Part shown: positions 1 through 64,000 of the stretch, in pieces
Layout: each line of letters opens with the position of its first letter
Numbering within the stretch: position 1 is the first letter of the stretch
Origin: a virus
Lineage: Duplodnaviria; Caudoviricetes
Direction: 5' to 3' (one strand)
Length of the DNA: 64,000 bases
Virus record (IMG/VR): IMGVR_UViG_3300021255_004000
Location: 96,001-160,000 of that record
Notes under the pieces: generated by a model
What the model saw: the letters and a program-made list of their open reading frames with translations, nothing else
Told to the model about the DNA's origin: nothing
The model's database searches: none
Position numbers and translations under genes: made by a program

Positions 1-365
1 GCAGGTTTAATTGACTCAGGCTTATCGAAAGCAAACTCTTCTGCAACCAATGTTGTAATTGTCTTGAAGTATGCGTCTTCATCAACTTCTTCAATCTTGT
101 AATCGTAGAAGCGTTTTGTGAAGTCCTTCATATACCAAACAATCTTTCGAGTATCTTCTGCAGCTTTCTCTTTTCTCGAGAGTCCTTCTTCTGCTTTTGA
201 ACCGAAACGATAACAATACTTTAACTGACCTGCATCAAGTGCAAGAATGCCAGGGAAGCCTCTTGTAATAACTTCAAGCAATTCAATACACTCAGGATGT
301 ACTCGATTGTCATTGACTTTCTTCTCGTAATAAGAAGGATGATTTACTCTTGTATCTTCGTTCAT
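1..365 (-). CDS. DUF3310 (SaV-like) protein, runs off window start
   Basis: Manual translation from ATG 365: MNEDTRVNHPSYY..ECIELL..KYCYRFGSK..EDTRKIVWY, the DUF3310 pattern. Confidence 0.75.
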   Translation of the reverse strand, partial: MNEDTRVNHPSYYEKKVNDNRVHPECIELLEVITRGFPGILALDAGQLKYCYRFGSKAEEGLSRKEKAAEDTRKIVWYMKDFTKRFYDYKIEEVDEDAYFKTITTLVAEEFAFDKPESIKP

Positions 366-878
366 TTATACTTCCTCCTCAAACTGCGCTCCGCAGCCTG
401 GACATTTTGTAAATATTAAAGGCGAAGTAGTTCCACAATTTGGACATCTAGCCTGTGGGATTCCTTCGATAATTGTTAAGTGTTTAAGCTTTTTCTGATG
501 AGCATCATCAACTTCTTTTTTATTAAAAATGTAATGGTCGAGATCTTCATCAGAACAAGTGAAGTTTGCTTCTACTTCATCTACATTCTTAAAGATTTCT
601 TCAACTTTATCAATTCCACCAAAAGGCTCACACATATCACCAAGTTGCTTATTAAGCCTTTCAAGAGTTTTTACAGTTTCTTCGATCTCCTTTTTCTTAT
701 CGTGAATTACATTCCACCAATAAGCGGACATTCCATAAGACTGCATAACAAGTTCAGACTCCTGAGAAGCGAGATGATCGTGAGCCATCTTACGAAGCTC
801 AATTTTCATCTTCTCATTTAAGTCTGCGAATTCATCTTCACTTGTCTGGCGCGGCGTCACATTTAATCTCTGTGGCAT
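366..878 (-). CDS. hypothetical protein with C-terminal zinc ribbon
   Basis: CPNC..CPGC at C-terminus. Confidence 0.7.
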   Translation of the reverse strand: MPQRLNVTPRQTSEDEFADLNEKMKIELRKMAHDHLASQESELVMQSYGMSAYWWNVIHDKKKEIEETVKTLERLNKQLGDMCEPFGGIDKVEEIFKNVDEVEANFTCSDEDLDHYIFNKKEVDDAHQKKLKHLTIIEGIPQARCPNCGTTSPLIFTKCPGCGAQFEEEV

Positions 879-1236
879 TTATCTCTTCCTCAGAAAGTCC
901 AAAGGATTTTCCTATTTCATTCCAATCAATTCTTGTTTCTTCAGGGAAACAACAGTTTGGCCAAGAAGCGTCGTCGATGTAAACATTTGCAACAATTTTC
1001 TGTGAGCCTGTTGTGTATGGTGCGCAGTTTACATAGTTGGGAGTAAATCCTTGTGCTTTCAAATTAGACAACGCATTAGCAAGAGATTCTCCGTAACGGC
1101 AAGTCCATAGGCAAATATCATTGCCTCTTGCCTGTAAGGCCTTCAAAACATTGATAGCATTCTCTCTAAAAGGCCCTACATCAGGGTACATATTTCGCTG
1201 TGTTATAGTTCCATCAAAATCAACTGCGATTGTCAT
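838..1236 (-). CDS. capless HAD-superfamily phosphatase
   Basis: IAVDFDGT motif I, LWTCR motif II, K..ANVYIDD motifs III/IV. Confidence 0.85.
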   Translation of the reverse strand: MTIAVDFDGTITQRNMYPDVGPFRENAINVLKALQARGNDICLWTCRYGESLANALSNLKAQGFTPNYVNCAPYTTGSQKIVANVYIDDASWPNCCFPEETRIDWNEIGKSFGLSEEEINATEIKCDAAPDK

Positions 1237-1245
1237 ACAATAATA

Positions 1246-1959
1246 TTAACCAAAAATGCCATACTTCAGCGGCTGACCATTTGCTTTGCGAATAATCGTA
1301 CAACTGAGTTTGTCAACTTTACTGTAGTCTGCAATTAAAAGTTTGCAATCAGTGATCCCACAGATCATTGAGATTTGAGTACCGTAAGCAACAAGGTCGC
1401 CTATTTCATAAGTGTTGCCAAACTCATCAGTTGAGTCTTTTACATCATTCTTTCTTGGCGAAATTACATTAAGTTCTTCTTTCTTAGGATGCGCCCAAAA
1501 CATTCCTCTACCAATGTTATTGACAATATCAGCAGCATCCAACATTGCTTTTGATACATTTGCAAAGTCATCATCAACAGCAACATAATAAGCATTACTT
1601 CCAAAGTACTCATCATCATTGTGTTTCAAAACTTTATAGACTTCTTTTGTTATGAACATTTCAATAAGAGCATATACACTTTTCTCACGAGAAGGACGAT
1701 CTTTCTGCATTTCATAGCTATCATATCCGTCATAAAGTTTATGAGCATCTGCATCATCAAGTAATGACCAAAGTTCATCAACTGCACGAACAAACTCATC
1801 AGGTAGTTTGTCATCATCTGTATAGCACAGCCAATCTTTTACTCTTTGGCCATAGTCAAGTTCATAAAGATTAACTTTCTTGTTGTACTTTGTTGCAAGG
1901 TACTGAGCATAGCCTTCTCCATTTATTAAGCCATCTCTAGACCAACCTTTTATAAACAT
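1246..1959 (-). CDS. hypothetical protein, paralog 1 of tandem trio
   Basis: C-terminal DEFGNTYEIGDLV motif shared with next two genes. Confidence 0.7.
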   Translation of the reverse strand: MFIKGWSRDGLINGEGYAQYLATKYNKKVNLYELDYGQRVKDWLCYTDDDKLPDEFVRAVDELWSLLDDADAHKLYDGYDSYEMQKDRPSREKSVYALIEMFITKEVYKVLKHNDDEYFGSNAYYVAVDDDFANVSKAMLDAADIVNNIGRGMFWAHPKKEELNVISPRKNDVKDSTDEFGNTYEIGDLVAYGTQISMICGITDCKLLIADYSKVDKLSCTIIRKANGQPLKYGIFG

Positions 1960-1969
1960 TTCTTACCTC

Positions 1970-2674
1970 TTAATACGCGATGTTTGCTGGAGTTCCGTTT
2001 CCTTTTTTGATAACAAACACACTTTCAGGAGAACAGTTTCCGCCGCTCAACAGTACCAGCGACTTTTCTGTTGTTCCGATAATTACATCAGCAAAAGTTC
2101 CTGTAGTTCCTACTCTGCTTCTTGCAACAAAGTCTCCTACTTCAAACTTGTTTCCATAATGGTCATAAGCAAACTTGTTTGCAAGAGGCTCTGTTTTAGG
2201 AATACCTGCACTTGTCTTACTCTCCATTTTAATGAAAACATCTTTTCCTGTGATACATTTGATTTCTTTCAAAATCTCACCGAAGTATGTAAGGAAGTCA
2301 GGCCACTTGTCGTCATCATCAAGATACACATTGTACTCGCAACCCCACTCATTGTCAAATGCATCGCAGTTTTCTCTTCCTGTTTCAGGAAATCTTTCCA
2401 AACGCTGACGAATAAAAATCCCCAAACATTCCCAGGCAACTTCTCCTGAAGGAGTACGATATTCCCCGATTTCATTTTTGTTGAAGTTCTTAATGCCTTC
2501 AACTTCAATAGATGAAAGCTTTGGGTCAAGCGGATTCAAGGCCTGAACAAGTTCAAAGAACTCATTGTTCCTTGCATCATATTCAATTCGGACTGAATGA
2601 TAAACTGTCTTCTTCTTTTTGATAGCGGCCTGCATACGGGCCCAGCCTTTGCAAGTGTTTTTAAGCTTGAACAT
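1970..2674 (-). CDS. hypothetical protein, paralog 2 of tandem trio
   Basis: Start moved to MFKLK (GGAGG upstream); DHYGNKFEVGDFV motif. Confidence 0.7.
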   Translation of the reverse strand: MFKLKNTCKGWARMQAAIKKKKTVYHSVRIEYDARNNEFFELVQALNPLDPKLSSIEVEGIKNFNKNEIGEYRTPSGEVAWECLGIFIRQRLERFPETGRENCDAFDNEWGCEYNVYLDDDDKWPDFLTYFGEILKEIKCITGKDVFIKMESKTSAGIPKTEPLANKFAYDHYGNKFEVGDFVARSRVGTTGTFADVIIGTTEKSLVLLSGGNCSPESVFVIKKGNGTPANIAY

Positions 2675-3434
2675 CAAAGTCCTCCGGTGTTTTAAGCGGT
2701 TCTCCACCGTTTGTGTTTGCAGGATGTTTTTTAACAACATATCCATATCCGTAATTGTTGAGGCAACGCCAAGATGCTTTGTTGAAGCCAACAAAAATAT
2801 CGGCTCCGCCTTCAGTAAGGATTACTGTATCACCAGGCTCAGGAATGTTTCCAAGGATATCTCTTTCGAGATGATCTTCGCCAGCAGGGGTTGTTGAATA
2901 CTTTACACTTTTAAGTTTGAAGTTTGTACTGACATTTGAGTTGATGTTGTACTTTTCAAGTATCTTGTCAAACTCGGCCTTTACATCAATCTTTTCGATG
3001 TCTTTGCACCAGAGTTCAAAGACGATTTCATTTCCATATTCAAATTCACCTGATGCGCGGTTGTACTTCTGTTTTACATCAACAATGTGGAAAGCCCATT
3101 CTTCAGGACGTTCATAGAAGAACAGACGAGCAATCTTTCTGACAGATGTTCCAAATCGTCTTGCTATTGCAGCATCTTCTGATTTTTCATAGCTGTTAGG
3201 ACCGAAATTTTTGATGTCATAGTCGCAAGGTTCATCGCTGTCTTCTTTTGTAATTGCATAAATGCGAGCTTGAACATCAGTATAAATGTCTGTGGCTTTT
3301 TCTTTTGAGATCGGAACTTCTGAGAAGACGTGAAGTTCTCCCATTTTTACTGCTTGGTCATTGTTATAACAATGGCTCAACAATTTAATGAAGTCCTTAA
3401 TCGAACCCCAGTTTCTTTGATAATTCTTAATCAT
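2661..3434 (-). CDS. hypothetical protein, paralog 3 of tandem trio
   Basis: Start moved to MIKNY; DILGNIPEPGDTV motif. Confidence 0.7.
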   Translation of the reverse strand: MIKNYQRNWGSIKDFIKLLSHCYNNDQAVKMGELHVFSEVPISKEKATDIYTDVQARIYAITKEDSDEPCDYDIKNFGPNSYEKSEDAAIARRFGTSVRKIARLFFYERPEEWAFHIVDVKQKYNRASGEFEYGNEIVFELWCKDIEKIDVKAEFDKILEKYNINSNVSTNFKLKSVKYSTTPAGEDHLERDILGNIPEPGDTVILTEGGADIFVGFNKASWRCLNNYGYGYVVKKHPANTNGGEPLKTPEDFDVQA

Positions 3435-3717
3435 TAGGCATTCCCTTTTCGATTTTATTGTATTTATTTGCAACTCTTGTCAAGAAAGAGTCCATAGATT
3501 CGCCGTCTCTCTGAACAACCTGAAAGATTGCGCCAACCTGAGGAAGAACAATATCAGCACGGTCAAATGTTCGATCTTTAGGCTCGACATAATTGCCGAT
3601 TTCGTCAACTTCAAAAAACTCAAACTCGATGTCAATACGAGAATCAGAAGTTTTCATCTGATAATCAGTGAAGTCTGTGCGTGAATCAAGCCATTTCTGT
3701 ATCATTTTTCCTGTCAT
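3427..3717 (-). CDS. early hypothetical protein
   Basis: AAGGAG RBS directly below sigma70-type promoter. Confidence 0.75.
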   Translation of the reverse strand: MTGKMIQKWLDSRTDFTDYQMKTSDSRIDIEFEFFEVDEIGNYVEPKDRTFDRADIVLPQVGAIFQVVQRDGESMDSFLTRVANKYNKIEKGMPND

Positions 3718-3748
3718 AATTTGCTCCTTTTCAGTGGTTTACAGATAT

Positions 3749-3777
3749 AATATAAAAGACTATTCAATAAAGTTCAA
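3749..3777 (-). promoter_or_regulatory. early sigma70-type promoter, copy 1 of 8
   Basis: TTGAAC-17 nt-TATATT, consensus TTGAACTT-N10-TCTTTTATATTAT. Confidence 0.85.
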
Positions 3778-4086
3778 TTTTATATCAGAAAATTTGTGTC
3801 TTCTTCTGTGTGCAAGATACATAAAGTTCTCACAATCGTCCATACTTTCACAGTCTTTGATAATATCATAAGAGCTCATTTTCTTAATGTCTTTCAAACA
3901 AACACTTTCTTGATAAACAATCAACAACATTGCTAATGACTTAAGAAACAAACGACGTTGACTATCAGAAACAAAGCCATTCCAGTGATATGAGTCATCT
4001 TTCCAAGGAGTATGAGAAATCCACATATCAATATCAACAACACTATCATTTGTTTCAGTTATATCATAAACAACATTACAATTCAT
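3760..4086 (-). CDS. hypothetical protein
   Basis: ORF with AGGAG upstream. Confidence 0.6.
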   Translation of the reverse strand: MNCNVVYDITETNDSVVDIDMWISHTPWKDDSYHWNGFVSDSQRRLFLKSLAMLLIVYQESVCLKDIKKMSSYDIIKDCESMDDCENFMYLAHRRRHKFSDIKLNFIE

Positions 4087-4116
4087 AATTATAAATAATA
4101 CTCCTTATTTCTTATA

Positions 4117-4144
4117 TTTATTATTGTCCCATATAGCTAAAAAA
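4117..4144 (-). repeat. 28-bp dispersed intergenic repeat, copy 1
   Basis: TTTTTTAGCTATATGGGACAATAATAAA, identical in inverted orientation at 36026-36053. Confidence 0.85.
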
Positions 4145-4161
4145 CTCGAGTTTGAAAAATT

Positions 4162-4186
4162 AAAGGCAACTTTTCGTTGCCTTTTT
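4162..4186. terminator. intrinsic terminator
   Basis: aaaggcaac-tttc-gttgccttt hairpin with A/T tracts. Confidence 0.75.
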
Positions 4187-4189
4187 ATA

Positions 4190-4852
4190 TTAGCCATCTA
4201 CTTCTGCGTAAACAGTATTTACATCTTTTTCTGTCAACTTGTCGTTCCAAATGCCACGACTTGCTGTTCGCCTGCCGCCGTATGAATTCATAATTGTATC
4301 GACAACAATCATCTTCTGTGCTTCCAACTGTTTGTACTGCTGAACATAAGAGCCTTTCATAAAGTCATTCGGGAAGCTCAAGTTGATAAGAGATGACATA
4401 ATCAAATCCTGCTCATCGCGGATTTCCTTGTATCTCTGTTTGTACTTTTCGAGATCTTCTTTTGAAAGCCAAGACTCTTCACAGTCTTTTTTCAGCTTGT
4501 AAGCAATCGACTTGCGATCGTCATCTTCATCTTTGTAGCCGATTTCTTCCTTGATTTCTTTCAAGGCTTCTTTACAAGCTCTTTCTTTTTCGGCGCGTTC
4601 TTTCTGACGCATTAACTTTTCACGTGTAAAGACTTTCCAAACATCAATATCGAACTTGTCGCTATCGATGTCAAGAACCTCTCTGTCAATCTTTTCTGCT
4701 TTCTCACAGCATTCTACATCCATTTCTTCATCCATATCGTAAATCCCCTTTATAAATTGTGAATAAGGTTTTGGTGGTCCCATCCATTTTGCCCAGTTTT
4801 GAACCATCCTCAATAATGAATTAGATCCTTTGCTAAAGTCCTGCATTACCAC
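4190..4852 (-). CDS. hypothetical charged/coiled-coil protein
   Basis: 220-aa ORF in operon. Confidence 0.65.
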   Translation of the reverse strand: MVMQDFSKGSNSLLRMVQNWAKWMGPPKPYSQFIKGIYDMDEEMDVECCEKAEKIDREVLDIDSDKFDIDVWKVFTREKLMRQKERAEKERACKEALKEIKEEIGYKDEDDDRKSIAYKLKKDCEESWLSKEDLEKYKQRYKEIRDEQDLIMSSLINLSFPNDFMKGSYVQQYKQLEAQKMIVVDTIMNSYGGRRTASRGIWNDKLTEKDVNTVYAEVDG

Positions 4853-5085
4853 TCACCCTCACTAACCCAATAATCTTTGCAAAACGGAAGTGGAGATGAT
4901 TTCTCTGCTCCTTCGCAATGAGCTTTTGGGTCGTTTCTTTTGTTGAACTTGCAGACTGAGCAACCTACTCCAATTGACTCAAGCCACTTTTCATTGTGGC
5001 TTTTTATCAACTCAACAAGTTCAACGGCATCTTCATTTTTGAGATGAAACTTTTCGCAAATCTCTTTGAGGATGCCGTCGTCCAT
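4846..5085 (-). CDS. hypothetical Cys-cluster protein
   Basis: CSVCKF..C..C. Confidence 0.6.
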   Translation of the reverse strand: MDDGILKEICEKFHLKNEDAVELVELIKSHNEKWLESIGVGCSVCKFNKRNDPKAHCEGAEKSSPLPFCKDYWVSEGEW

Positions 5086-5086
5086 A

Positions 5087-5728
5087 TTAGGCCTCCCGTC
5101 TTGCGAAAGTCAAGCCTGCAAGGAAAAGGCGCTTTGCCATAGGGTCATCTTCATCGAGATTGAACTTGCGGCAAAGAGCGCGGAAAGCTTTCTCTTCTTC
5201 AGAGATTTCGTACTTTTCGTGGAGCTCAGAAAGTACTTCGTGGATCTTTTCAATTTCTTCATCATCAAAGTCTTTCAACATTGATGTGATTTCATTGATG
5301 CGAGCCTCGCGTGTTACTTTTGCTGATGCGTTGTCACTCTCTTCTTCATCGATTGCCTGACCTGTTACTTCAGCAATTTTGTCGCGGATAAAGCGGATAG
5401 CTTCTGCGCGTGACATACCTGACGGCATTTCAACAATGTGAACTTCAGGTCCATTTCTGCGGCTTTCAGGTTTCTTTTCTGCCTTAGGTTTTGTAGTTGA
5501 TTTCGGAGCTTTTGAAGCCTGCTCAATGAAATACTGTGCAAGCATTTCAAAGCGAGCCTTACGGTCAATATCGCCCCAGTCGCGATGAATACCGAGCATA
5601 TCCTCGAGTACCTTAGCTTTGCGTTCGAATGAATCAAAGCCATAATGATTGAGAATGAGCTTTACATTCTCGATTGTTTTGTCAGTTAATGCGTTAAGTC
5701 CCGCAATAGCATCTTCTTTTCTTCCCAT
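5087..5728 (-). CDS. hypothetical protein
   Basis: GGAGG RBS, GTTAATAT motif upstream. Confidence 0.75.
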   Translation of the reverse strand: MGRKEDAIAGLNALTDKTIENVKLILNHYGFDSFERKAKVLEDMLGIHRDWGDIDRKARFEMLAQYFIEQASKAPKSTTKPKAEKKPESRRNGPEVHIVEMPSGMSRAEAIRFIRDKIAEVTGQAIDEEESDNASAKVTREARINEITSMLKDFDDEEIEKIHEVLSELHEKYEISEEEKAFRALCRKFNLDEDDPMAKRLFLAGLTFARREA

Positions 5729-5749
5729 AGGAATACCTCCAAAAATATA

Positions 5750-5896
5750 TTAACCTTGCAAAATGAAATCTATGTTAAAGTCTTTCACTTTACGCGTCTT
5801 TTTTATTCCAACGAGAAACTTGTAAGCCTCGTCTTCAAATCTGAACTTTTCAGTTCGAGTCTTACCGTTCTCATAAATAATTTTCAATACCCACAT
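5750..5896 (-). CDS. small hypothetical protein (48 aa, not in ORF track)
   Basis: MWVLKIIYENGKTRTEKF..., fills gap, GAGG upstream. Confidence 0.55.
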   Translation of the reverse strand: MWVLKIIYENGKTRTEKFRFEDEAYKFLVGIKKTRKVKDFNIDFILQG

Positions 5897-5898
5897 AC

Positions 5899-6306
5899 TT
5901 AGGCCTCAACATCTATCCGCTTCGTAAAGTTGGATATTTTGTTTTCATCAACAACCAACAAGCGGTTTGTACTTTCATCAAGAAGAAGCCAATCATTATG
6001 GAAAACATACAAAGTTTGAAAAAATGAATTAGAAGTGCCTTCCTGAATGATTGCAACTTCCATACTTTTCTTGAAGTCATTCCAATTATTTAACTTGCCA
6101 GTTTTTACATCTTTTGCAAAAAACAGCTGAGCAATGAAGTTGTTTCCCACAATCTGACTGTGAATTACGGGGTCATCTTGCATCACACCTGCAAACTCGC
6201 GAATAACATCTTCCTTAAACTCATTTCCTTCAAGGAACTGAACGCCTTTGTAACTCGTATGTCCTTTGAGGAACTTAATCGTCTGCATCGTGTACCTCGT
6301 ACTCAA
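5899..6306 (-). CDS. hypothetical protein
   Basis: ORF in tightly packed operon. Confidence 0.6.
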   Translation of the reverse strand: MSTRYTMQTIKFLKGHTSYKGVQFLEGNEFKEDVIREFAGVMQDDPVIHSQIVGNNFIAQLFFAKDVKTGKLNNWNDFKKSMEVAIIQEGTSNSFFQTLYVFHNDWLLLDESTNRLLVVDENKISNFTKRIDVEA

Positions 6307-6469
6307 CTTCTTCTACATCATCAACAGTTTTGCTGTTTCTTTCATTCGGAACACACCAAATCAAAAGAGCGACAATTACTCCTATGACAGGATGTCCAAA
6401 ACTGCCAAGTGCAACTGCAAGCAAAACAGCCAATACATTATTCCAAAACCACATAATCAACTCTCCCAA
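6275..6469 (-). CDS. small membrane protein
   Basis: Two hydrophobic segments and acidic tail. Confidence 0.6.
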   Translation of the reverse strand: MGELIMWFWNNVLAVLLAVALGSFGHPVIGVIVALLIWCVPNERNSKTVDDVEEVEYEVHDADD

Positions 6470-6678
6470 GCATGATCTTCTGCAGCGGAATCAGTTCCAT
6501 AGTCATATCCTAACTGAAGAACCTCTTCGTAAATCTCGTGGGCAATATCAATTCTTTTTGTAGGATCTTTTATTGCCTCTTCAATTAGTGTTACAACCCA
6601 AGCTTTATACTTTTTCTCGCAATCAGGTTGCAACATTCCGTACTTTATATCCTTTGCAGGAGCTTTAGGTAAACTCAT
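6457..6678 (-). CDS. hypothetical protein
   Basis: ORF in operon. Confidence 0.6.
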   Translation of the reverse strand: MSLPKAPAKDIKYGMLQPDCEKKYKAWVVTLIEEAIKDPTKRIDIAHEIYEEVLQLGYDYGTDSAAEDHAWES

Positions 6679-6681
6679 AAC

Positions 6682-7020
6682 TTACACCTTTACAAAATCT
6701 TTACAAGCCTGATATGAACCTTGATACAGGATGTGTGTTTCACCCATATAAGTTTCATACTCTTCTTTGTTCAAAAGGCGGATGCCAACATCTGTTTTGA
6801 CAAGATACCAAATGTTAACACGCAGTTCATCAAGTTTCCAAGGATCGTCTGCAAACTTTGCTGCTTTTTCTTCAGTAAGAGGCTTCCAATAACCGCCATC
6901 ATTGCAGTCTACCCAATATTCAATACACGATTGGTTTTCGCGCAGAAGTTTAAGCTTCTCCTGCTGAAGTTTCAGATTAGTTTCGATCTTATCGAGAATT
7001 TTTGCAACATTCTTTGCCAT
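6682..7020 (-). CDS. hypothetical protein
   Basis: AAGGAGG RBS, coupled start/stop. Confidence 0.7.
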   Translation of the reverse strand: MAKNVAKILDKIETNLKLQQEKLKLLRENQSCIEYWVDCNDGGYWKPLTEEKAAKFADDPWKLDELRVNIWYLVKTDVGIRLLNKEEYETYMGETHILYQGSYQACKDFVKV

Positions 7021-7298
7021 TATGCTTCCTCCTTGTTATATGCTTCAAGCCAACAGTGCATATCTTCATAATCAAGACTTGTTGTTGAAATGCGTTGTGA
7101 GAAGTAAGGGTTATTATAATTTTTTGAATAAACCACAAGCTTCTTTTCAGCGGGATTCTTTTCGTCGTGCTCAAGAACGAGAACAGCGAATTTCTTAACT
7201 TCTACAACTTTTTCAATTTCATCGTGAAAGAACTTTCCAGTCAAAGTCCCAGGAACCAATTCTTCTTTTGTAAAGTCAAGAAACTCTCTTTTCTCCAT
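7020..7298 (-). CDS. hypothetical protein
   Basis: Start moved to MEKREF (AAGGAG upstream). Confidence 0.65.
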   Translation of the reverse strand: MEKREFLDFTKEELVPGTLTGKFFHDEIEKVVEVKKFAVLVLEHDEKNPAEKKLVVYSKNYNNPYFSQRISTTSLDYEDMHCWLEAYNKEEA

Positions 7299-7299
7299 A

Positions 7300-7536
7300 T
7301 TAAGCATTCTCCTTGTCCCAGTCTTTGTTGAACTTTGCCATCTTTTTGAAAGTCTGAATTGCAAACTTTTTTGCATCAACGAACTCTTTCTCGAGGCGAG
7401 CCTTTCCATCAGAGCCTGTTACCTTGTAACGGCCGTCCTTGCAATGTTCAATCATTGGCATATGTTCGTGGCTTACACATACTGTGTACCACTTTCCATT
7501 GATCTGCTGCTTCTCAAACTTGTAAGCCTTTCCCAT
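7300..7536 (-). CDS. early basic hypothetical protein
   Basis: First gene under early promoter, AAGGAG RBS. Confidence 0.75.
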   Translation of the reverse strand: MGKAYKFEKQQINGKWYTVCVSHEHMPMIEHCKDGRYKVTGSDGKARLEKEFVDAKKFAIQTFKKMAKFNKDWDKENA

Positions 7537-7569
7537 ATTGTTGCTCCTTTTTAATCAATTTACAAAAAT

Positions 7570-7598
7570 AATATAAAAGACTTATAATAAAAGTTCAA
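7570..7598 (-). promoter_or_regulatory. early sigma70-type promoter, copy 2
   Basis: TTGAAC-17-TATATT. Confidence 0.85.
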
Positions 7599-7636
7599 AA
7601 AAAATAGGGGAAATCAATGAAGAATTTCCCCTATTT
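7597..7636 (-). terminator. terminator closing the RNA operon
   Basis: AAATAGGGGAAAT/ATTTCCCCTATTT stem followed by T run. Confidence 0.85.
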
Positions 7637-7649
7637 CTCTCCTCTCTAA

Positions 7650-7743
7650 AGCGGGTCCCCCGAGTCGAACGGGGCATAACATCCAAAGTACTATGGCCAC
7701 TTTCCTATGGATCACGGTTTGCCGCTACCTTTATCAGGCCCGC
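7650..7743 (-). ncRNA. tRNA-like RNA with expanded, non-canonical D/anticodon region
   Basis: Acceptor GCGGGCC/GACCCGC (one C-A mismatch), T arm CCCCG-TTCGACT-CGGGG; central stem loop GCCATAG. Confidence 0.7.
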
Positions 7744-7948
7744 ATAACATGCGCGGAAATTGCTTATTCGCAAGTATTCCATTTCCGCAAAAAGTTGAAA
7801 ACTGTAGGGTCTTACTAAAACTTGCGACCTAATCTGCTTTCAACTAGGGATACACCGTTTGTCCTCGTCGTTATCACGAGAGCACGAGGAATCCTCCACC
7901 ATCAATTTTTGAAAGAAATTGAAAACTTTTGCATTGTAAAACGCATAG

Positions 7949-8023
7949 AACTTCAAGTAGGATTTGAACCCACATCACCGCCAATCACCCGGCAGTATGC
8001 TTACCAAGTTACACCATTGAAGT
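7949..8023 (-). tRNA. tRNA-like RNA/pseudo-tRNA with 8-nt anticodon loop GGGTGATT (His-GTG-derived?)
   Basis: Acceptor ACTTCAA/TTGAAGT, D loop with GG, stem CTGCC/GGCGG, T arm GTGGG-TTCAAAT-CCTAC. Confidence 0.75.
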
Positions 8024-15665: not shown

Positions 15666-17070
15666 TAGAATCCTCCACAGGAATCATTGACATTATAGCG
15701 GGATCAAAGAGATACTTACCGATGATGCCGACCTGTCCTTGGTTTTGTTTCAACATTGAAACTTCACAATAATCAGGCATATCTTTCCACAAGTCTTTAT
15801 CTTCAATCATCTGTTCAGCATAGTACTTTGCTCGGAATAAACCGATTGCCCAACGAACGCGTTCAAGGAATGCACCTGAGTTTTTGATTTGATTTCTTAC
15901 AGGACGGAACTTTTTCAAGTCATCAAGATCATCTGCACGGCCTTCGCCTTCACCCTTACGATTCATCTGAAGAACAGCAATGTAATGGAAGCCAAGTTCC
16001 TTTGCCATAGCATTAAGGATGTTGATTGCAACTTCAATACCTTGTGCGAAGTTCATACCTTTATCATCAGTAATCATAAACTCTTTAACCATTGAAAGAA
16101 GGTCAAATACAACAATGCAGTACTCCTGACCAATGTCCTGCTGAAACTTTTTAATGTCCTGCTTAATCTGTGTCAAAGAAATTGAAGCACATTCAGAAAA
16201 GCGGAAGTTTGGATTCTGTTTCAAAATATCAAACTGAGCTTTAATCTGATCTTTAATCATTTGCCAAGTTTCTTGGTCAGCAGGGTTTACAAGATCTTCC
16301 ATATCGATGTTACTTCTCAAAGCCATCATACGGTCAAATGTATCAGTTTCACCCATTTCCAAAGAATAGTACATTAAAGGAACTCTTTGATTGATACAAC
16401 GGTTGATTAAGTTAAGACAGAAAGCAGACTTACCCATACCTGTTGCAGCAGCAATCAAACCACCGCTTCCTGGTGCAGGTCCATACTTAACTGCTTTATC
16501 CAAAATAGGATCACCAAACTTATACTGTTTGCCGTTCTTACGAGCTTCAAAGTTTTCAAGATATGACTGCTCAACTTCATCAAAAGTTTTGATTCTTGCT
16601 TTCTTTGCAATCGGCATCAATTCATTTTCTGCCTGATAAAGCAAGTTACGAATCTTTTCGTTATCAGCTTCGCTTCTTAAAGGATTTGAATTGATAATCT
16701 TTTTAACTTTCTCAAGATAATCAAGTCCTTTCAAAGAACAAGCAGTATCCTGAAGCATTTCAACTGCATCTTTGATAACAACATTTGGGTCAGTATTTAC
16801 ATTTATAAATGCCTGAATAAAGTCAGGTGTAACATTGATGTTACGAGCAGATGCATCTTGAAAGATTGCATTTTTTGATTGTGGAATGCCTGCTGCATTC
16901 AACTTCTGCATTGCATCAAAAGTATCTTTACAAGTTTCGTGAACAAAGACATCTCTTTCAACACCAGTCTCAAGGAAGTTTTGTGGATTTAAGTAAAGAG
17001 CATTTAACAAGCGGTACTCTGCAATAAGTACTGGGTTCTGCTCATCAAGATTTTCAACATTTCTGTTCAT
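15646..17070 (-). CDS. dnaB: DnaB-like replicative helicase
   Basis: AAATGMGKS Walker A, YSLEM, VFDLL, LQMNR, KQNQG; DnaB N-domain. Confidence 0.92.
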   Translation of the reverse strand: MNRNVENLDEQNPVLIAEYRLLNALYLNPQNFLETGVERDVFVHETCKDTFDAMQKLNAAGIPQSKNAIFQDASARNINVTPDFIQAFINVNTDPNVVIKDAVEMLQDTACSLKGLDYLEKVKKIINSNPLRSEADNEKIRNLLYQAENELMPIAKKARIKTFDEVEQSYLENFEARKNGKQYKFGDPILDKAVKYGPAPGSGGLIAAATGMGKSAFCLNLINRCINQRVPLMYYSLEMGETDTFDRMMALRSNIDMEDLVNPADQETWQMIKDQIKAQFDILKQNPNFRFSECASISLTQIKQDIKKFQQDIGQEYCIVVFDLLSMVKEFMITDDKGMNFAQGIEVAINILNAMAKELGFHYIAVLQMNRKGEGEGRADDLDDLKKFRPVRNQIKNSGAFLERVRWAIGLFRAKYYAEQMIEDKDLWKDMPDYCEVSMLKQNQGQVGIIGKYLFDPAIMSMIPVEDSNADDEA

Positions 17071-17090
17071 AAAATTATATTAACTCCCAA

Positions 17091-17840
17091 TTAGAAAAGT
17101 GAACCGTCAAATTCCTTAGTTGTTGACTGCATATAGTTGTCCAAGAACTGAAGATAACAATTATGCAACATAACTTCTCTTTCAACGAAGTCCTGAATTG
17201 AATGACTTAAGCCGTTTGCTTCAATGTTTTTGATTTCAACATTACTTACAAAAAAGATACCTTTGTTTAAGGCGCCTACACGACGACGAATCCAAGAGTC
17301 AATGTAACTCAACTGATAGCCTGACTTCCAAAGTTTCATCTTCTCTTTATCGAAAGATTCATCAATGATAATCAAATCAGTTTCTTCGAGCTTCTCAACC
17401 ATCGCTTTTGCTTTTTCAGCTTTTTCCTGATTGAAATCTTCAGCATCCATCAACAACTTTACAAGGTCATTCATCAACATATAACGAACAGAATAACCTT
17501 TGTCAAGCAGCTGATGTCCAACCCAAGACATCATTGTCGTTTTCTGAGTTCCGTTTGGTCCGTAAAGATAACAAACCAAAGAACGAACTGCTGGGTTTTT
17601 ATCAAACTGCTCAACATAATTGATGATACGGTCTTTGTCTTTAATCGACTTTGTACCTGCATAAGTGCGAGGATTGTAATTGTAATGTCTTGTGTCAAAG
17701 CCGTTGTGCTTGTAAGTTTTTTCAACTGTGTTTTCGTGATCCCACTTTTTGTGGCATTCACATTCAACCGCAACCATACCATCATTGGTCATTTTATAAA
17801 GCCAACCATTATTGCACTTTCTGCAAGGTACAAATTCCAT
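17091..17840 (-). CDS. DnaC/DnaI-like helicase loader
   Basis: CxxC..CxC zinc module, GPNGTQKT, LIIIDE, adjacent to dnaB. Confidence 0.8.
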   Translation of the reverse strand: MEFVPCRKCNNGWLYKMTNDGMVAVECECHKKWDHENTVEKTYKHNGFDTRHYNYNPRTYAGTKSIKDKDRIINYVEQFDKNPAVRSLVCYLYGPNGTQKTTMMSWVGHQLLDKGYSVRYMLMNDLVKLLMDAEDFNQEKAEKAKAMVEKLEETDLIIIDESFDKEKMKLWKSGYQLSYIDSWIRRRVGALNKGIFFVSNVEIKNIEANGLSHSIQDFVEREVMLHNCYLQFLDNYMQSTTKEFDGSLF

Positions 17841-18667
17841 TAAAAAGAACCTCCACTTTCATTGCTTGTTGCAACATTTTGAAAATATTGTCTGCTTTCA
17901 ACAAACTTCTTTAAGTCATCGTAGTGACGATCATATATATGCATTGAGTCACTTGTCCAAATAATTGTTCCGACTTCAAGATCAGGATATGTTGATTTCA
18001 AATCTTCATACATATTCTGATAAACGAAACAGTTCCAAGCAAGGTCTGAACAAATGAAACCATAACGAATATCGTTACTTCTCATATTGTGAACCATATA
18101 AAGTTTGTTGTTTCTGATAAAGAAGTGAGAATACATTGTGCAAATCATATCGTGCATTCCGTCACGCTTATAATCTTTGTAGATTTCGGGGCGGTTATAC
18201 ACAATGATAGCGTTTCTTGTTGTTTTGTCTTTTTTCAAAACTTCAAGGCAGTTGTCATACTGTGAACCATTCTCTTCACTGAAAACACACCAGCCATAAT
18301 TGCTGTTGATTTCTTTCTTTTCATCTTTTGTGCAGCACGACTGCCAGGTATGATTTGTTTCAATTCCTTCGTGACCAATGATACTTAAGTCCATTGACTT
18401 GTACCATTCAAGTTCAGACTTTACATACTTCTTTGGTGTTTGAAAACTTTTGTCAAGATAGATGTAAGGAGCATAAGGGTCAAGCTGAATTGTTTTTGCA
18501 AGCAATTCCACATAAGAACTCTGCCCATCAACTTGTGATGCATTTGCACCTGTTTTTACAACATCGTTGTTCATTACTTTGTAAAAAAGTGAATAAAGCA
18601 AATCACGAACAACGATGTCATTGTTACGATTTTTCTCAATCGGTTCTTCAACCGTAAATGTTCTCAT
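17840..18667 (-). CDS. dCMP hydroxymethylase-like (T4 gp42 family, thymidylate synthase fold)
   Basis: ELEWYKS, EINSNYGW, DGMHDMICT, MRSND..GF..SDLAW (Asp at specificity position), SMHIYDRH; start moved to MRTFT. Confidence 0.85.
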   Translation of the reverse strand: MRTFTVEEPIEKNRNNDIVVRDLLYSLFYKVMNNDVVKTGANASQVDGQSSYVELLAKTIQLDPYAPYIYLDKSFQTPKKYVKSELEWYKSMDLSIIGHEGIETNHTWQSCCTKDEKKEINSNYGWCVFSEENGSQYDNCLEVLKKDKTTRNAIIVYNRPEIYKDYKRDGMHDMICTMYSHFFIRNNKLYMVHNMRSNDIRYGFICSDLAWNCFVYQNMYEDLKSTYPDLEVGTIIWTSDSMHIYDRHYDDLKKFVESRQYFQNVATSNESGGSF

Positions 18668-18686
18668 TTGAACCTCCAATAAAATA

Positions 18687-18935
18687 TTAACTGATTTTGA
18701 CTTCCATTCCGTCAAAACATACGGGCCAGAAGTCAAGACACAGTTGAACATCTTCATATGAAAGTTCGATTTCTTTCCCCGCCATAAAGGCGTCCATTTC
18801 AAAGATATGAAGAACTCTTTCTAATTCTCTTCTAACTTCATTATCGCCCCATAAAGAAATATAGTGTTTAAGCGTGTCGATTGCATTAAAGATGTTTACC
18901 ATATTTCTTTCTGGAGTAGTGTCAGTTATAATCAT
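18687..18935 (-). CDS. hypothetical protein, paralog of C-terminus of next gene
   Basis: QLCLDFWPVCFDGMEVK. Confidence 0.65.
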   Translation of the reverse strand: MIITDTTPERNMVNIFNAIDTLKHYISLWGDNEVRRELERVLHIFEMDAFMAGKEIELSYEDVQLCLDFWPVCFDGMEVKIS

Positions 18936-19534
18936 TTTTTAGTTGCCTTTGGTTTTGATACTTCAAAGTAATCTGCACCATTTTCTTCGTCATCAGGAAT
19001 GCCATTTCCATTGTCATCAACTTTACAGTCAATTCCATCAAACATTGCAGGCCAAAAGTCGATACATTGCTCAAAGAAACGAGTGTTCAACATAACTTTC
19101 TTCTGAACAAGATACTGCTTTGACTGCAAAACTTTTAAGATTGCTTTATACAACTTAACTTTTCGTTCATCAGAAGAAGTTGAAATCTTTCTTTCAAGTT
19201 CAGCAACAGCTCTGTCATAAGGACGATTTGGCTTGATGTCATATTCCATTGCTTTTTTCTGTGCAGCAAGTTTCATTGCTTCTTGGCGTTTTAATTCCAT
19301 TTCCTGCTTAAGTTTCTGTTCAACAAGACGAAGTTGTCGATCCTTTTCTCTTCGCATTTTGTCATATTCTTTTTCTTTCTTGTACATTATTGCAAAAAAG
19401 ACCATAAAGATAAATGCGACTCCTGATGGTATAGCCATCGTAAATGGAATAATTTCAAATAATGAACAAGAAACTCCAACTACGCCTAAGATACCAAAGA
19501 TAATACTTGTCACTAACATTGATGTCATTTGCAA
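18932..19534 (-). CDS. membrane protein (2 TM, coiled coil, DFWP domain)
   Basis: N-terminal TMs; EQCIDFWPAMFDGIDCK. Confidence 0.7.
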   Translation of the reverse strand: MQMTSMLVTSIIFGILGVVGVSCSLFEIIPFTMAIPSGVAFIFMVFFAIMYKKEKEYDKMRREKDRQLRLVEQKLKQEMELKRQEAMKLAAQKKAMEYDIKPNRPYDRAVAELERKISTSSDERKVKLYKAILKVLQSKQYLVQKKVMLNTRFFEQCIDFWPAMFDGIDCKVDDNGNGIPDDEENGADYFEVSKPKATKK

Positions 19535-19550
19535 CTCCTTAAAAACATGG

Positions 19551-19577
19551 GCGGTTGAGCCCTTAAACTCAACCGCA
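19551..19577. terminator. intergenic hairpin/terminator
   Basis: gcggttgag/ctcaaccgc. Confidence 0.6.
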
Positions 19578-19588
19578 TTTATTCAACC

Positions 19589-20590
19589 TTATTTATTTGG
19601 CTGCATCAAATCTCGAACCGAACCGAGTGCTTTCAAATCCTGAACTACAACTGTATCAGGAACAGGAGCATATTTACCCTGCTTAATTGCTTCAGCCTGA
19701 GCCTGTGCAATAATCTTGGTGTTTTCGATTTCCTGTTCACCTCTCTTGCGTTTCAACTCAAGATCAAGGGTGGAAGCTTTAGCTCGAGCAACATCTGCTT
19801 CAATGTTTGCTTCTTTAATCTTATTCTGACGCTGTGCTTCGATTAAGTCGGCCTTCTGATGTTCAAGAACAATCTGTGCCTGTACTTTTGCCTGTTCGTC
19901 AATGTTTGACTGCAAAGTTGTATCATCATAAACTAAGCCATCGACGATTGCCAACTGGTCAATAGTAATACCCTGTCCTGCAAAATGTTCCTTAGTCTTT
20001 GTAACAGCATCTGACAAGATTACATCGCGCATTTTCGCAACATCTTTGTACTCAACTGTATGGAATGCCTTACCTGCTTCCTGGGCAAAGTAACGGTTTA
20101 TCTGTGTATCAATTACCGACTGGAAGTCAACTGCTTTGTAGTAACTTAAGTATAGAGCTGCATCTTCAGGCTTAATTCGTACGGTGTACGACATAGGAAT
20201 TGTAATGCCCTGTGAAGCTGCTGTTTCAACTTTAATTGCATTCTTTTCATTCTGTAACCAGTTACCTGAACGCGGTGTTAAGTCGACTGTGATTACACGA
20301 ACTGTACCTTTGTAATAACCAGAGCGAGCAAAGCGGCCTGTCTTAATCCACTTGTGCGGAATCTGAATGAGTTTGCTTGAAACCAAGTGGTTCTGATAAA
20401 ACTCAACATTTTCGTTCAACTGAACCTGATCTTCTGTTTTCACATTTTCATCAGTGAACATTGGGATTACGAAGGCGGTCTCATTAGGACCAACTTCCAC
20501 ATACTCAGGCTTGTCGTAAGGACGAACACAACCTGTAAACGATACTGTCATTGCAACAAGCAATGCGAATACGAATGACAACTTTTTCAT
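19589..20590 (-). CDS. SPFH/band-7 family lipoprotein
   Basis: SFTGC lipobox, EVGPNETAF, GITID.L, AE-rich coiled coil. Confidence 0.75.
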   Translation of the reverse strand: MKKLSFVFALLVAMTVSFTGCVRPYDKPEYVEVGPNETAFVIPMFTDENVKTEDQVQLNENVEFYQNHLVSSKLIQIPHKWIKTGRFARSGYYKGTVRVITVDLTPRSGNWLQNEKNAIKVETAASQGITIPMSYTVRIKPEDAALYLSYYKAVDFQSVIDTQINRYFAQEAGKAFHTVEYKDVAKMRDVILSDAVTKTKEHFAGQGITIDQLAIVDGLVYDDTTLQSNIDEQAKVQAQIVLEHQKADLIEAQRQNKIKEANIEADVARAKASTLDLELKRKRGEQEIENTKIIAQAQAEAIKQGKYAPVPDTVVVQDLKALGSVRDLMQPNK

Positions 20591-20613
20591 TCATATACCT
20601 CCAAAAAATTGTT

Positions 20614-20997
20614 TTATTTTTTCGGCTTTACACGACCTTTATTAAAGGTGTCCTTAGCCGTGGTATAATATGTATAGGCTTGTGAGTCTTGGGTATAGGA
20701 ACTATCCTCAGTAAACCACAAAGCAAATATAACATATTTTTCTGTTTTCCATTCACCAGGTGCTTTGTCATTTCCTGGGTAGTACAACAGAAACAGGTAC
20801 CCATTGTCACCTGCCTTTGTTTCAAGCAGCTTTGCATTTGTTGAAAACTGCTGCGGAACAACCTGTTCTGTAACAGGTGCGGGCTTCTCAATTGGACTTT
20901 TGTTTTCCCAAGGGTAGTACTCTTTTGAGGGCTCACAGGAAACAAAAAGTCCAACAAGCAGTGTTGCAAAAAGCAACTTAATTGTCTTTGTCTTCAT
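20614..20997 (-). CDS. lipoprotein
   Basis: LFVSC lipobox. Confidence 0.7.
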   Translation of the reverse strand: MKTKTIKLLFATLLVGLFVSCEPSKEYYPWENKSPIEKPAPVTEQVVPQQFSTNAKLLETKAGDNGYLFLLYYPGNDKAPGEWKTEKYVIFALWFTEDSSYTQDSQAYTYYTTAKDTFNKGRVKPKK

Positions 20998-21283
20998 CGA
21001 TCTTGTCCTTGATATATCTTACTACAAGATCTGCTGCTCTGACTGCAAAACATATTGTGATAATCACGAAGATAACCGCAGCGATGTGTGGCAGGCTTGC
21101 AGTATAAGTTGCAACTGCATTGCTGCCGTTTTTCAAACCTTCAATTACTGCAGCCGTCTGGGCATTGTTCTGAACAAAAGTTTCAGCAAGCGGGGCGGCA
21201 GAACCGAAGAGCAAAGCAAGAACTGTATTAAGAATTACTTTCACTTTCGGAAACTTTTTCGTTTCCTTCTGATTTTTTGACAT
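20978..21283 (-). CDS. membrane protein (SPFH operon)
   Basis: Two hydrophobic helices. Confidence 0.65.
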   Translation of the reverse strand: MSKNQKETKKFPKVKVILNTVLALLFGSAAPLAETFVQNNAQTAAVIEGLKNGSNAVATYTASLPHIAAVIFVIITICFAVRAADLVVRYIKDKIDEDKDN

Positions 21284-21617
21284 CAGCTTTCTCCTTTTCA
21301 ATTAAATTAACAATATATGTTCTTTCCAAGACTTTTTCAAACCATCTGCAGTACCAAAGTCCTGCGGCAACAAAAACAGCAAGAGATATGAATATTGCGA
21401 TAAGTCCTGCAACGGCTCCGCGTCCTTTTGCAACTTCAAGTGCAACATCTGCAACAAGATCAGCAACAAGGAATGTGTACCATCCTGTCCATCGTTCCCA
21501 GAAGCTCACTTTTCGTTTGGAAATGCCGACTGAAGCAACTTTGTACTTATCGTCATTCTCGTTTTCATTCATAGCATCGATTGACTGCTGAGTCAACATC
21601 TGCAATCTTTCTTCCAT
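21228..21617 (-). CDS. membrane protein
   Basis: Two TM segments, GGAGG RBS. Confidence 0.65.
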   Translation of the reverse strand: MEERLQMLTQQSIDAMNENENDDKYKVASVGISKRKVSFWERWTGWYTFLVADLVADVALEVAKGRGAVAGLIAIFISLAVFVAAGLWYCRWFEKVLERTYIVNLIEKEKADVKKSEGNEKVSESESNS

Positions 21618-21629
21618 ATATCCTACCTC

Positions 21630-21965
21630 CTAGTAGTCAGCTCTTCTTTTTGCTTCCCAGATTTCCTGAAGCTCTTTGTAAGCTTTGTCTTCAATCATTT
21701 TTGCAACAGTGTAAGCGCAGCTGTATTTGATTGCACATTTGTTAAACTGATCTTTTATCCAATCTTCAGGAACTTTACCTTCCTCGAAGAAATAAGCTTT
21801 GTTGTTGTGGCCATTGAAAATTGCCTTACCGTTCTCAAGTTCAACAAGAGCAACACCGTTCTTCCATTCAAGGATGTTTACATAATGCCAGTCAAAAACA
21901 TCAGTGTAGGCGTAGAAGTCTCCAAAATCTTTAAACTGTTCTTCGGTATACTGTGCTTTTGCCAT
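21630..21965 (-). CDS. early hypothetical protein
   Basis: First gene under early promoter. Confidence 0.75.
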   Translation of the reverse strand: MAKAQYTEEQFKDFGDFYAYTDVFDWHYVNILEWKNGVALVELENGKAIFNGHNNKAYFFEEGKVPEDWIKDQFNKCAIKYSCAYTVAKMIEDKAYKELQEIWEAKRRADY

Positions 21966-21997
21966 AATTTGCTCCTTGTTGTTTGGTTTACAGTAAT

Positions 21998-22026
21998 AAT
22001 ATAAAAGAGGAGCGATAGAAGTTCAA
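21998..22026 (-). promoter_or_regulatory. early promoter copy 4
   Basis: TTGAAC-17-TATATT. Confidence 0.85.
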
Positions 22027-22337
22027 ATTTTTACATAAAAATTTTCTAATAATTTTTCATATTCAAAAACATCAAAATTGATACGAAGATTTCTTTCATC
22101 ATATGTTCCGTGGATTCTTATTCCGTCAGCGTAAAGATTCATAATAAGAGCATCACAAGAGTCTTTTTCATAGATCAATGCAAACTCTCTATCTGGTGTT
22201 TTCACTGACCATCCGCATTCGTTGTCTTTCAATCTTATCGGATACTTTTTGAGTTCTGAGAATTCTTTCTCTGTAATAAATCCGCACTGTTGCAAAACTG
22301 CTATAAAAGTTACAGCTTTAATAACTTCGTTTTCCAT
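22023..22337 (-). CDS. hypothetical protein, apparently leaderless
   Basis: GTTAATAT 6 nt before ATG. Confidence 0.65.
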   Translation of the reverse strand: MENEVIKAVTFIAVLQQCGFITEKEFSELKKYPIRLKDNECGWSVKTPDREFALIYEKDSCDALIMNLYADGIRIHGTYDERNLRINFDVFEYEKLLENFYVKI

Positions 22338-22348
22338 ATTAAAATATT

Positions 22349-22376
22349 AACGCCTGACCATTAAGATCAGGCGTTT
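22349..22376. terminator. intergenic hairpin/terminator
   Basis: aacgcctga/tcaggcgtt. Confidence 0.65.
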
Positions 22377-22408
22377 TATGTGGATATTTTTATTTCAACT
22401 CCAACTTA

Positions 22409-23917
22409 TTAGTTGAAGTGTTTTCCACAGCAAGGGCAAACTGAGAATGAGTTTGGCGAAAGCTGTCCACAACCGCCCTGGTCTGTAGGACAGTCGAGAA
22501 GTGAAGGAGCTGTGTCAGTCCATTCAATGTGGTTAAGTGTTCCATCAGAGTTGAGAATTACATCTTTGATGTAAGATTTCTGCTCTGTTGAAAGTTCATT
22601 GTAACCTTTGAGAACTGCAAGCTTTTCAGGAGTCAAACCTGAAGCAGGCGTTTCCTGAGCAACAGTTCTTGTTACTGGAGCAGCTTCCTGTACTGGAGCC
22701 ATATTGTCAAATGAAGGAGCAGCCTGTGTTGCAGGAGCAGCATCAGCAGCCGGAGCAGTTTCCTGTGCAGGAGTTTCAGCAGGAGCAGCGTTTGCAGCTG
22801 CAGCTTCTCTTGCAGCTTTTTCCTTTGCCCACTGTTCTGATTCCTCTTTTACAAGAGCCTGAAGGTCTTCATAAAAGTGGCTGTCTGCCTTCTTTCCTGC
22901 TTTCAAAGCGTCTTCATTGCAAGCAGCATCAATCAACTGAATTGTCTTTCCAAGGTACTTATCAATAGTATGATAAGATGTTACGCGGAAGTTTTCATCA
23001 AGATCGTAACGAGCATAATTCAATTCTTCAGCTGTCAAAGCAGGTTCCTGAGAAATGAACCTGTACTCAGCAGGGTCAATACCCATTGACTTATCAAGAT
23101 TTGCCTTGATAGCGGCAGGATTTGTAAATGCTGTACCGTTAAACATATTTGTTACAGTATCAAGCTTTTCACCTGTCTTTGTAATTACAACATCATACTT
23201 CTCCCAACCCATTTTGAAGTTGTTGCGAAGATTTGTAAGCGGACCAAAGAAGCCAAATGCGGGTACACCAAAGTCAGCGTATTCCTTTCCATCAGGTGTA
23301 ACATTTACATTCTTTGAAATCAACTTTGTGTGTTTATTTGTTTTACACCAGTCATCACGGCGGTCGATAACATTGATAAGCAACATTTCAGGACCTTTCC
23401 AACCGCGGGCATACATATAAGGCCATTTACCGTCAGCTTCTGTATAGCCGCCTTTGTTTACCTTTTCGTATACATCTGGGTGATTGATTTTGAATGTTTC
23501 GATAGGTTTGTTCTTTCCTGTAGCAGGATCTTTTACCCATTCCTTTGCATAAACCTTGTCAATGATTTTCCACATCAAGTGGTCCTGCTCAGGTTCATCA
23601 GCACGAAGCGGAAGGTAAAGATAGAAAACAGTTTTTCCGTCATCAGACTTTACTTTTGAGATATGCATAAACTTCATATCAGAAGGATTTGGGCGATGAG
23701 CCTTAAGGTCTTCTGCAACAAAGTTACCTACAAAGCGAACAATAGTTGGATGTTCTTTTGAAAGACCAACATACTTGATTGCTTCATACTCGCGTTTCTG
23801 ATAATTTGCGGAATTTTTCTTGCGTTCCTCTTCCTTCTTTTTTCTCTCGTCTTCAGAGGCAACCCAAGAGTTGAAGATGTCATCGTCGTTCGATGCAGTG
23901 AATTGTGTTTCGTTCAT
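22409..23917 (-). CDS. putative gp32-like ssDNA-binding protein with Ala/Pro linker and C-terminal zinc ribbon
   Basis: IVRFV, LINVIDR, YDVVITKTG resemble gp32-type SSBs; CP..GC..CPCC tail. Confidence 0.5.
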   Translation of the reverse strand: MNETQFTASNDDDIFNSWVASEDERKKKEEERKKNSANYQKREYEAIKYVGLSKEHPTIVRFVGNFVAEDLKAHRPNPSDMKFMHISKVKSDDGKTVFYLYLPLRADEPEQDHLMWKIIDKVYAKEWVKDPATGKNKPIETFKINHPDVYEKVNKGGYTEADGKWPYMYARGWKGPEMLLINVIDRRDDWCKTNKHTKLISKNVNVTPDGKEYADFGVPAFGFFGPLTNLRNNFKMGWEKYDVVITKTGEKLDTVTNMFNGTAFTNPAAIKANLDKSMGIDPAEYRFISQEPALTAEELNYARYDLDENFRVTSYHTIDKYLGKTIQLIDAACNEDALKAGKKADSHFYEDLQALVKEESEQWAKEKAAREAAAANAAPAETPAQETAPAADAAPATQAAPSFDNMAPVQEAAPVTRTVAQETPASGLTPEKLAVLKGYNELSTEQKSYIKDVILNSDGTLNHIEWTDTAPSLLDCPTDQGGCGQLSPNSFSVCPCCGKHFN

Positions 23918-24029
23918 TTATTTCTCCTATTTGACGCCTTGAACTTGGCATCTATAATTTATTTTATAACTGCTAGGCAGTTACTTGCAATTTTAATATT
24001 AACACTTACTTGTGTTTTATGAACAATAT

Positions 24030-24572
24030 TTAGTTATCTTTGTTCCAAGGTAAGCGCACTGTTGGAAGCTCTTCAAGACGCAAAGCATTTCTATCATACA
24101 GTGGACCTCTTTCAAGATAGTCATCAAAGTTGTCGTGAAAGTTTCTTTCAACACATCGTACAACATCATCGATTGCTCGCTGTTCCAAGTTATGGATTTC
24201 TGTTTCAGGAATTGTTCTAAGAGCCTCTCTTCTATTGAATAAAAAGCCTTTAGGAAGCATATCATCCAAAACTTTTACCATCTCATTGTAAAGTCGAATA
24301 ACCGTATGAAAGCCATTCTGATAACGAACAGCCATTCTGCTGTCCATTGCTTGTTCTTTTGCAAGTTCTTCTCTTTTAGCCTCAAGTTTTCGTGATTCCT
24401 GTTGAAGAGCTTTTTTAGCTTTTTCAAGTTCTGCAGGCTCTTCTGCAAGACGCCAAGTTTGCTTCTTAAGATGGTCATAACAATTATCACAAACTATTTC
24501 GCCTGTTGAAAACTCTTTATGAAAGTCTTTTGCTTCTTGTCCACAAAAGTCACAAACATACTTTATTGCCAT
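24030..24572 (-). CDS. zinc-finger coiled-coil protein
   Basis: CDFC..CDNC. Confidence 0.65.
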   Translation of the reverse strand: MAIKYVCDFCGQEAKDFHKEFSTGEIVCDNCYDHLKKQTWRLAEEPAELEKAKKALQQESRKLEAKREELAKEQAMDSRMAVRYQNGFHTVIRLYNEMVKVLDDMLPKGFLFNRREALRTIPETEIHNLEQRAIDDVVRCVERNFHDNFDDYLERGPLYDRNALRLEELPTVRLPWNKDN

Positions 24573-24575
24573 ATT

Positions 24576-24833
24576 TTACTCCACATAGAAGTGAGAAAGA
24601 AACTTTTCAACTTTATCATCGCGATAAAAGCAGTCATCATCTGTGCCGCGCAACTTATTGCACTCATCTGGGAAGAATGCATAATATGCGTTAAAGATAC
24701 ACTGACCCCATCTCCACTCTTTATATGTGTTTGCAAACTCCTGAGCTTTGCGATAAGCAGCGTTTGCAAGATCTTCATTTACTGTAAAAACAATCATATT
24801 ATCTCTCCCACTTAATAAATCGGGTTTCCCCAC
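24576..24833 (-). CDS. conserved small phage protein
   Basis: RWGQ..FN...DCFYRDD pattern. Confidence 0.65.
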   Translation of the reverse strand: MGKPDLLSGRDNMIVFTVNEDLANAAYRKAQEFANTYKEWRWGQCIFNAYYAFFPDECNKLRGTDDDCFYRDDKVEKFLSHFYVE

Positions 24834-25003
24834 TGTGTTACATCGATTTCAGCATAATCAGAAAGAGCGTCAACATTCTTTCCATAGGCATCCATCAACT
24901 TTATAAGCTTCTGCTTGTACTCTTCATTTATGAGTCCGTTGTTGAGAATGTCTTCATAAAGATTGTCAAACTCATCGTCACTCATTGTTTCTGGATTTTC
25001 CAT
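24812..25003 (-). CDS. small acidic protein
   Basis: GGGAG RBS before MENPE. Confidence 0.55.
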   Translation of the reverse strand: MENPETMSDDEFDNLYEDILNNGLINEEYKQKLIKLMDAYGKNVDALSDYAEIDVTQWGNPIY

Positions 25004-25188
25004 TATTCTGACTCCCAATAAAAAAGATTTAAGCAACGATTGCCTTCACAATCAGTGCTTGTTTCAATACTTAAAACATCGCACTTGCTTATTTGGTTTT
25101 TAACAATATACTCATTCAGTTTGTCTACAGCAGACTTGTTATCTGTACTCCAAAAAGTCACCTTCTTTATTGTCATCATATAGGACTC

Positions 25189-25887
25189 CTAACATTTGAA
25201 TACATAAATACCGAACTCTTTAAGATGCTTTGCACCTTCAGGTAAGCGGTCATATTCATTATGATAGAACACATATTTGATACCTGCCTGTGCAATCATT
25301 TTAGCGCAACCTGGGCAAGGACAAGTTGAACAGTACAAAGTCAAGTCATCATAACTGTCCATTGAACTGTTCTTACCAAGTTCAAGAACAGCGTTCATTT
25401 CTGCGTGAACTTCATAAGCTTCTGAAAACTCGTGATGTCTTGTACTATAGTCTTTCTTAAGGCGGTCCATAGGAGTAAATACTTCATTACAGTTTTTGAA
25501 GCCTGAAGGAGTACCATTGAGACCTGTGGAAACAATTCGTCCGTTCTTTTCAATAACGCAACAAACCTTAAGGCGTGTACATTTTGAAAGCTGCTTCAAT
25601 GACTCAGTAACACCAAGGAAAGCTTTTGCCTGACGAAGATTTATTGTAATCTTTGCACCAAGGTCTTTATCGCTGTCAACTCTTCCAATAATGTTTGCTT
25701 CAGGCAGCGCATCAATCAACATTGAAACAGTTGCCAAATCATCGGTGAAGTCATAAACAACATCATCGTTTTCTTTGTGACGAATCCAAACTTCAACATC
25801 GGTTATGTCGTTAAACTCTTTGAAGTTATCACGATTAACTTTGTCGTCTCGTAAGTTTGATCTGTAGAATACCAAGTTCTGAATCAT
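25189..25887 (-). CDS. dCMP deaminase with N-terminal extension
   Basis: SKCTRLKV, GLNGTPSG, HAEMNA, PCPGCAK. Confidence 0.92.
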   Translation of the reverse strand: MIQNLVFYRSNLRDDKVNRDNFKEFNDITDVEVWIRHKENDDVVYDFTDDLATVSMLIDALPEANIIGRVDSDKDLGAKITINLRQAKAFLGVTESLKQLSKCTRLKVCCVIEKNGRIVSTGLNGTPSGFKNCNEVFTPMDRLKKDYSTRHHEFSEAYEVHAEMNAVLELGKNSSMDSYDDLTLYCSTCPCPGCAKMIAQAGIKYVFYHNEYDRLPEGAKHLKEFGIYVFKC

Positions 25888-26102
25888 TTCTGCAACTCCT
25901 TAATTTTTGCTGCTGAGCAACCTGTAAGATCTTTTAATGTTGCAGGTGCCCGTCTTATCCAATGTTTACCTGTCTTATCAACTGCACCAAAATAGGTTGA
26001 GCCCATAAGACGGAAACGAATAAGAGTCGGATATTTTGCAACGCCACTTTCAAGCTGCTTAAAGTTTTCCCAAGCTTTTGGGATTTCATTCGGATTCAAC
26101 AT
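25884..26102 (-). CDS. hypothetical protein, apparently leaderless
   Basis: GTTAATAT 6 nt before ATG. Confidence 0.6.
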   Translation of the reverse strand: MLNPNEIPKAWENFKQLESGVAKYPTLIRFRLMGSTYFGAVDKTGKHWIRRAPATLKDLTGCSAAKIKELQK

Positions 26103-26151
26103 AATTGTATATTAACACCACTCAAAGCCAATTTCTGCTCGAACGAAGTTT

Positions 26152-26721
26152 TTAATAAGATGCTGTTTCATCGTTCCTCCATACATTTGTTACTTGACAC
26201 CTTTCAATTTTCATAACATCAAGATTTCTGAACTGAAAGTTTTTTGAATTGAGAATGTCAAATATATGATCGCCGGTCTTTTCGTAAAGTTCACGAACAA
26301 GTCTTCCATAAAAGCCGTGGCCAATAACAACAACATTTTCTGGGCTGCTTGCATTGATGTCAATAAGAGCATTATTCCATCGGTCAACAATATCAGTGAA
26401 ACGAAGATAAACTTTTTGATTGAAGGTTTCTTCATCGATCTCCCAAAACTTCAAGCCTGACTCAGCAAGTTCACTTATATCAAACTCAGCAAGATCAGGA
26501 AGAACAGTGTACTCTTTCCCAGGGAACAAAGCTTCTGCAGTTTGCTTACATCTTTTTGCAGGAGATACGAACAACTTAAAATCTCTAGGAAGATGACACC
26601 CAACATACCACTTCCATTTGTCAACATCGAAGTTGATTATGCTTTGATTGTCATAATCTTTGACAATTTCTCCTGCGACATTTGCTGCTGTGGGTGCGTG
26701 TCTAATGTAATAAAGTGTCAT
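26152..26721 (-). CDS. histidine phosphatase family protein
   Basis: IRHAPT, SPAKRCKQTA, LAE, VIGHG. Confidence 0.88.
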   Translation of the reverse strand: MTLYYIRHAPTAANVAGEIVKDYDNQSIINFDVDKWKWYVGCHLPRDFKLFVSPAKRCKQTAEALFPGKEYTVLPDLAEFDISELAESGLKFWEIDEETFNQKVYLRFTDIVDRWNNALIDINASSPENVVVIGHGFYGRLVRELYEKTGDHIFDILNSKNFQFRNLDVMKIERCQVTNVWRNDETASY

Positions 26722-26724
26722 ATA

Positions 26725-27063
26725 TTACCTCGGGCTGTGACATTCCAGTCCTCCTATTGCAGAACCTTTATGTCGAACAACTTTAGTTTCATATTCTTTC
26801 AAAACGCCGTTACCTTCGGCGTGAAGGACATAATTGTAAATCCTACTTAAAACTTCGTTTTTGTCTTTAACTCCTCGAATGTTATCCAACAGACGTGGCT
26901 CGTGAACCATTGTTAAGTGGTCAATAAAAACATAAGCAGATTGACCTCCATTAACCGCTTTAACAATTTCGGGAAGATGTTTCTGTAATTCCTGCAAAGA
27001 AACAGAAGCTTCAATGTTGCTCGGCCTCTGTCTTTTTGCTTCGTGTATTGTAATTAAAGCCAT
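26725..27063 (-). CDS. hypothetical protein
   Basis: Coupled ORF. Confidence 0.65.
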   Translation of the reverse strand: MALITIHEAKRQRPSNIEASVSLQELQKHLPEIVKAVNGGQSAYVFIDHLTMVHEPRLLDNIRGVKDKNEVLSRIYNYVLHAEGNGVLKEYETKVVRHKGSAIGGLECHSPR

Positions 27064-27512
27064 TACTTATTCAAAACTTCACGGATGTACCAGCGACCAA
27101 GTTCAGTCAAGTCCCATTTGCGAGTTTTTGCAGAGTATGAAATCAACTTGCCCTGATGAAGAGCAGAATAAACGCAGCAGTTCTGACCGCGAAGTGGATG
27201 TCCTTTTTCAAGATGATCCCAGTTCCAATCAGGATGGCGAGTCTTACAAGCAGCAATCCAATTATTGTGACGACGAACCGCGGCTTCTTCATCAATTCCA
27301 AAAGCGCGAACCAATGTTTCAATTTTCTTTGATGGTCCGTTTGCTTCAAGGTCACGAAGAACGATTGCATACTGAGAATCTTTCTTTCCTTTTCCCAGTG
27401 TATAGCCATTCTGTGAATTGCGGTTTACAACCTCAAAAGGAACTGCTTTTGCTCCGTTAAGATAATATGATTTCAACTGATCTTCTGAAAGACATTCCAA
27501 CAATCTTCTCAT
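27063..27512 (-). CDS. hypothetical protein, possible winged-helix C-terminus
   Basis: Start moved to MRRLL; WDLTELGR. Confidence 0.6.
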   Translation of the reverse strand: MRRLLECLSEDQLKSYYLNGAKAVPFEVVNRNSQNGYTLGKGKKDSQYAIVLRDLEANGPSKKIETLVRAFGIDEEAAVRRHNNWIAACKTRHPDWNWDHLEKGHPLRGQNCCVYSALHQGKLISYSAKTRKWDLTELGRWYIREVLNK

Positions 27513-27522
27513 AATGTTACTC

Positions 27523-27861
27523 CTACCAAATATATTTTCCGTTAACATAACGGATTTTGCCTTCACTGATTGAACCATTGATAAGCTGTGCAGCGTACTT
27601 TACAATCTTTCTGCGAAGAACTGCATCCTGCTTGTCAGTAAGAAACTTTTTGTATTTGTACTGCTTTGCAAGAGATGAAAGAAAACGAGCATCAGAACCT
27701 GTAAAGCCAATCCCATTGTAGCGGTTTGTTGACTCAGTTCTCTGCTCGTCAAATGTCTGATTTTCAAAAATGCGGAGTAAAGCCCGTACACGAACATCCT
27801 TGCGTGTTTCAAGATTGATCTTCATCTGTGTTATAAGTTGGGCTCTAGAAGTATATTCCAT
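27523..27861 (-). CDS. conserved early phage protein
   Basis: QT.DEQ..NGIGF..D..LSS.A..LTDKQ pattern; first gene under early promoter. Confidence 0.75.
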   Translation of the reverse strand: MEYTSRAQLITQMKINLETRKDVRVRALLRIFENQTFDEQRTESTNRYNGIGFTGSDARFLSSLAKQYKYKKFLTDKQDAVLRRKIVKYAAQLINGSISEGKIRYVNGKYIW

Positions 27862-27895
27862 AAATTGCTCCTTTTATCAGGTTTGTTACGATAAT

Positions 27896-27924
27896 AATAT
27901 AAAAGAAGCAATTAAAAAGTTCAA
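27896..27924 (-). promoter_or_regulatory. early promoter copy 5
   Basis: TTGAAC-17-TATATT. Confidence 0.85.
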
Positions 27925-28127
27925 TTTTTTACGCCAATTTTTTGTAAAAATAAATCTTTTGGGATAGGCATTTCATATTCAATGCCATTTACATCACGAC
28001 AGCGAGTAACTTCCCAAACTCCTGTTGTGTCGTCTGCTGACCAAATTGAAACAATGTGGTCAACATTAACATCATTAGGTTTTCTTGTTTGTCGATTGAT
28101 AAGACTTATGAACATAATTCTCTCCAT
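27921..28127 (-). CDS. hypothetical protein
   Basis: ORF in operon. Confidence 0.55.
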   Translation of the reverse strand: MERIMFISLINRQTRKPNDVNVDHIVSIWSADDTTGVWEVTRCRDVNGIEYEMPIPKDLFLQKIGVKN

Positions 28128-28834
28128 CGTGTTTGCAATAATCGTGTGTATATGTCAACTGGGATTCCATATCTGCCTAACGAAAATCCATCATTAACTT
28201 CGATTAAAGCTGTTTCTCCTGTATGTAAAACACCAACATCTAATGCATAAGCAGACGGCGCATCAACGAAATCTTTCGCCATCTGTTCAACAACTTTCAT
28301 ATCAGGAAGTGTTCCGTCTTTCCCAGGAGCTGCATACATTCCCATTACTTTGCCGTTTATTACAGGACAACGATACTCACTTATGAATATAACAGGCTCG
28401 CTGCACCAAAGCTTTGTTTGATTTCCTGCACCATTTACATATTGCAAGTCATCAATCATTGAGCAAACAAATCCTGTGAAGCGTTTCAACTTATCCTTCG
28501 GCTTAATGAACCAATCAAGAGTCCCATCTTTGCTGTCATACATAAGGTTACGAACTTCTTTCATCGTTGAAGTCCATACTTTACGATGTAAGTACTTTTG
28601 CAAACTTTCTGGATAATCATTATAATGATATTCAATTCCAAGTTGGTTCATTGCACTCAACATTACAGGAATTTCACCCATAATGAAGTCGCCTTTATCA
28701 ATCTTAAACTTTCTTTGCATAAGATGCTTTTTGTAAAAAGGCGTTACATTTTGAAAACCAAGTTTATGTGCAACTTCCCATTCTTCATCGTCAAATCTTG
28801 AATGGTCATTAAGCTGAATATAATTCATTAACAA
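28106..28834 (-). CDS. ATP-grasp protein (DUF4343/R2K-like)
   Basis: DYPESL..YLHR, FIKP...KRFTG, SEYR, YALDVG, LIEVNDGFSLG. Confidence 0.88.
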   Translation of the reverse strand: MLMNYIQLNDHSRFDDEEWEVAHKLGFQNVTPFYKKHLMQRKFKIDKGDFIMGEIPVMLSAMNQLGIEYHYNDYPESLQKYLHRKVWTSTMKEVRNLMYDSKDGTLDWFIKPKDKLKRFTGFVCSMIDDLQYVNGAGNQTKLWCSEPVIFISEYRCPVINGKVMGMYAAPGKDGTLPDMKVVEQMAKDFVDAPSAYALDVGVLHTGETALIEVNDGFSLGRYGIPVDIYTRLLQTRWRELCS

Positions 28835-29229
28835 TATCCTTGCATTGCGTGATGCAATGTTGCTATAAGTTGAGGATCCGAAACTTTTATGTTTACTTCT
28901 GCTTCAGGTCCTGGCGGTGCTATTTGAAAGCCGTGAATGTTTAAGTCATTGTTCATCATTTGATTTATAGAAGTAACCATCCATCCATTTGGATTTCTTT
29001 CCAATGTTTTTGCTATGTAATCATTTGTATAAGCCATTCTTTGAATAGCACCGCCAACGCCAAAGCTAGGACCAGACTGTTGTGCTATCATATCAGCGAA
29101 GTCTTCTCTTGTAAGAGACTTATTAACAGAAGCTTCTTCTAATTCTTTTTGTCTTTGGTATTCATCGAGAATGGTGTCCTCTTCTTCCCATTCATCTTTA
29201 TCGTCAATCTTGTTTGGCTTCTTCACCAA
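28828..29229 (-). CDS. hypothetical protein
   Basis: GGAGG RBS. Confidence 0.6.
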   Translation of the reverse strand: MVKKPNKIDDKDEWEEEDTILDEYQRQKELEEASVNKSLTREDFADMIAQQSGPSFGVGGAIQRMAYTNDYIAKTLERNPNGWMVTSINQMMNNDLNIHGFQIAPPGPEAEVNIKVSDPQLIATLHHAMQGYC

Positions 29230-29905
29230 AAACCTCCGACTTTGTTTTATGTCTTCCGCAGCATTTTGCTTCTGTACAATAGCCTACTGCATCACACTTA
29301 GGAACAAAGAGTTCTTTACAAATGATTTCCCATTCAGGAGAGTATTCCATAAGAGCTTTCTTCAACATATTTGCAAACTCACGGATTTCCCAGTATGCGC
29401 GTGAACAAAGCCGCATATTCATAAAGTTAATTAAAGTTCTTAAGTTCACTTTCCAAATCATTTTCGACTGATAAGCAAGCGGAAGCAGGTTGGTATAATC
29501 TTCTTTAGGAATGCCCAAAGCTTTCAACGCACCCATAGCCATTTTGATGTCACTCATAGCTTTACACCAAACTTCCATTGCTTCATTGTTGTTTGAAATA
29601 GAAGGAGGAGTGATAACTTCAAATCCTTTTTCATAGTCGATATAACGGGTTGACGCCTGCATACGAGTTGGAGAACCGCCAATGTGAGTGTAAAGTTCAC
29701 GCATCATTTTTGCTGACCAGCCGTCAATTACAAGATAGACATCAGGAAGTTCTTCTACACGACCGTGACCACTTTTAATGCAGTCAAGAGCACGAACGAC
29801 ATTTCTGTCTTTATCAAGTTTGGCTCCCCAGCACACGCCAGCATTAAAGCCTATACAGTTCAATGGATCTTTCATAGTCCAGTCTTTAATCTCTATTGTC
29901 TTCAT
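29204..29905 (-). CDS. thyX: FAD-dependent thymidylate synthase
   Basis: SGH..VEE, RELYTH...QASTRY, EDYTNLLP, NLRTL..F..MRLC.RA.WEIR. Confidence 0.9.
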   Translation of the reverse strand: MKTIEIKDWTMKDPLNCIGFNAGVCWGAKLDKDRNVVRALDCIKSGHGRVEELPDVYLVIDGWSAKMMRELYTHIGGSPTRMQASTRYIDYEKGFEVITPPSISNNNEAMEVWCKAMSDIKMAMGALKALGIPKEDYTNLLPLAYQSKMIWKVNLRTLINFMNMRLCSRAYWEIREFANMLKKALMEYSPEWEIICKELFVPKCDAVGYCTEAKCCGRHKTKSEVFGEEAKQD

Positions 29906-29918
29906 ATATTGATATTAA

Positions 29919-29951
29919 CAAAAAATCCTTCAGTAAAAACTGAAGGATTTC
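29919..29951 (-). terminator. intrinsic terminator
   Basis: aaatccttcag/ctgaaggattt with T tract on minus strand. Confidence 0.8.
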
Positions 29952-29969
29952 TCAAATATAATTTTTATG

Positions 29970-31439
29970 TTAGTTATCTGCTAAGTTGTCTTCTCGTAAG
30001 TCAACAAGTTCTTGTGCGATTTGTTTAGAGTATCCTGTCATTTCAGCAATTCCATCAACATCACCTTTTCGTATCAACTCACGAACTTTTGTACCTGAAA
30101 CTGCTCCTTCGCCTCTATCAGTAAGAACCATCTTCTCAGGAAATGTTGTTGTCGGGTCAGTGTCAAAATCTTTATTCTTAGAGAACAAATCAGCACGGTC
30201 AGGACCTACAATGTAAACAGGACGAATCTTTGGTCCAAACATATTATATGCTTCCCAAATAAGTCCTTTAACTGTAATGGCAGGCATTCCTGTTTTCAGT
30301 ATAACTGCTTTACCTTCAAGGCCTTCTTGCTTCAAATATGCATCACATATTTCAGCTCTTTGCTCTGTTGTGTACATTTCTCTGTCATCATCAAAAGGCT
30401 TTCCACTTCTTGGGATACCAATTAAGAACTTGTTACAGCCCTTTTCTCTAAAAGCAGAGATCATTCTACCGTGGCCTTTAGGTCCTGTAAACGGAGCAAA
30501 ATGTCCAAACAATAAACCAACAAGTTCAGTGTCTGGGCCAATTTTACCAACTAAAATGTCTTTACCATTAACATCAATCTTATTGAGACCAGTCTGTAAG
30601 TTGTTTAAGTCAGGAGCAGAAGCTGTTGTTTTCTTTTTAGTGTTATGTTCAGCAAATGCTTTCTTAAACTCTCTTGATGTCATCTTAAATGCAAAGTCAA
30701 TTCCTTTACAGATGGCAACAAGACCTTCATAGAAAACGCTATAACTTGAGTCAGGAATCTCATCAAGGAATCTGTTCTGCAGCTGCTCTTGTGCAATTCT
30801 TGCATTTTCTTTTGTAGGATTTGCAATATAAGGAGCAATAATGTCACTTGTGTCAAATGGCTTATAGTGAATAGTTGTTGCTGACATTGGCTTTGTAATA
30901 AATGTAGGACTGTCAATTAAAGAGCATATTGCGTCTATCAATGTTTCTTGTGATGGGAGCTTTTGTAAGTCGGCGCCCATAACACTAACAACAAAACATC
31001 CGCCATCAGAGCCAAAAGCCTCTTTCTTGTAAGGCACAAGATTGATTCTGATTGCATCAGCATCTCTTGAGCGGGCAACCAAAACCATCTCAATCTGAAT
31101 CTTAATTAAAGACTGATTGTACTCTTTTCTTAAAGAGTCAACGAAATCAATAAAGTCGGGTTTGTCAAAAATCTCAAAATATAATAATGAAATACCTTGA
31201 GCGTTTTCTTTATATATTCTTTCGTCAAAACCAAATCTTTCAAAGAAAAGTTGACCATCATAACCAACCAAGATTGTTGCGCCGTCAATTTTTTCAGAGA
31301 TTGAAATAATGTCTTCTGACACAGTGCAGTCATTATCATAAATATAATTTGCTACTGCATCAAAAGCTGAAGGACGCATCTGTGATGGCTTATTGTCATT
31401 GAAAAGATGTGGAAGATGTGATTTGCCTTCTAATGCCAT
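29970..31439 (-). CDS. ligase-like nucleotidyltransferase domain fused to HIGH-type cytidylyltransferase-like domain
   Basis: SEKIDG, YEGLV, FKM (ligase motifs I, IV, V); GHFAPFT...GH, GPDR, SGTKVRE. Confidence 0.7.
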   Translation of the reverse strand: MALEGKSHLPHLFNDNKPSQMRPSAFDAVANYIYDNDCTVSEDIISISEKIDGATILVGYDGQLFFERFGFDERIYKENAQGISLLYFEIFDKPDFIDFVDSLRKEYNQSLIKIQIEMVLVARSRDADAIRINLVPYKKEAFGSDGGCFVVSVMGADLQKLPSQETLIDAICSLIDSPTFITKPMSATTIHYKPFDTSDIIAPYIANPTKENARIAQEQLQNRFLDEIPDSSYSVFYEGLVAICKGIDFAFKMTSREFKKAFAEHNTKKKTTASAPDLNNLQTGLNKIDVNGKDILVGKIGPDTELVGLLFGHFAPFTGPKGHGRMISAFREKGCNKFLIGIPRSGKPFDDDREMYTTEQRAEICDAYLKQEGLEGKAVILKTGMPAITVKGLIWEAYNMFGPKIRPVYIVGPDRADLFSKNKDFDTDPTTTFPEKMVLTDRGEGAVSGTKVRELIRKGDVDGIAEMTGYSKQIAQELVDLREDNLADN

Positions 31440-32665
31440 TATTCTCCTCCAGTTCCGCCTTCATCAGTGATTTCAGCATCTCTTTGTCTGTTTACATAAG
31501 TTGAGTAATAGTCGACTTCTTTGTCTGCAACTTCATCACCAAACTTATCTTTCAAATATGGGAACACTTCGTAAAACTTATTTACTGCTGTTTCTTTCCA
31601 TCCCTTATCTTCGTCTTTGTCAAATGCAGACAACTTTTGAGCATAAGGTGCCCAAATTAAGTCAATGAAATAGTCAAATACTCTGCAGATTTCTTCTTTT
31701 GTAAAGTTTTCTTCCATCAAAGAAAGTGTTCTTACAAATGAATACAACTTTTTCTTTTCTTCTTCTGATTTTGGAGGACGATGGAAGAACAGTTCAAAAA
31801 TCTTATCAACATCAGTTGTATATTCAGATTCTTTTGTTGGCTGCTTATAAACCTTCTTAAGTCCTGTCTCTTCATCAACTGCTTCTGTACCATCATCATT
31901 TAACCAAGGCTTTAATTTATTGCGAACACCTTTATCTACTGAGAATGCAATAGATGATGGGTTAAGGATTTTCTCACCGTGCGAAGTTACCGGTCTGCCT
32001 GTTTTAGGTGATACTTCAATAGTGCCTTCTGTTTTGTTACAGTGAGCAATAGCACGCAAAAGATACTTAATGAATAAGCCCTTTACATTATTCTCAAGAT
32101 CTTCCCAAGAAGAGTAGTGTGCGAATGTTGCAAACTCTGTAGGGTGTCCATTTTCATAAGGAACATACTCCCAATCAACCTGCATATATTCAGCACCAAC
32201 GCCTTTATACTTATTTTGATTTGCAATGACCAAAGAGTGGTCCTGGGCGAAATTAGATGTGTTTCCATAAATAGTAAAATCACCAATTGGCTGATTAACT
32301 AAAGATCTTGTAAACTCACCCCACTGTTCGTGAATCTTTTCATCAACTTGAATGTCGAAGTCTCCAACCTTCTTTTTATACTCAGCGTATGTTGCAAAAG
32401 GCTTCTGGAAAAATGTTCTTGATGAACCAGAGAAACAATTTCCTGATTGTAAGTATGCTTCATCTTCCCAAGCAGGAAATCCATATTTTCTTTCAAACAT
32501 ATCATTTAATGTCAAAAGAAATGACATAAATTGTGTCTTAAACTCTTCAAACTGTTCAGGCGTAAACTTTGTCATCTGCAGTTTTGTTGCGCTCTTAATA
32601 CCATTAGAGCCCATAGCAGAAAGATTACCGCCTTCACGAATTGCCTTAAATAATGCTTCGTTCAC
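31439..32665 (-). CDS. Pol-beta-superfamily nucleotidyltransferase-like protein
   Basis: EGGN N-terminus, SGSS..GDFDIQVD, MQVDW. Confidence 0.65.
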   Translation of the reverse strand: MNEALFKAIREGGNLSAMGSNGIKSATKLQMTKFTPEQFEEFKTQFMSFLLTLNDMFERKYGFPAWEDEAYLQSGNCFSGSSRTFFQKPFATYAEYKKKVGDFDIQVDEKIHEQWGEFTRSLVNQPIGDFTIYGNTSNFAQDHSLVIANQNKYKGVGAEYMQVDWEYVPYENGHPTEFATFAHYSSWEDLENNVKGLFIKYLLRAIAHCNKTEGTIEVSPKTGRPVTSHGEKILNPSSIAFSVDKGVRNKLKPWLNDDGTEAVDEETGLKKVYKQPTKESEYTTDVDKIFELFFHRPPKSEEEKKKLYSFVRTLSLMEENFTKEEICRVFDYFIDLIWAPYAQKLSAFDKDEDKGWKETAVNKFYEVFPYLKDKFGDEVADKEVDYYSTYVNRQRDAEITDEGGTGGE

Positions 32666-32684
32666 TTTTCGTTACTCCTATAAT

Positions 32685-33014
32685 TTAGTCATCATCGCCC
32701 ATAAAGTCCTTTCCAATAAGAACAAACCTATCGCATATTGAACATCGAGCATAACGACATTTATAGAAGGAGTCAGTACCATCTTCATTCATTTTGCTTT
32801 CAATGACTTCTTTTATTTCTTTTTTGTTTGGGATAAGCTGTGGCTTATTGCAGACAGGACAAAACCATAATTTTTTCATCAATTCATTTAAGGCTTTAGT
32901 TGACTTCTCAACATTGCGCTGAGCGTTATCTAAAGCCTTTCTTTGATGCTTTATTTCCCGAATAAGTTTATTGTACTTATCAACGGGAGTTTCTGGAGCT
33001 TTTTTCTCACTCAT
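32685..33014 (-). CDS. coiled-coil zinc-ribbon protein
   Basis: CPVC..CSIC. Confidence 0.65.
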   Translation of the reverse strand: MSEKKAPETPVDKYNKLIREIKHQRKALDNAQRNVEKSTKALNELMKKLWFCPVCNKPQLIPNKKEIKEVIESKMNEDGTDSFYKCRYARCSICDRFVLIGKDFMGDDD

Positions 33015-33042
33015 ATGAACTCCTATTGATTAAATTAGTCTT

Positions 33043-33537
33043 TTAAGATACTTTGCCGTTTGTATCAACAAAATGGATATGAACATTTTCAGCAAAAGTT
33101 GCATCCATCATCTTCATATAGTTTTCGTGCTGATGGTCAACAACTTCATCAGGTACATTACTGCGGTCAACTTTATTTGCAAGGTCATCAGCGATGCGGT
33201 CTTTACAAAGCTGAACATTTTCTGAGTCAGTGATAAAGAAAACTTCAACATCATTGTAAGGAAACTTTTTCGCAATATCATTGATGCTTTTTGCGTGTAA
33301 GTTTGTATCAGAAATCATTACATTGTGACCGCCTGCCAAATGAGCGATCAATTCTTTGTCACGAAGCTTAATCGCTTCAAAAGTAACATTCTGATTTGAA
33401 ATATCGCCGCTTATCTTTTTGCGGAAATTATCAAGATTGAGTTCAACAGCATTAAAAGCAGAACAGTGTCTTTTTGCAAAATGTGATTTGCCACTTCCGC
33501 TGATGCCTACTGTCATATATATCTTTGGTGCGTTCAT
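33043..33537 (-). CDS. polynucleotide-kinase-like P-loop protein (AAA_33)
   Basis: GISGSGKS, D.FR, DTN, R..VPDEVV. Confidence 0.85.
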   Translation of the reverse strand: MNAPKIYMTVGISGSGKSHFAKRHCSAFNAVELNLDNFRKKISGDISNQNVTFEAIKLRDKELIAHLAGGHNVMISDTNLHAKSINDIAKKFPYNDVEVFFITDSENVQLCKDRIADDLANKVDRSNVPDEVVDHQHENYMKMMDATFAENVHIHFVDTNGKVS

Positions 33538-33908
33538 TGTTTATCTCCTTTCCAAAATCCAAGTTTTCTTAAAGTTTCTTCCATAGGAATATCATAATAA
33601 TACTTTTGCCAAGTATCATAAGCATCAAGCGGCTTGTCAGGTTTTGTGAATCTTGCGGATTCCCAGTCGATTGCTGCTTCTTCTTTGTTCGGAATATCAC
33701 GAAATGTTGAAATGCCATCAGAATATAAATGAGCGTGATGGCCTGAAAAAGTTCGATGCAGCTTTGTTGCGATATAATCACCAAACAAAGCAATGTTTAT
33801 CATTTTCCAAAAATCGTGAAAAGGGAAAGAAAGTCCCTTTTCTTTTGCAATTCTTTGAACTTCCTTTCGATGTTGAATAACATATTTGATGTCATCAATT
33901 CTTTTCAT
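33534..33908 (-). CDS. HD-like (DUF5662-type) protein
   Basis: H..HDFWK..HR...HH..IDWESARFTKPDKPL. Confidence 0.65.
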   Translation of the reverse strand: MKRIDDIKYVIQHRKEVQRIAKEKGLSFPFHDFWKMINIALFGDYIATKLHRTFSGHHAHLYSDGISTFRDIPNKEEAAIDWESARFTKPDKPLDAYDTWQKYYYDIPMEETLRKLGFWKGDKQ

Positions 33909-34128
33909 TTAATGCCTTCAGTATTTCTTCGTTCTGTTTAATAATGAGTTCCTGATTTTCAAGAATCTTTTGATCTTGATTAAAAAGAACAATTTGATTG
34001 TGATACACTGCGCCTCTGATAAGAGTGTTGCGATATTGGGATTCATCTTTTTCAGACCTGTATGTACAACTTGTAAACAATGCAAGTACTGCAACCAATG
34101 AAATAATCAAAATCTTTTTCATACGCAT
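33895..34128 (-). CDS. small lipoprotein with coiled coil
   Basis: LFTSC lipobox; NQ.KILENQELIIKQNEEILK. Confidence 0.7.
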   Translation of the reverse strand: MRMKKILIISLVAVLALFTSCTYRSEKDESQYRNTLIRGAVYHNQIVLFNQDQKILENQELIIKQNEEILKALNEKN

Positions 34129-34421
34129 CCTACCTTTGAAACAAAACTTAAATTGTCTTCGACATCAGACAAAAAGTCGGGCAGCATAACTCTTCCGTTT
34201 TTATACATATCTTCTTTTGCTCTTTGCAAATCATCAAAGAAGTCACTGTCCCAAATGTCAAGTTGAAGACAGAAATGATCTTCCTTTACACCAGGGACTT
34301 TACCGCCAAAATTGCCATACAAAGAAATCCATCTTTTGAAGTGTTTCTTTGCTTCAACTTCAACAATGTGTTTGAGTTCCTTTTCCTGCTCAGGCTTTTG
34401 GTACGCAAATCTTATCTTCAT
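34119..34421 (-). CDS. hypothetical protein
   Basis: Start moved to MKIRF. Confidence 0.6.
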   Translation of the reverse strand: MKIRFAYQKPEQEKELKHIVEVEAKKHFKRWISLYGNFGGKVPGVKEDHFCLQLDIWDSDFFDDLQRAKEDMYKNGRVMLPDFLSDVEDNLSFVSKVGCV

Positions 34422-34755
34422 TTTTAACCTTCCGTCCATATCCTGCTTTTGCCATTCGTTGCTTGTCAAAAACTGTCTTACTGTTCCAAGACTTCTCTTT
34501 CCAAGTAACAACCTTCCAATTTTTGAAATGTTCACAGTACTGAACAACCAAGTAATTGTATTCATCAAGAGCCACATTAACTGAGCCATCAGTGTTGAAA
34601 TATGCAACAAGTGGACTCTCAAACAACTGTTTTATATTAACAGGAACTCTTTCCTGAAGTCTTTCACGAGCATGCTGGGAAATGAAAAGATTGTCATAAA
34701 TCTCTTTCAATTCTGCGGAGGACAGTTCTTCTCCGCGATTTTTAATTGCAATCAT
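34390..34755 (-). CDS. hypothetical protein, possible RelE/DUF4258-like fold
   Basis: SQHARERLQER...VVTW. Confidence 0.55.
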   Translation of the reverse strand: MIAIKNRGEELSSAELKEIYDNLFISQHARERLQERVPVNIKQLFESPLVAYFNTDGSVNVALDEYNYLVVQYCEHFKNWKVVTWKEKSWNSKTVFDKQRMAKAGYGRKVKNEDKICVPKA

Positions 34756-34958
34756 TTCTTGCTCCTAAAGCGGTCATAATATTCCTTCTGCTTACGCTTA
34801 TGTCTTTTGAAACAAGCAATAATTGCGGCAACTGTTATGATGATTGCAAGAGCAATTCCTATTCCAAGTTGATTAGGATTAGCAGCGCCTTCAATAACGC
34901 ATCCAATTACCAAAGCAGTTGAAATTACACCTGCAAAATAAGGTATGATAAATCTCAT
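34752..34958 (-). CDS. small membrane protein
   Basis: Two TMs and basic tail. Confidence 0.65.
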   Translation of the reverse strand: MRFIIPYFAGVISTALVIGCVIEGAANPNQLGIGIALAIIITVAAIIACFKRHKRKQKEYYDRFRSKK

Positions 34959-35218
34959 TTATGTTTTGCCCTCCATAAGAACAGAGCACAAAGTCCTACA
35001 GAAACTGCGAACAGTGGCTCAGTTATAACCTGAACTGTTCTTGGTGTAAAGTTTTCAACACCAAAGTCCATTGCAATAAACAGAAACTTTAGAAATCCTA
35101 AAGCTCCCATAATGTAATTCACTACTTTTTGTGGTGACAACTTCTGTGTAAACCAAAAGATGTCAATCAAAGCCATTGCAAAAGCAAAAAAGAAATAAAC
35201 AATTTTCGCTACAAGCAT
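34955..35218 (-). CDS. membrane protein (3 TM)
   Basis: Hydrophobic segments, AAGGAG RBS. Confidence 0.65.
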   Translation of the reverse strand: MLVAKIVYFFFAFAMALIDIFWFTQKLSPQKVVNYIMGALGFLKFLFIAMDFGVENFTPRTVQVITEPLFAVSVGLCALFLWRAKHK

Positions 35219-35580
35219 TTCAGCTCCTTAAAGGTTGCAATCATTTTAGGAATGTTTCTCGCAAACCAATCAACCATTTCTTCATTTACAGCCCAAGCAT
35301 CACAAGCATTTGAACTGTCGCCAAGACCACTTTCATAAAGATATGCGTGTATCAATTCGTGACGAAGAACCCTTTTCTGATTGATATACTGTGACTGCAT
35401 ATCAAACGCAAGAGGGTCATCATTCATTTTGACATTCTCTATGATAATTTCACGAGCGGCATCATTTGTGATACCGTTCGCTTGTTCAAAAGCAGGGTCA
35501 TCATCGACATATTTGATTGTCCAAGTTGACCCAAGAATGTCAACTGTCTTTACATCATCAGATGTATTCTGTGTCGCCAT
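35209..35580 (-). CDS. HExxH metallopeptidase-like protein
   Basis: VLRHELIHA, NEEMVDW. Confidence 0.8.
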   Translation of the reverse strand: MATQNTSDDVKTVDILGSTWTIKYVDDDPAFEQANGITNDAAREIIIENVKMNDDPLAFDMQSQYINQKRVLRHELIHAYLYESGLGDSSNACDAWAVNEEMVDWFARNIPKMIATFKELKCL

Positions 35581-35764
35581 TGTACATTGCCTCGCTTATT
35601 TCAGAATAAGCCTGACCAGCGTCATCAAGATCCTCAGCAAGACCTTCAACCACGCGGCCTGTTTTTGATACGGTCAAACCGTACATATCTTCAAGCGTGT
35701 CTTTTACTGACAACATCTTTTTCGCTGCGTTTCCTTTCAACATTACCTTAACAACTGCTCTCAT
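35558..35764 (-). CDS. hypothetical protein
   Basis: AGGAGG RBS. Confidence 0.7.
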   Translation of the reverse strand: MRAVVKVMLKGNAAKKMLSVKDTLEDMYGLTVSKTGRVVEGLAEDLDDAGQAYSEISEAMYNGDTEYI

Positions 35765-35774
35765 ATTCTTCCTC

Positions 35775-35951
35775 CTATTTTATAGCCCAACTGCTATTTC
35801 TAAGTTTTGTAAATACTCTTTCTGATCTTCTACCGTAGTGAGCTCCTGCATCACGAGCAACCTGTTCAAGCTTTTTTACAAGTGCGAGAACTTCTTTACT
35901 TGCACCAGCGGCCTTGATCTCATCCATAATTGCTTTTTCTGCTTTTGTCAT
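35775..35951 (-). CDS. early small basic protein (58 aa, not in ORF track)
   Basis: MTKAEKAIMDEIKAAG..., AAGGAG RBS under early promoter. Confidence 0.7.
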   Translation of the reverse strand: MTKAEKAIMDEIKAAGASKEVLALVKKLEQVARDAGAHYGRRSERVFTKLRNSSWAIK

Positions 35952-35984
35952 ATTTTGCTCCTTTTATTTGGTTTTTACAAAAAT

Positions 35985-36013
35985 AATATAAAAGAAACTA
36001 AATCAAAGTTCAA
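35985..36013 (-). promoter_or_regulatory. early promoter copy 6
   Basis: TTGAAC-17-TATATT. Confidence 0.85.
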
Positions 36014-36025
36014 ATAATTTCCCAC

Positions 36026-36053
36026 TTTTTTAGCTATATGGGACAATAATAAA
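36026..36053 (+). repeat. 28-bp dispersed intergenic repeat, copy 2
   Basis: Identical to reverse complement of 4117-4144. Confidence 0.85.
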
Positions 36054-36112
36054 ATATGAAAAATGATATTTTATTTTATTATTTGTTAATATTTTTATTG
36101 GAGGATTGTCAA

Positions 36113-36310
36113 ATGGACATTAAAGTAAAGAAATCAAAAGACAGAACAACTGTCGTTTTTGAGAGTTCAAATCGTGAATTCAACTTTCAGGAAGTTGAAG
36201 GTGATGCTATTTCAACAAATGAAAAGATGACTTTTACAGACATCATCAAGTCACTTTACCTTGCAGGTAAAAACAATGATGCAGTGTTTATTGAAACAGA
36301 AAATGAATAA
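36113..36310 (+). CDS. small hypothetical protein, similar to 49939-50178
   Basis: GTTAATAT and GGAGG upstream. Confidence 0.65.
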   Translation: MDIKVKKSKDRTTVVFESSNREFNFQEVEGDAISTNEKMTFTDIIKSLYLAGKNNDAVFIETENE

Positions 36311-36321
36311 GAGGTATTAAA

Positions 36322-36678
36322 ATGGCCAAAGAGAAAATGACAGATGAAGAGAAACGAGAACAGGAAGAAAGAGATCAGTATGGCGGATATTTGCTCAAAG
36401 AGTTGATAACTCCTCCAACAACTGAAAAGCAGCTTGACATCTTCCTTGAAGATAAGTATGGTGTGTACATCGTTGATGAAGCCAAGTTTAAGCCTTTGTT
36501 CGTTGAAAGCAATCATCACTGTTTGACAAATAAAGCTAACACTTGTATGTGTAAAGATTTCCGTTTGCGTGACAGCGAAGGAAAATGCGCTTGCGGAAGA
36601 TATGAGAAAAGACTCCGCGATGAAGATGACTTTATTAAGATGCGTATTGCATCAATGAAGCGCGGCAAAAAAGGTTAA
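36322..36678 (+). CDS. divergent ferredoxin-thioredoxin reductase catalytic-subunit-like protein
   Basis: C..CMCKDFR..GKCACGRY. Confidence 0.55.
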   Translation: MAKEKMTDEEKREQEERDQYGGYLLKELITPPTTEKQLDIFLEDKYGVYIVDEAKFKPLFVESNHHCLTNKANTCMCKDFRLRDSEGKCACGRYEKRLRDEDDFIKMRIASMKRGKKG

Positions 36679-36687
36679 TATATCATT

Positions 36688-37365
36688 ATGGGAAGAACTA
36701 TCGTTGAAAAAGAAGAGACGATAAATAAACAAGAAGCTCCTCAAACTTTGTATCAACCTGCAGATGATGGCATTGGCTCAGCAGAAGCAGATATAAATGA
36801 TACAAGTATTTCAGGAGTAATGAACTTCTATGAAGATCAGCTTATTAAGTTTGTTTCTGAACAAGTTACAAAAATGGACCAAAAGCTGCTCTTTGATGGA
36901 AACTCGTCTCCTCCGTTACCTTTAATTGATAAAGCTATTATGCAGCACGAGCATGTCACAATGGCATTGACTGCTCTTTATGAACAAGCTCGATGGGCTT
37001 GGAACACTGCAAAAGAAGCTTATGCTGAATGGCACGCAAAAAAGTTTCTTGAAATCCGTATGGAGGTAAATAAGAAAGAAGATGCTCGAGCAAAGTGGTT
37101 TAAGGACACTGAAATCGAGTATATGATTATTGCAAAATATACAAAAGAAGTTGCAGACTTCAAAGCAAGAATTCAACTTGCTGATGCAAAAGTTTCATTG
37201 TTCAGAAGATTGATTGACAGTTGGAACCAATATGCATTCCAGCTTGGTCAGTTGTCAAGAAACGGTATTGCAGAAAAGAACTCTTCTGATATGACTGACA
37301 AGTACGAAGATCAGGACCCAGTTGATACTGCAACACTTGCACTTGCTGCAATGGGACAACAATAA
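36688..37365 (+). CDS. possible UvsY-like recombination mediator
   Basis: Helical coiled-coil pattern EIEYMI...KV..F...I.S.NQ..FQL. Confidence 0.45.
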   Translation: MGRTIVEKEETINKQEAPQTLYQPADDGIGSAEADINDTSISGVMNFYEDQLIKFVSEQVTKMDQKLLFDGNSSPPLPLIDKAIMQHEHVTMALTALYEQARWAWNTAKEAYAEWHAKKFLEIRMEVNKKEDARAKWFKDTEIEYMIIAKYTKEVADFKARIQLADAKVSLFRRLIDSWNQYAFQLGQLSRNGIAEKNSSDMTDKYEDQDPVDTATLALAAMGQQ

Positions 37366-37492
37366 AGCCTACATTTCTGTAAAATATACTAAATGGATAA
37401 CAGTACCAAACGCGGGCTTCGGCTCGGTTTGGCCTTCATTTTGCAACTATGCCGCGAAAGCGGATAGAATATATTTTATAGGAGATCGCACT

Positions 37493-38101
37493 ATGCGTGG
37501 ATCATTGGATTTTGACGTCCCTGGTTTGGGAGTCTTTGGTTCTCCACTCTTTGGAGAAAAGATTTTGAATGCCTTGATGACAGGTGAGTGTCCTGAAGGA
37601 ACTCGTACTTATCAGAAAGACATAATTGATGCTGATGGCAACAAGGTTGGAAAAACTATTGTTCGCACATACTCATCAGGCCGTTCTACTGCGCCATCAA
37701 GTCTTGTTGGCAGCAATTACCCTCCTTGTAACATTTACACTGATGAAAACAAAAGAAAGGTTTATGAGTTTGCAATCGCAGGCTATGATCCTAAAAATGT
37801 TTCATTTGCTGTAGATGAAAACAATCCATCTTACATCAATCTTATTCTCAAGTCAGGCTTAACTGAGGTTAAGGAATCTGAAAAAGAAGATGACGATGAG
37901 GACAAGAAAGAAGAGCCAAAAGTTGAAAAGGCGATCATTTACGACTATCAGAAGTTTGTTGTAAAAGATCACACTTGTCCATTCTATGTCGACCGTGACC
38001 GTTACGACATTGAACAGTCAACTGTTGAGTTCAAGAATGGTACTGTAAAGATTTCTTTTGAACCGAAGAAAGTTGCTTTCAACCCTAAAGTTGTAAACTA
38101 A
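37493..38101 (+). CDS. Hsp20/alpha-crystallin small heat-shock protein
   Basis: YPPCNIY, EFAIAGY, VEFKNGTVKI; AGGAG RBS. Confidence 0.8.
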   Translation: MRGSLDFDVPGLGVFGSPLFGEKILNALMTGECPEGTRTYQKDIIDADGNKVGKTIVRTYSSGRSTAPSSLVGSNYPPCNIYTDENKRKVYEFAIAGYDPKNVSFAVDENNPSYINLILKSGLTEVKESEKEDDDEDKKEEPKVEKAIIYDYQKFVVKDHTCPFYVDRDRYDIEQSTVEFKNGTVKISFEPKKVAFNPKVVN

Positions 38102-38129
38102 AGTAATTTTTGGAGGTTTATTGGAGGTC

Positions 38130-38157
38130 AAAAAAGGCGAGCAGGAAGCTCGCCTTT
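38130..38157. terminator. bidirectional terminator
   Basis: aaaggcgagc-aggaa-gctcgccttt. Confidence 0.85.
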
Positions 38158-38163
38158 ATAGAT

Positions 38164-38784
38164 TTATTTTTGTTGCTGTTGTAAATATGCAATAAGATCT
38201 TGTGGTGAACAGTTTTTAAGTATTCTTGTATTAAGCAAGTTTTGAATTGCTGGTGTTACTTTGCTTACATCTCCCTGAGGCTGTTCAGGCTGTGGCTGTT
38301 GCGGCTGAGGCTGAGGCTGCTGTTGTGAACCATCTGCAGCAGGAGCAGTTTCAGCATTTTCTGGCTGACCTTCTGCATTTGTTGCTGGTGCAGCTTCACT
38401 TTGATTTGTTTGTGCAGATTCAGAATTATTCTGTTGAGTTTCTTCGGGTTTTAACATTGGAGCATTTTTTAATGCAAGAATGTTTTCTTTAGAAGTTTTC
38501 AACAATCCTAAAAGATTTCCGTTTCCTGCAATCTTATCAAGTATTGAAGGATCTGCTTTTAACTTTGCTAAAACATCAGCAGGTTTTAATGTTTCACCTT
38601 GTTTAAGTCCCAAAACTTCTGCAGCTAAATTGTTTGCTGCATTAGAATTTGCCTGAGCTTTGTTTGCATCTTTATGTGCTTGTGCAGAAGCTTTGTTAGC
38701 AGCATCTGCATTTTCAGCAGCTTGCTGAACAGGATCTTTTGGAGCATTTTCAAATAACGCTTTCTCAAATGAAGTATCAATCAT
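38164..38784 (-). CDS. Ala/Asn/Gln-rich putative internal head protein
   Basis: Low complexity, N-terminal LFE, downstream of prohead protease. Confidence 0.55.
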   Translation of the reverse strand: MIDTSFEKALFENAPKDPVQQAAENADAANKASAQAHKDANKAQANSNAANNLAAEVLGLKQGETLKPADVLAKLKADPSILDKIAGNGNLLGLLKTSKENILALKNAPMLKPEETQQNNSESAQTNQSEAAPATNAEGQPENAETAPAADGSQQQPQPQPQQPQPEQPQGDVSKVTPAIQNLLNTRILKNCSPQDLIAYLQQQQK

Positions 38785-39212
38785 TATACCTGAGCCCCCT
38801 TGTCTCCACCATTATTAGCCTCTTTTTCTGCGTTTTGCAATTCTTTATTGGCGTTTCTTTTAACATTATTAGCTTCAGCACTTGCGGCTTTTGCTTTATC
38901 AGCATCTTTTTGTACATCACCAGCAGCTGTATTAGTAAGAAGACTTGATAAGCTATTTGCTAAGTTTTCAAGTTTATTGTCAAGGTCTTTACCTGCTTGC
39001 TTTTGCTGTATGTTATTAGCAGCATTTTGAAGACCTGCTTTTGCACTATTGTAAGCGCCTTGAACTCCTGCTTTAACTGCGTGACCAGCATTTTTCACAG
39101 CGCCTTTTACTGCAGCGCCAGCTGCTTTTGCAAGACCACTGACAATTCCTGCTTCTTCAAGTTTATTTGCTGTTTCTATACCTTCAAGAAGGTTTGTCAA
39201 TTCTTCGTTCAT
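38784..39212 (-). CDS. Ala-rich putative internal head protein
   Basis: N-terminal LLE/LEE then amphipathic Ala/Gly/Lys helix. Confidence 0.55.
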   Translation of the reverse strand: MNEELTNLLEGIETANKLEEAGIVSGLAKAAGAAVKGAVKNAGHAVKAGVQGAYNSAKAGLQNAANNIQQKQAGKDLDNKLENLANSLSSLLTNTAAGDVQKDADKAKAASAEANNVKRNANKELQNAEKEANNGGDKGAQV

Positions 39213-39273
39213 ATGTTCCTCTTAAAAGAAAATTGCCCACTCCGAAGTGGAATGGGCTTTGATTATTTCAGGA

Positions 39274-41373
39274 TTACATCAATCCCATTTTCTTCATTCT
39301 TTCAAGTTCGAGAGCGTTGATGTCGTCAAGCTCTTCGCTCATTTTCTGCATTCCTGCTTCTTCAAGAATTGTTTTTCTTTCTTTCAAAGAAGAAACACTT
39401 GGGTCGATTGTTGCAGCAGCTGCAGCACCAGCGGATTCATCAATGCGGTTGCGATATTTCATAAATGCAGCAAATGCTTCATTGTATGTTTTTGCACCAC
39501 GGATCTGGCGTTCAAATGGAAGAACAGATTCACCAAACTGAGTTACCAAGTCGTTCCAATAGTTTTCAACATCAAGACCGCGGTTTTCGCGCATATTCAA
39601 ATATTTGCCAACATAATCTTTTTCAGCAGGCTTGAATGAAATCTTTTCCTGATGAGCTTCTTTATATTCCTCAAACTCAACCTTTGCAGCATCAAGCATT
39701 GAAGCAGATTCACGAAGCTTTGTCTGAAGACGGATTGTCTGCTGACGATATTCATCGCGGCTTTCTGTCATTTTCTTTGTTTCAGCCTTAGCAGCTTCAA
39801 CATCAGCCTGGGCAGCAGCAACTGCTTCTTTCAAAGTTTTTACCTGAGCAAGAGCGTGGTTACCGCGTGTATGCAATACACCATTTTCAGATTCAAGTTT
39901 GCGGTTTGCCTTGTTGAGTTTGGCAACCATTTCCTTGAGGTCCTCACATTCTTTATCTTTTGCAGCTTTTTCATCAGCAGCTTTCTTATCTTCGCTTTCA
40001 CGGAGTTTAGCAGCTTCAGCAGCAGCCTTTTCTTTGTTTTCTTTAATTGCAAGTTTTGCTTTCAAAACATTGTTCTCTTTGCTGAGTTCCTGAACTTTTT
40101 CTTCAAGACCTTCACAAAGTGTTTTGTAATCGTCAACCTGTTCAGCAAGCAACTTACCAGTTACAACAGCTTTCTTAGTGTTTTCAGCAAACTCATTTAA
40201 GTCACCAAACTCATTCTGAACCTTTGATGCAGATTCACAAAGAGCAAACAATTCGTCACGTGTTGCAACAAGTTTTTCTTCAACTTTTGCAATAAGTTCT
40301 TCGTCTTTTGACTCACGAACCATTGACAAGAGTTCATTTACTTCAGACAATTTTGAAGCAGGATTAGTTGCTTTGTCTGTGTCGTTCATCATTGATTCTA
40401 CCTGCTTCTCGATAACTTTCTTTGTAAGTTTATCAATAGCGACAGGTCCTACATTAGGCTTTTTGCCTTCGTCCATTTTAACTGCGTCTACTGCGTTCAT
40501 CTGTTTTCCTCTTAAAATATTTGACCTTGGAGCATCTTCTCTCAAGTTTGAAGTTGCTTCAACTGATTCTCTTGTTTGTTTTGTGTATTCAACATTGCCT
40601 GGGTTGTATGACTCGTTAGAAGCATCGCCAAATACAGATTGTGATGGATTAGTAACAATGTCTGCTGGTCTTTCAAGAATGTAAGTCTCAGGATTGATTG
40701 TTTTCTTATCCGAAAGTGTTTCACCGAAACCTGAAGAAGAGAAACCTACGCGGCCACCTGCTTCAATAATTTCCTGTGCCAAACGACCATAAGTACCAAC
40801 GAATGTACCAATAGCCCAAATCAACTTGTTTGCGTCATCAATCATCATATCAAGCCATACGATTGCTGCATTCTTGAATTGGCCTGGGTCACAGTCGTCC
40901 ATAGGATGATCTGCAAGACCATAAGATCCTACCCAGTTGTCTCTCTGATTGTTGATAACATTTTCCCACAATTCCCTTGTGTAAACACGACCATTGCCGT
41001 TTACATTGCCAAATCTTGAAATAGGGAATTTCCAAAGTTTTCTTTCTGTTGATGCGGAACCTTCACGAAGCTTTTTGATAATCTTATCAAACTCTTTCTT
41101 GTCAGATTCAGTTGCGCTTTCACGCATACGAATAGCAGCTTTCAATGCGCCATCATTATCTGATTCTGTAAAATGAGTTGACTTGACTTTCTTTGAAATT
41201 GACTCTCTTAAGCTTGTAGACAAGTCTGATTCAGAAAGTAATTCATATGTTGAGTTTGGCATACGAAGTGCTGACTCAGTCATATGAGGCAATTTACGAC
41301 CGTCTGCCATTTCAATGAAGCGGACTTTTTTGCCTTTCACATCCTCAATCTTGATTTCCATTTTTTCTCCCAT
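39274..41373 (-). CDS. prohead protease (T4 gp21-like) fused to coiled-coil scaffold
   Basis: NGNGRVY, GLADHP, GFSSSGFG, DIVTNPS; ~400 aa coiled coil. Confidence 0.88.
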   Translation of the reverse strand: MGEKMEIKIEDVKGKKVRFIEMADGRKLPHMTESALRMPNSTYELLSESDLSTSLRESISKKVKSTHFTESDNDGALKAAIRMRESATESDKKEFDKIIKKLREGSASTERKLWKFPISRFGNVNGNGRVYTRELWENVINNQRDNWVGSYGLADHPMDDCDPGQFKNAAIVWLDMMIDDANKLIWAIGTFVGTYGRLAQEIIEAGGRVGFSSSGFGETLSDKKTINPETYILERPADIVTNPSQSVFGDASNESYNPGNVEYTKQTRESVEATSNLREDAPRSNILRGKQMNAVDAVKMDEGKKPNVGPVAIDKLTKKVIEKQVESMMNDTDKATNPASKLSEVNELLSMVRESKDEELIAKVEEKLVATRDELFALCESASKVQNEFGDLNEFAENTKKAVVTGKLLAEQVDDYKTLCEGLEEKVQELSKENNVLKAKLAIKENKEKAAAEAAKLRESEDKKAADEKAAKDKECEDLKEMVAKLNKANRKLESENGVLHTRGNHALAQVKTLKEAVAAAQADVEAAKAETKKMTESRDEYRQQTIRLQTKLRESASMLDAAKVEFEEYKEAHQEKISFKPAEKDYVGKYLNMRENRGLDVENYWNDLVTQFGESVLPFERQIRGAKTYNEAFAAFMKYRNRIDESAGAAAAATIDPSVSSLKERKTILEEAGMQKMSEELDDINALELERMKKMGLM

Positions 41374-41405
41374 TTATCGAGACATTTATTGTCTCCACGA
41401 AGTTA

Positions 41406-44400
41406 TTATTTAGTTTGCTTTCCTTTCAACCATTCATTATAATTTATTGTTGCACCACCCTGCAAAGTTTCAGGATCATAATAAACTTTAGTATCGTGCA
41501 ATTCATTATAACCACGCTTTTCAGCAGAATGAATATGAGGGTGTGACCAGAACTTGATAATGACATCCTTATCATAGTTCTTTCGATAAACATCCAAATA
41601 AGCAGGTCGTCTGATATGCTGATATTCAACAAATCCTGAGTGGTCAACTTCACACCAATGATCATCAACTATCCAGTATGAAATCTTTTCATTACCTGCA
41701 GAGCCATTTGTAAAGAATCCAAGTTGAGCTAAGTGAAAATCTGAACTTATTGAAATAGGTAACCAAATTACATTGTCTTTTTTAAGTGAACATCTATCAA
41801 ACATTCCTGTATGTTTTTCAGATGTAAATGTATCAATGTCAAGGAATGAATACTGCATTGTTGTTAAGTTGTTACAGCTGCTAAATATCCAAGAGTTGTT
41901 AGCATTAGGATTAAACTTCAAATTGCTTATCTTTGTTATTGGATTTTCTGTAAACATTTGGTCTGCATCATAAAGGTCTCTTGGGAATGACCAACCTTCT
42001 TTTGTTGTTTCATTTACCCAGTCATCTTCAAAAGTTCCCATTCCATTTTCATCTTGGTTACGATATGTTGTATATGAGTTTGGCGGAACCCAATTACCGC
42101 TTATCTCGGTGATACCACATTTTGCAAACATTCTTCTTGTAACTTGTAATGTTTCAGGAATCTCTGTTGCTTTTGTAAAATAGTCAGTTCTTATTCCTGT
42201 ACATCCTTCAAACATTGAAGTTGCGTCAATTAAAGCAGGCATTTCTTTAATGTTGAAGTCAGTAATGTTTTCACAGTTTTCAAACATATGCATTGCAGTA
42301 TAACAGCTGTTTGAGATAACATATGCATTTGTCAATGAATGACAATTCTTGAATGCATAATCTGCAATTTCAACGTTATTGAGGTTAGGACTAACCTCAA
42401 TAATATTACTACATCCTTCAAATGCTGATGTGATATCTTGAATGTTTTTGATTTCACCTACACAGTGCAAGTTTTCAATACCCTTAAACATTCCTTCTAT
42501 TGAGATGCTTTTATTCGTTGTGTTTTCGACTTTTCTTAAATGAAGAATAAGATTGTCAAACGCATTTGCTTCAACGGCTTTTCTGAAAGATGTATCATAA
42601 TTGTAATTTGTCTGTCTTTCATCACCAGATGTGTAAACATCAATGTTGAAGTTTGCTTTATTGTTTTCAGTGATTGAGAAAAGAGCACAGTCATAATCAC
42701 TTTTTATTTGTGCAAATACAGAATACCACTTCCAGAAGTCTTCTTCAGGAACGATTATATTTAGATGTTTATTAAAGTGATCATCTTGTCCGCTTTCTTT
42801 TTCATATATAGGTGAAAGTCCAAACTTCTGACTAAGTCCCCAACTTGCTTTATGAACAAGTCCTCTGTCTTCGTCAAACTGAGCAGTAAGTGTTGAATAG
42901 CTGCTACCACTTGCAGTGCCTTCATATCCACATCCGCTGCTAAGGCCTTTCTTACCAATGAATGTATGAGCAATTCTTGCTGATGTCCAAGTACTTCCAC
43001 TACCGCCACAACTGTTGATACTGTTTCTTGCAGAAGATGTTACAGATGTTGCATCATATGTAATAGAAACGATAATGTCATTTGAACCTGCAGCATTGAT
43101 AGCTGCTGCCCAAACTGCATCAGCAGAGTCAGGAGTTCCATAAGTATCGCCGCTTCCTTCATATTTGAACTGCATTGTCTTACAGTCAATAACACCAATG
43201 AAGTGGCCACGACTTCCCCAGCTTTTTACAGCTTTATCATCGATATAAATATATGCAGCATCAAATGACTCATCAAACTGTCTTGAAACAAGTTTGATGG
43301 TATGAACAGTTTTTGAATACTCCAAATATTTTGAATATCCATTATTTACAGCTGAATCACCAGCAAAATAATAGCAAGTCAACGGTTGTCTTGAAACATC
43401 ATAAGTTGATGCAACTTTTTGAATAAGAATTGCAGGATCCCAGTTACAAGCAAACTGATCTTCAGCTGACATAAACTGTTCAGGGATTGTTCCACTATGA
43501 TAAGAACCAACAAAAGCTGAGCGGAAATCATATTCACCTGCAACCCACTTATCATAAGTATCATTGAAGAATGTTCTAAGTTTGTCTTCATCAAGAGACC
43601 ACCGATATCTTATTTCACAGCCTCTGAACATATCTCTTGCAGATGTAAGTCCACTTGTTGTAAACTTGCCAACTTTTACACTAGTTGAAACAGAGTTTCT
43701 AAATGCTTCTGTCCAATCACCAGAAATGTTGACAAGTTCAAGAGAACTTATCTTTCCTGATATGTTCTTAAAAGCTCTTTTACCCCAAGTTGCATCTTTA
43801 ATGCGAACTTGTGTAACGCTTGCTCCAGCAAAGTCTGCATTGATAGGTGAGTCTTTCATATCTGCATTAAAGCATTTAACATAAGATGCATTAAGATTTG
43901 TTAAGTTGTCAGCGTGAACCCACAAATCAACATAAAGTTTTGAATTGCTTAATTCTGTATAAAATTGATTTGTTCTTTCAAGGTCTCCAGCATCATCAAT
44001 AATTGCAATAGGCAAAGCATAATCAGTCAATGAATTGTCGTCAACCCATAAGCGAGCTTCAGCAAGAATAAGTTTGCAATACTCTTTCCAAGATAATGTA
44101 TGATTGAAAGCAACAGGCACAGTTTCACCACTGAATGAAATTGTACATTGTCCACCTGGGGTGTCCCAGTTTCTTTCAACATAAACATATTCATCTTTAT
44201 TACCTACAGAGCAGCTGTAAGTGCTATAACGAATAAGTACAACATCCCCAACGGAGAGACTTAATGAGCCATTTGATGATGCATTATCATTATCAGCTCT
44301 AACTTTTCTTTCACCATTTACAAATATGTTAAGGATTCCGTCATCACTTGCAGATGTTGTGCCGCTTCTTACATCATTATAAGACCATTCCAATGATCCT

Positions 44401-46109
44401 GATTCTGAAACGATGAATGCCATATCATAAGCAGGAGTGTCTGTGCTATTATAATAATCTTTATATACGGTGAATCCTGTCTCATCTTTGTCACCTGTAA
44501 GATAACACTTGTCAACTACTTCATCATCATAATCAAGTTCATAATAAGAGTTTTGTGTAAATGTACCGCTAGCGCTTACAGTAATAAGGTCACCTGCAGA
44601 AACATCTATACTTGTTGTATAAGACTTTGTTTCGCCGTTATTTGAATATGATACAACTTGCGTACCATTTTTTGCAATAGTGATAGTTGGACTTATAGTT
44701 TGATAGTTATCATAACTGTTGAAGTAAGCAGATAATGACTGAAGTGCGCATTTAACAGAGATAGTTCCATCTTTTGTTACAACAAAATGTCCACTTTTTC
44801 TATGTTGTTCATTTGGGCTAATAAATGCAGAGCTTGAACTGTAACTTGGAGTATGTACAGTTGTTCCTTTGTAAGGGAGTCCATTTATTTTTGGTAAAGT
44901 TGATTTACCGCTTGTTGCATTAGTTAAGTTGTAGCCGCTGCGTGTTCTTGTTTGAGTGCAGCTTAATGTAACAATGTCACCAAGATTGTCTACACTAGAA
45001 GTACCAACAGTTTTAGTTGTACCGCCTCCAGTGTTCATATTTGTACTCCAACTTGTTATTCCGTTTTTGCAGCAGTAATTCATTACCCAATCGACTTCAT
45101 CTTCAAGATATGTTTTAGGAGCAGTTCCATCAAAATATGGACGGTAATAAAAAATTATTTCTGAACCAACTGCAACATCAGACCACATTACATCAAAAGT
45201 CAGGTCAGACCCCGCTGTTTCAGAAACAAAACTTGTTGCAAGAACTCCGCCAACATAAGCAGCATAATATGTTTTTGTTGTGCTGCTAGTAGAATACTGC
45301 ATTTTTAAGCTGCCACTTTCACTAGATGTTCTTAAGCATCTCCAAAGTTGAATGAAAGGATTGTTTTGTGCTGAGCTAATAGAATTGCCCCAGCCATTAC
45401 TCTTTGTCCAAGCTTTGTTATAATATGATATGTGAGTTTCTTCTTCCAAAGCATCATACACTCCAGTTGCTGTAAATCCGTCGTTTATCACATTGCCATC
45501 TGGCTCGCGATCTTCCCAACTTACAACCTTAAATTCAATTTTGTCACCTTTCTCATAAGATGTTGACAATGTAGAAGCTTTATTATCACTATCATTTTCA
45601 GCTTCAACTTCATCATTTTTCAAAAGAAACGCATATGTATCATTTACAGATCTATCATCATAAAATGAAACACTTATATTACCATCACAGTTTGCTATAA
45701 ATGAAAAGTTTCCAAAAGCAGCTTTTTTAACTTTTTTATATGTTGTTTCAACTTTTTTATAAAGTCTCTGTGTTGCTGTAAAATCCTTTGATAAAGTCAC
45801 TGGGCCTGAAATGCTTTTATAAAATTCTATATTATCAGGAAGTGAGCCTTGCGCTTGAGAAAGAGATGGCATATCAGCAGATGTTTTCAAAATAAAGCCA
45901 TTAAACTTCTTGTCAAATCCAAAGTCTTCATCGGTTGAAAAGTATCCATCAAGATCAATACTTTGCTGCCACTTTTGAGATGCGGGACCAACCCACACCA
46001 TATTCTTACAAAGTCTCCAGCTATCTTGATTATAATAAAGATTGCCATCATAAGTAGAAAGATGACCTGTGCTATTTGCGTTTATGTCGTCTGAAATTAA
46101 CCAACTCAT
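41406..46109 (-). CDS. large receptor-binding/tail-fibre-like protein (beta-sandwich domains, ILEI/GG domain, BspA/DUF285-like repeats)
   Basis: RGH..VID..DTY..DA..AR..R..FIGKKG; repeated MF.GC/NC units. Confidence 0.65.
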   Translation of the reverse strand: MSWLISDDINANSTGHLSTYDGNLYYNQDSWRLCKNMVWVGPASQKWQQSIDLDGYFSTDEDFGFDKKFNGFILKTSADMPSLSQAQGSLPDNIEFYKSISGPVTLSKDFTATQRLYKKVETTYKKVKKAAFGNFSFIANCDGNISVSFYDDRSVNDTYAFLLKNDEVEAENDSDNKASTLSTSYEKGDKIEFKVVSWEDREPDGNVINDGFTATGVYDALEEETHISYYNKAWTKSNGWGNSISSAQNNPFIQLWRCLRTSSESGSLKMQYSTSSTTKTYYAAYVGGVLATSFVSETAGSDLTFDVMWSDVAVGSEIIFYYRPYFDGTAPKTYLEDEVDWVMNYCCKNGITSWSTNMNTGGGTTKTVGTSSVDNLGDIVTLSCTQTRTRSGYNLTNATSGKSTLPKINGLPYKGTTVHTPSYSSSSAFISPNEQHRKSGHFVVTKDGTISVKCALQSLSAYFNSYDNYQTISPTITIAKNGTQVVSYSNNGETKSYTTSIDVSAGDLITVSASGTFTQNSYYELDYDDEVVDKCYLTGDKDETGFTVYKDYYNSTDTPAYDMAFIVSESGSLEWSYNDVRSGTTSASDDGILNIFVNGERKVRADNDNASSNGSLSLSVGDVVLIRYSTYSCSVGNKDEYVYVERNWDTPGGQCTISFSGETVPVAFNHTLSWKEYCKLILAEARLWVDDNSLTDYALPIAIIDDAGDLERTNQFYTELSNSKLYVDLWVHADNLTNLNASYVKCFNADMKDSPINADFAGASVTQVRIKDATWGKRAFKNISGKISSLELVNISGDWTEAFRNSVSTSVKVGKFTTSGLTSARDMFRGCEIRYRWSLDEDKLRTFFNDTYDKWVAGEYDFRSAFVGSYHSGTIPEQFMSAEDQFACNWDPAILIQKVASTYDVSRQPLTCYYFAGDSAVNNGYSKYLEYSKTVHTIKLVSRQFDESFDAAYIYIDDKAVKSWGSRGHFIGVIDCKTMQFKYEGSGDTYGTPDSADAVWAAAINAAGSNDIIVSITYDATSVTSSARNSINSCGGSGSTWTSARIAHTFIGKKGLSSGCGYEGTASGSSYSTLTAQFDEDRGLVHKASWGLSQKFGLSPIYEKESGQDDHFNKHLNIIVPEEDFWKWYSVFAQIKSDYDCALFSITENNKANFNIDVYTSGDERQTNYNYDTSFRKAVEANAFDNLILHLRKVENTTNKSISIEGMFKGIENLHCVGEIKNIQDITSAFEGCSNIIEVSPNLNNVEIADYAFKNCHSLTNAYVISNSCYTAMHMFENCENITDFNIKEMPALIDATSMFEGCTGIRTDYFTKATEIPETLQVTRRMFAKCGITEISGNWVPPNSYTTYRNQDENGMGTFEDDWVNETTKEGWSFPRDLYDADQMFTENPITKISNLKFNPNANNSWIFSSCNNLTTMQYSFLDIDTFTSEKHTGMFDRCSLKKDNVIWLPISISSDFHLAQLGFFTNGSAGNEKISYWIVDDHWCEVDHSGFVEYQHIRRPAYLDVYRKNYDKDVIIKFWSHPHIHSAEKRGYNELHDTKVYYDPETLQGGATINYNEWLKGKQTK

Positions 46110-46170
46110 ATCAATTAGTCAAATGGTATGACTAATGCATTGACTAAATAATCTAAGGAGAATTATTTGT

Positions 46171-47148
46171 ATGTTGGATCTTCCAGTGTGGCTTATAGCT
46201 TGCGTGCTTGGCGTAGGATGCATTATTATAACTATCTTACTTTACATTCTTATTAAGACAAATGGAAAGTCAGATGTGTATATCAACAAAAATGGTGTTG
46301 TTGTAAAAGCAGCATCACCAAAAAACATTACAACCAAACAGTTTATCAACTTTATGAAAGAGATAATTTCATATGTTGAAGACTCAAAAGAAAATTATGT
46401 AGATGATGTAATTGGAATTAAAAATCTTTACTTCAAACAGTCAAAAGACTTTGCAAAGTCAAGAATTATTGAAGTTCAGAATGCTATCATTGAAGAATAT
46501 AAAATGGAATATATGAAGAAGTATTCAGGCCGTCTCCACCCGTCATTGACAAAAGATGGAAATGGAAAAGAATTGATTATTGACGCAACAGTACTTCTTC
46601 CTACTGCTAATCAACTTGATGATGATAAGACTGAAGAAGGAGAAACTAAACCAGTTTCTCCTTGCCATCGTCTTTGTGCAAGTGGTTGCAATTCAGGATT
46701 GTCTTTCTTTGAGTCGCACTTGCAGAAAGATTTCAAACCCATCTTGGAGGAAGTATTTAGAATCATCGAAGAAAACCACTTGGTAAACCGTCTTGACCGT
46801 GAATATGAGGAAGAGATTGTTACAAAGGCTGGTCAGTTGTCTTCTTACTTAAAGAATTGTGTAATTTCTTATCCTGTACCTATTGATAACGAAATTGCTA
46901 AAGAGGTTATTTATCGAAAAACACCAAATGTTCAAGATGCTATCGAAGATTCATTAAGAAGATCAAGAACATTATCAAAAGAAAAACGCGAACATATCCA
47001 AGCAGAAAAAGAAAAGTATTACAGAAAAAGAGATACAAAAATCTCTCAAATTGTAAACATTTTGAATGACAGCGATCTTGAAGCAATTTTACGCCGTACA
47101 GACCGCCGCATTACTGATGGCAGTAATGATATGTTACCATTAAGTTAA
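46171..47148 (+). CDS. membrane-anchored helical protein, probable paralog of 58051-58863
   Basis: N-terminal TM; ACTAAAT and AAGGAG upstream. Confidence 0.7.
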   Translation: MLDLPVWLIACVLGVGCIIITILLYILIKTNGKSDVYINKNGVVVKAASPKNITTKQFINFMKEIISYVEDSKENYVDDVIGIKNLYFKQSKDFAKSRIIEVQNAIIEEYKMEYMKKYSGRLHPSLTKDGNGKELIIDATVLLPTANQLDDDKTEEGETKPVSPCHRLCASGCNSGLSFFESHLQKDFKPILEEVFRIIEENHLVNRLDREYEEEIVTKAGQLSSYLKNCVISYPVPIDNEIAKEVIYRKTPNVQDAIEDSLRRSRTLSKEKREHIQAEKEKYYRKRDTKISQIVNILNDSDLEAILRRTDRRITDGSNDMLPLS

Positions 47149-48783
47149 TGTAACACCTTTGAGGCGTGCAAGAAACTGTTTTGGCAACCACTTCTTATAC
47201 TTATTTATCCAATAATTAAATGATGAGTCAAGTACAAAAGTTGCAGAATGGTCATCAGCTGAACGAGTTGAACGACCACACGCCTGAACCAAAGTTTTCA
47301 ACATTTGACAAGCATACCAGTCGGAAGATAATTCCGACTTTCTTTTTATACGCGGATCTGCCAAAGAACTGAAAGGCATCTTTACAACAATTTGAAATCT
47401 TGACAAGTCATCTTTCAAGTCAACACCAGTTGTCATTGAAGGAGAAAGCAAAACTGTGTCTTTTGAGCGTTCGTGAATTTTCAGTAAGTTTTGATTTGTT
47501 ATCTCATTGTTGTCTTTATCTCTTACAAGCAACCGATTGTGGTCTTCTCTGTCGATATGTTCAAAGTCATTCCAAATTGCTTCTGCAATACGATAATTTC
47601 CTGTGTGAATAATTCCTTTTTCATTCTGTTTCTTATCAAGGATTTTTCCGATTGCAGCACAAGCTTTAGGTAATGTTTCTTCAATGTTTTGATAATTCAT
47701 TGAACCACAAGGCATATAATAAATCGGAGACTTTGCAGGGTCAAAAGATGACTCCATCTTAATTACAAGACAGTCATCTTTGTTGATGCCTAAGTCTTTA
47801 ATGAATCCGTCAATGTCAAGAATTGTTGCTGACATAAACAAAAACTTTTCAGCCCAAGTGTTACAGAACTGATGAAACAAAGAATCAACGAAAAGTGGTG
47901 TAAATGACAATGAACCATCAGTTGCATTAGGCGCGATTATCCAATTGTCTTTTCTTTGACTTACAAAGACATCCATCTTTTTGTAAAGTTTATCAATTTT
48001 GTAATAAAGCTTATGTGTTTTGCCCAATGACTCAAGTGTATCTTCATCGAGATTTTCAGCATCTTCGCCTTCCATCTCTTCTTCCATCATTGTATGCAAT
48101 TCATCGCGTTTGCACTGAATAAGATTAAGAAACTTTGTAAAGCGTTCTTTATTTGCTTCCCATCCTTCTTCTGTAAACTTTGCTAAATAGTCTTTTCTGT
48201 CTTCACAAAGGTCGAACAATCCATAAGTTCGGTCAAGTTCTTCAGGGTTGATTTCAAATGAAGCAAAGTTGACAAGTTGGTCTTCAAGCAAATGACATTC
48301 ATCAAAAGCCATCAACTGACGAGGCTTCCAAAAACCTGCACAGTCAAAGGCGCGGAAAATATATGCATAGGATGTCAAAACTGTATGAGATGCAAGTGCG
48401 CGTTTTCTTAAAGTGTAATACTTGCAAGTTGCCATACAAGGTGGGAGATGAGTTGCTTTCTTCAAAGTACAAGGACCATTTTCACAGTTCAAACGGACAT
48501 TCTTGTTGCATTCATAATTTGCTTTACCTTTAATTGAAACAAACTCTTTGTCTTTTCCGAAGTCGTGAACATATTGTTCCTGAAGTTGTTTCGTTTCTGT
48601 AATGATGAAAGCGTCCTTGCTCCAATTAGCAACTGATTTTGCAATACCTGACTTTCCTGTACCTACATCAAGTTGCAAAATGAAATACTTCTTATCATTC
48701 CAGTGCGAGGCAATTTCTTTAAGTACAGTTTCCTGCTCTGGGCGAATTTGGTCATAAGGAAAATATTTCTTGTAATCTATCAT
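47140..48783 (-). CDS. DinG/Rad3-family SF2 helicase
   Basis: IRPEQ, DVGTGKS, four-Cys cluster, DECH, MSAT, QACGRSTR. Confidence 0.92.
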   Translation of the reverse strand: MIDYKKYFPYDQIRPEQETVLKEIASHWNDKKYFILQLDVGTGKSGIAKSVANWSKDAFIITETKQLQEQYVHDFGKDKEFVSIKGKANYECNKNVRLNCENGPCTLKKATHLPPCMATCKYYTLRKRALASHTVLTSYAYIFRAFDCAGFWKPRQLMAFDECHLLEDQLVNFASFEINPEELDRTYGLFDLCEDRKDYLAKFTEEGWEANKERFTKFLNLIQCKRDELHTMMEEEMEGEDAENLDEDTLESLGKTHKLYYKIDKLYKKMDVFVSQRKDNWIIAPNATDGSLSFTPLFVDSLFHQFCNTWAEKFLFMSATILDIDGFIKDLGINKDDCLVIKMESSFDPAKSPIYYMPCGSMNYQNIEETLPKACAAIGKILDKKQNEKGIIHTGNYRIAEAIWNDFEHIDREDHNRLLVRDKDNNEITNQNLLKIHERSKDTVLLSPSMTTGVDLKDDLSRFQIVVKMPFSSLADPRIKRKSELSSDWYACQMLKTLVQACGRSTRSADDHSATFVLDSSFNYWINKYKKWLPKQFLARLKGVTLT

Positions 48784-48877
48784 AATTACAATATTAACAG
48801 TACTGCAATACAGAAAAGCAGTTTTGCGGGAAAGATGACATATTTTATTGCTCGATAAAGAGCATAGTTGTTTATAT

Positions 48878-49633
48878 TCAAATAGGCCATAATGAATCCT
48901 TGTTGTTGCGAATGTCTTCCATTCTTTGTTTCAAAATCTTAGGTGTACCAATTCTGAAGATTCCGTCAAACTTCGACCAATAACGGTCCTTCAAATAGTA
49001 CTCAAGTTGAGCCTCTGAGAAAACCCAAACATTCTTAATTGAACAGCCATAAAATGATGATGTGGAAAGTTTTGGCGGCAAGAATCTTTCGCAAACGATA
49101 TCACTAAGATAAATGCAGCCTTCAAAAGCTTTCTTTCCTATTGTTGCTAAAGACACAGGAATGTCGAGAACTTTAATTCCTGAGGACTGAAAAGCTTCTT
49201 CTTCGATTGTTTCAACTTTATTAAGATTAAGATTTCTCAGTTTAAGACAAGCTTGAAAGCACCTTGGAGGAATGTTTTCAATGTTAGGCGGCAAGTCGAT
49301 TTGTTGCAATCCTGAATAAGAAAACGCATCAGGATATAAGTTGTTTATTGTTGTAAAGTTAAAGTCTTTTAATGACTCACAGAAAGTAAATGCAGCAGGA
49401 CCAATGATCTTTGGAAGTCCATCGAATCTTTCAAGTTCCCAACAGTTTGCAAAAGCGCGTTCACCTATCGTTTCTGTCTGTGGACCACTTAAGACAAAAT
49501 GAAGTTTCTCTGCTCCTTCAAAAAGCTGAGGTTTTATGTTATCATTAAAGTCCATAAGGTTTGCCATATATGGACGATTCTGTCTGAGACATTTCTTTAT
49601 GTCGCGTTCGTTCTTACAGTTGATAATTTTCAT
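48878..49633 (-). CDS. BspA/TpLRR leucine-rich-repeat protein
   Basis: Repeated TIG..AF..C..L units; no signal peptide. Confidence 0.88.
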   Translation of the reverse strand: MKIINCKNERDIKKCLRQNRPYMANLMDFNDNIKPQLFEGAEKLHFVLSGPQTETIGERAFANCWELERFDGLPKIIGPAAFTFCESLKDFNFTTINNLYPDAFSYSGLQQIDLPPNIENIPPRCFQACLKLRNLNLNKVETIEEEAFQSSGIKVLDIPVSLATIGKKAFEGCIYLSDIVCERFLPPKLSTSSFYGCSIKNVWVFSEAQLEYYLKDRYWSKFDGIFRIGTPKILKQRMEDIRNNKDSLWPI

Positions 49634-49890
49634 TAAGCCTTCCGCAACATTGTTTCAAGATCTGTGCTGAAACCATTGTCAGCAAGTAACGCATTGATAG
49701 CCTTGAGGTTATCATCTCCATCAACTTCTGCTTCCACCATAAGAATCGTGCCCTTATTGTTGTAATAGCTTACTTTGATGTTTGTGGCGAGATGATCTGC
49801 AGCTGCGAGAGCAAGACTCTCGTTCTCTGTCAGAAAACCCCTTCTTTCAGTGGCGTCAGGAGTTCTCTTGTAGTATTTTGTCTGTATCAT
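49633..49890 (-). CDS. early hypothetical protein
   Basis: GGAGG RBS under early promoter. Confidence 0.65.
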   Translation of the reverse strand: MIQTKYYKRTPDATERRGFLTENESLALAAADHLATNIKVSYYNNKGTILMVEAEVDGDDNLKAINALLADNGFSTDLETMLRKA

Positions 49891-49909
49891 ACCCAGTTCC
49901 TCCATAAAT

Positions 49910-49938
49910 AATATAAAAGACTTTTCTTAAAAGTTCAA
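49910..49938 (-). promoter_or_regulatory. early promoter copy 7
   Basis: TTGAAC-17-TATATT. Confidence 0.85.
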
Positions 49939-50178
49939 TTATATTTCAACATTTTCTTCAATAAACTCTATATCTTCGCCATTCAGTCCTGACTGATAAA
50001 CCATTTTGAACAACTCAGGAAGCGTTCCATAAGTTTCAGAAAGAACCGGTAACTTGGCGGCCATCTCTTTATTTATGTAAATTGGAAACTTTTTTACTTC
50101 AACGCCGTCATCATCAGCGAGAATAATAAAGCGCATCGCCTCATCATTGCCGTTGACTTCTTTAAACATCATTTTCAT
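49939..50178 (-). CDS. small hypothetical protein
   Basis: GGAGG RBS. Confidence 0.65.
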   Translation of the reverse strand: MKMMFKEVNGNDEAMRFIILADDDGVEVKKFPIYINKEMAAKLPVLSETYGTLPELFKMVYQSGLNGEDIEFIEENVEI

Positions 50179-50195
50179 AAAAACCTCCAAAAGGA

Positions 50196-50480
50196 TTAAA
50201 GAGTATCAAACTCTTTTCTGTGATGTGTTTCAATGACACAAGTAATAATCTTGTGTGTGTTGCCATCACATACAATCGTAATCAACTTGTCATTCACGCG
50301 CATCGTAAAGTATTCAGAGTTGCGACCTCTGTTATCAATTTTGCGATGTGGCTCGCTGTTCTGACAAACACTAAGAATATAGGCTCTTGTGTCATCATCC
50401 AATTCAACGCCCACCCGCTCATAAAATACTTTATAGAAATAGTTTGTGAATGAATACCGTTTAGTATGTTCCATCCTCAA
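50196..50480 (-). CDS. hypothetical protein
   Basis: ORF in operon. Confidence 0.6.
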   Translation of the reverse strand: MRMEHTKRYSFTNYFYKVFYERVGVELDDDTRAYILSVCQNSEPHRKIDNRGRNSEYFTMRVNDKLITIVCDGNTHKIITCVIETHHRKEFDTL

Positions 50481-50904
50481 GCTTCTCCTTATTCTTTAAG
50501 AATACTTCAAGCTTGAAAGGGTCCTGTGCAACTGTAACGCCACTTATGAGGCCCATATCATAAATCGCTTTAGCAACATTTCTAAAGTCCTTTGCGATAG
50601 CTTCCTCATAGCCCATAACAAGCTTTCCGTTTTTTGTATATTCTCGAATGATTGACATAAAGTATTCGTTCAACACTTCAATGTTCTTATCGAGATAATA
50701 GTCGGAAATATCCTCGTTAAGTTCTTCAACAGCTTCCTTCTTTGACTTTACTTTTTGCTTCTGCATAATTGAAACTACGCCGTCAGTGAATGCACGCTGT
50801 GCAAGATTTATAATTTGAGACTTCATATAAGAATAATCTTTTGAATCTTCAGTTATTCTTGAAGCCTCTTCTTTGTAAGTTGGCAACTTTGAATTAAGTG
50901 TCAT
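50461..50904 (-). CDS. hypothetical protein
   Basis: ACTAATT and GGAGG upstream. Confidence 0.7.
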   Translation of the reverse strand: MTLNSKLPTYKEEASRITEDSKDYSYMKSQIINLAQRAFTDGVVSIMQKQKVKSKKEAVEELNEDISDYYLDKNIEVLNEYFMSIIREYTKNGKLVMGYEEAIAKDFRNVAKAIYDMGLISGVTVAQDPFKLEVFLKNKEKLEDGTY

Positions 50905-50925
50905 CTTGTAACCTCCATCTTTTAA

Positions 50926-53900
50926 TTAGTTTTTACCGAAGTCTTTTAACGAAATTGCGAAATCTCCTGAGTTTGGAATAACATCAGTTTGTTCCTCAAT
51001 GATTGGCCACATTGCGTAAGCAGCCGCACCTGACAAAGCAGCAGGGTTCTTAGCAGGCATTGTCAACATAAGTCCGCTTTCTGTTTGATTGCAGAACTCA
51101 AGTGTTATATCTGATTTGTAACCTTCTGCCTTAGGGAGTTTTCCACTTACAGGAATTCTCCAATAATCTGTACTCTGTTTAGCACCACAAAGTATTGCTT
51201 GAGGATCTGTAACACCAGCTTGTGTAAGATCTCTAATCTTATCAGCAGCAGTACCACCGAACAAGTTGAACACAATTCCTGTTTCGCTAGCAGCAAGGTT
51301 GTCCCAGTTGATGTCAAATGGCTGAAGTGAGTTTTCATCAGAATAAACCTGATTCATATACATATCGTAATCGTGTGTTGTAAGTTTTAATGTATCGTTA
51401 TTCTGCAACTTCTTACGAGTTTTGAACTCGTTCTTTACTTCTTTTGAGAATATACCATAAGGACCGTTTGTAGGTTTGATGATATACTTCTCTTTACCAT
51501 ATTTGATTGCCCAACCAGCATTGTTCCACATTTCGCCTTTTGCAGTGTTGATTGTGTCGCCTGCGTCACGGTTCTTATAAGAACCATCTCTTTTCTTGAT
51601 GTAATTCCAAGGACGAACTTTAATAATTGTTTCATCATTTGGAGACAATTCACCAGACTTGAGTTTTTCCTGACATTTGATATAATCAGCTTCAGTTGCG
51701 TATTTTACTTTTACATAAACTGTCTTAATCATATCAGAGTCAAGAGCAGCAGATTCATCATTTACAATCTTCTGTAATGTTTCAGTTTTCTTTTCGATTG
51801 TATTCTGAATTTCATAGAATGCAACAGTTTCTTTTCCTGTTGTTCTACTAAACTCAGCAGGTACAACACCCGCACCAGATGAAACAGCAGAAGCAACCAT
51901 TTGAGGAATCATTTTCTCAAGATGGCGGCAAGCCCACAATGTACCGTCTTGTTTGTTACATCTCTTATTGATAAAGTATCTTCTTGACTCATACAACACA
52001 TTCAAGTATGCAAGGAAGAACTGTTCAATTCCTTCATCATATTTCAATGCAATGAAAGAGTTCATATCGCGCCAACTTGCAATCATTGTGTTGTATGACA
52101 TTGTTTTAATGTCAAGATCTTTATAAACCTCAAGTTTGCTGTTCATACTTGCAAGAGTACTGATTCTTGAATTGAATGCATTCTCAAGGTCTCTGTGTTT
52201 ATTATAGTTGGTTTGTGGATCATTATCAAACCAATCTCTTGCCCATACCAAGAATTGATTATAACCATAGATGTCTTCACAGTTGTAAACAGTATCAGAG
52301 TCTTTATCCTTAAACTTTCCTTCAGGATTTGCAAGGAAGTATGAACGAGGAGAAACAAGAGCAGCTGAACGGTTTGTGCCAACCATAATGTCACGAATAT
52401 AGTCAAATGACATTATGTACTTACCTGTATCACGGCCGCTTGAGTCTTTGATATGTCCACAAGTTAAGTCCTTAGCGCCGCTTAAGAAACCATTCTGAGT
52501 TGAAACAAGATTGTACATAAATCTTGGAGCAATATCATAAGAAGTGAAATAATATTTTGCTCCAACCCAAGCGTTCTTTAATGTACATTTATCAACATAA
52601 TCGTGAAGTCTTCCGTCTCCGCCCCACTGCTGATATGTTGTATATGAACGAATGTTATCAGCAGTAATAAGGAACTCATTACCATTGTTTCTTACCTTAC
52701 AGCCTCGTGCTTCGATAGCTTGTTTACCCATACCTGTGTCAAGATTTGTTACATCAATAGCAAAGTTCTTTAATGAGAATGTTGCAATTTTTGGACCTGA
52801 CATATCACCACGGTAGAATGTGTTTCTTAAGTTCATATTAAGAATCATTTTGTTCCACCACCAAGGTGCTCCGCCTTCAGTGTAATTCATATATCCACCT
52901 GGGATACGATATGTGTTACCGTTGATAACAACATCACCTTGTGTGAATGATGCAATCTTCCAGAATGGGAATTCCAACTGACCAAATGCAACATCAAGCG
53001 GGTTATCAATTTTTGTAATGCGAGTCTTATCACTGAATGTTTCAATAGGAGAGTCATCAGCAACAAAGTCAATACCTGGGATGTCACCAAGAATACCTTT
53101 ACCACGAATACCACTGAATGATGAGTGCATTTCATCAGAGTCCTTATTTACATTGAAATAAGGGAAACGACGACCACCAAGATTTTCCATAAGGTCATAA
53201 GGTGACTTACGAGTTTCTGCACAGTTGTTACCATAATCTGAACCAAAGAAACTGTGTTTTGCAATGTCTGAACTTAATTGTCCGTTTACAGGAACAGTTG
53301 AATCCTGAATTGCCTTTGATCTTGAAATCTTACCATAGTCTGAACCATAGTTTGTAAATGTAGGTTTATAAAGTCCCGCATAAAATCTATCTGTTGTATC
53401 AACTCTTACTGAAAGATAATGCTTCCATCCGCAATGCTTCTCAAACCAGTGTTTACATTTGTTTGATGAATAAGATTTAGAATGTTCACACCAATACCAA
53501 ATAGGCTTCATATTGTGATAAACTTCACAACGGAACAAACAGTCAGGAGCATCACCTGGGCCACGAGTCAAGAACATAAGTTTATTATGAGCACCGATGC
53601 CTCGTCCCCAGTCAACCAAGTAGTCCATTACATCGTGTTCCTTTGTTGTCATATATGAAGAAATTACTTCGTGATACTTTTCATCATAAGCTTGGAACAA
53701 AGTTCCTGGCTGCATACCTGCATCATCAATAAATAATTCATAATCTTCAGTTGACGCAGAAAGATATGCTCTTTCAAGAGGCGTTGAAAAGCCAAACATT
53801 CTTGAGAATGTTGCTGCCCATCTGTTGCGGAACTTATCATTTGACTGTGGGTCAAGAGTTGCATTATAGTGCTGAACTTGGGCAATCTTCCAATTATAAT

Positions 53901-56511
53901 CGTGGAAGCCATTATGCATAACATAGCGTTTGAAATCTGCATAACACCATTCATAGTGCCAAGCCCAAGTGCAAGGTACATATCTGTGCAATACACATTT
54001 CCAACCCCAGTTCCATTGCCAAGAGAAATAGAAACTGTAATATCTTTCCCAAGCATCATAATATGCCCAGTTGTCCCAAAGTGACCACCACCACCAACGA
54101 TTGCTGAACAATGTTGATTCACGCCATTCCCACCAATAGTTGCCGTAACGATTAAGCAACTCTCCATTGTGAGCACGCTGATCCCAAGCAACATCGTAGC
54201 CCCACCAACGCCAGCCGAACCAACCCCACCAGCCTGACCACCAAGGAGCTCTTCTGTGAAGATGTCCTTCAATGATAGTATCGTGACGGCGTCTGATGTA
54301 TGCAGTTTGAATTGAGTATGAGTGAACACCCTGCTTTAAGCGAGAGAAACCTGCTGACCAAGACTGTTCAAATGACTGCTTTTCAGCGTTTGCAACAGCG
54401 CCAACATTTGAACACCACTTTTCATTTCCTTTGTAATAATAATCATCTTGCCAGTTTGGAAGTGATGGCCAAGTAATTCCCGCCCAAGAGTCGTGACTGA
54501 AGCTTTCAGGACATTTATCAATACGAGGAACATTTCTTAAGTAAACAGAGTTCTCTTCATAGTAAGACTGATATGACTCAGGTGAACGATAGTATCCGTG
54601 AGGTCCACCATATAATGTTGGGTTGTACTGAGGAACACCTACGCCACTTGAGTTTTCTGTAAATGCTTTTTCTGTTCCAAGAATGTAACCATCTTTATCT
54701 CTTAAAGGAGCTTGCTGACCTGTAGCAGCCTGTTCTGTGATACCAAGTGAGTCCTGCATTGTACCATAAGTATTGCCGCTTCCGCTTTTCAAACGGCTTT
54801 CTGCTTGTTTCATTGAAGCATCTTTTTTACTGTCCTTTGTGTTGAACATATTCAAGAATGTTAATGCACCTTTGAATACGCTTCCTGGACAGTATGAGTT
54901 TCCACCTGAACCTTCACTCCAAGAGTAAGAATAATCGTCATCATTTGTAACATTGCTGTTACCTGAACCGTTATCACCGCCGACAACTTCTGAACCGTCA
55001 TAAGGTACACCATCAGCAGCAACACCATAAAGTATCATTTCAACTTGGTCGATTAAGTCTTTCTTTTTGAATAAGCCACAAGATGTTGCCAAGTAAACCA
55101 AGTCAATATCTGTAAAGCCATCGTCATCACCAGTGTAAAGAGCTTTCCAAATCTTTTTATCAAAAGACCAATCAGTGTAACCCGAAAGAGCAGCATTTTC
55201 AAAGTCCTGATACATTAAGCGTGAACTAATACAGTCACGGCGAGGTTTGTATCCTATGTCTTTACCTGCAAGATAGCTGCTTACACCTTCACGACCAAAC
55301 TTGAACCAATTTGGTACATAAACAATTTGGCCATTCTGTTCAATCTTATCAAGCCAACCTGCCATCTTCCAAGGGTCAGGATATGCAGTATGCCAAGATG
55401 AATATGGGTAAGCATTGATATGCCAAGTTTTATGATAATCTGAGTTGAGTTTTGAAATCGCACAGTTTACAACACCATAGGATGCTGCACGCTCATCAGT
55501 AAATCCTGAAGGATTATCTTTGTCCAAACGATGAGTCAACAAAATAAGATTTGGCATTGTACCATTAAAGTCAGAGATAAGTCCTTCTTGAAGATATAAT
55601 GAAATATCCCATTCTGTAAGATATGTTGATACAATTCCTGAGCAGCCTTCAAAAAGCCACTGAATCATATTGATGTTGTCATTGATTGCTTTGAAGCCTG
55701 GAGCACGATATGTAAATGAAGCACGAGCAGCCTTAAATGTATTCAAATCAAAAGTATCATAGTACTTGTCATTGTCATTTGTTGCTGAAGCATTTTTAAC
55801 AAGACGAGTATCATCTGCTTCTGTTTGAGTAACTTCTTCACCTGCTTCAATCAATTTTTCATTAAGTTCATCGAGTTCTTTCTGACGCTTCGCTTTTGCC
55901 TGTGAAAGGTAGTCTCCCATAGACAACATTTGTGTTTGCCCATCATCACTAAGGTAAGCGCCTTTCCAAGATGTTGCTTTAACACTGTTTGGTTTGAAAG
56001 GTGGGAACCAAAGAACTGAGTAGTATTCTTCAGTATCAACAAGTCGGTCAACTCTCCAAACTTTATATTTAAGTACAGTGTTATATAAAGATCTTGTAAG
56101 CAAACGACCTTGTGCATCTGTTTGATTGTTTACTGTACCTGGGAGTGCGCGACCTGTAACTTCTCCCAAACGATATTGAGCATCTCCTTGTGTTGGAGAA
56201 ATATACATATCATAGAAGTTTTGAATTGTCTGTAAAGCAGCTTGTGTATTTATTTGGTCATTGAATATTTTTGCGTCGTCGCCCATTGAGCGAACAGAAT
56301 AACCTTTTTCATCAAGATATGAAACAAGTTCAGATGATCCTTCTGAAGAGTTCTGCAAGTTGAGGAACTCAGAAAGAGTCATTCCTATTCCGCCTGCAGC
56401 ATCATACACATTTTTTACAAGGCCGTTGTAATCTGCCTTTATTTGTGCAAGGTTATCCATTGTGCCCACTTCATAAGGTGAGCCATTGTAAAATTCTTCT
56501 GTATTCATCAA
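50926..56511 (-). CDS. very large putative virion protein with a Trp-rich segment
   Basis: 1861-aa ORF, ACTAATT motif, in structural cluster. Confidence 0.65.
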   Translation of the reverse strand: MMNTEEFYNGSPYEVGTMDNLAQIKADYNGLVKNVYDAAGGIGMTLSEFLNLQNSSEGSSELVSYLDEKGYSVRSMGDDAKIFNDQINTQAALQTIQNFYDMYISPTQGDAQYRLGEVTGRALPGTVNNQTDAQGRLLTRSLYNTVLKYKVWRVDRLVDTEEYYSVLWFPPFKPNSVKATSWKGAYLSDDGQTQMLSMGDYLSQAKAKRQKELDELNEKLIEAGEEVTQTEADDTRLVKNASATNDNDKYYDTFDLNTFKAARASFTYRAPGFKAINDNINMIQWLFEGCSGIVSTYLTEWDISLYLQEGLISDFNGTMPNLILLTHRLDKDNPSGFTDERAASYGVVNCAISKLNSDYHKTWHINAYPYSSWHTAYPDPWKMAGWLDKIEQNGQIVYVPNWFKFGREGVSSYLAGKDIGYKPRRDCISSRLMYQDFENAALSGYTDWSFDKKIWKALYTGDDDGFTDIDLVYLATSCGLFKKKDLIDQVEMILYGVAADGVPYDGSEVVGGDNGSGNSNVTNDDDYSYSWSEGSGGNSYCPGSVFKGALTFLNMFNTKDSKKDASMKQAESRLKSGSGNTYGTMQDSLGITEQAATGQQAPLRDKDGYILGTEKAFTENSSGVGVPQYNPTLYGGPHGYYRSPESYQSYYEENSVYLRNVPRIDKCPESFSHDSWAGITWPSLPNWQDDYYYKGNEKWCSNVGAVANAEKQSFEQSWSAGFSRLKQGVHSYSIQTAYIRRRHDTIIEGHLHRRAPWWSGWWGWFGWRWWGYDVAWDQRAHNGELLNRYGNYWWEWRESTLFSNRWWWWSLWDNWAYYDAWERYYSFYFSWQWNWGWKCVLHRYVPCTWAWHYEWCYADFKRYVMHNGFHDYNWKIAQVQHYNATLDPQSNDKFRNRWAATFSRMFGFSTPLERAYLSASTEDYELFIDDAGMQPGTLFQAYDEKYHEVISSYMTTKEHDVMDYLVDWGRGIGAHNKLMFLTRGPGDAPDCLFRCEVYHNMKPIWYWCEHSKSYSSNKCKHWFEKHCGWKHYLSVRVDTTDRFYAGLYKPTFTNYGSDYGKISRSKAIQDSTVPVNGQLSSDIAKHSFFGSDYGNNCAETRKSPYDLMENLGGRRFPYFNVNKDSDEMHSSFSGIRGKGILGDIPGIDFVADDSPIETFSDKTRITKIDNPLDVAFGQLEFPFWKIASFTQGDVVINGNTYRIPGGYMNYTEGGAPWWWNKMILNMNLRNTFYRGDMSGPKIATFSLKNFAIDVTNLDTGMGKQAIEARGCKVRNNGNEFLITADNIRSYTTYQQWGGDGRLHDYVDKCTLKNAWVGAKYYFTSYDIAPRFMYNLVSTQNGFLSGAKDLTCGHIKDSSGRDTGKYIMSFDYIRDIMVGTNRSAALVSPRSYFLANPEGKFKDKDSDTVYNCEDIYGYNQFLVWARDWFDNDPQTNYNKHRDLENAFNSRISTLASMNSKLEVYKDLDIKTMSYNTMIASWRDMNSFIALKYDEGIEQFFLAYLNVLYESRRYFINKRCNKQDGTLWACRHLEKMIPQMVASAVSSGAGVVPAEFSRTTGKETVAFYEIQNTIEKKTETLQKIVNDESAALDSDMIKTVYVKVKYATEADYIKCQEKLKSGELSPNDETIIKVRPWNYIKKRDGSYKNRDAGDTINTAKGEMWNNAGWAIKYGKEKYIIKPTNGPYGIFSKEVKNEFKTRKKLQNNDTLKLTTHDYDMYMNQVYSDENSLQPFDINWDNLAASETGIVFNLFGGTAADKIRDLTQAGVTDPQAILCGAKQSTDYWRIPVSGKLPKAEGYKSDITLEFCNQTESGLMLTMPAKNPAALSGAAAYAMWPIIEEQTDVIPNSGDFAISLKDFGKN

Positions 56512-56537
56512 AACCTCTAATAAGTAATTAGTAAGAA

Positions 56538-58037
56538 TTACTTAATTCTGATTGGACCTAAGAAGTCAGTCATATCAGTGATAGTTGCATTAACGACAGT
56601 ATCTTTAACTTTAACATCATTAAGAATATCATTTGTTTGTTCAAGAATGCCTTGTGTAGAATCCATAAGGTTATTGATTGCACTCTTAATTCCTTCAGGC
56701 ATAGCAGCTGAAAGAATGTTTTTGAGACCTGCGCCATTTACGCCGTTTTCATCAATGCCATCTTTGCCAAATAATGCAGTGCCCATTGTATCTTTGAATG
56801 TGTCACCAGCTTTCTTCCATTTATCTTTATTACCGTATTCTTTGATTGGATTGTTATACTTGTCGCCTTTATTTGTAAACTTATTGAATGAGTCAACAAG
56901 ACTTTTCTTATTTGCATCATACTGTTTCATACCAAATGAAACAAGGTTTTTTGTCATACTGATTGCAGAGTCAACGCCAGAAAGTGTTTCATTGATTTCA
57001 TCAAGAACCTTTTGAACCTGCTCTGTCTTACAGTCCATATCAAGCAAGTCCCAAATCATTTGAATGATTTCACCAATAACAGAAATAAGCAATGCAGCAA
57101 TTTTCTCTGCAACCATTTGTGCAACCTGAGCAGCTGCAGGTGGATTTATCCAACACTGTGCGGCAAATGCAACCATCTTAACGACAGGAACAACAACTGA
57201 AAGAATTAAGAGAAGTACTTTCTTTAATGTGTTGATAACTTTCAACAAGGCAAGAATCGACTGAAGAATGCCAAGTTCTTTTGCAATACAAGCAGCAGCT
57301 TTAGCAGCTTGTTCATTTGCTGCTTTATTTGCTTTATTCATTTGGTCTTCAACATCTTTATCTGCTTGGTCAGCAGCAGCGCCTGAACCGCCGCCCACTC
57401 CTGCATCATCTTCTTCTTCATCTTCATTACCACTATCAGAGCTGTCACCATCACTTTCAAGTAATGCAGCTTTAAGTTTATTGAACTCAGGATTAGAAGA
57501 TTCAAAGTCTTCAGCAGTTTCATCTTCAGTATCACAACCAGGGTTGAACATTTCAGTTGCAAGTCCAACACCATCAGGAACTTTTGAATATGGGAAAGGA
57601 CCTTGAATTATTACGCTAGGAATCATTCCTGCAATTTCATTCAATAAGAAATTGATTTGGTCATCAAAGTTGCTTTTTGGCAAAAATAAGTTATCACCAA
57701 GATCACCACCCAAAGCAGATTGAGCTTTAAGTTGACTCAATGAAATGTCATTTGATGGAGAAGCTCCGCCGTTGATACCTGATGTTGTTGTCAAGAAGTT
57801 ATCATTATCAACAACTTCAGGTCTTTTGAACTTTGGAAGATTGGCAGCTTCTTTTTGAAGAGCTTTAATTCTTTGCTCAATTATGTCAATAATGGCAGCC
57901 TGCTCATCTTCCCATTCTTCTTCACCGGTTTTTCTGATTTCTCGTTTTGGGTTTAAGTCAGCATCGCCCCATTCATAATCGGAGCCGAGATATTGGTCAT
58001 AAACTTTCTTTAAGAACTCATCGTTATTTTCTGCCAT
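56538..58037 (-). CDS. putative virion protein with hydrophobic helical hairpin
   Basis: Acidic linker followed by long hydrophobic/amphipathic helices; leaderless ACTAATT start. Confidence 0.6.
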   Translation of the reverse strand: MAENNDEFLKKVYDQYLGSDYEWGDADLNPKREIRKTGEEEWEDEQAAIIDIIEQRIKALQKEAANLPKFKRPEVVDNDNFLTTTSGINGGASPSNDISLSQLKAQSALGGDLGDNLFLPKSNFDDQINFLLNEIAGMIPSVIIQGPFPYSKVPDGVGLATEMFNPGCDTEDETAEDFESSNPEFNKLKAALLESDGDSSDSGNEDEEEDDAGVGGGSGAAADQADKDVEDQMNKANKAANEQAAKAAACIAKELGILQSILALLKVINTLKKVLLLILSVVVPVVKMVAFAAQCWINPPAAAQVAQMVAEKIAALLISVIGEIIQMIWDLLDMDCKTEQVQKVLDEINETLSGVDSAISMTKNLVSFGMKQYDANKKSLVDSFNKFTNKGDKYNNPIKEYGNKDKWKKAGDTFKDTMGTALFGKDGIDENGVNGAGLKNILSAAMPEGIKSAINNLMDSTQGILEQTNDILNDVKVKDTVVNATITDMTDFLGPIRIK

Positions 58038-58050
58038 AATCAATTAGTCC

Positions 58051-58863
58051 TTAATCATCAAAGTCGGAATATCTCATCTTCATACAACTTTTCAACAACT
58101 GAAAGATTTGGTCCTGAATCCAATCTTCAGGATATGTAATTCCAATTTCTTTCCAATACTGATGCGTGTCAAATAAGTTTTCATTTGAAAGTTGATTATA
58201 TGCATCACAAAGATTGTTGCGGATAATACCAATGATATGTGTTGTGCGGTCTTTTACATAATGCTGAACATCTTCTTTACATTTACCAATATTGTTACTT
58301 ACAAGCATTTGGTACAATTCAATTTGAAGGTCACGAAGTAATGAATCAACTGCGCTTTCAACAAGATTAGTAAATACACGAGTTTTCGGATTGTTCTTGT
58401 ATGTCTTTACTTCTTCAATAAGATAATATGAATCACCGCCAGCAACATCAGAAAGATTTTCTCTTCCTGTTACTTTGCGAGATTCTTTCTCGATTCCTAA
58501 TGAATCTACAATAGCGTCTTCAAGAATTGAATAAATTAAACGGTTGAAAATTGGACGAAGAGACTGTAAGAATGGAGCAACCAATGAAAATTGTCTTGAT
58601 ATAACATAACGAGTTCTTTCTTCAACTTGACGCTTTGCTTCCATCAATTCTTTTGCATTAACGCCTGTATCACCTTTTACAGATTCTGCTTTTGAAAAGT
58701 CAACTTGAAAGTCACCAAGCTTCAAACTTTTCGCATTTTTGAAAAGCAAATATCCTAATGAAAGAATTAAACAAATTATGCTTATTATTAAAATCACAAA
58801 AAGAACAGGATGCGCACTGAACAAAGTCAGTAATCCTGTTCCTGAAATTACCTCTGCGTCCAT
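58051..58863 (-). CDS. membrane-anchored helical protein
   Basis: N-terminal TM; leaderless ACTAATT start. Confidence 0.7.
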   Translation of the reverse strand: MDAEVISGTGLLTLFSAHPVLFVILIISIICLILSLGYLLFKNAKSLKLGDFQVDFSKAESVKGDTGVNAKELMEAKRQVEERTRYVISRQFSLVAPFLQSLRPIFNRLIYSILEDAIVDSLGIEKESRKVTGRENLSDVAGGDSYYLIEEVKTYKNNPKTRVFTNLVESAVDSLLRDLQIELYQMLVSNNIGKCKEDVQHYVKDRTTHIIGIIRNNLCDAYNQLSNENLFDTHQYWKEIGITYPEDWIQDQIFQLLKSCMKMRYSDFDD

Positions 58864-58873
58864 AACAAATTAG

Positions 58874-59206
58874 TTACAGGCGACTTGCATCAAATACAAT
58901 TTTATGAGCAGTATCTGCGGTTGTTTCAACAACATACATCTTATTGATAGTTTTCTTGTCTTTGTCATCACCAACAAATGCGCCGCGAATGTCTGCGTTG
59001 ATCTTGAATTCTTTATCAAAAACATCAGCAGGATTTGGCTTAATAATATTTGTCTGTTTCTTACCGATTGTTGACTTTGCAACAACTTGAAGGCCAATGC
59101 GTTTTGCGTAGAATGTTTTCTTCTGAAGAGATGAAACCACGAAAAAGTTCACATAATTGCCTGCAGAAGTTTTAACATCTGCAGCGAGAATTGTACCTAC
59201 TTCCAT
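58874..59206 (-). CDS. hypothetical protein
   Basis: Start moved to MEVGT after AAGGAGG. Confidence 0.65.
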   Translation of the reverse strand: MEVGTILAADVKTSAGNYVNFFVVSSLQKKTFYAKRIGLQVVAKSTIGKKQTNIIKPNPADVFDKEFKINADIRGAFVGDDKDKKTINKMYVVETTADTAHKIVFDASRL

Positions 59207-59217
59207 TTCTTTCCTCC

Positions 59218-59709
59218 TTAGTATGATCTGTACTGATAAGAACCTGCAGGACGGCGATGATAGCGGCGAGCGGCCTGAGCTCTGCATTGCTCGCAATATG
59301 CTTCATATTCAGCGCGAGCACGAGGAACATAAACATCGTTGATAACTTTTGCGTGAGCTTTCTGAAGTTCAACAAAAGCATCTTCTGTTTCATTATGGGC
59401 AGCCTCAAGAATTGCCTCAGTGTTGAAACCATTCTTTGCAAGAACTCCTTCAATAACTTCTACCTGACGGTTTGAAAGGTAACCCTTATCCTTGTACTGT
59501 TCAATGATTGAAGGAATGAAGTCGTTTAAGAACTTGTTCTTTGGATTTTTTGCAAGGATTTCGTCCTTTGCAGAAGCAAGAGCTTCAACCATCAAAAGTG
59601 CCTTGAAGCGGTATGGGTTTTCATCACGAGGACAGGCCTCTGAAAAAGCAAAGAGACGAGTTGCGTCCTTAAAAAGTTTGTCCTGAAGTTCTTGTCCAGT
59701 AAGTGCCAT
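59218..59709 (-). CDS. early hypothetical protein
   Basis: First gene under early promoter. Confidence 0.75.
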   Translation of the reverse strand: MALTGQELQDKLFKDATRLFAFSEACPRDENPYRFKALLMVEALASAKDEILAKNPKNKFLNDFIPSIIEQYKDKGYLSNRQVEVIEGVLAKNGFNTEAILEAAHNETEDAFVELQKAHAKVINDVYVPRARAEYEAYCEQCRAQAARRYHRRPAGSYQYRSY

Positions 59710-59740
59710 AAAATGCTCCTTGTTTTCAATTTACAGTAAT

Positions 59741-59769
59741 AATATAAAAGACACTCGTGCAAAGTTCAA
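59741..59769 (-). promoter_or_regulatory. early promoter copy 8
   Basis: TTGAAC-17-TATATT; -35 flanked by GTGCAAA/TTTGCAC inverted repeat. Confidence 0.85.
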
Positions 59770-59786
59770 TTTTTGCACTAAATAAT

Positions 59787-60260
59787 ATGAAAAAGTATCG
59801 AAAAAAAATCATCAGTCCTGATGAAATTGACGAAATGATTGATGAACAAGTAGATGACGCCTGCCGTTTGAAACATCTTGAGCCTGTGTTGACTTGTAGC
59901 GGAAAAATGTATCATCAGCAAGGCCATAAAGGTATGGCACACGGAATGAAGTTTGACTCTTATTGGGAGTTTGCATATTATCTTTATCAAACAGAAAAAG
60001 AAGGAAAAATCGTTGAGAGAAACACTTCTGAAAGTATCGAATACATTGATGACACTGGAAAGATTGCGAAGTTTTACCCAGACTTTATTGTATCTGGGCA
60101 ATATGTTGAAGTCAAAGGATGGCTAAGACCGAAAGACAGATGCAAAATGGACCAATGTTGGCAAGTGCAATTTGTCTTCGGCGATGATATTAAGCCAATG
60201 ATTGCTTGGTTAAATCAGCATCACAAGAATTGGAGAGATGAGTACATTCAGACATTGTAA
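59787..60260 (+). CDS. PD-(D/E)xK endonuclease (TnsA-N/head-completion-like)
   Basis: FDSYWE, FYPDF, YVEVKGW. Confidence 0.8.
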   Translation: MKKYRKKIISPDEIDEMIDEQVDDACRLKHLEPVLTCSGKMYHQQGHKGMAHGMKFDSYWEFAYYLYQTEKEGKIVERNTSESIEYIDDTGKIAKFYPDFIVSGQYVEVKGWLRPKDRCKMDQCWQVQFVFGDDIKPMIAWLNQHHKNWRDEYIQTL

Positions 60261-60933
60261 CAACAAGCGGCTTGTTGTAAGATGGGAAGAACTTGCTCAA
60301 GTCTATACCATAGCCTGAATGCGGTGGGTCAAAGTTGTCATCTTTTGCAATAAACTCAACAGGAATGCCAAAATTTTTCTTTTCAAGAACTCTTGATGTT
60401 TCTTTAATAAGGAAAGAGTCTTTCAAAACATTGTAATCACTTGCAAGTTTATTTAAGATGTCTGAACAAACAACATACCAGTGCTTTTCAATAAAGTAAT
60501 CCCAGTCGCATTTCTTCCAAGTAAACAATTCTGATTTAATTCTTATTTCTTCAAGAATGTCCTGAACATAATCGACTTCTTCTTGGTCAAAGTCATAAGG
60601 TTCTTTGAAGAACAAACACATAATACCGAACATTGAATAGTTCTCAACAGAACCCTGTGCAGTGACATCAATAAATAATGGTTTTGTAACACCTGCTTTT
60701 GCACAGCGAATTAAGTCGTCTTCAAAAGCAATTACTTTTGCATTTTCATCAAGACCATTAAAATAAAAGTTAATGAACCACTTAAACACAGGATTGAACT
60801 GTTCTGGATTTGCAATAAGCCACATTGCGAACTCATCTGTGTTTGAAGCTTGTTCCTGAGCCTCTTCTGGTGTTCGATAATTTTTAAGGAATAAGTTTTT
60901 GTAATAAGGATCAGGTCTTTGACTCAAAGCCAT
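60190..60933 (-). CDS. hypothetical protein
   Basis: GGAGG RBS, 247 aa. Confidence 0.7.
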   Translation of the reverse strand: MALSQRPDPYYKNLFLKNYRTPEEAQEQASNTDEFAMWLIANPEQFNPVFKWFINFYFNGLDENAKVIAFEDDLIRCAKAGVTKPLFIDVTAQGSVENYSMFGIMCLFFKEPYDFDQEEVDYVQDILEEIRIKSELFTWKKCDWDYFIEKHWYVVCSDILNKLASDYNVLKDSFLIKETSRVLEKKNFGIPVEFIAKDDNFDPPHSGYGIDLSKFFPSYNKPLVVTMSECTHLSNSCDADLTKQSLA

Positions 60934-61132
60934 TTATAGCCTCCACTTTATATGCTTTGCCAACTTTGTTATTTACATACAAGTAATTTACAAGTTTTGC
61001 AGCAGTGTCTTTAGTTATGCTTCTTGCACCAGCTTTATCTGTTACCCAAAAGCAAAAGTCGGACTGCTCGACATCATAGCAGGCAAAATAGGAATCTTGT
61101 TTTGTTTCTTTATTATATTTCTTGACTATCAT
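60911..61132 (-). CDS. small hypothetical protein
   Basis: ACTAATT 4 nt before ATG. Confidence 0.6.
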   Translation of the reverse strand: MIVKKYNKETKQDSYFACYDVEQSDFCFWVTDKAGARSITKDTAAKLVNYLYVNNKVGKAYKVEAINGFESKT

Positions 61133-61138
61133 TAACAA

Positions 61139-61396
61139 TTAGTCTTTGTAATACTTTGAAATACGGTCATTGATGTAAGCTTCGATTCCTGCGTGTTCTG
61201 CTTCGTTGATGAATGTTGTAATAAATGCGATTTGACAACCTACATAGAAAATAATTACACTTCTTTCAGAATCTTCTGTATCAGGAAAGATTGCAAGATA
61301 ATCATCTTCATTGTCATCACGCTCGTAATAAACTTCACCAAGGCTTTCAACCATAGTGTCATCGTAATGAAATCCATTTAATTTCAAATCTTTCAT
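61139..61396 (-). CDS. small acidic protein
   Basis: GTTAATAT and GAGG upstream. Confidence 0.65.
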   Translation of the reverse strand: MKDLKLNGFHYDDTMVESLGEVYYERDDNEDDYLAIFPDTEDSERSVIIFYVGCQIAFITTFINEAEHAGIEAYINDRISKYYKD

Positions 61397-61451
61397 ATTT
61401 TGATACCTCGCAATATCTATATTAACTACTAATTGCTAATAAGAGGCAGAA

Positions 61452-62246
61452 ATGTGGAAATTAAGATCGATAAGAAGTTTTTTATTAAGCTTGGTTGTCT
61501 TGTTGTGTTTGGTGTCACCTGTTTTCTCGCAGGATGCTTATTCTTCAGATCTAGAGGAATTTCAGGAACTGGCGAACAGCTTGTCTCAGGAATCGTACTC
61601 GAACGAGATACAGCAGATAAGTTATTGGACGAACTTGGTATTGCAAGACCTGCAGGACAATCCGCAGTTGACGCTGGATACGCAGTCCTTAGAGGAGTAC
61701 AAGAACTTGGCAAGTCAAATGACGCAGCCCGCCTTTGTATCAGCGAAATTGAGCGAGAAGTTGATCTTACTCAACAAAACGCAGAAATTATCAAACAGTC
61801 TTTTGATGGAGTATCTGACGCAATCGACTATGGCTGGAGAATCGCAGAAGAACAAGCTGCAGCATATGAACGAATTGTTGAAACATTACAGCAATTTAAT
61901 AACGATACTGGAGAAGATGACGAAAAGTCAACTGCAGGACCTCGGGATAGTCAATGAACAGCTTGGCTTAATGCAACAAGAAACAGAAAGCTTGAAGATA
62001 CAAATTGAAGCAAACTTAAGATTAGCTACAAAAATGGCTGAAGAGATTGCGAAGTATCAAAATATGAAAAAGAGACTTCGTGCAACAGCTTATGCGGAAT
62101 TGGGAATTGGAATCCCTTGTCTTGTTATTGGATGTTTGCCAATTTGGACTCCTGAACAACAAAACATTAAAAACTTGTTCTTAGGAATTGGCGGAACTGC
62201 AACAGCTGCAGGTGGCTTTACATTTGCATTTACAATTACTTTTTAG
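61452..62246 (+). CDS. exported coiled-coil protein with hydrophobic C-terminus (spanin-like partner A)
   Basis: Signal peptide ..VFS/QD, heptad coiled coil, C-terminal hydrophobic segments ending FTFAFTITF. Confidence 0.7.
   Translation: MWKLRSIRSFLLSLVVLLCLVSPVFSQDAYSSDLEEFQELANSLSQESYSNEIQQISYWTNLVLQDLQDNPQLTLDTQSLEEYKNLASQMTQPAFVSAKLSEKLILLNKTQKLSNSLLMEYLTQSTMAGESQKNKLQHMNELLKHYSNLITILEKMTKSQLQDLGIVNEQLGLMQQETESLKIQIEANLRLATKMAEEIAKYQNMKKRLRATAYAELGIGIPCLVIGCLPIWTPEQQNIKNLFLGIGGTATAAGGFTFAFTITF
61454..61957 (+). CDS. embedded out-of-frame membrane-anchored coiled-coil protein (spanin-like partner B)
   Basis: GTG start overlapping ATG of partner A; N-terminal TM with LAGC; 167 sense codons open inside another gene. 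Confidence 0.6.
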   Translation: MEIKIDKKFFIKLGCLVVFGVTCFLAGCLFFRSRGISGTGEQLVSGIVLERDTADKLLDELGIARPAGQSAVDAGYAVLRGVQELGKSNDAARLCISEIEREVDLTQQNAEIIKQSFDGVSDAIDYGWRIAEEQAAAYERIVETLQQFNNDTGEDDEKSTAGPRDSQ

Positions 62247-62254
62247 GAGATAAA

Positions 62255-64000: not shown

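Follow-up and report, generated by a model that had tools for sequence, protein, structure and literature searches.

The window, i.e., the whole stretch of DNA analysed here, comprises 64,000 nt of a large uncultured rumen phage and corresponds to positions 96,001–160,000 of IMGVR_UViG_3300021255_004000. Within it, ~500 bases encode two different conserved membrane proteins, A and B, in two reading frames and behind one ribosome-binding site (Table 1). Frame A opens with ATG at 61452 and frame B with GTG at 61454, so the two start codons have one base in common (ATGTG). All of the elements listed in the preliminary description of this DNA, namely ACTAATT, AAGAGG, the two start codons with their shared base, and open frames of 264 and 167 codons, are present in the sequence.

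Table 1. Features of the A/B cassette and its surroundings (positions are those of the window).
Feature	Position	Strand	Description and basis
ACTAATT	61428..61434	+	candidate promoter element of the late class; ATG follows 17 nt downstream; promoter function inferred
Shine-Dalgarno (SD) AAGAGG	61441..61446	+	sole SD for both start codons; aligned spacing to AUG/GUG 13/15
ATGTG overlapping starts	61452..61456	+	ATG for frame A, GTG for frame B; conserved in most loci
Frame A	61452..62246	+	264 codons open, stop 62244-62246
Gene A, 264 aa	61452..62246	+	signal peptide, variable coiled-coil region, conserved KSQxxD motif, conserved C-terminal anchor
A signal peptide, residues 1-26	61452-61529	+	predicted cleavable
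A C-terminal anchor, residues 208-264	62073..62246	+	alignments, hydropathy
Frame B	61454..61957	+	+2 register of A; 167 codons open, stop 61955-61957
Gene B, 167 aa	61454..61957	+	N-terminal anchor, GRFIRF-x-G-x-SG motif, helical domain
B membrane anchor, residues 13-31	61490-61546	+	Kyte-Doolittle 19-residue maximum 2.44
A-prime, 109 aa	61917..62246	+	starts MTKSQLQD; gene-finder call replacing full A in close relatives
211-aa polytopic membrane protein	62255..62890	+	no known family; own AGGAG 6 nt upstream; probably same transcript
Terminator-like hairpin	62897..62917	.	bidirectional; 8-bp stem, 6 GC pairs, T-runs on both strands

The ACTAATT motif occurs 11 times in the window, which is not above chance. 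When its positions are compared with the list of ORFs, nine of the 11 copies lie 3–27 nt upstream of a same-strand ORF start, and genes for proteins of 1567 and 1861 aa are among the ORFs preceded in this way. The motif is also located upstream of the cassette in related loci L002, L007, L012, L018, L035, L038 and L045. An SD precedes ATGTG in each of 23 distinct, unrelated upstream contexts, with an aligned spacing to AUG/GUG that is mostly 12/14 to 14/16 (12/14 in seven contexts, 13/15 in three, 14/16 in seven, and other values in six). Variants of the start site occur as well, with TTGTG in L046 and L047, and two ATGs 11 nt apart in L015–L017, where the B start at the homologous place is ATG. 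In E. coli, AUGUG at a spacing of 12/14 initiates both frames in vitro and in vivo (Kohl et al. 2022; PMC9841429), and at 13/15 AUG is strongly favoured with little use of GUG (PMC9841429). Since the spacing in the window is 13/15 (DtoStart of 13 for AUG and 15 for GUG), B may be made at a low level or may need host-specific features.

The gene for the 211-aa membrane protein follows the cassette in the closest relatives only (L009, L018, L038 and L039). The hairpin beyond it ends both the A/B unit and a convergent GGDEF-EAL gene. In Pfam, PHROGs and NCBIfam, neither A and B nor the downstream gene and the neighbours had any match above threshold. A protein of 258–259 aa with a sub-threshold match to Peptidase_C39_2 recurs near the cassette in four loci.

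Protein A belongs to a family with 132 database homologues. Its profile matched only 71 clusters among 1.84 billion representatives; relatives are absent from species-representative bacterial and archaeal genomes, and GenBank phage records hold no relative by DNA or protein. The N-terminal hydropathy of A peaks at 2.3 (Kyte-Doolittle 19-residue maximum, residues 7–25). An AxA-like cleavage site of the signal-peptidase I type is found in 134/139 family members, and 136/139 end in Phe, most commonly as FTFAFTITF; the cleavable signal and Phe-terminal, alternating C-terminus first noted for the window's A are thus family-wide. A lipobox, strict or relaxed, was detected in none of the 139 proteins. 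The C-terminal anchor consists, in order, of an RxR cluster, a Pro/Gly-rich hydrophobic segment, a short polar loop, a Gly/Thr/Ala-rich segment, and FTFAFTITF, with only the first segment reaching the hydropathy threshold for a transmembrane (TM) helix. Distant members end in FKWW, FRWW or FKIW and carry hairpins of the GG-HWLFRWW type. The likeness to an outer-membrane beta-signal that had been proposed for this end is present in the terminal aromatic residue and alternating hydrophobics, but gains no support from a low-confidence AlphaFold2 model, in which this end is helical. In this model (pLDDT 65) the A monomer is all-helical, with helices at 165–228 and 234–252 and pLDDT values of 30–48 over the last 14 residues. 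The protein matched no YadA-anchor or OMP family. Against solved structures, the A profile gave a weak lead to FlgK (helical D1 region, E 6e-5), located in compositionally biased coiled coil.

Protein B has 698 database homologues that were called as genes by others; among the matches listed, these are 160–167 aa long (almost all 166–167) and 75–97% identical. Alignment reveals a conserved juxtamembrane GRFIRF-x-G-x-SG motif; in the helical domain, Cys95 is nearly invariant. The later parts of both A and B are predicted to be helical, and together with the two hydropathy maxima this is in line with the original view that each frame encodes a hydrophobic N-terminal helix followed by coiled coil. 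It had also been suggested that B is held by either a TM segment or a LAGC lipobox. The hydropathy peak fits the former, and LAGC does exist in the window's B, but a lipobox is found in only 3/144 members of the B family. The AlphaFold2 model of B is helical and of low confidence (pLDDT 56). A profile of B matched no solved structure, fold searches with the two low-confidence models (A and B) returned no match with E < 0.001, and matches in a protein atlas were confined to the viral clusters of A and B themselves.

The preliminary description proposed a check that both frames stay open in relatives, and they do so without interruption. In 28 relatives with the co-start arrangement, A is 231–266 aa and B 139–167 aa, and both frames are open in every case. 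The most distant relatives of A (L045–L047), which were found by the profile search of 1.84 billion representatives and have barely detectable similarity, still have an open B of 150–153 aa. The B register is free of stops over the overlap (0 in 4341 codons) but not beyond it within A, where 217 occur in 2767 codons. In the third forward register, 572 stops fall in 4350 codons of this DNA, and control registers have 0.078–0.131 stops per codon. In a codon-redraw test of nine diverged loci, one protein was kept while its codons were resampled from phage usage in 5000 trials. With A kept, 12–19 stops appeared in the B register, which was open in 0/5000 trials at each of the nine loci. With B kept, 5–7.6 stops appeared in the A register, which was open in ≤0.0044 of trials and in 0/5000 at one locus. 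The double openness is far beyond chance. A third gene on the opposite strand was also considered and rejected: that register has few stops (0.011 per codon) but is broken about twice per locus, and so would seem to be a side effect of the constraint on both frames.

Substitutions in the two frames are constrained, the other property for which a check in relatives had been proposed. Outside the overlap, differences at A codon positions 1/2/3 amount to.145/.089/.334, and inside it to.035/.100/.166, a codon-position pattern shown by all five sequence groups. Conditional substitution tests were performed with 380 single differences between nearest neighbours. Both A and B were altered by 14% of the changes, where 50% would be expected. 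Of those that alter B, 75% spared A (32% expected, p = 1.6e-37), a signature of selection on A; among those that alter A, 75% spared B (34% expected, p = 2.7e-33), a signature of selection on B. These tests indicate that A and B are each under purifying selection, independently of one another. There is no need to invoke a frameshift fusion of the B N-terminus to the A C-terminus, and this was rejected, given that frame A, read from its own start, is both open and selected.

Some loci carry the two genes in other arrangements and serve as natural controls. In L031, B is followed by TAA-ATG and then by A, without overlap, and the alternative registers contain 21 stops (that of B) and 28 stops (that of A). 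Separated A genes contain 25–29 stops per 150 codons in the B register. In the hybrid loci L038–L044, the A register is open for the first 90–95 codons only, after which it has 6–8 stops, and a full A gene with its own signal peptide is located downstream. B is a stand-alone gene in L031 and in the hybrids. The hybrids look like products of homing-endonuclease co-conversion, which would provide one route between arrangements. Among the arrangements of the pair (co-start, staggered, separated and endonuclease-containing), an inserted gene of 311–335 aa is a candidate for cutting the dual-coded allele. The N-terminal domains of overlapped and separated A proteins can be related only weakly for L038 (E 1e-4), partly via the recombination border, and no homology was found between the overlapped form and the separated form of L031. 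Whether overlapped or adjacent, exactly one intact copy each of A and B exists per examined locus.

Gene finders are unable to call both A and B. Their annotation of close relatives reduces A to a stump, and hundreds of database entries are consequently wrong in the same manner; such relatives are annotated with a 166–167-aa gene and a 109-aa gene that overlap by 41 nt, and both full frames are open there. Taken at face value, the annotation would mean that the window encodes B (167 aa) and a 109-aa protein from ATG 61917, with the upstream part of frame A untranslated. This is highly improbable, even though relatives are annotated so, GGAG is located 3 nt upstream of that ATG, and many fragments of 100–130 aa of this kind populate the databases. 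Were it correct, 5–7.6 A-register stops per locus would be expected, and none is found across the overlap (139–167 B codons) in 28 loci, while B genes that are separated do gain stops (21 in L031, and 6–8 past the junction in hybrids). It is also at odds with the selection on A inside the overlap and with the A signal peptide and cleavage site, which are conserved and, in all loci that have lost the overlap, are encoded anew in a separate A gene. Less credible again is a locus in which A is the sole gene and the B frame merely a by-product of its amino-acid and codon composition. A is indeed longer and has the stronger start codon, and coiled coils rich in glutamine, serine and leucine can bias other frames. 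Such bias is contradicted by the stops that arise in the B register when A is kept and its codons redrawn, by the 25–29 stops of separated A genes, by the 698 homologues of B and its stand-alone copies in L031 and L038–L044, and by the selection on B.

The cassette is best explained as a conserved dual-coding unit, shared by a clade of jumbo phages that are uncultured and come from rumen and gut. Both frames almost certainly encode selected proteins, as judged from their sequence evolution, and it is likely that A and B are both initiated at the overlapping codons downstream of a single SD. With respect to these two points the explanation, which takes both proteins to be translated, is likewise rated as likely. 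The initial proposal of two envelope-type proteins with overlapping starts and one SD is supported, with very strong comparative evidence for real dual coding and an experimental precedent for AUGUG (PMC9841429). Under this explanation, one transcript would probably extend from ~61428 to the terminator, with AUGUG behind its single SD. While bound at the SD, a 30S subunit would place either the AUG of A or, two bases on, the GUG of B in its P site, so that each initiation would commit to one of two proteins from the same ~500 bases. How much A is made relative to B would depend on the spacing and on the strength of each codon, which leaves room for the built-in stoichiometry that was suggested at the outset. 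A would be exported by Sec via its cleavable signal, and its coiled coil held in a membrane by the hydrophobic, aromatic C-terminal anchor. B would be bitopic, anchored by its N-terminus, and its helical domain would lie outside the cytoplasm.

Because every examined locus has one intact copy of each gene, A and B are most likely paired in the cell envelope. That they act together there is reasonably probable, with co-encoding as the basis for this judgement; co-variation of A and B sequence types is uninformative, since both share the same DNA. As to what they might do, spanin-like bridging of the inner and outer membranes at lysis is a doubtful candidate. The pair would then constitute a non-canonical two-component spanin, with B in the inner membrane and A in the outer membrane via its beta-signal-like C-terminal hairpin, without lipid, together bridging the periplasm and, at lysis, disrupting the outer membrane. 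A hallmark of spanins is that two coiled-coil proteins of the envelope are specified by genes that overlap or adjoin (PMC6139136), and B has the architecture of an i-spanin (N-terminal TM segment, then helical) plus the nearly invariant cysteine, which would be periplasmic. For four diverged B variants, the top PHROG match is phrog_739, 'Rz-like spanin', which is co-linear but weak (E 1.3e-5 to 8e-3). The terminal Phe and alternating aromatics of A, charged residues in the anchor stretch of distant members that fit strands better than a helix, and the late-type motif upstream of the cassette are in keeping with this role. On the other hand, with no lipobox in A and one in only 3/144 B proteins, the lipoprotein subunit that defines spanins is missing. 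Further, the window's own B matches no spanin family, the same B variants also match generic TM-plus-coiled-coil Pfam families, e.g., DUF1664 and XhlA, and AlphaFold2 draws the A anchor as a helical hairpin, at low confidence. No holin or endolysin adjoins the cassette in any of its varied contexts. Well away from the cassette, the window encodes two small membrane proteins of holin-like type (34752-35218), and it has other lipoprotein candidates at 20614-20997 and 33895-34122, one of which has a weak Rz-like match. For a unimolecular spanin of the T1 gp11 type, A has the C-terminal hydrophobic anchor but in no case a lipobox (0/139). The likeness of B to Rz-type i-spanins is weak, and a spanin role is not established. 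Even less probable is the more specific idea of a new envelope-spanning lysis device, in which an Rz-like B in the inner membrane and an A anchored in the outer membrane by a beta-signal hairpin would have their stoichiometry hard-wired by one AUGUG.

Some other envelope role, such as lysis timing or inhibition (holin-antiholin-like), superinfection exclusion, or remodelling of the periplasm, is quite possible, albeit not to be presumed. Both proteins could reside in the inner membrane, with B anchored at its N-terminus and A via the helical hairpin that AlphaFold2 draws at its C-terminus. In the manner of an accessory module, the cassette moves from one unrelated genomic context to another. 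Within the window, it probably shares a transcript with the gene for the polytopic membrane protein and adjoins the GGDEF-EAL gene. The weak FlgK match of A may be added here, but it falls in compositionally biased coiled coil. No family match was obtained for any of these roles, and the RxR cluster before the A anchor, on the expected periplasmic side, would be unusual for a helical inner-membrane hairpin.

Several known systems resemble the A/B cassette in part. Lambda Rz/Rz1 and other two-component spanins likewise comprise two envelope proteins encoded in two frames of one stretch of phage DNA (Kongari et al. 2018, PMC6139136). One protein of such pairs has an N-terminal anchor and a periplasmic coiled coil, as in B, and the genes may be embedded, overlapped or separated (PMC6139136); the latter two arrangements also occur within the A/B family. 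In spanin pairs, however, the second gene begins ~0.4–0.5 into the first, whereas the A and B starts coincide and the genes overlap by 420–504 nt. Moreover, A, the longer protein, would be the outer-membrane subunit and yet is not a lipoprotein (0/139), unlike in spanins. If the pair acts in lysis, the definition of spanins would be widened beyond lipoproteins. The lambda S105/S107 holin and antiholin are likewise two membrane proteins of a phage late gene, with a built-in ratio and starts a few bases apart. Their products are in the same frame and differ by two residues, as opposed to the different frames and unrelated sequences of A and B.

Outside of phages, the closest parallels concern initiation. 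In Thermus rnpA-rpmH, two functional proteins are encoded in different frames with close starts and a single SD (AUGGAUG; PMC9841429). There the AUGs lie 4 nt apart, with a small ribosomal protein as the nested product, whereas the A/B start codons physically overlap, both products are long membrane proteins, and the setting is a phage. The cassette also represents an unusually clean model of overlapping genes, with 420–504 nt of dual-coded DNA, natural separated controls and hybrids, and several sequence types that diverge down to ~30% identity. The AUGUG and GUGUG sites of E. coli, as in pqiA and tamA, have the same motif and the same SD-positioned competition between AUG and GUG as is proposed for A/B (PMC9841429). 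Their alternative frames specify peptides of 10–15 aa of unknown relevance (PMC9841429); the second frame of the cassette, known from sequence, specifies a protein of 139–167 aa under purifying selection across a phage clade. On this comparative evidence, A/B would be a natural instance, both rare and well supported, in which two long genes depend on a single initiation site, and would give AUGUG dual initiation both a clear biological use and a test system for a ratio set by spacing.

Evolutionary evidence argues that the two frames opened by the ATGTG of the window, A (264 codons) and B (167 codons), represent real dual coding with overlapping starts. ACTAATT, AAGAGG, ATGTG and both same-strand frames are all present where the preliminary description placed them. 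Protein searches returned 132 homologs of A, with 38–66% identity across its full length, and 698 of B; among the 120 B matches listed, lengths were 160–167 aa (nearly all 166–167) and identities 75–97%. Related contigs of 285–404 kb, some of them in IMG/VR, are syntenic with the window or carry the cassette (A plus B). The apparent gap between A and B in relatives is an annotation artefact: in close relatives, where an ORF listing finds both full frames open, automatic calls gave B and, as a stump, the C-terminal 109 aa of A (41-nt overlap).

Features of the window and of collected cassette loci (L handles; positions within the locus)
Feature	Position	Strand	Remark
ACTAATT	61428-61434	+	upstream of ATGTG
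AAGAGG (Shine-Dalgarno, SD)	61441-61446	+	precedes ATGTG
A	61452-62246	+	264-codon frame opened by ATG 61452
B	61454-61957	+	167-codon frame opened by GTG 61454
211-aa polytopic membrane protein	62255-62890	+	3′ of cassette; own AGGAG
Terminator-like hairpin, bidirectional	62897-62917		convergent GGDEF-EAL gene on opposite side
Lipoprotein-signal ORF, 75 aa	33895-34122	-	canonical signal
Lipoprotein-signal ORF, 127 aa	20614-20997	-	canonical signal; proline-rich after Cys
Lipoprotein-signal ORF, 333 aa	19589-20590	-	canonical signal; phage lipoprotein PHROG, E 7.5e-16
258–259-aa protein	L001:2576-3355; L015:3804-4580; L017:3965-4741; L021:1434-2210		
Inserted 311–335-aa gene	L038:4064-4999; L039:2064-2999; L040:2064-2999; L043:1289-2296		between separated B and A

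Forty-seven cassette loci were collected, 28 of them co-start loci, in which A and B begin at overlapping or near-adjacent start codons behind one SD. A (231–266 aa) and B (139–167 aa) are both open in 28/28 of these, and B always sits in A's +2 register. The overlapped module falls into at least three sequence types that align poorly with each other, and A's non-overlapped last ~100 residues are common to them. The A family is narrow, as its profile retrieved only 71 clusters among 1.84 billion representative proteins. The remotest of its members (E 5e-11 and 1.8e-5) still have a 150–153-aa B that carries an N-terminal anchor, lies in the +2 register and starts at ATGTG or TTGTG. A flagellin gene lies 2.7 kb from the cassette in two loci (L040 and L042).

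An open second frame could be a by-product of coding in the first. When synonymous codons of one frame were redrawn with its protein kept (5000 trials, nine diverged loci), keeping A produced 12–19 stops in the B register, which was open in 0/5000 trials, and keeping B produced 5–7.6 stops in the A register, open in ≤0.0044 of trials; the outcome was the same in all nine loci. Across the 28 co-start loci, the overlap is free of stops in the B register (0 in 4341 codons), versus 217 in 2767 farther along A; in the same DNA, the third forward register holds 572 in 4350. Redraws and stop counts together rule out the by-product explanation. The antisense register over the dual-coded region (window 61429-61713, minus strand; same place in 13 loci) has 0.011 stops per codon and a median open run of 117 codons. 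Because stops break it ~2 times per locus, its openness is more likely a side effect of the double constraint than a sign of a third gene.

Substitutions bear on each frame separately. Differences outside the overlap amount to.145/.089/.334 at A codon positions 1/2/3, as is usual for a single gene. The corresponding values within it,.035/.100/.166, show a halving at A's third position (B's first) and more variation at A's second (B's third) than at its first (B's second), a pattern found in all five sequence groups. Among 380 isolated single differences between nearest neighbors, 14% altered both proteins versus 50% expected. B-altering differences left A unchanged in 75% of cases versus 32% expected (p = 1.6e-37), and A-altering ones left B unchanged in 75% versus 34% (p = 2.7e-33), the pairs not being fully independent. 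Despite this imperfect independence, the frame-sparing effect is large and symmetrical. The expectation that both frames would stay open under constrained substitution in relatives was thus borne out.

The start site is likewise conserved. ATGTG with an SD ahead occurs behind 23 distinct, otherwise unrelated upstream sequences. TTGTG replaces it in two loci (L046 and L047), and in three others (L015–L017) 11 nt separate the two starts, B there beginning with ATG at the homologous position. The open B register of L005 extends just one codon ahead of GTG, so B cannot start farther upstream there. Aligned SD spacing to AUG/GUG in the 23 contexts is 12/14 (n = 7), 13/15 (n = 3, the window's type included), 14/16 (n = 7) or other (n = 6). 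In E. coli, AUGUG at 12/14 initiates both frames, AUG being stronger than GUG by 3.5-fold in vitro and 10-fold in vivo, and longer spacing favors AUG with residual GUG use (Kohl et al. 2022; PMC9841429). The only natural precedents named there are Thermus rnpA-rpmH and 10–15-aa alternative peptides at pqiA and tamA. Given this E. coli precedent, the co-initiation proposed for A and B is plausible.

ACTAATT has 11 sites in the window (e.g., 46113, 50924, 56526, 58042, 58868 and 61137 on the minus strand and 61428 on the plus strand), no more than expected by chance. Nine of the 11 lie 3–27 nt 5′ of a same-strand ORF start, several just 3–4 nt ahead of ATG. This placement points to a class of promoters whose transcripts would have minimal leaders or none. 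The remainder of the window consists of densely packed genes, mainly on the minus strand (~37% GC), including genes for 1567-aa and 1861-aa proteins. The homolog of the 211-aa membrane protein is reduced to 58 aa in a close relative (L002:5799-5975), so this downstream gene is dispensable for the cassette.

Loci in which A and B are separated are natural controls for the overlapped form. L031 encodes a 148-aa B whose TAA stop immediately precedes the ATG of a 249-aa A with its own signal peptide, and there the alternative registers contain 21 stops in B and 28 in 150 codons of A. A second form, in three genomic contexts, has B (148–150 aa), an inserted 311–335-aa gene and A (241–243 aa), in that order. 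In the inserted protein, a zinc ribbon and basic repeats are present; toward its C-terminus it is similar to the C-terminal region of a 167-aa window ORF (59757-60260; E 1e-7), an ORF that matches an endonuclease PHROG. Searches of Pfam, PHROGs and NCBIfam gave no family match confirming a homing endonuclease, which we infer the gene probably encodes. B is hybrid in these loci, with ~90 initial codons of the dual-coded type (A register open for 90–95 codons) and a single-coded remainder (6–8 stops in the A register); the halves of B and A flanking the insert are of another sequence type than the recipient. Homing with co-conversion of the adjacent DNA would leave such a pattern. At every locus, A and B are each present once and intact. 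The N-domains of A in overlapped and separated forms are only weakly similar, and either arrangement may be the ancestral one.

The cleavable signal ascribed to A holds family-wide, with an AxA-type site in 134/139 members and a lipobox in 0/139. Next comes a variable coiled coil, in which S159 and D163 are nearly invariant, then RxR, a hydrophobic segment rich in Pro and Gly, a short polar loop, a Gly/Thr/Ala-rich stretch and an alternating aromatic end whose last residue is F in 136/139. The hairpin-like GG-HWLFRWW endings of distant members carry charged residues and fit strands better than a helix; contrary to the strand reading, an AlphaFold2 model (pLDDT 65) has a C-terminal helical hairpin. 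A has no curated family match in Pfam, PHROGs or NCBIfam. Its profile positions 107–199 (window ~61770-62050) match the helical D1 region of the flagellar hook-associated protein FlgK (5xbj, E 6e-5; 9gsx, E 2.4e-4), which may be coiled-coil composition. B has an N-terminal anchor, a conserved GRFIRF-x-G-x-SG motif, and a helical domain with nearly invariant Cys95 and an acidic tail. The LAGC lipobox reported for B is present in the window's copy but in only 3/144 members.

A spanin role (phage lysis pair of the lambda Rz/Rz1 type) had been proposed for A and B. The 'Rz-like spanin' family phrog_739 is the one matched by most B variants (7/23), and for four it is the top match with co-linear alignment (E 1.3e-5 to 8e-3); the window's own B has no phrog_739 match. 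The same variants also match generic TM-plus-coiled-coil Pfam families, and the likeness is read as shared architecture rather than proven homology. No holin or endolysin adjoins the cassette in many unrelated neighborhoods. Elsewhere in the window (34752-35218, minus strand), two adjoining small membrane proteins have holin-like features (87 aa with ~3 hydrophobic segments; 68 aa with two and a highly basic C-terminus) and adjoin a 123-aa HExxH protein (35209-35580); none of the three has a PHROG lysis match. The 127-aa lipoprotein candidate weakly matches the Rz-like spanin family phrog_812 (E 0.019). In four contexts that otherwise differ, a conserved 258–259-aa protein is encoded no more than two genes away from the cassette. 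Its only match, to Peptidase_C39_2 (E 0.0026), falls below threshold and marks it as a possible cell-wall hydrolase. Given the weak B family matches, the lack of adjoining lysis genes and the lipoprotein and holin-like candidates elsewhere, the most fitting description of A and B is a conserved envelope module of two proteins, and a spanin-like role is possible but rather unlikely.

Two-component spanins include a lipoprotein subunit (PMC6139136), and A/B has no family-wide one. The overlapping-start dual coding of the cassette is a new form of two phenomena already described, the embedding of phage genes and ambiguous initiation at AUGUG.
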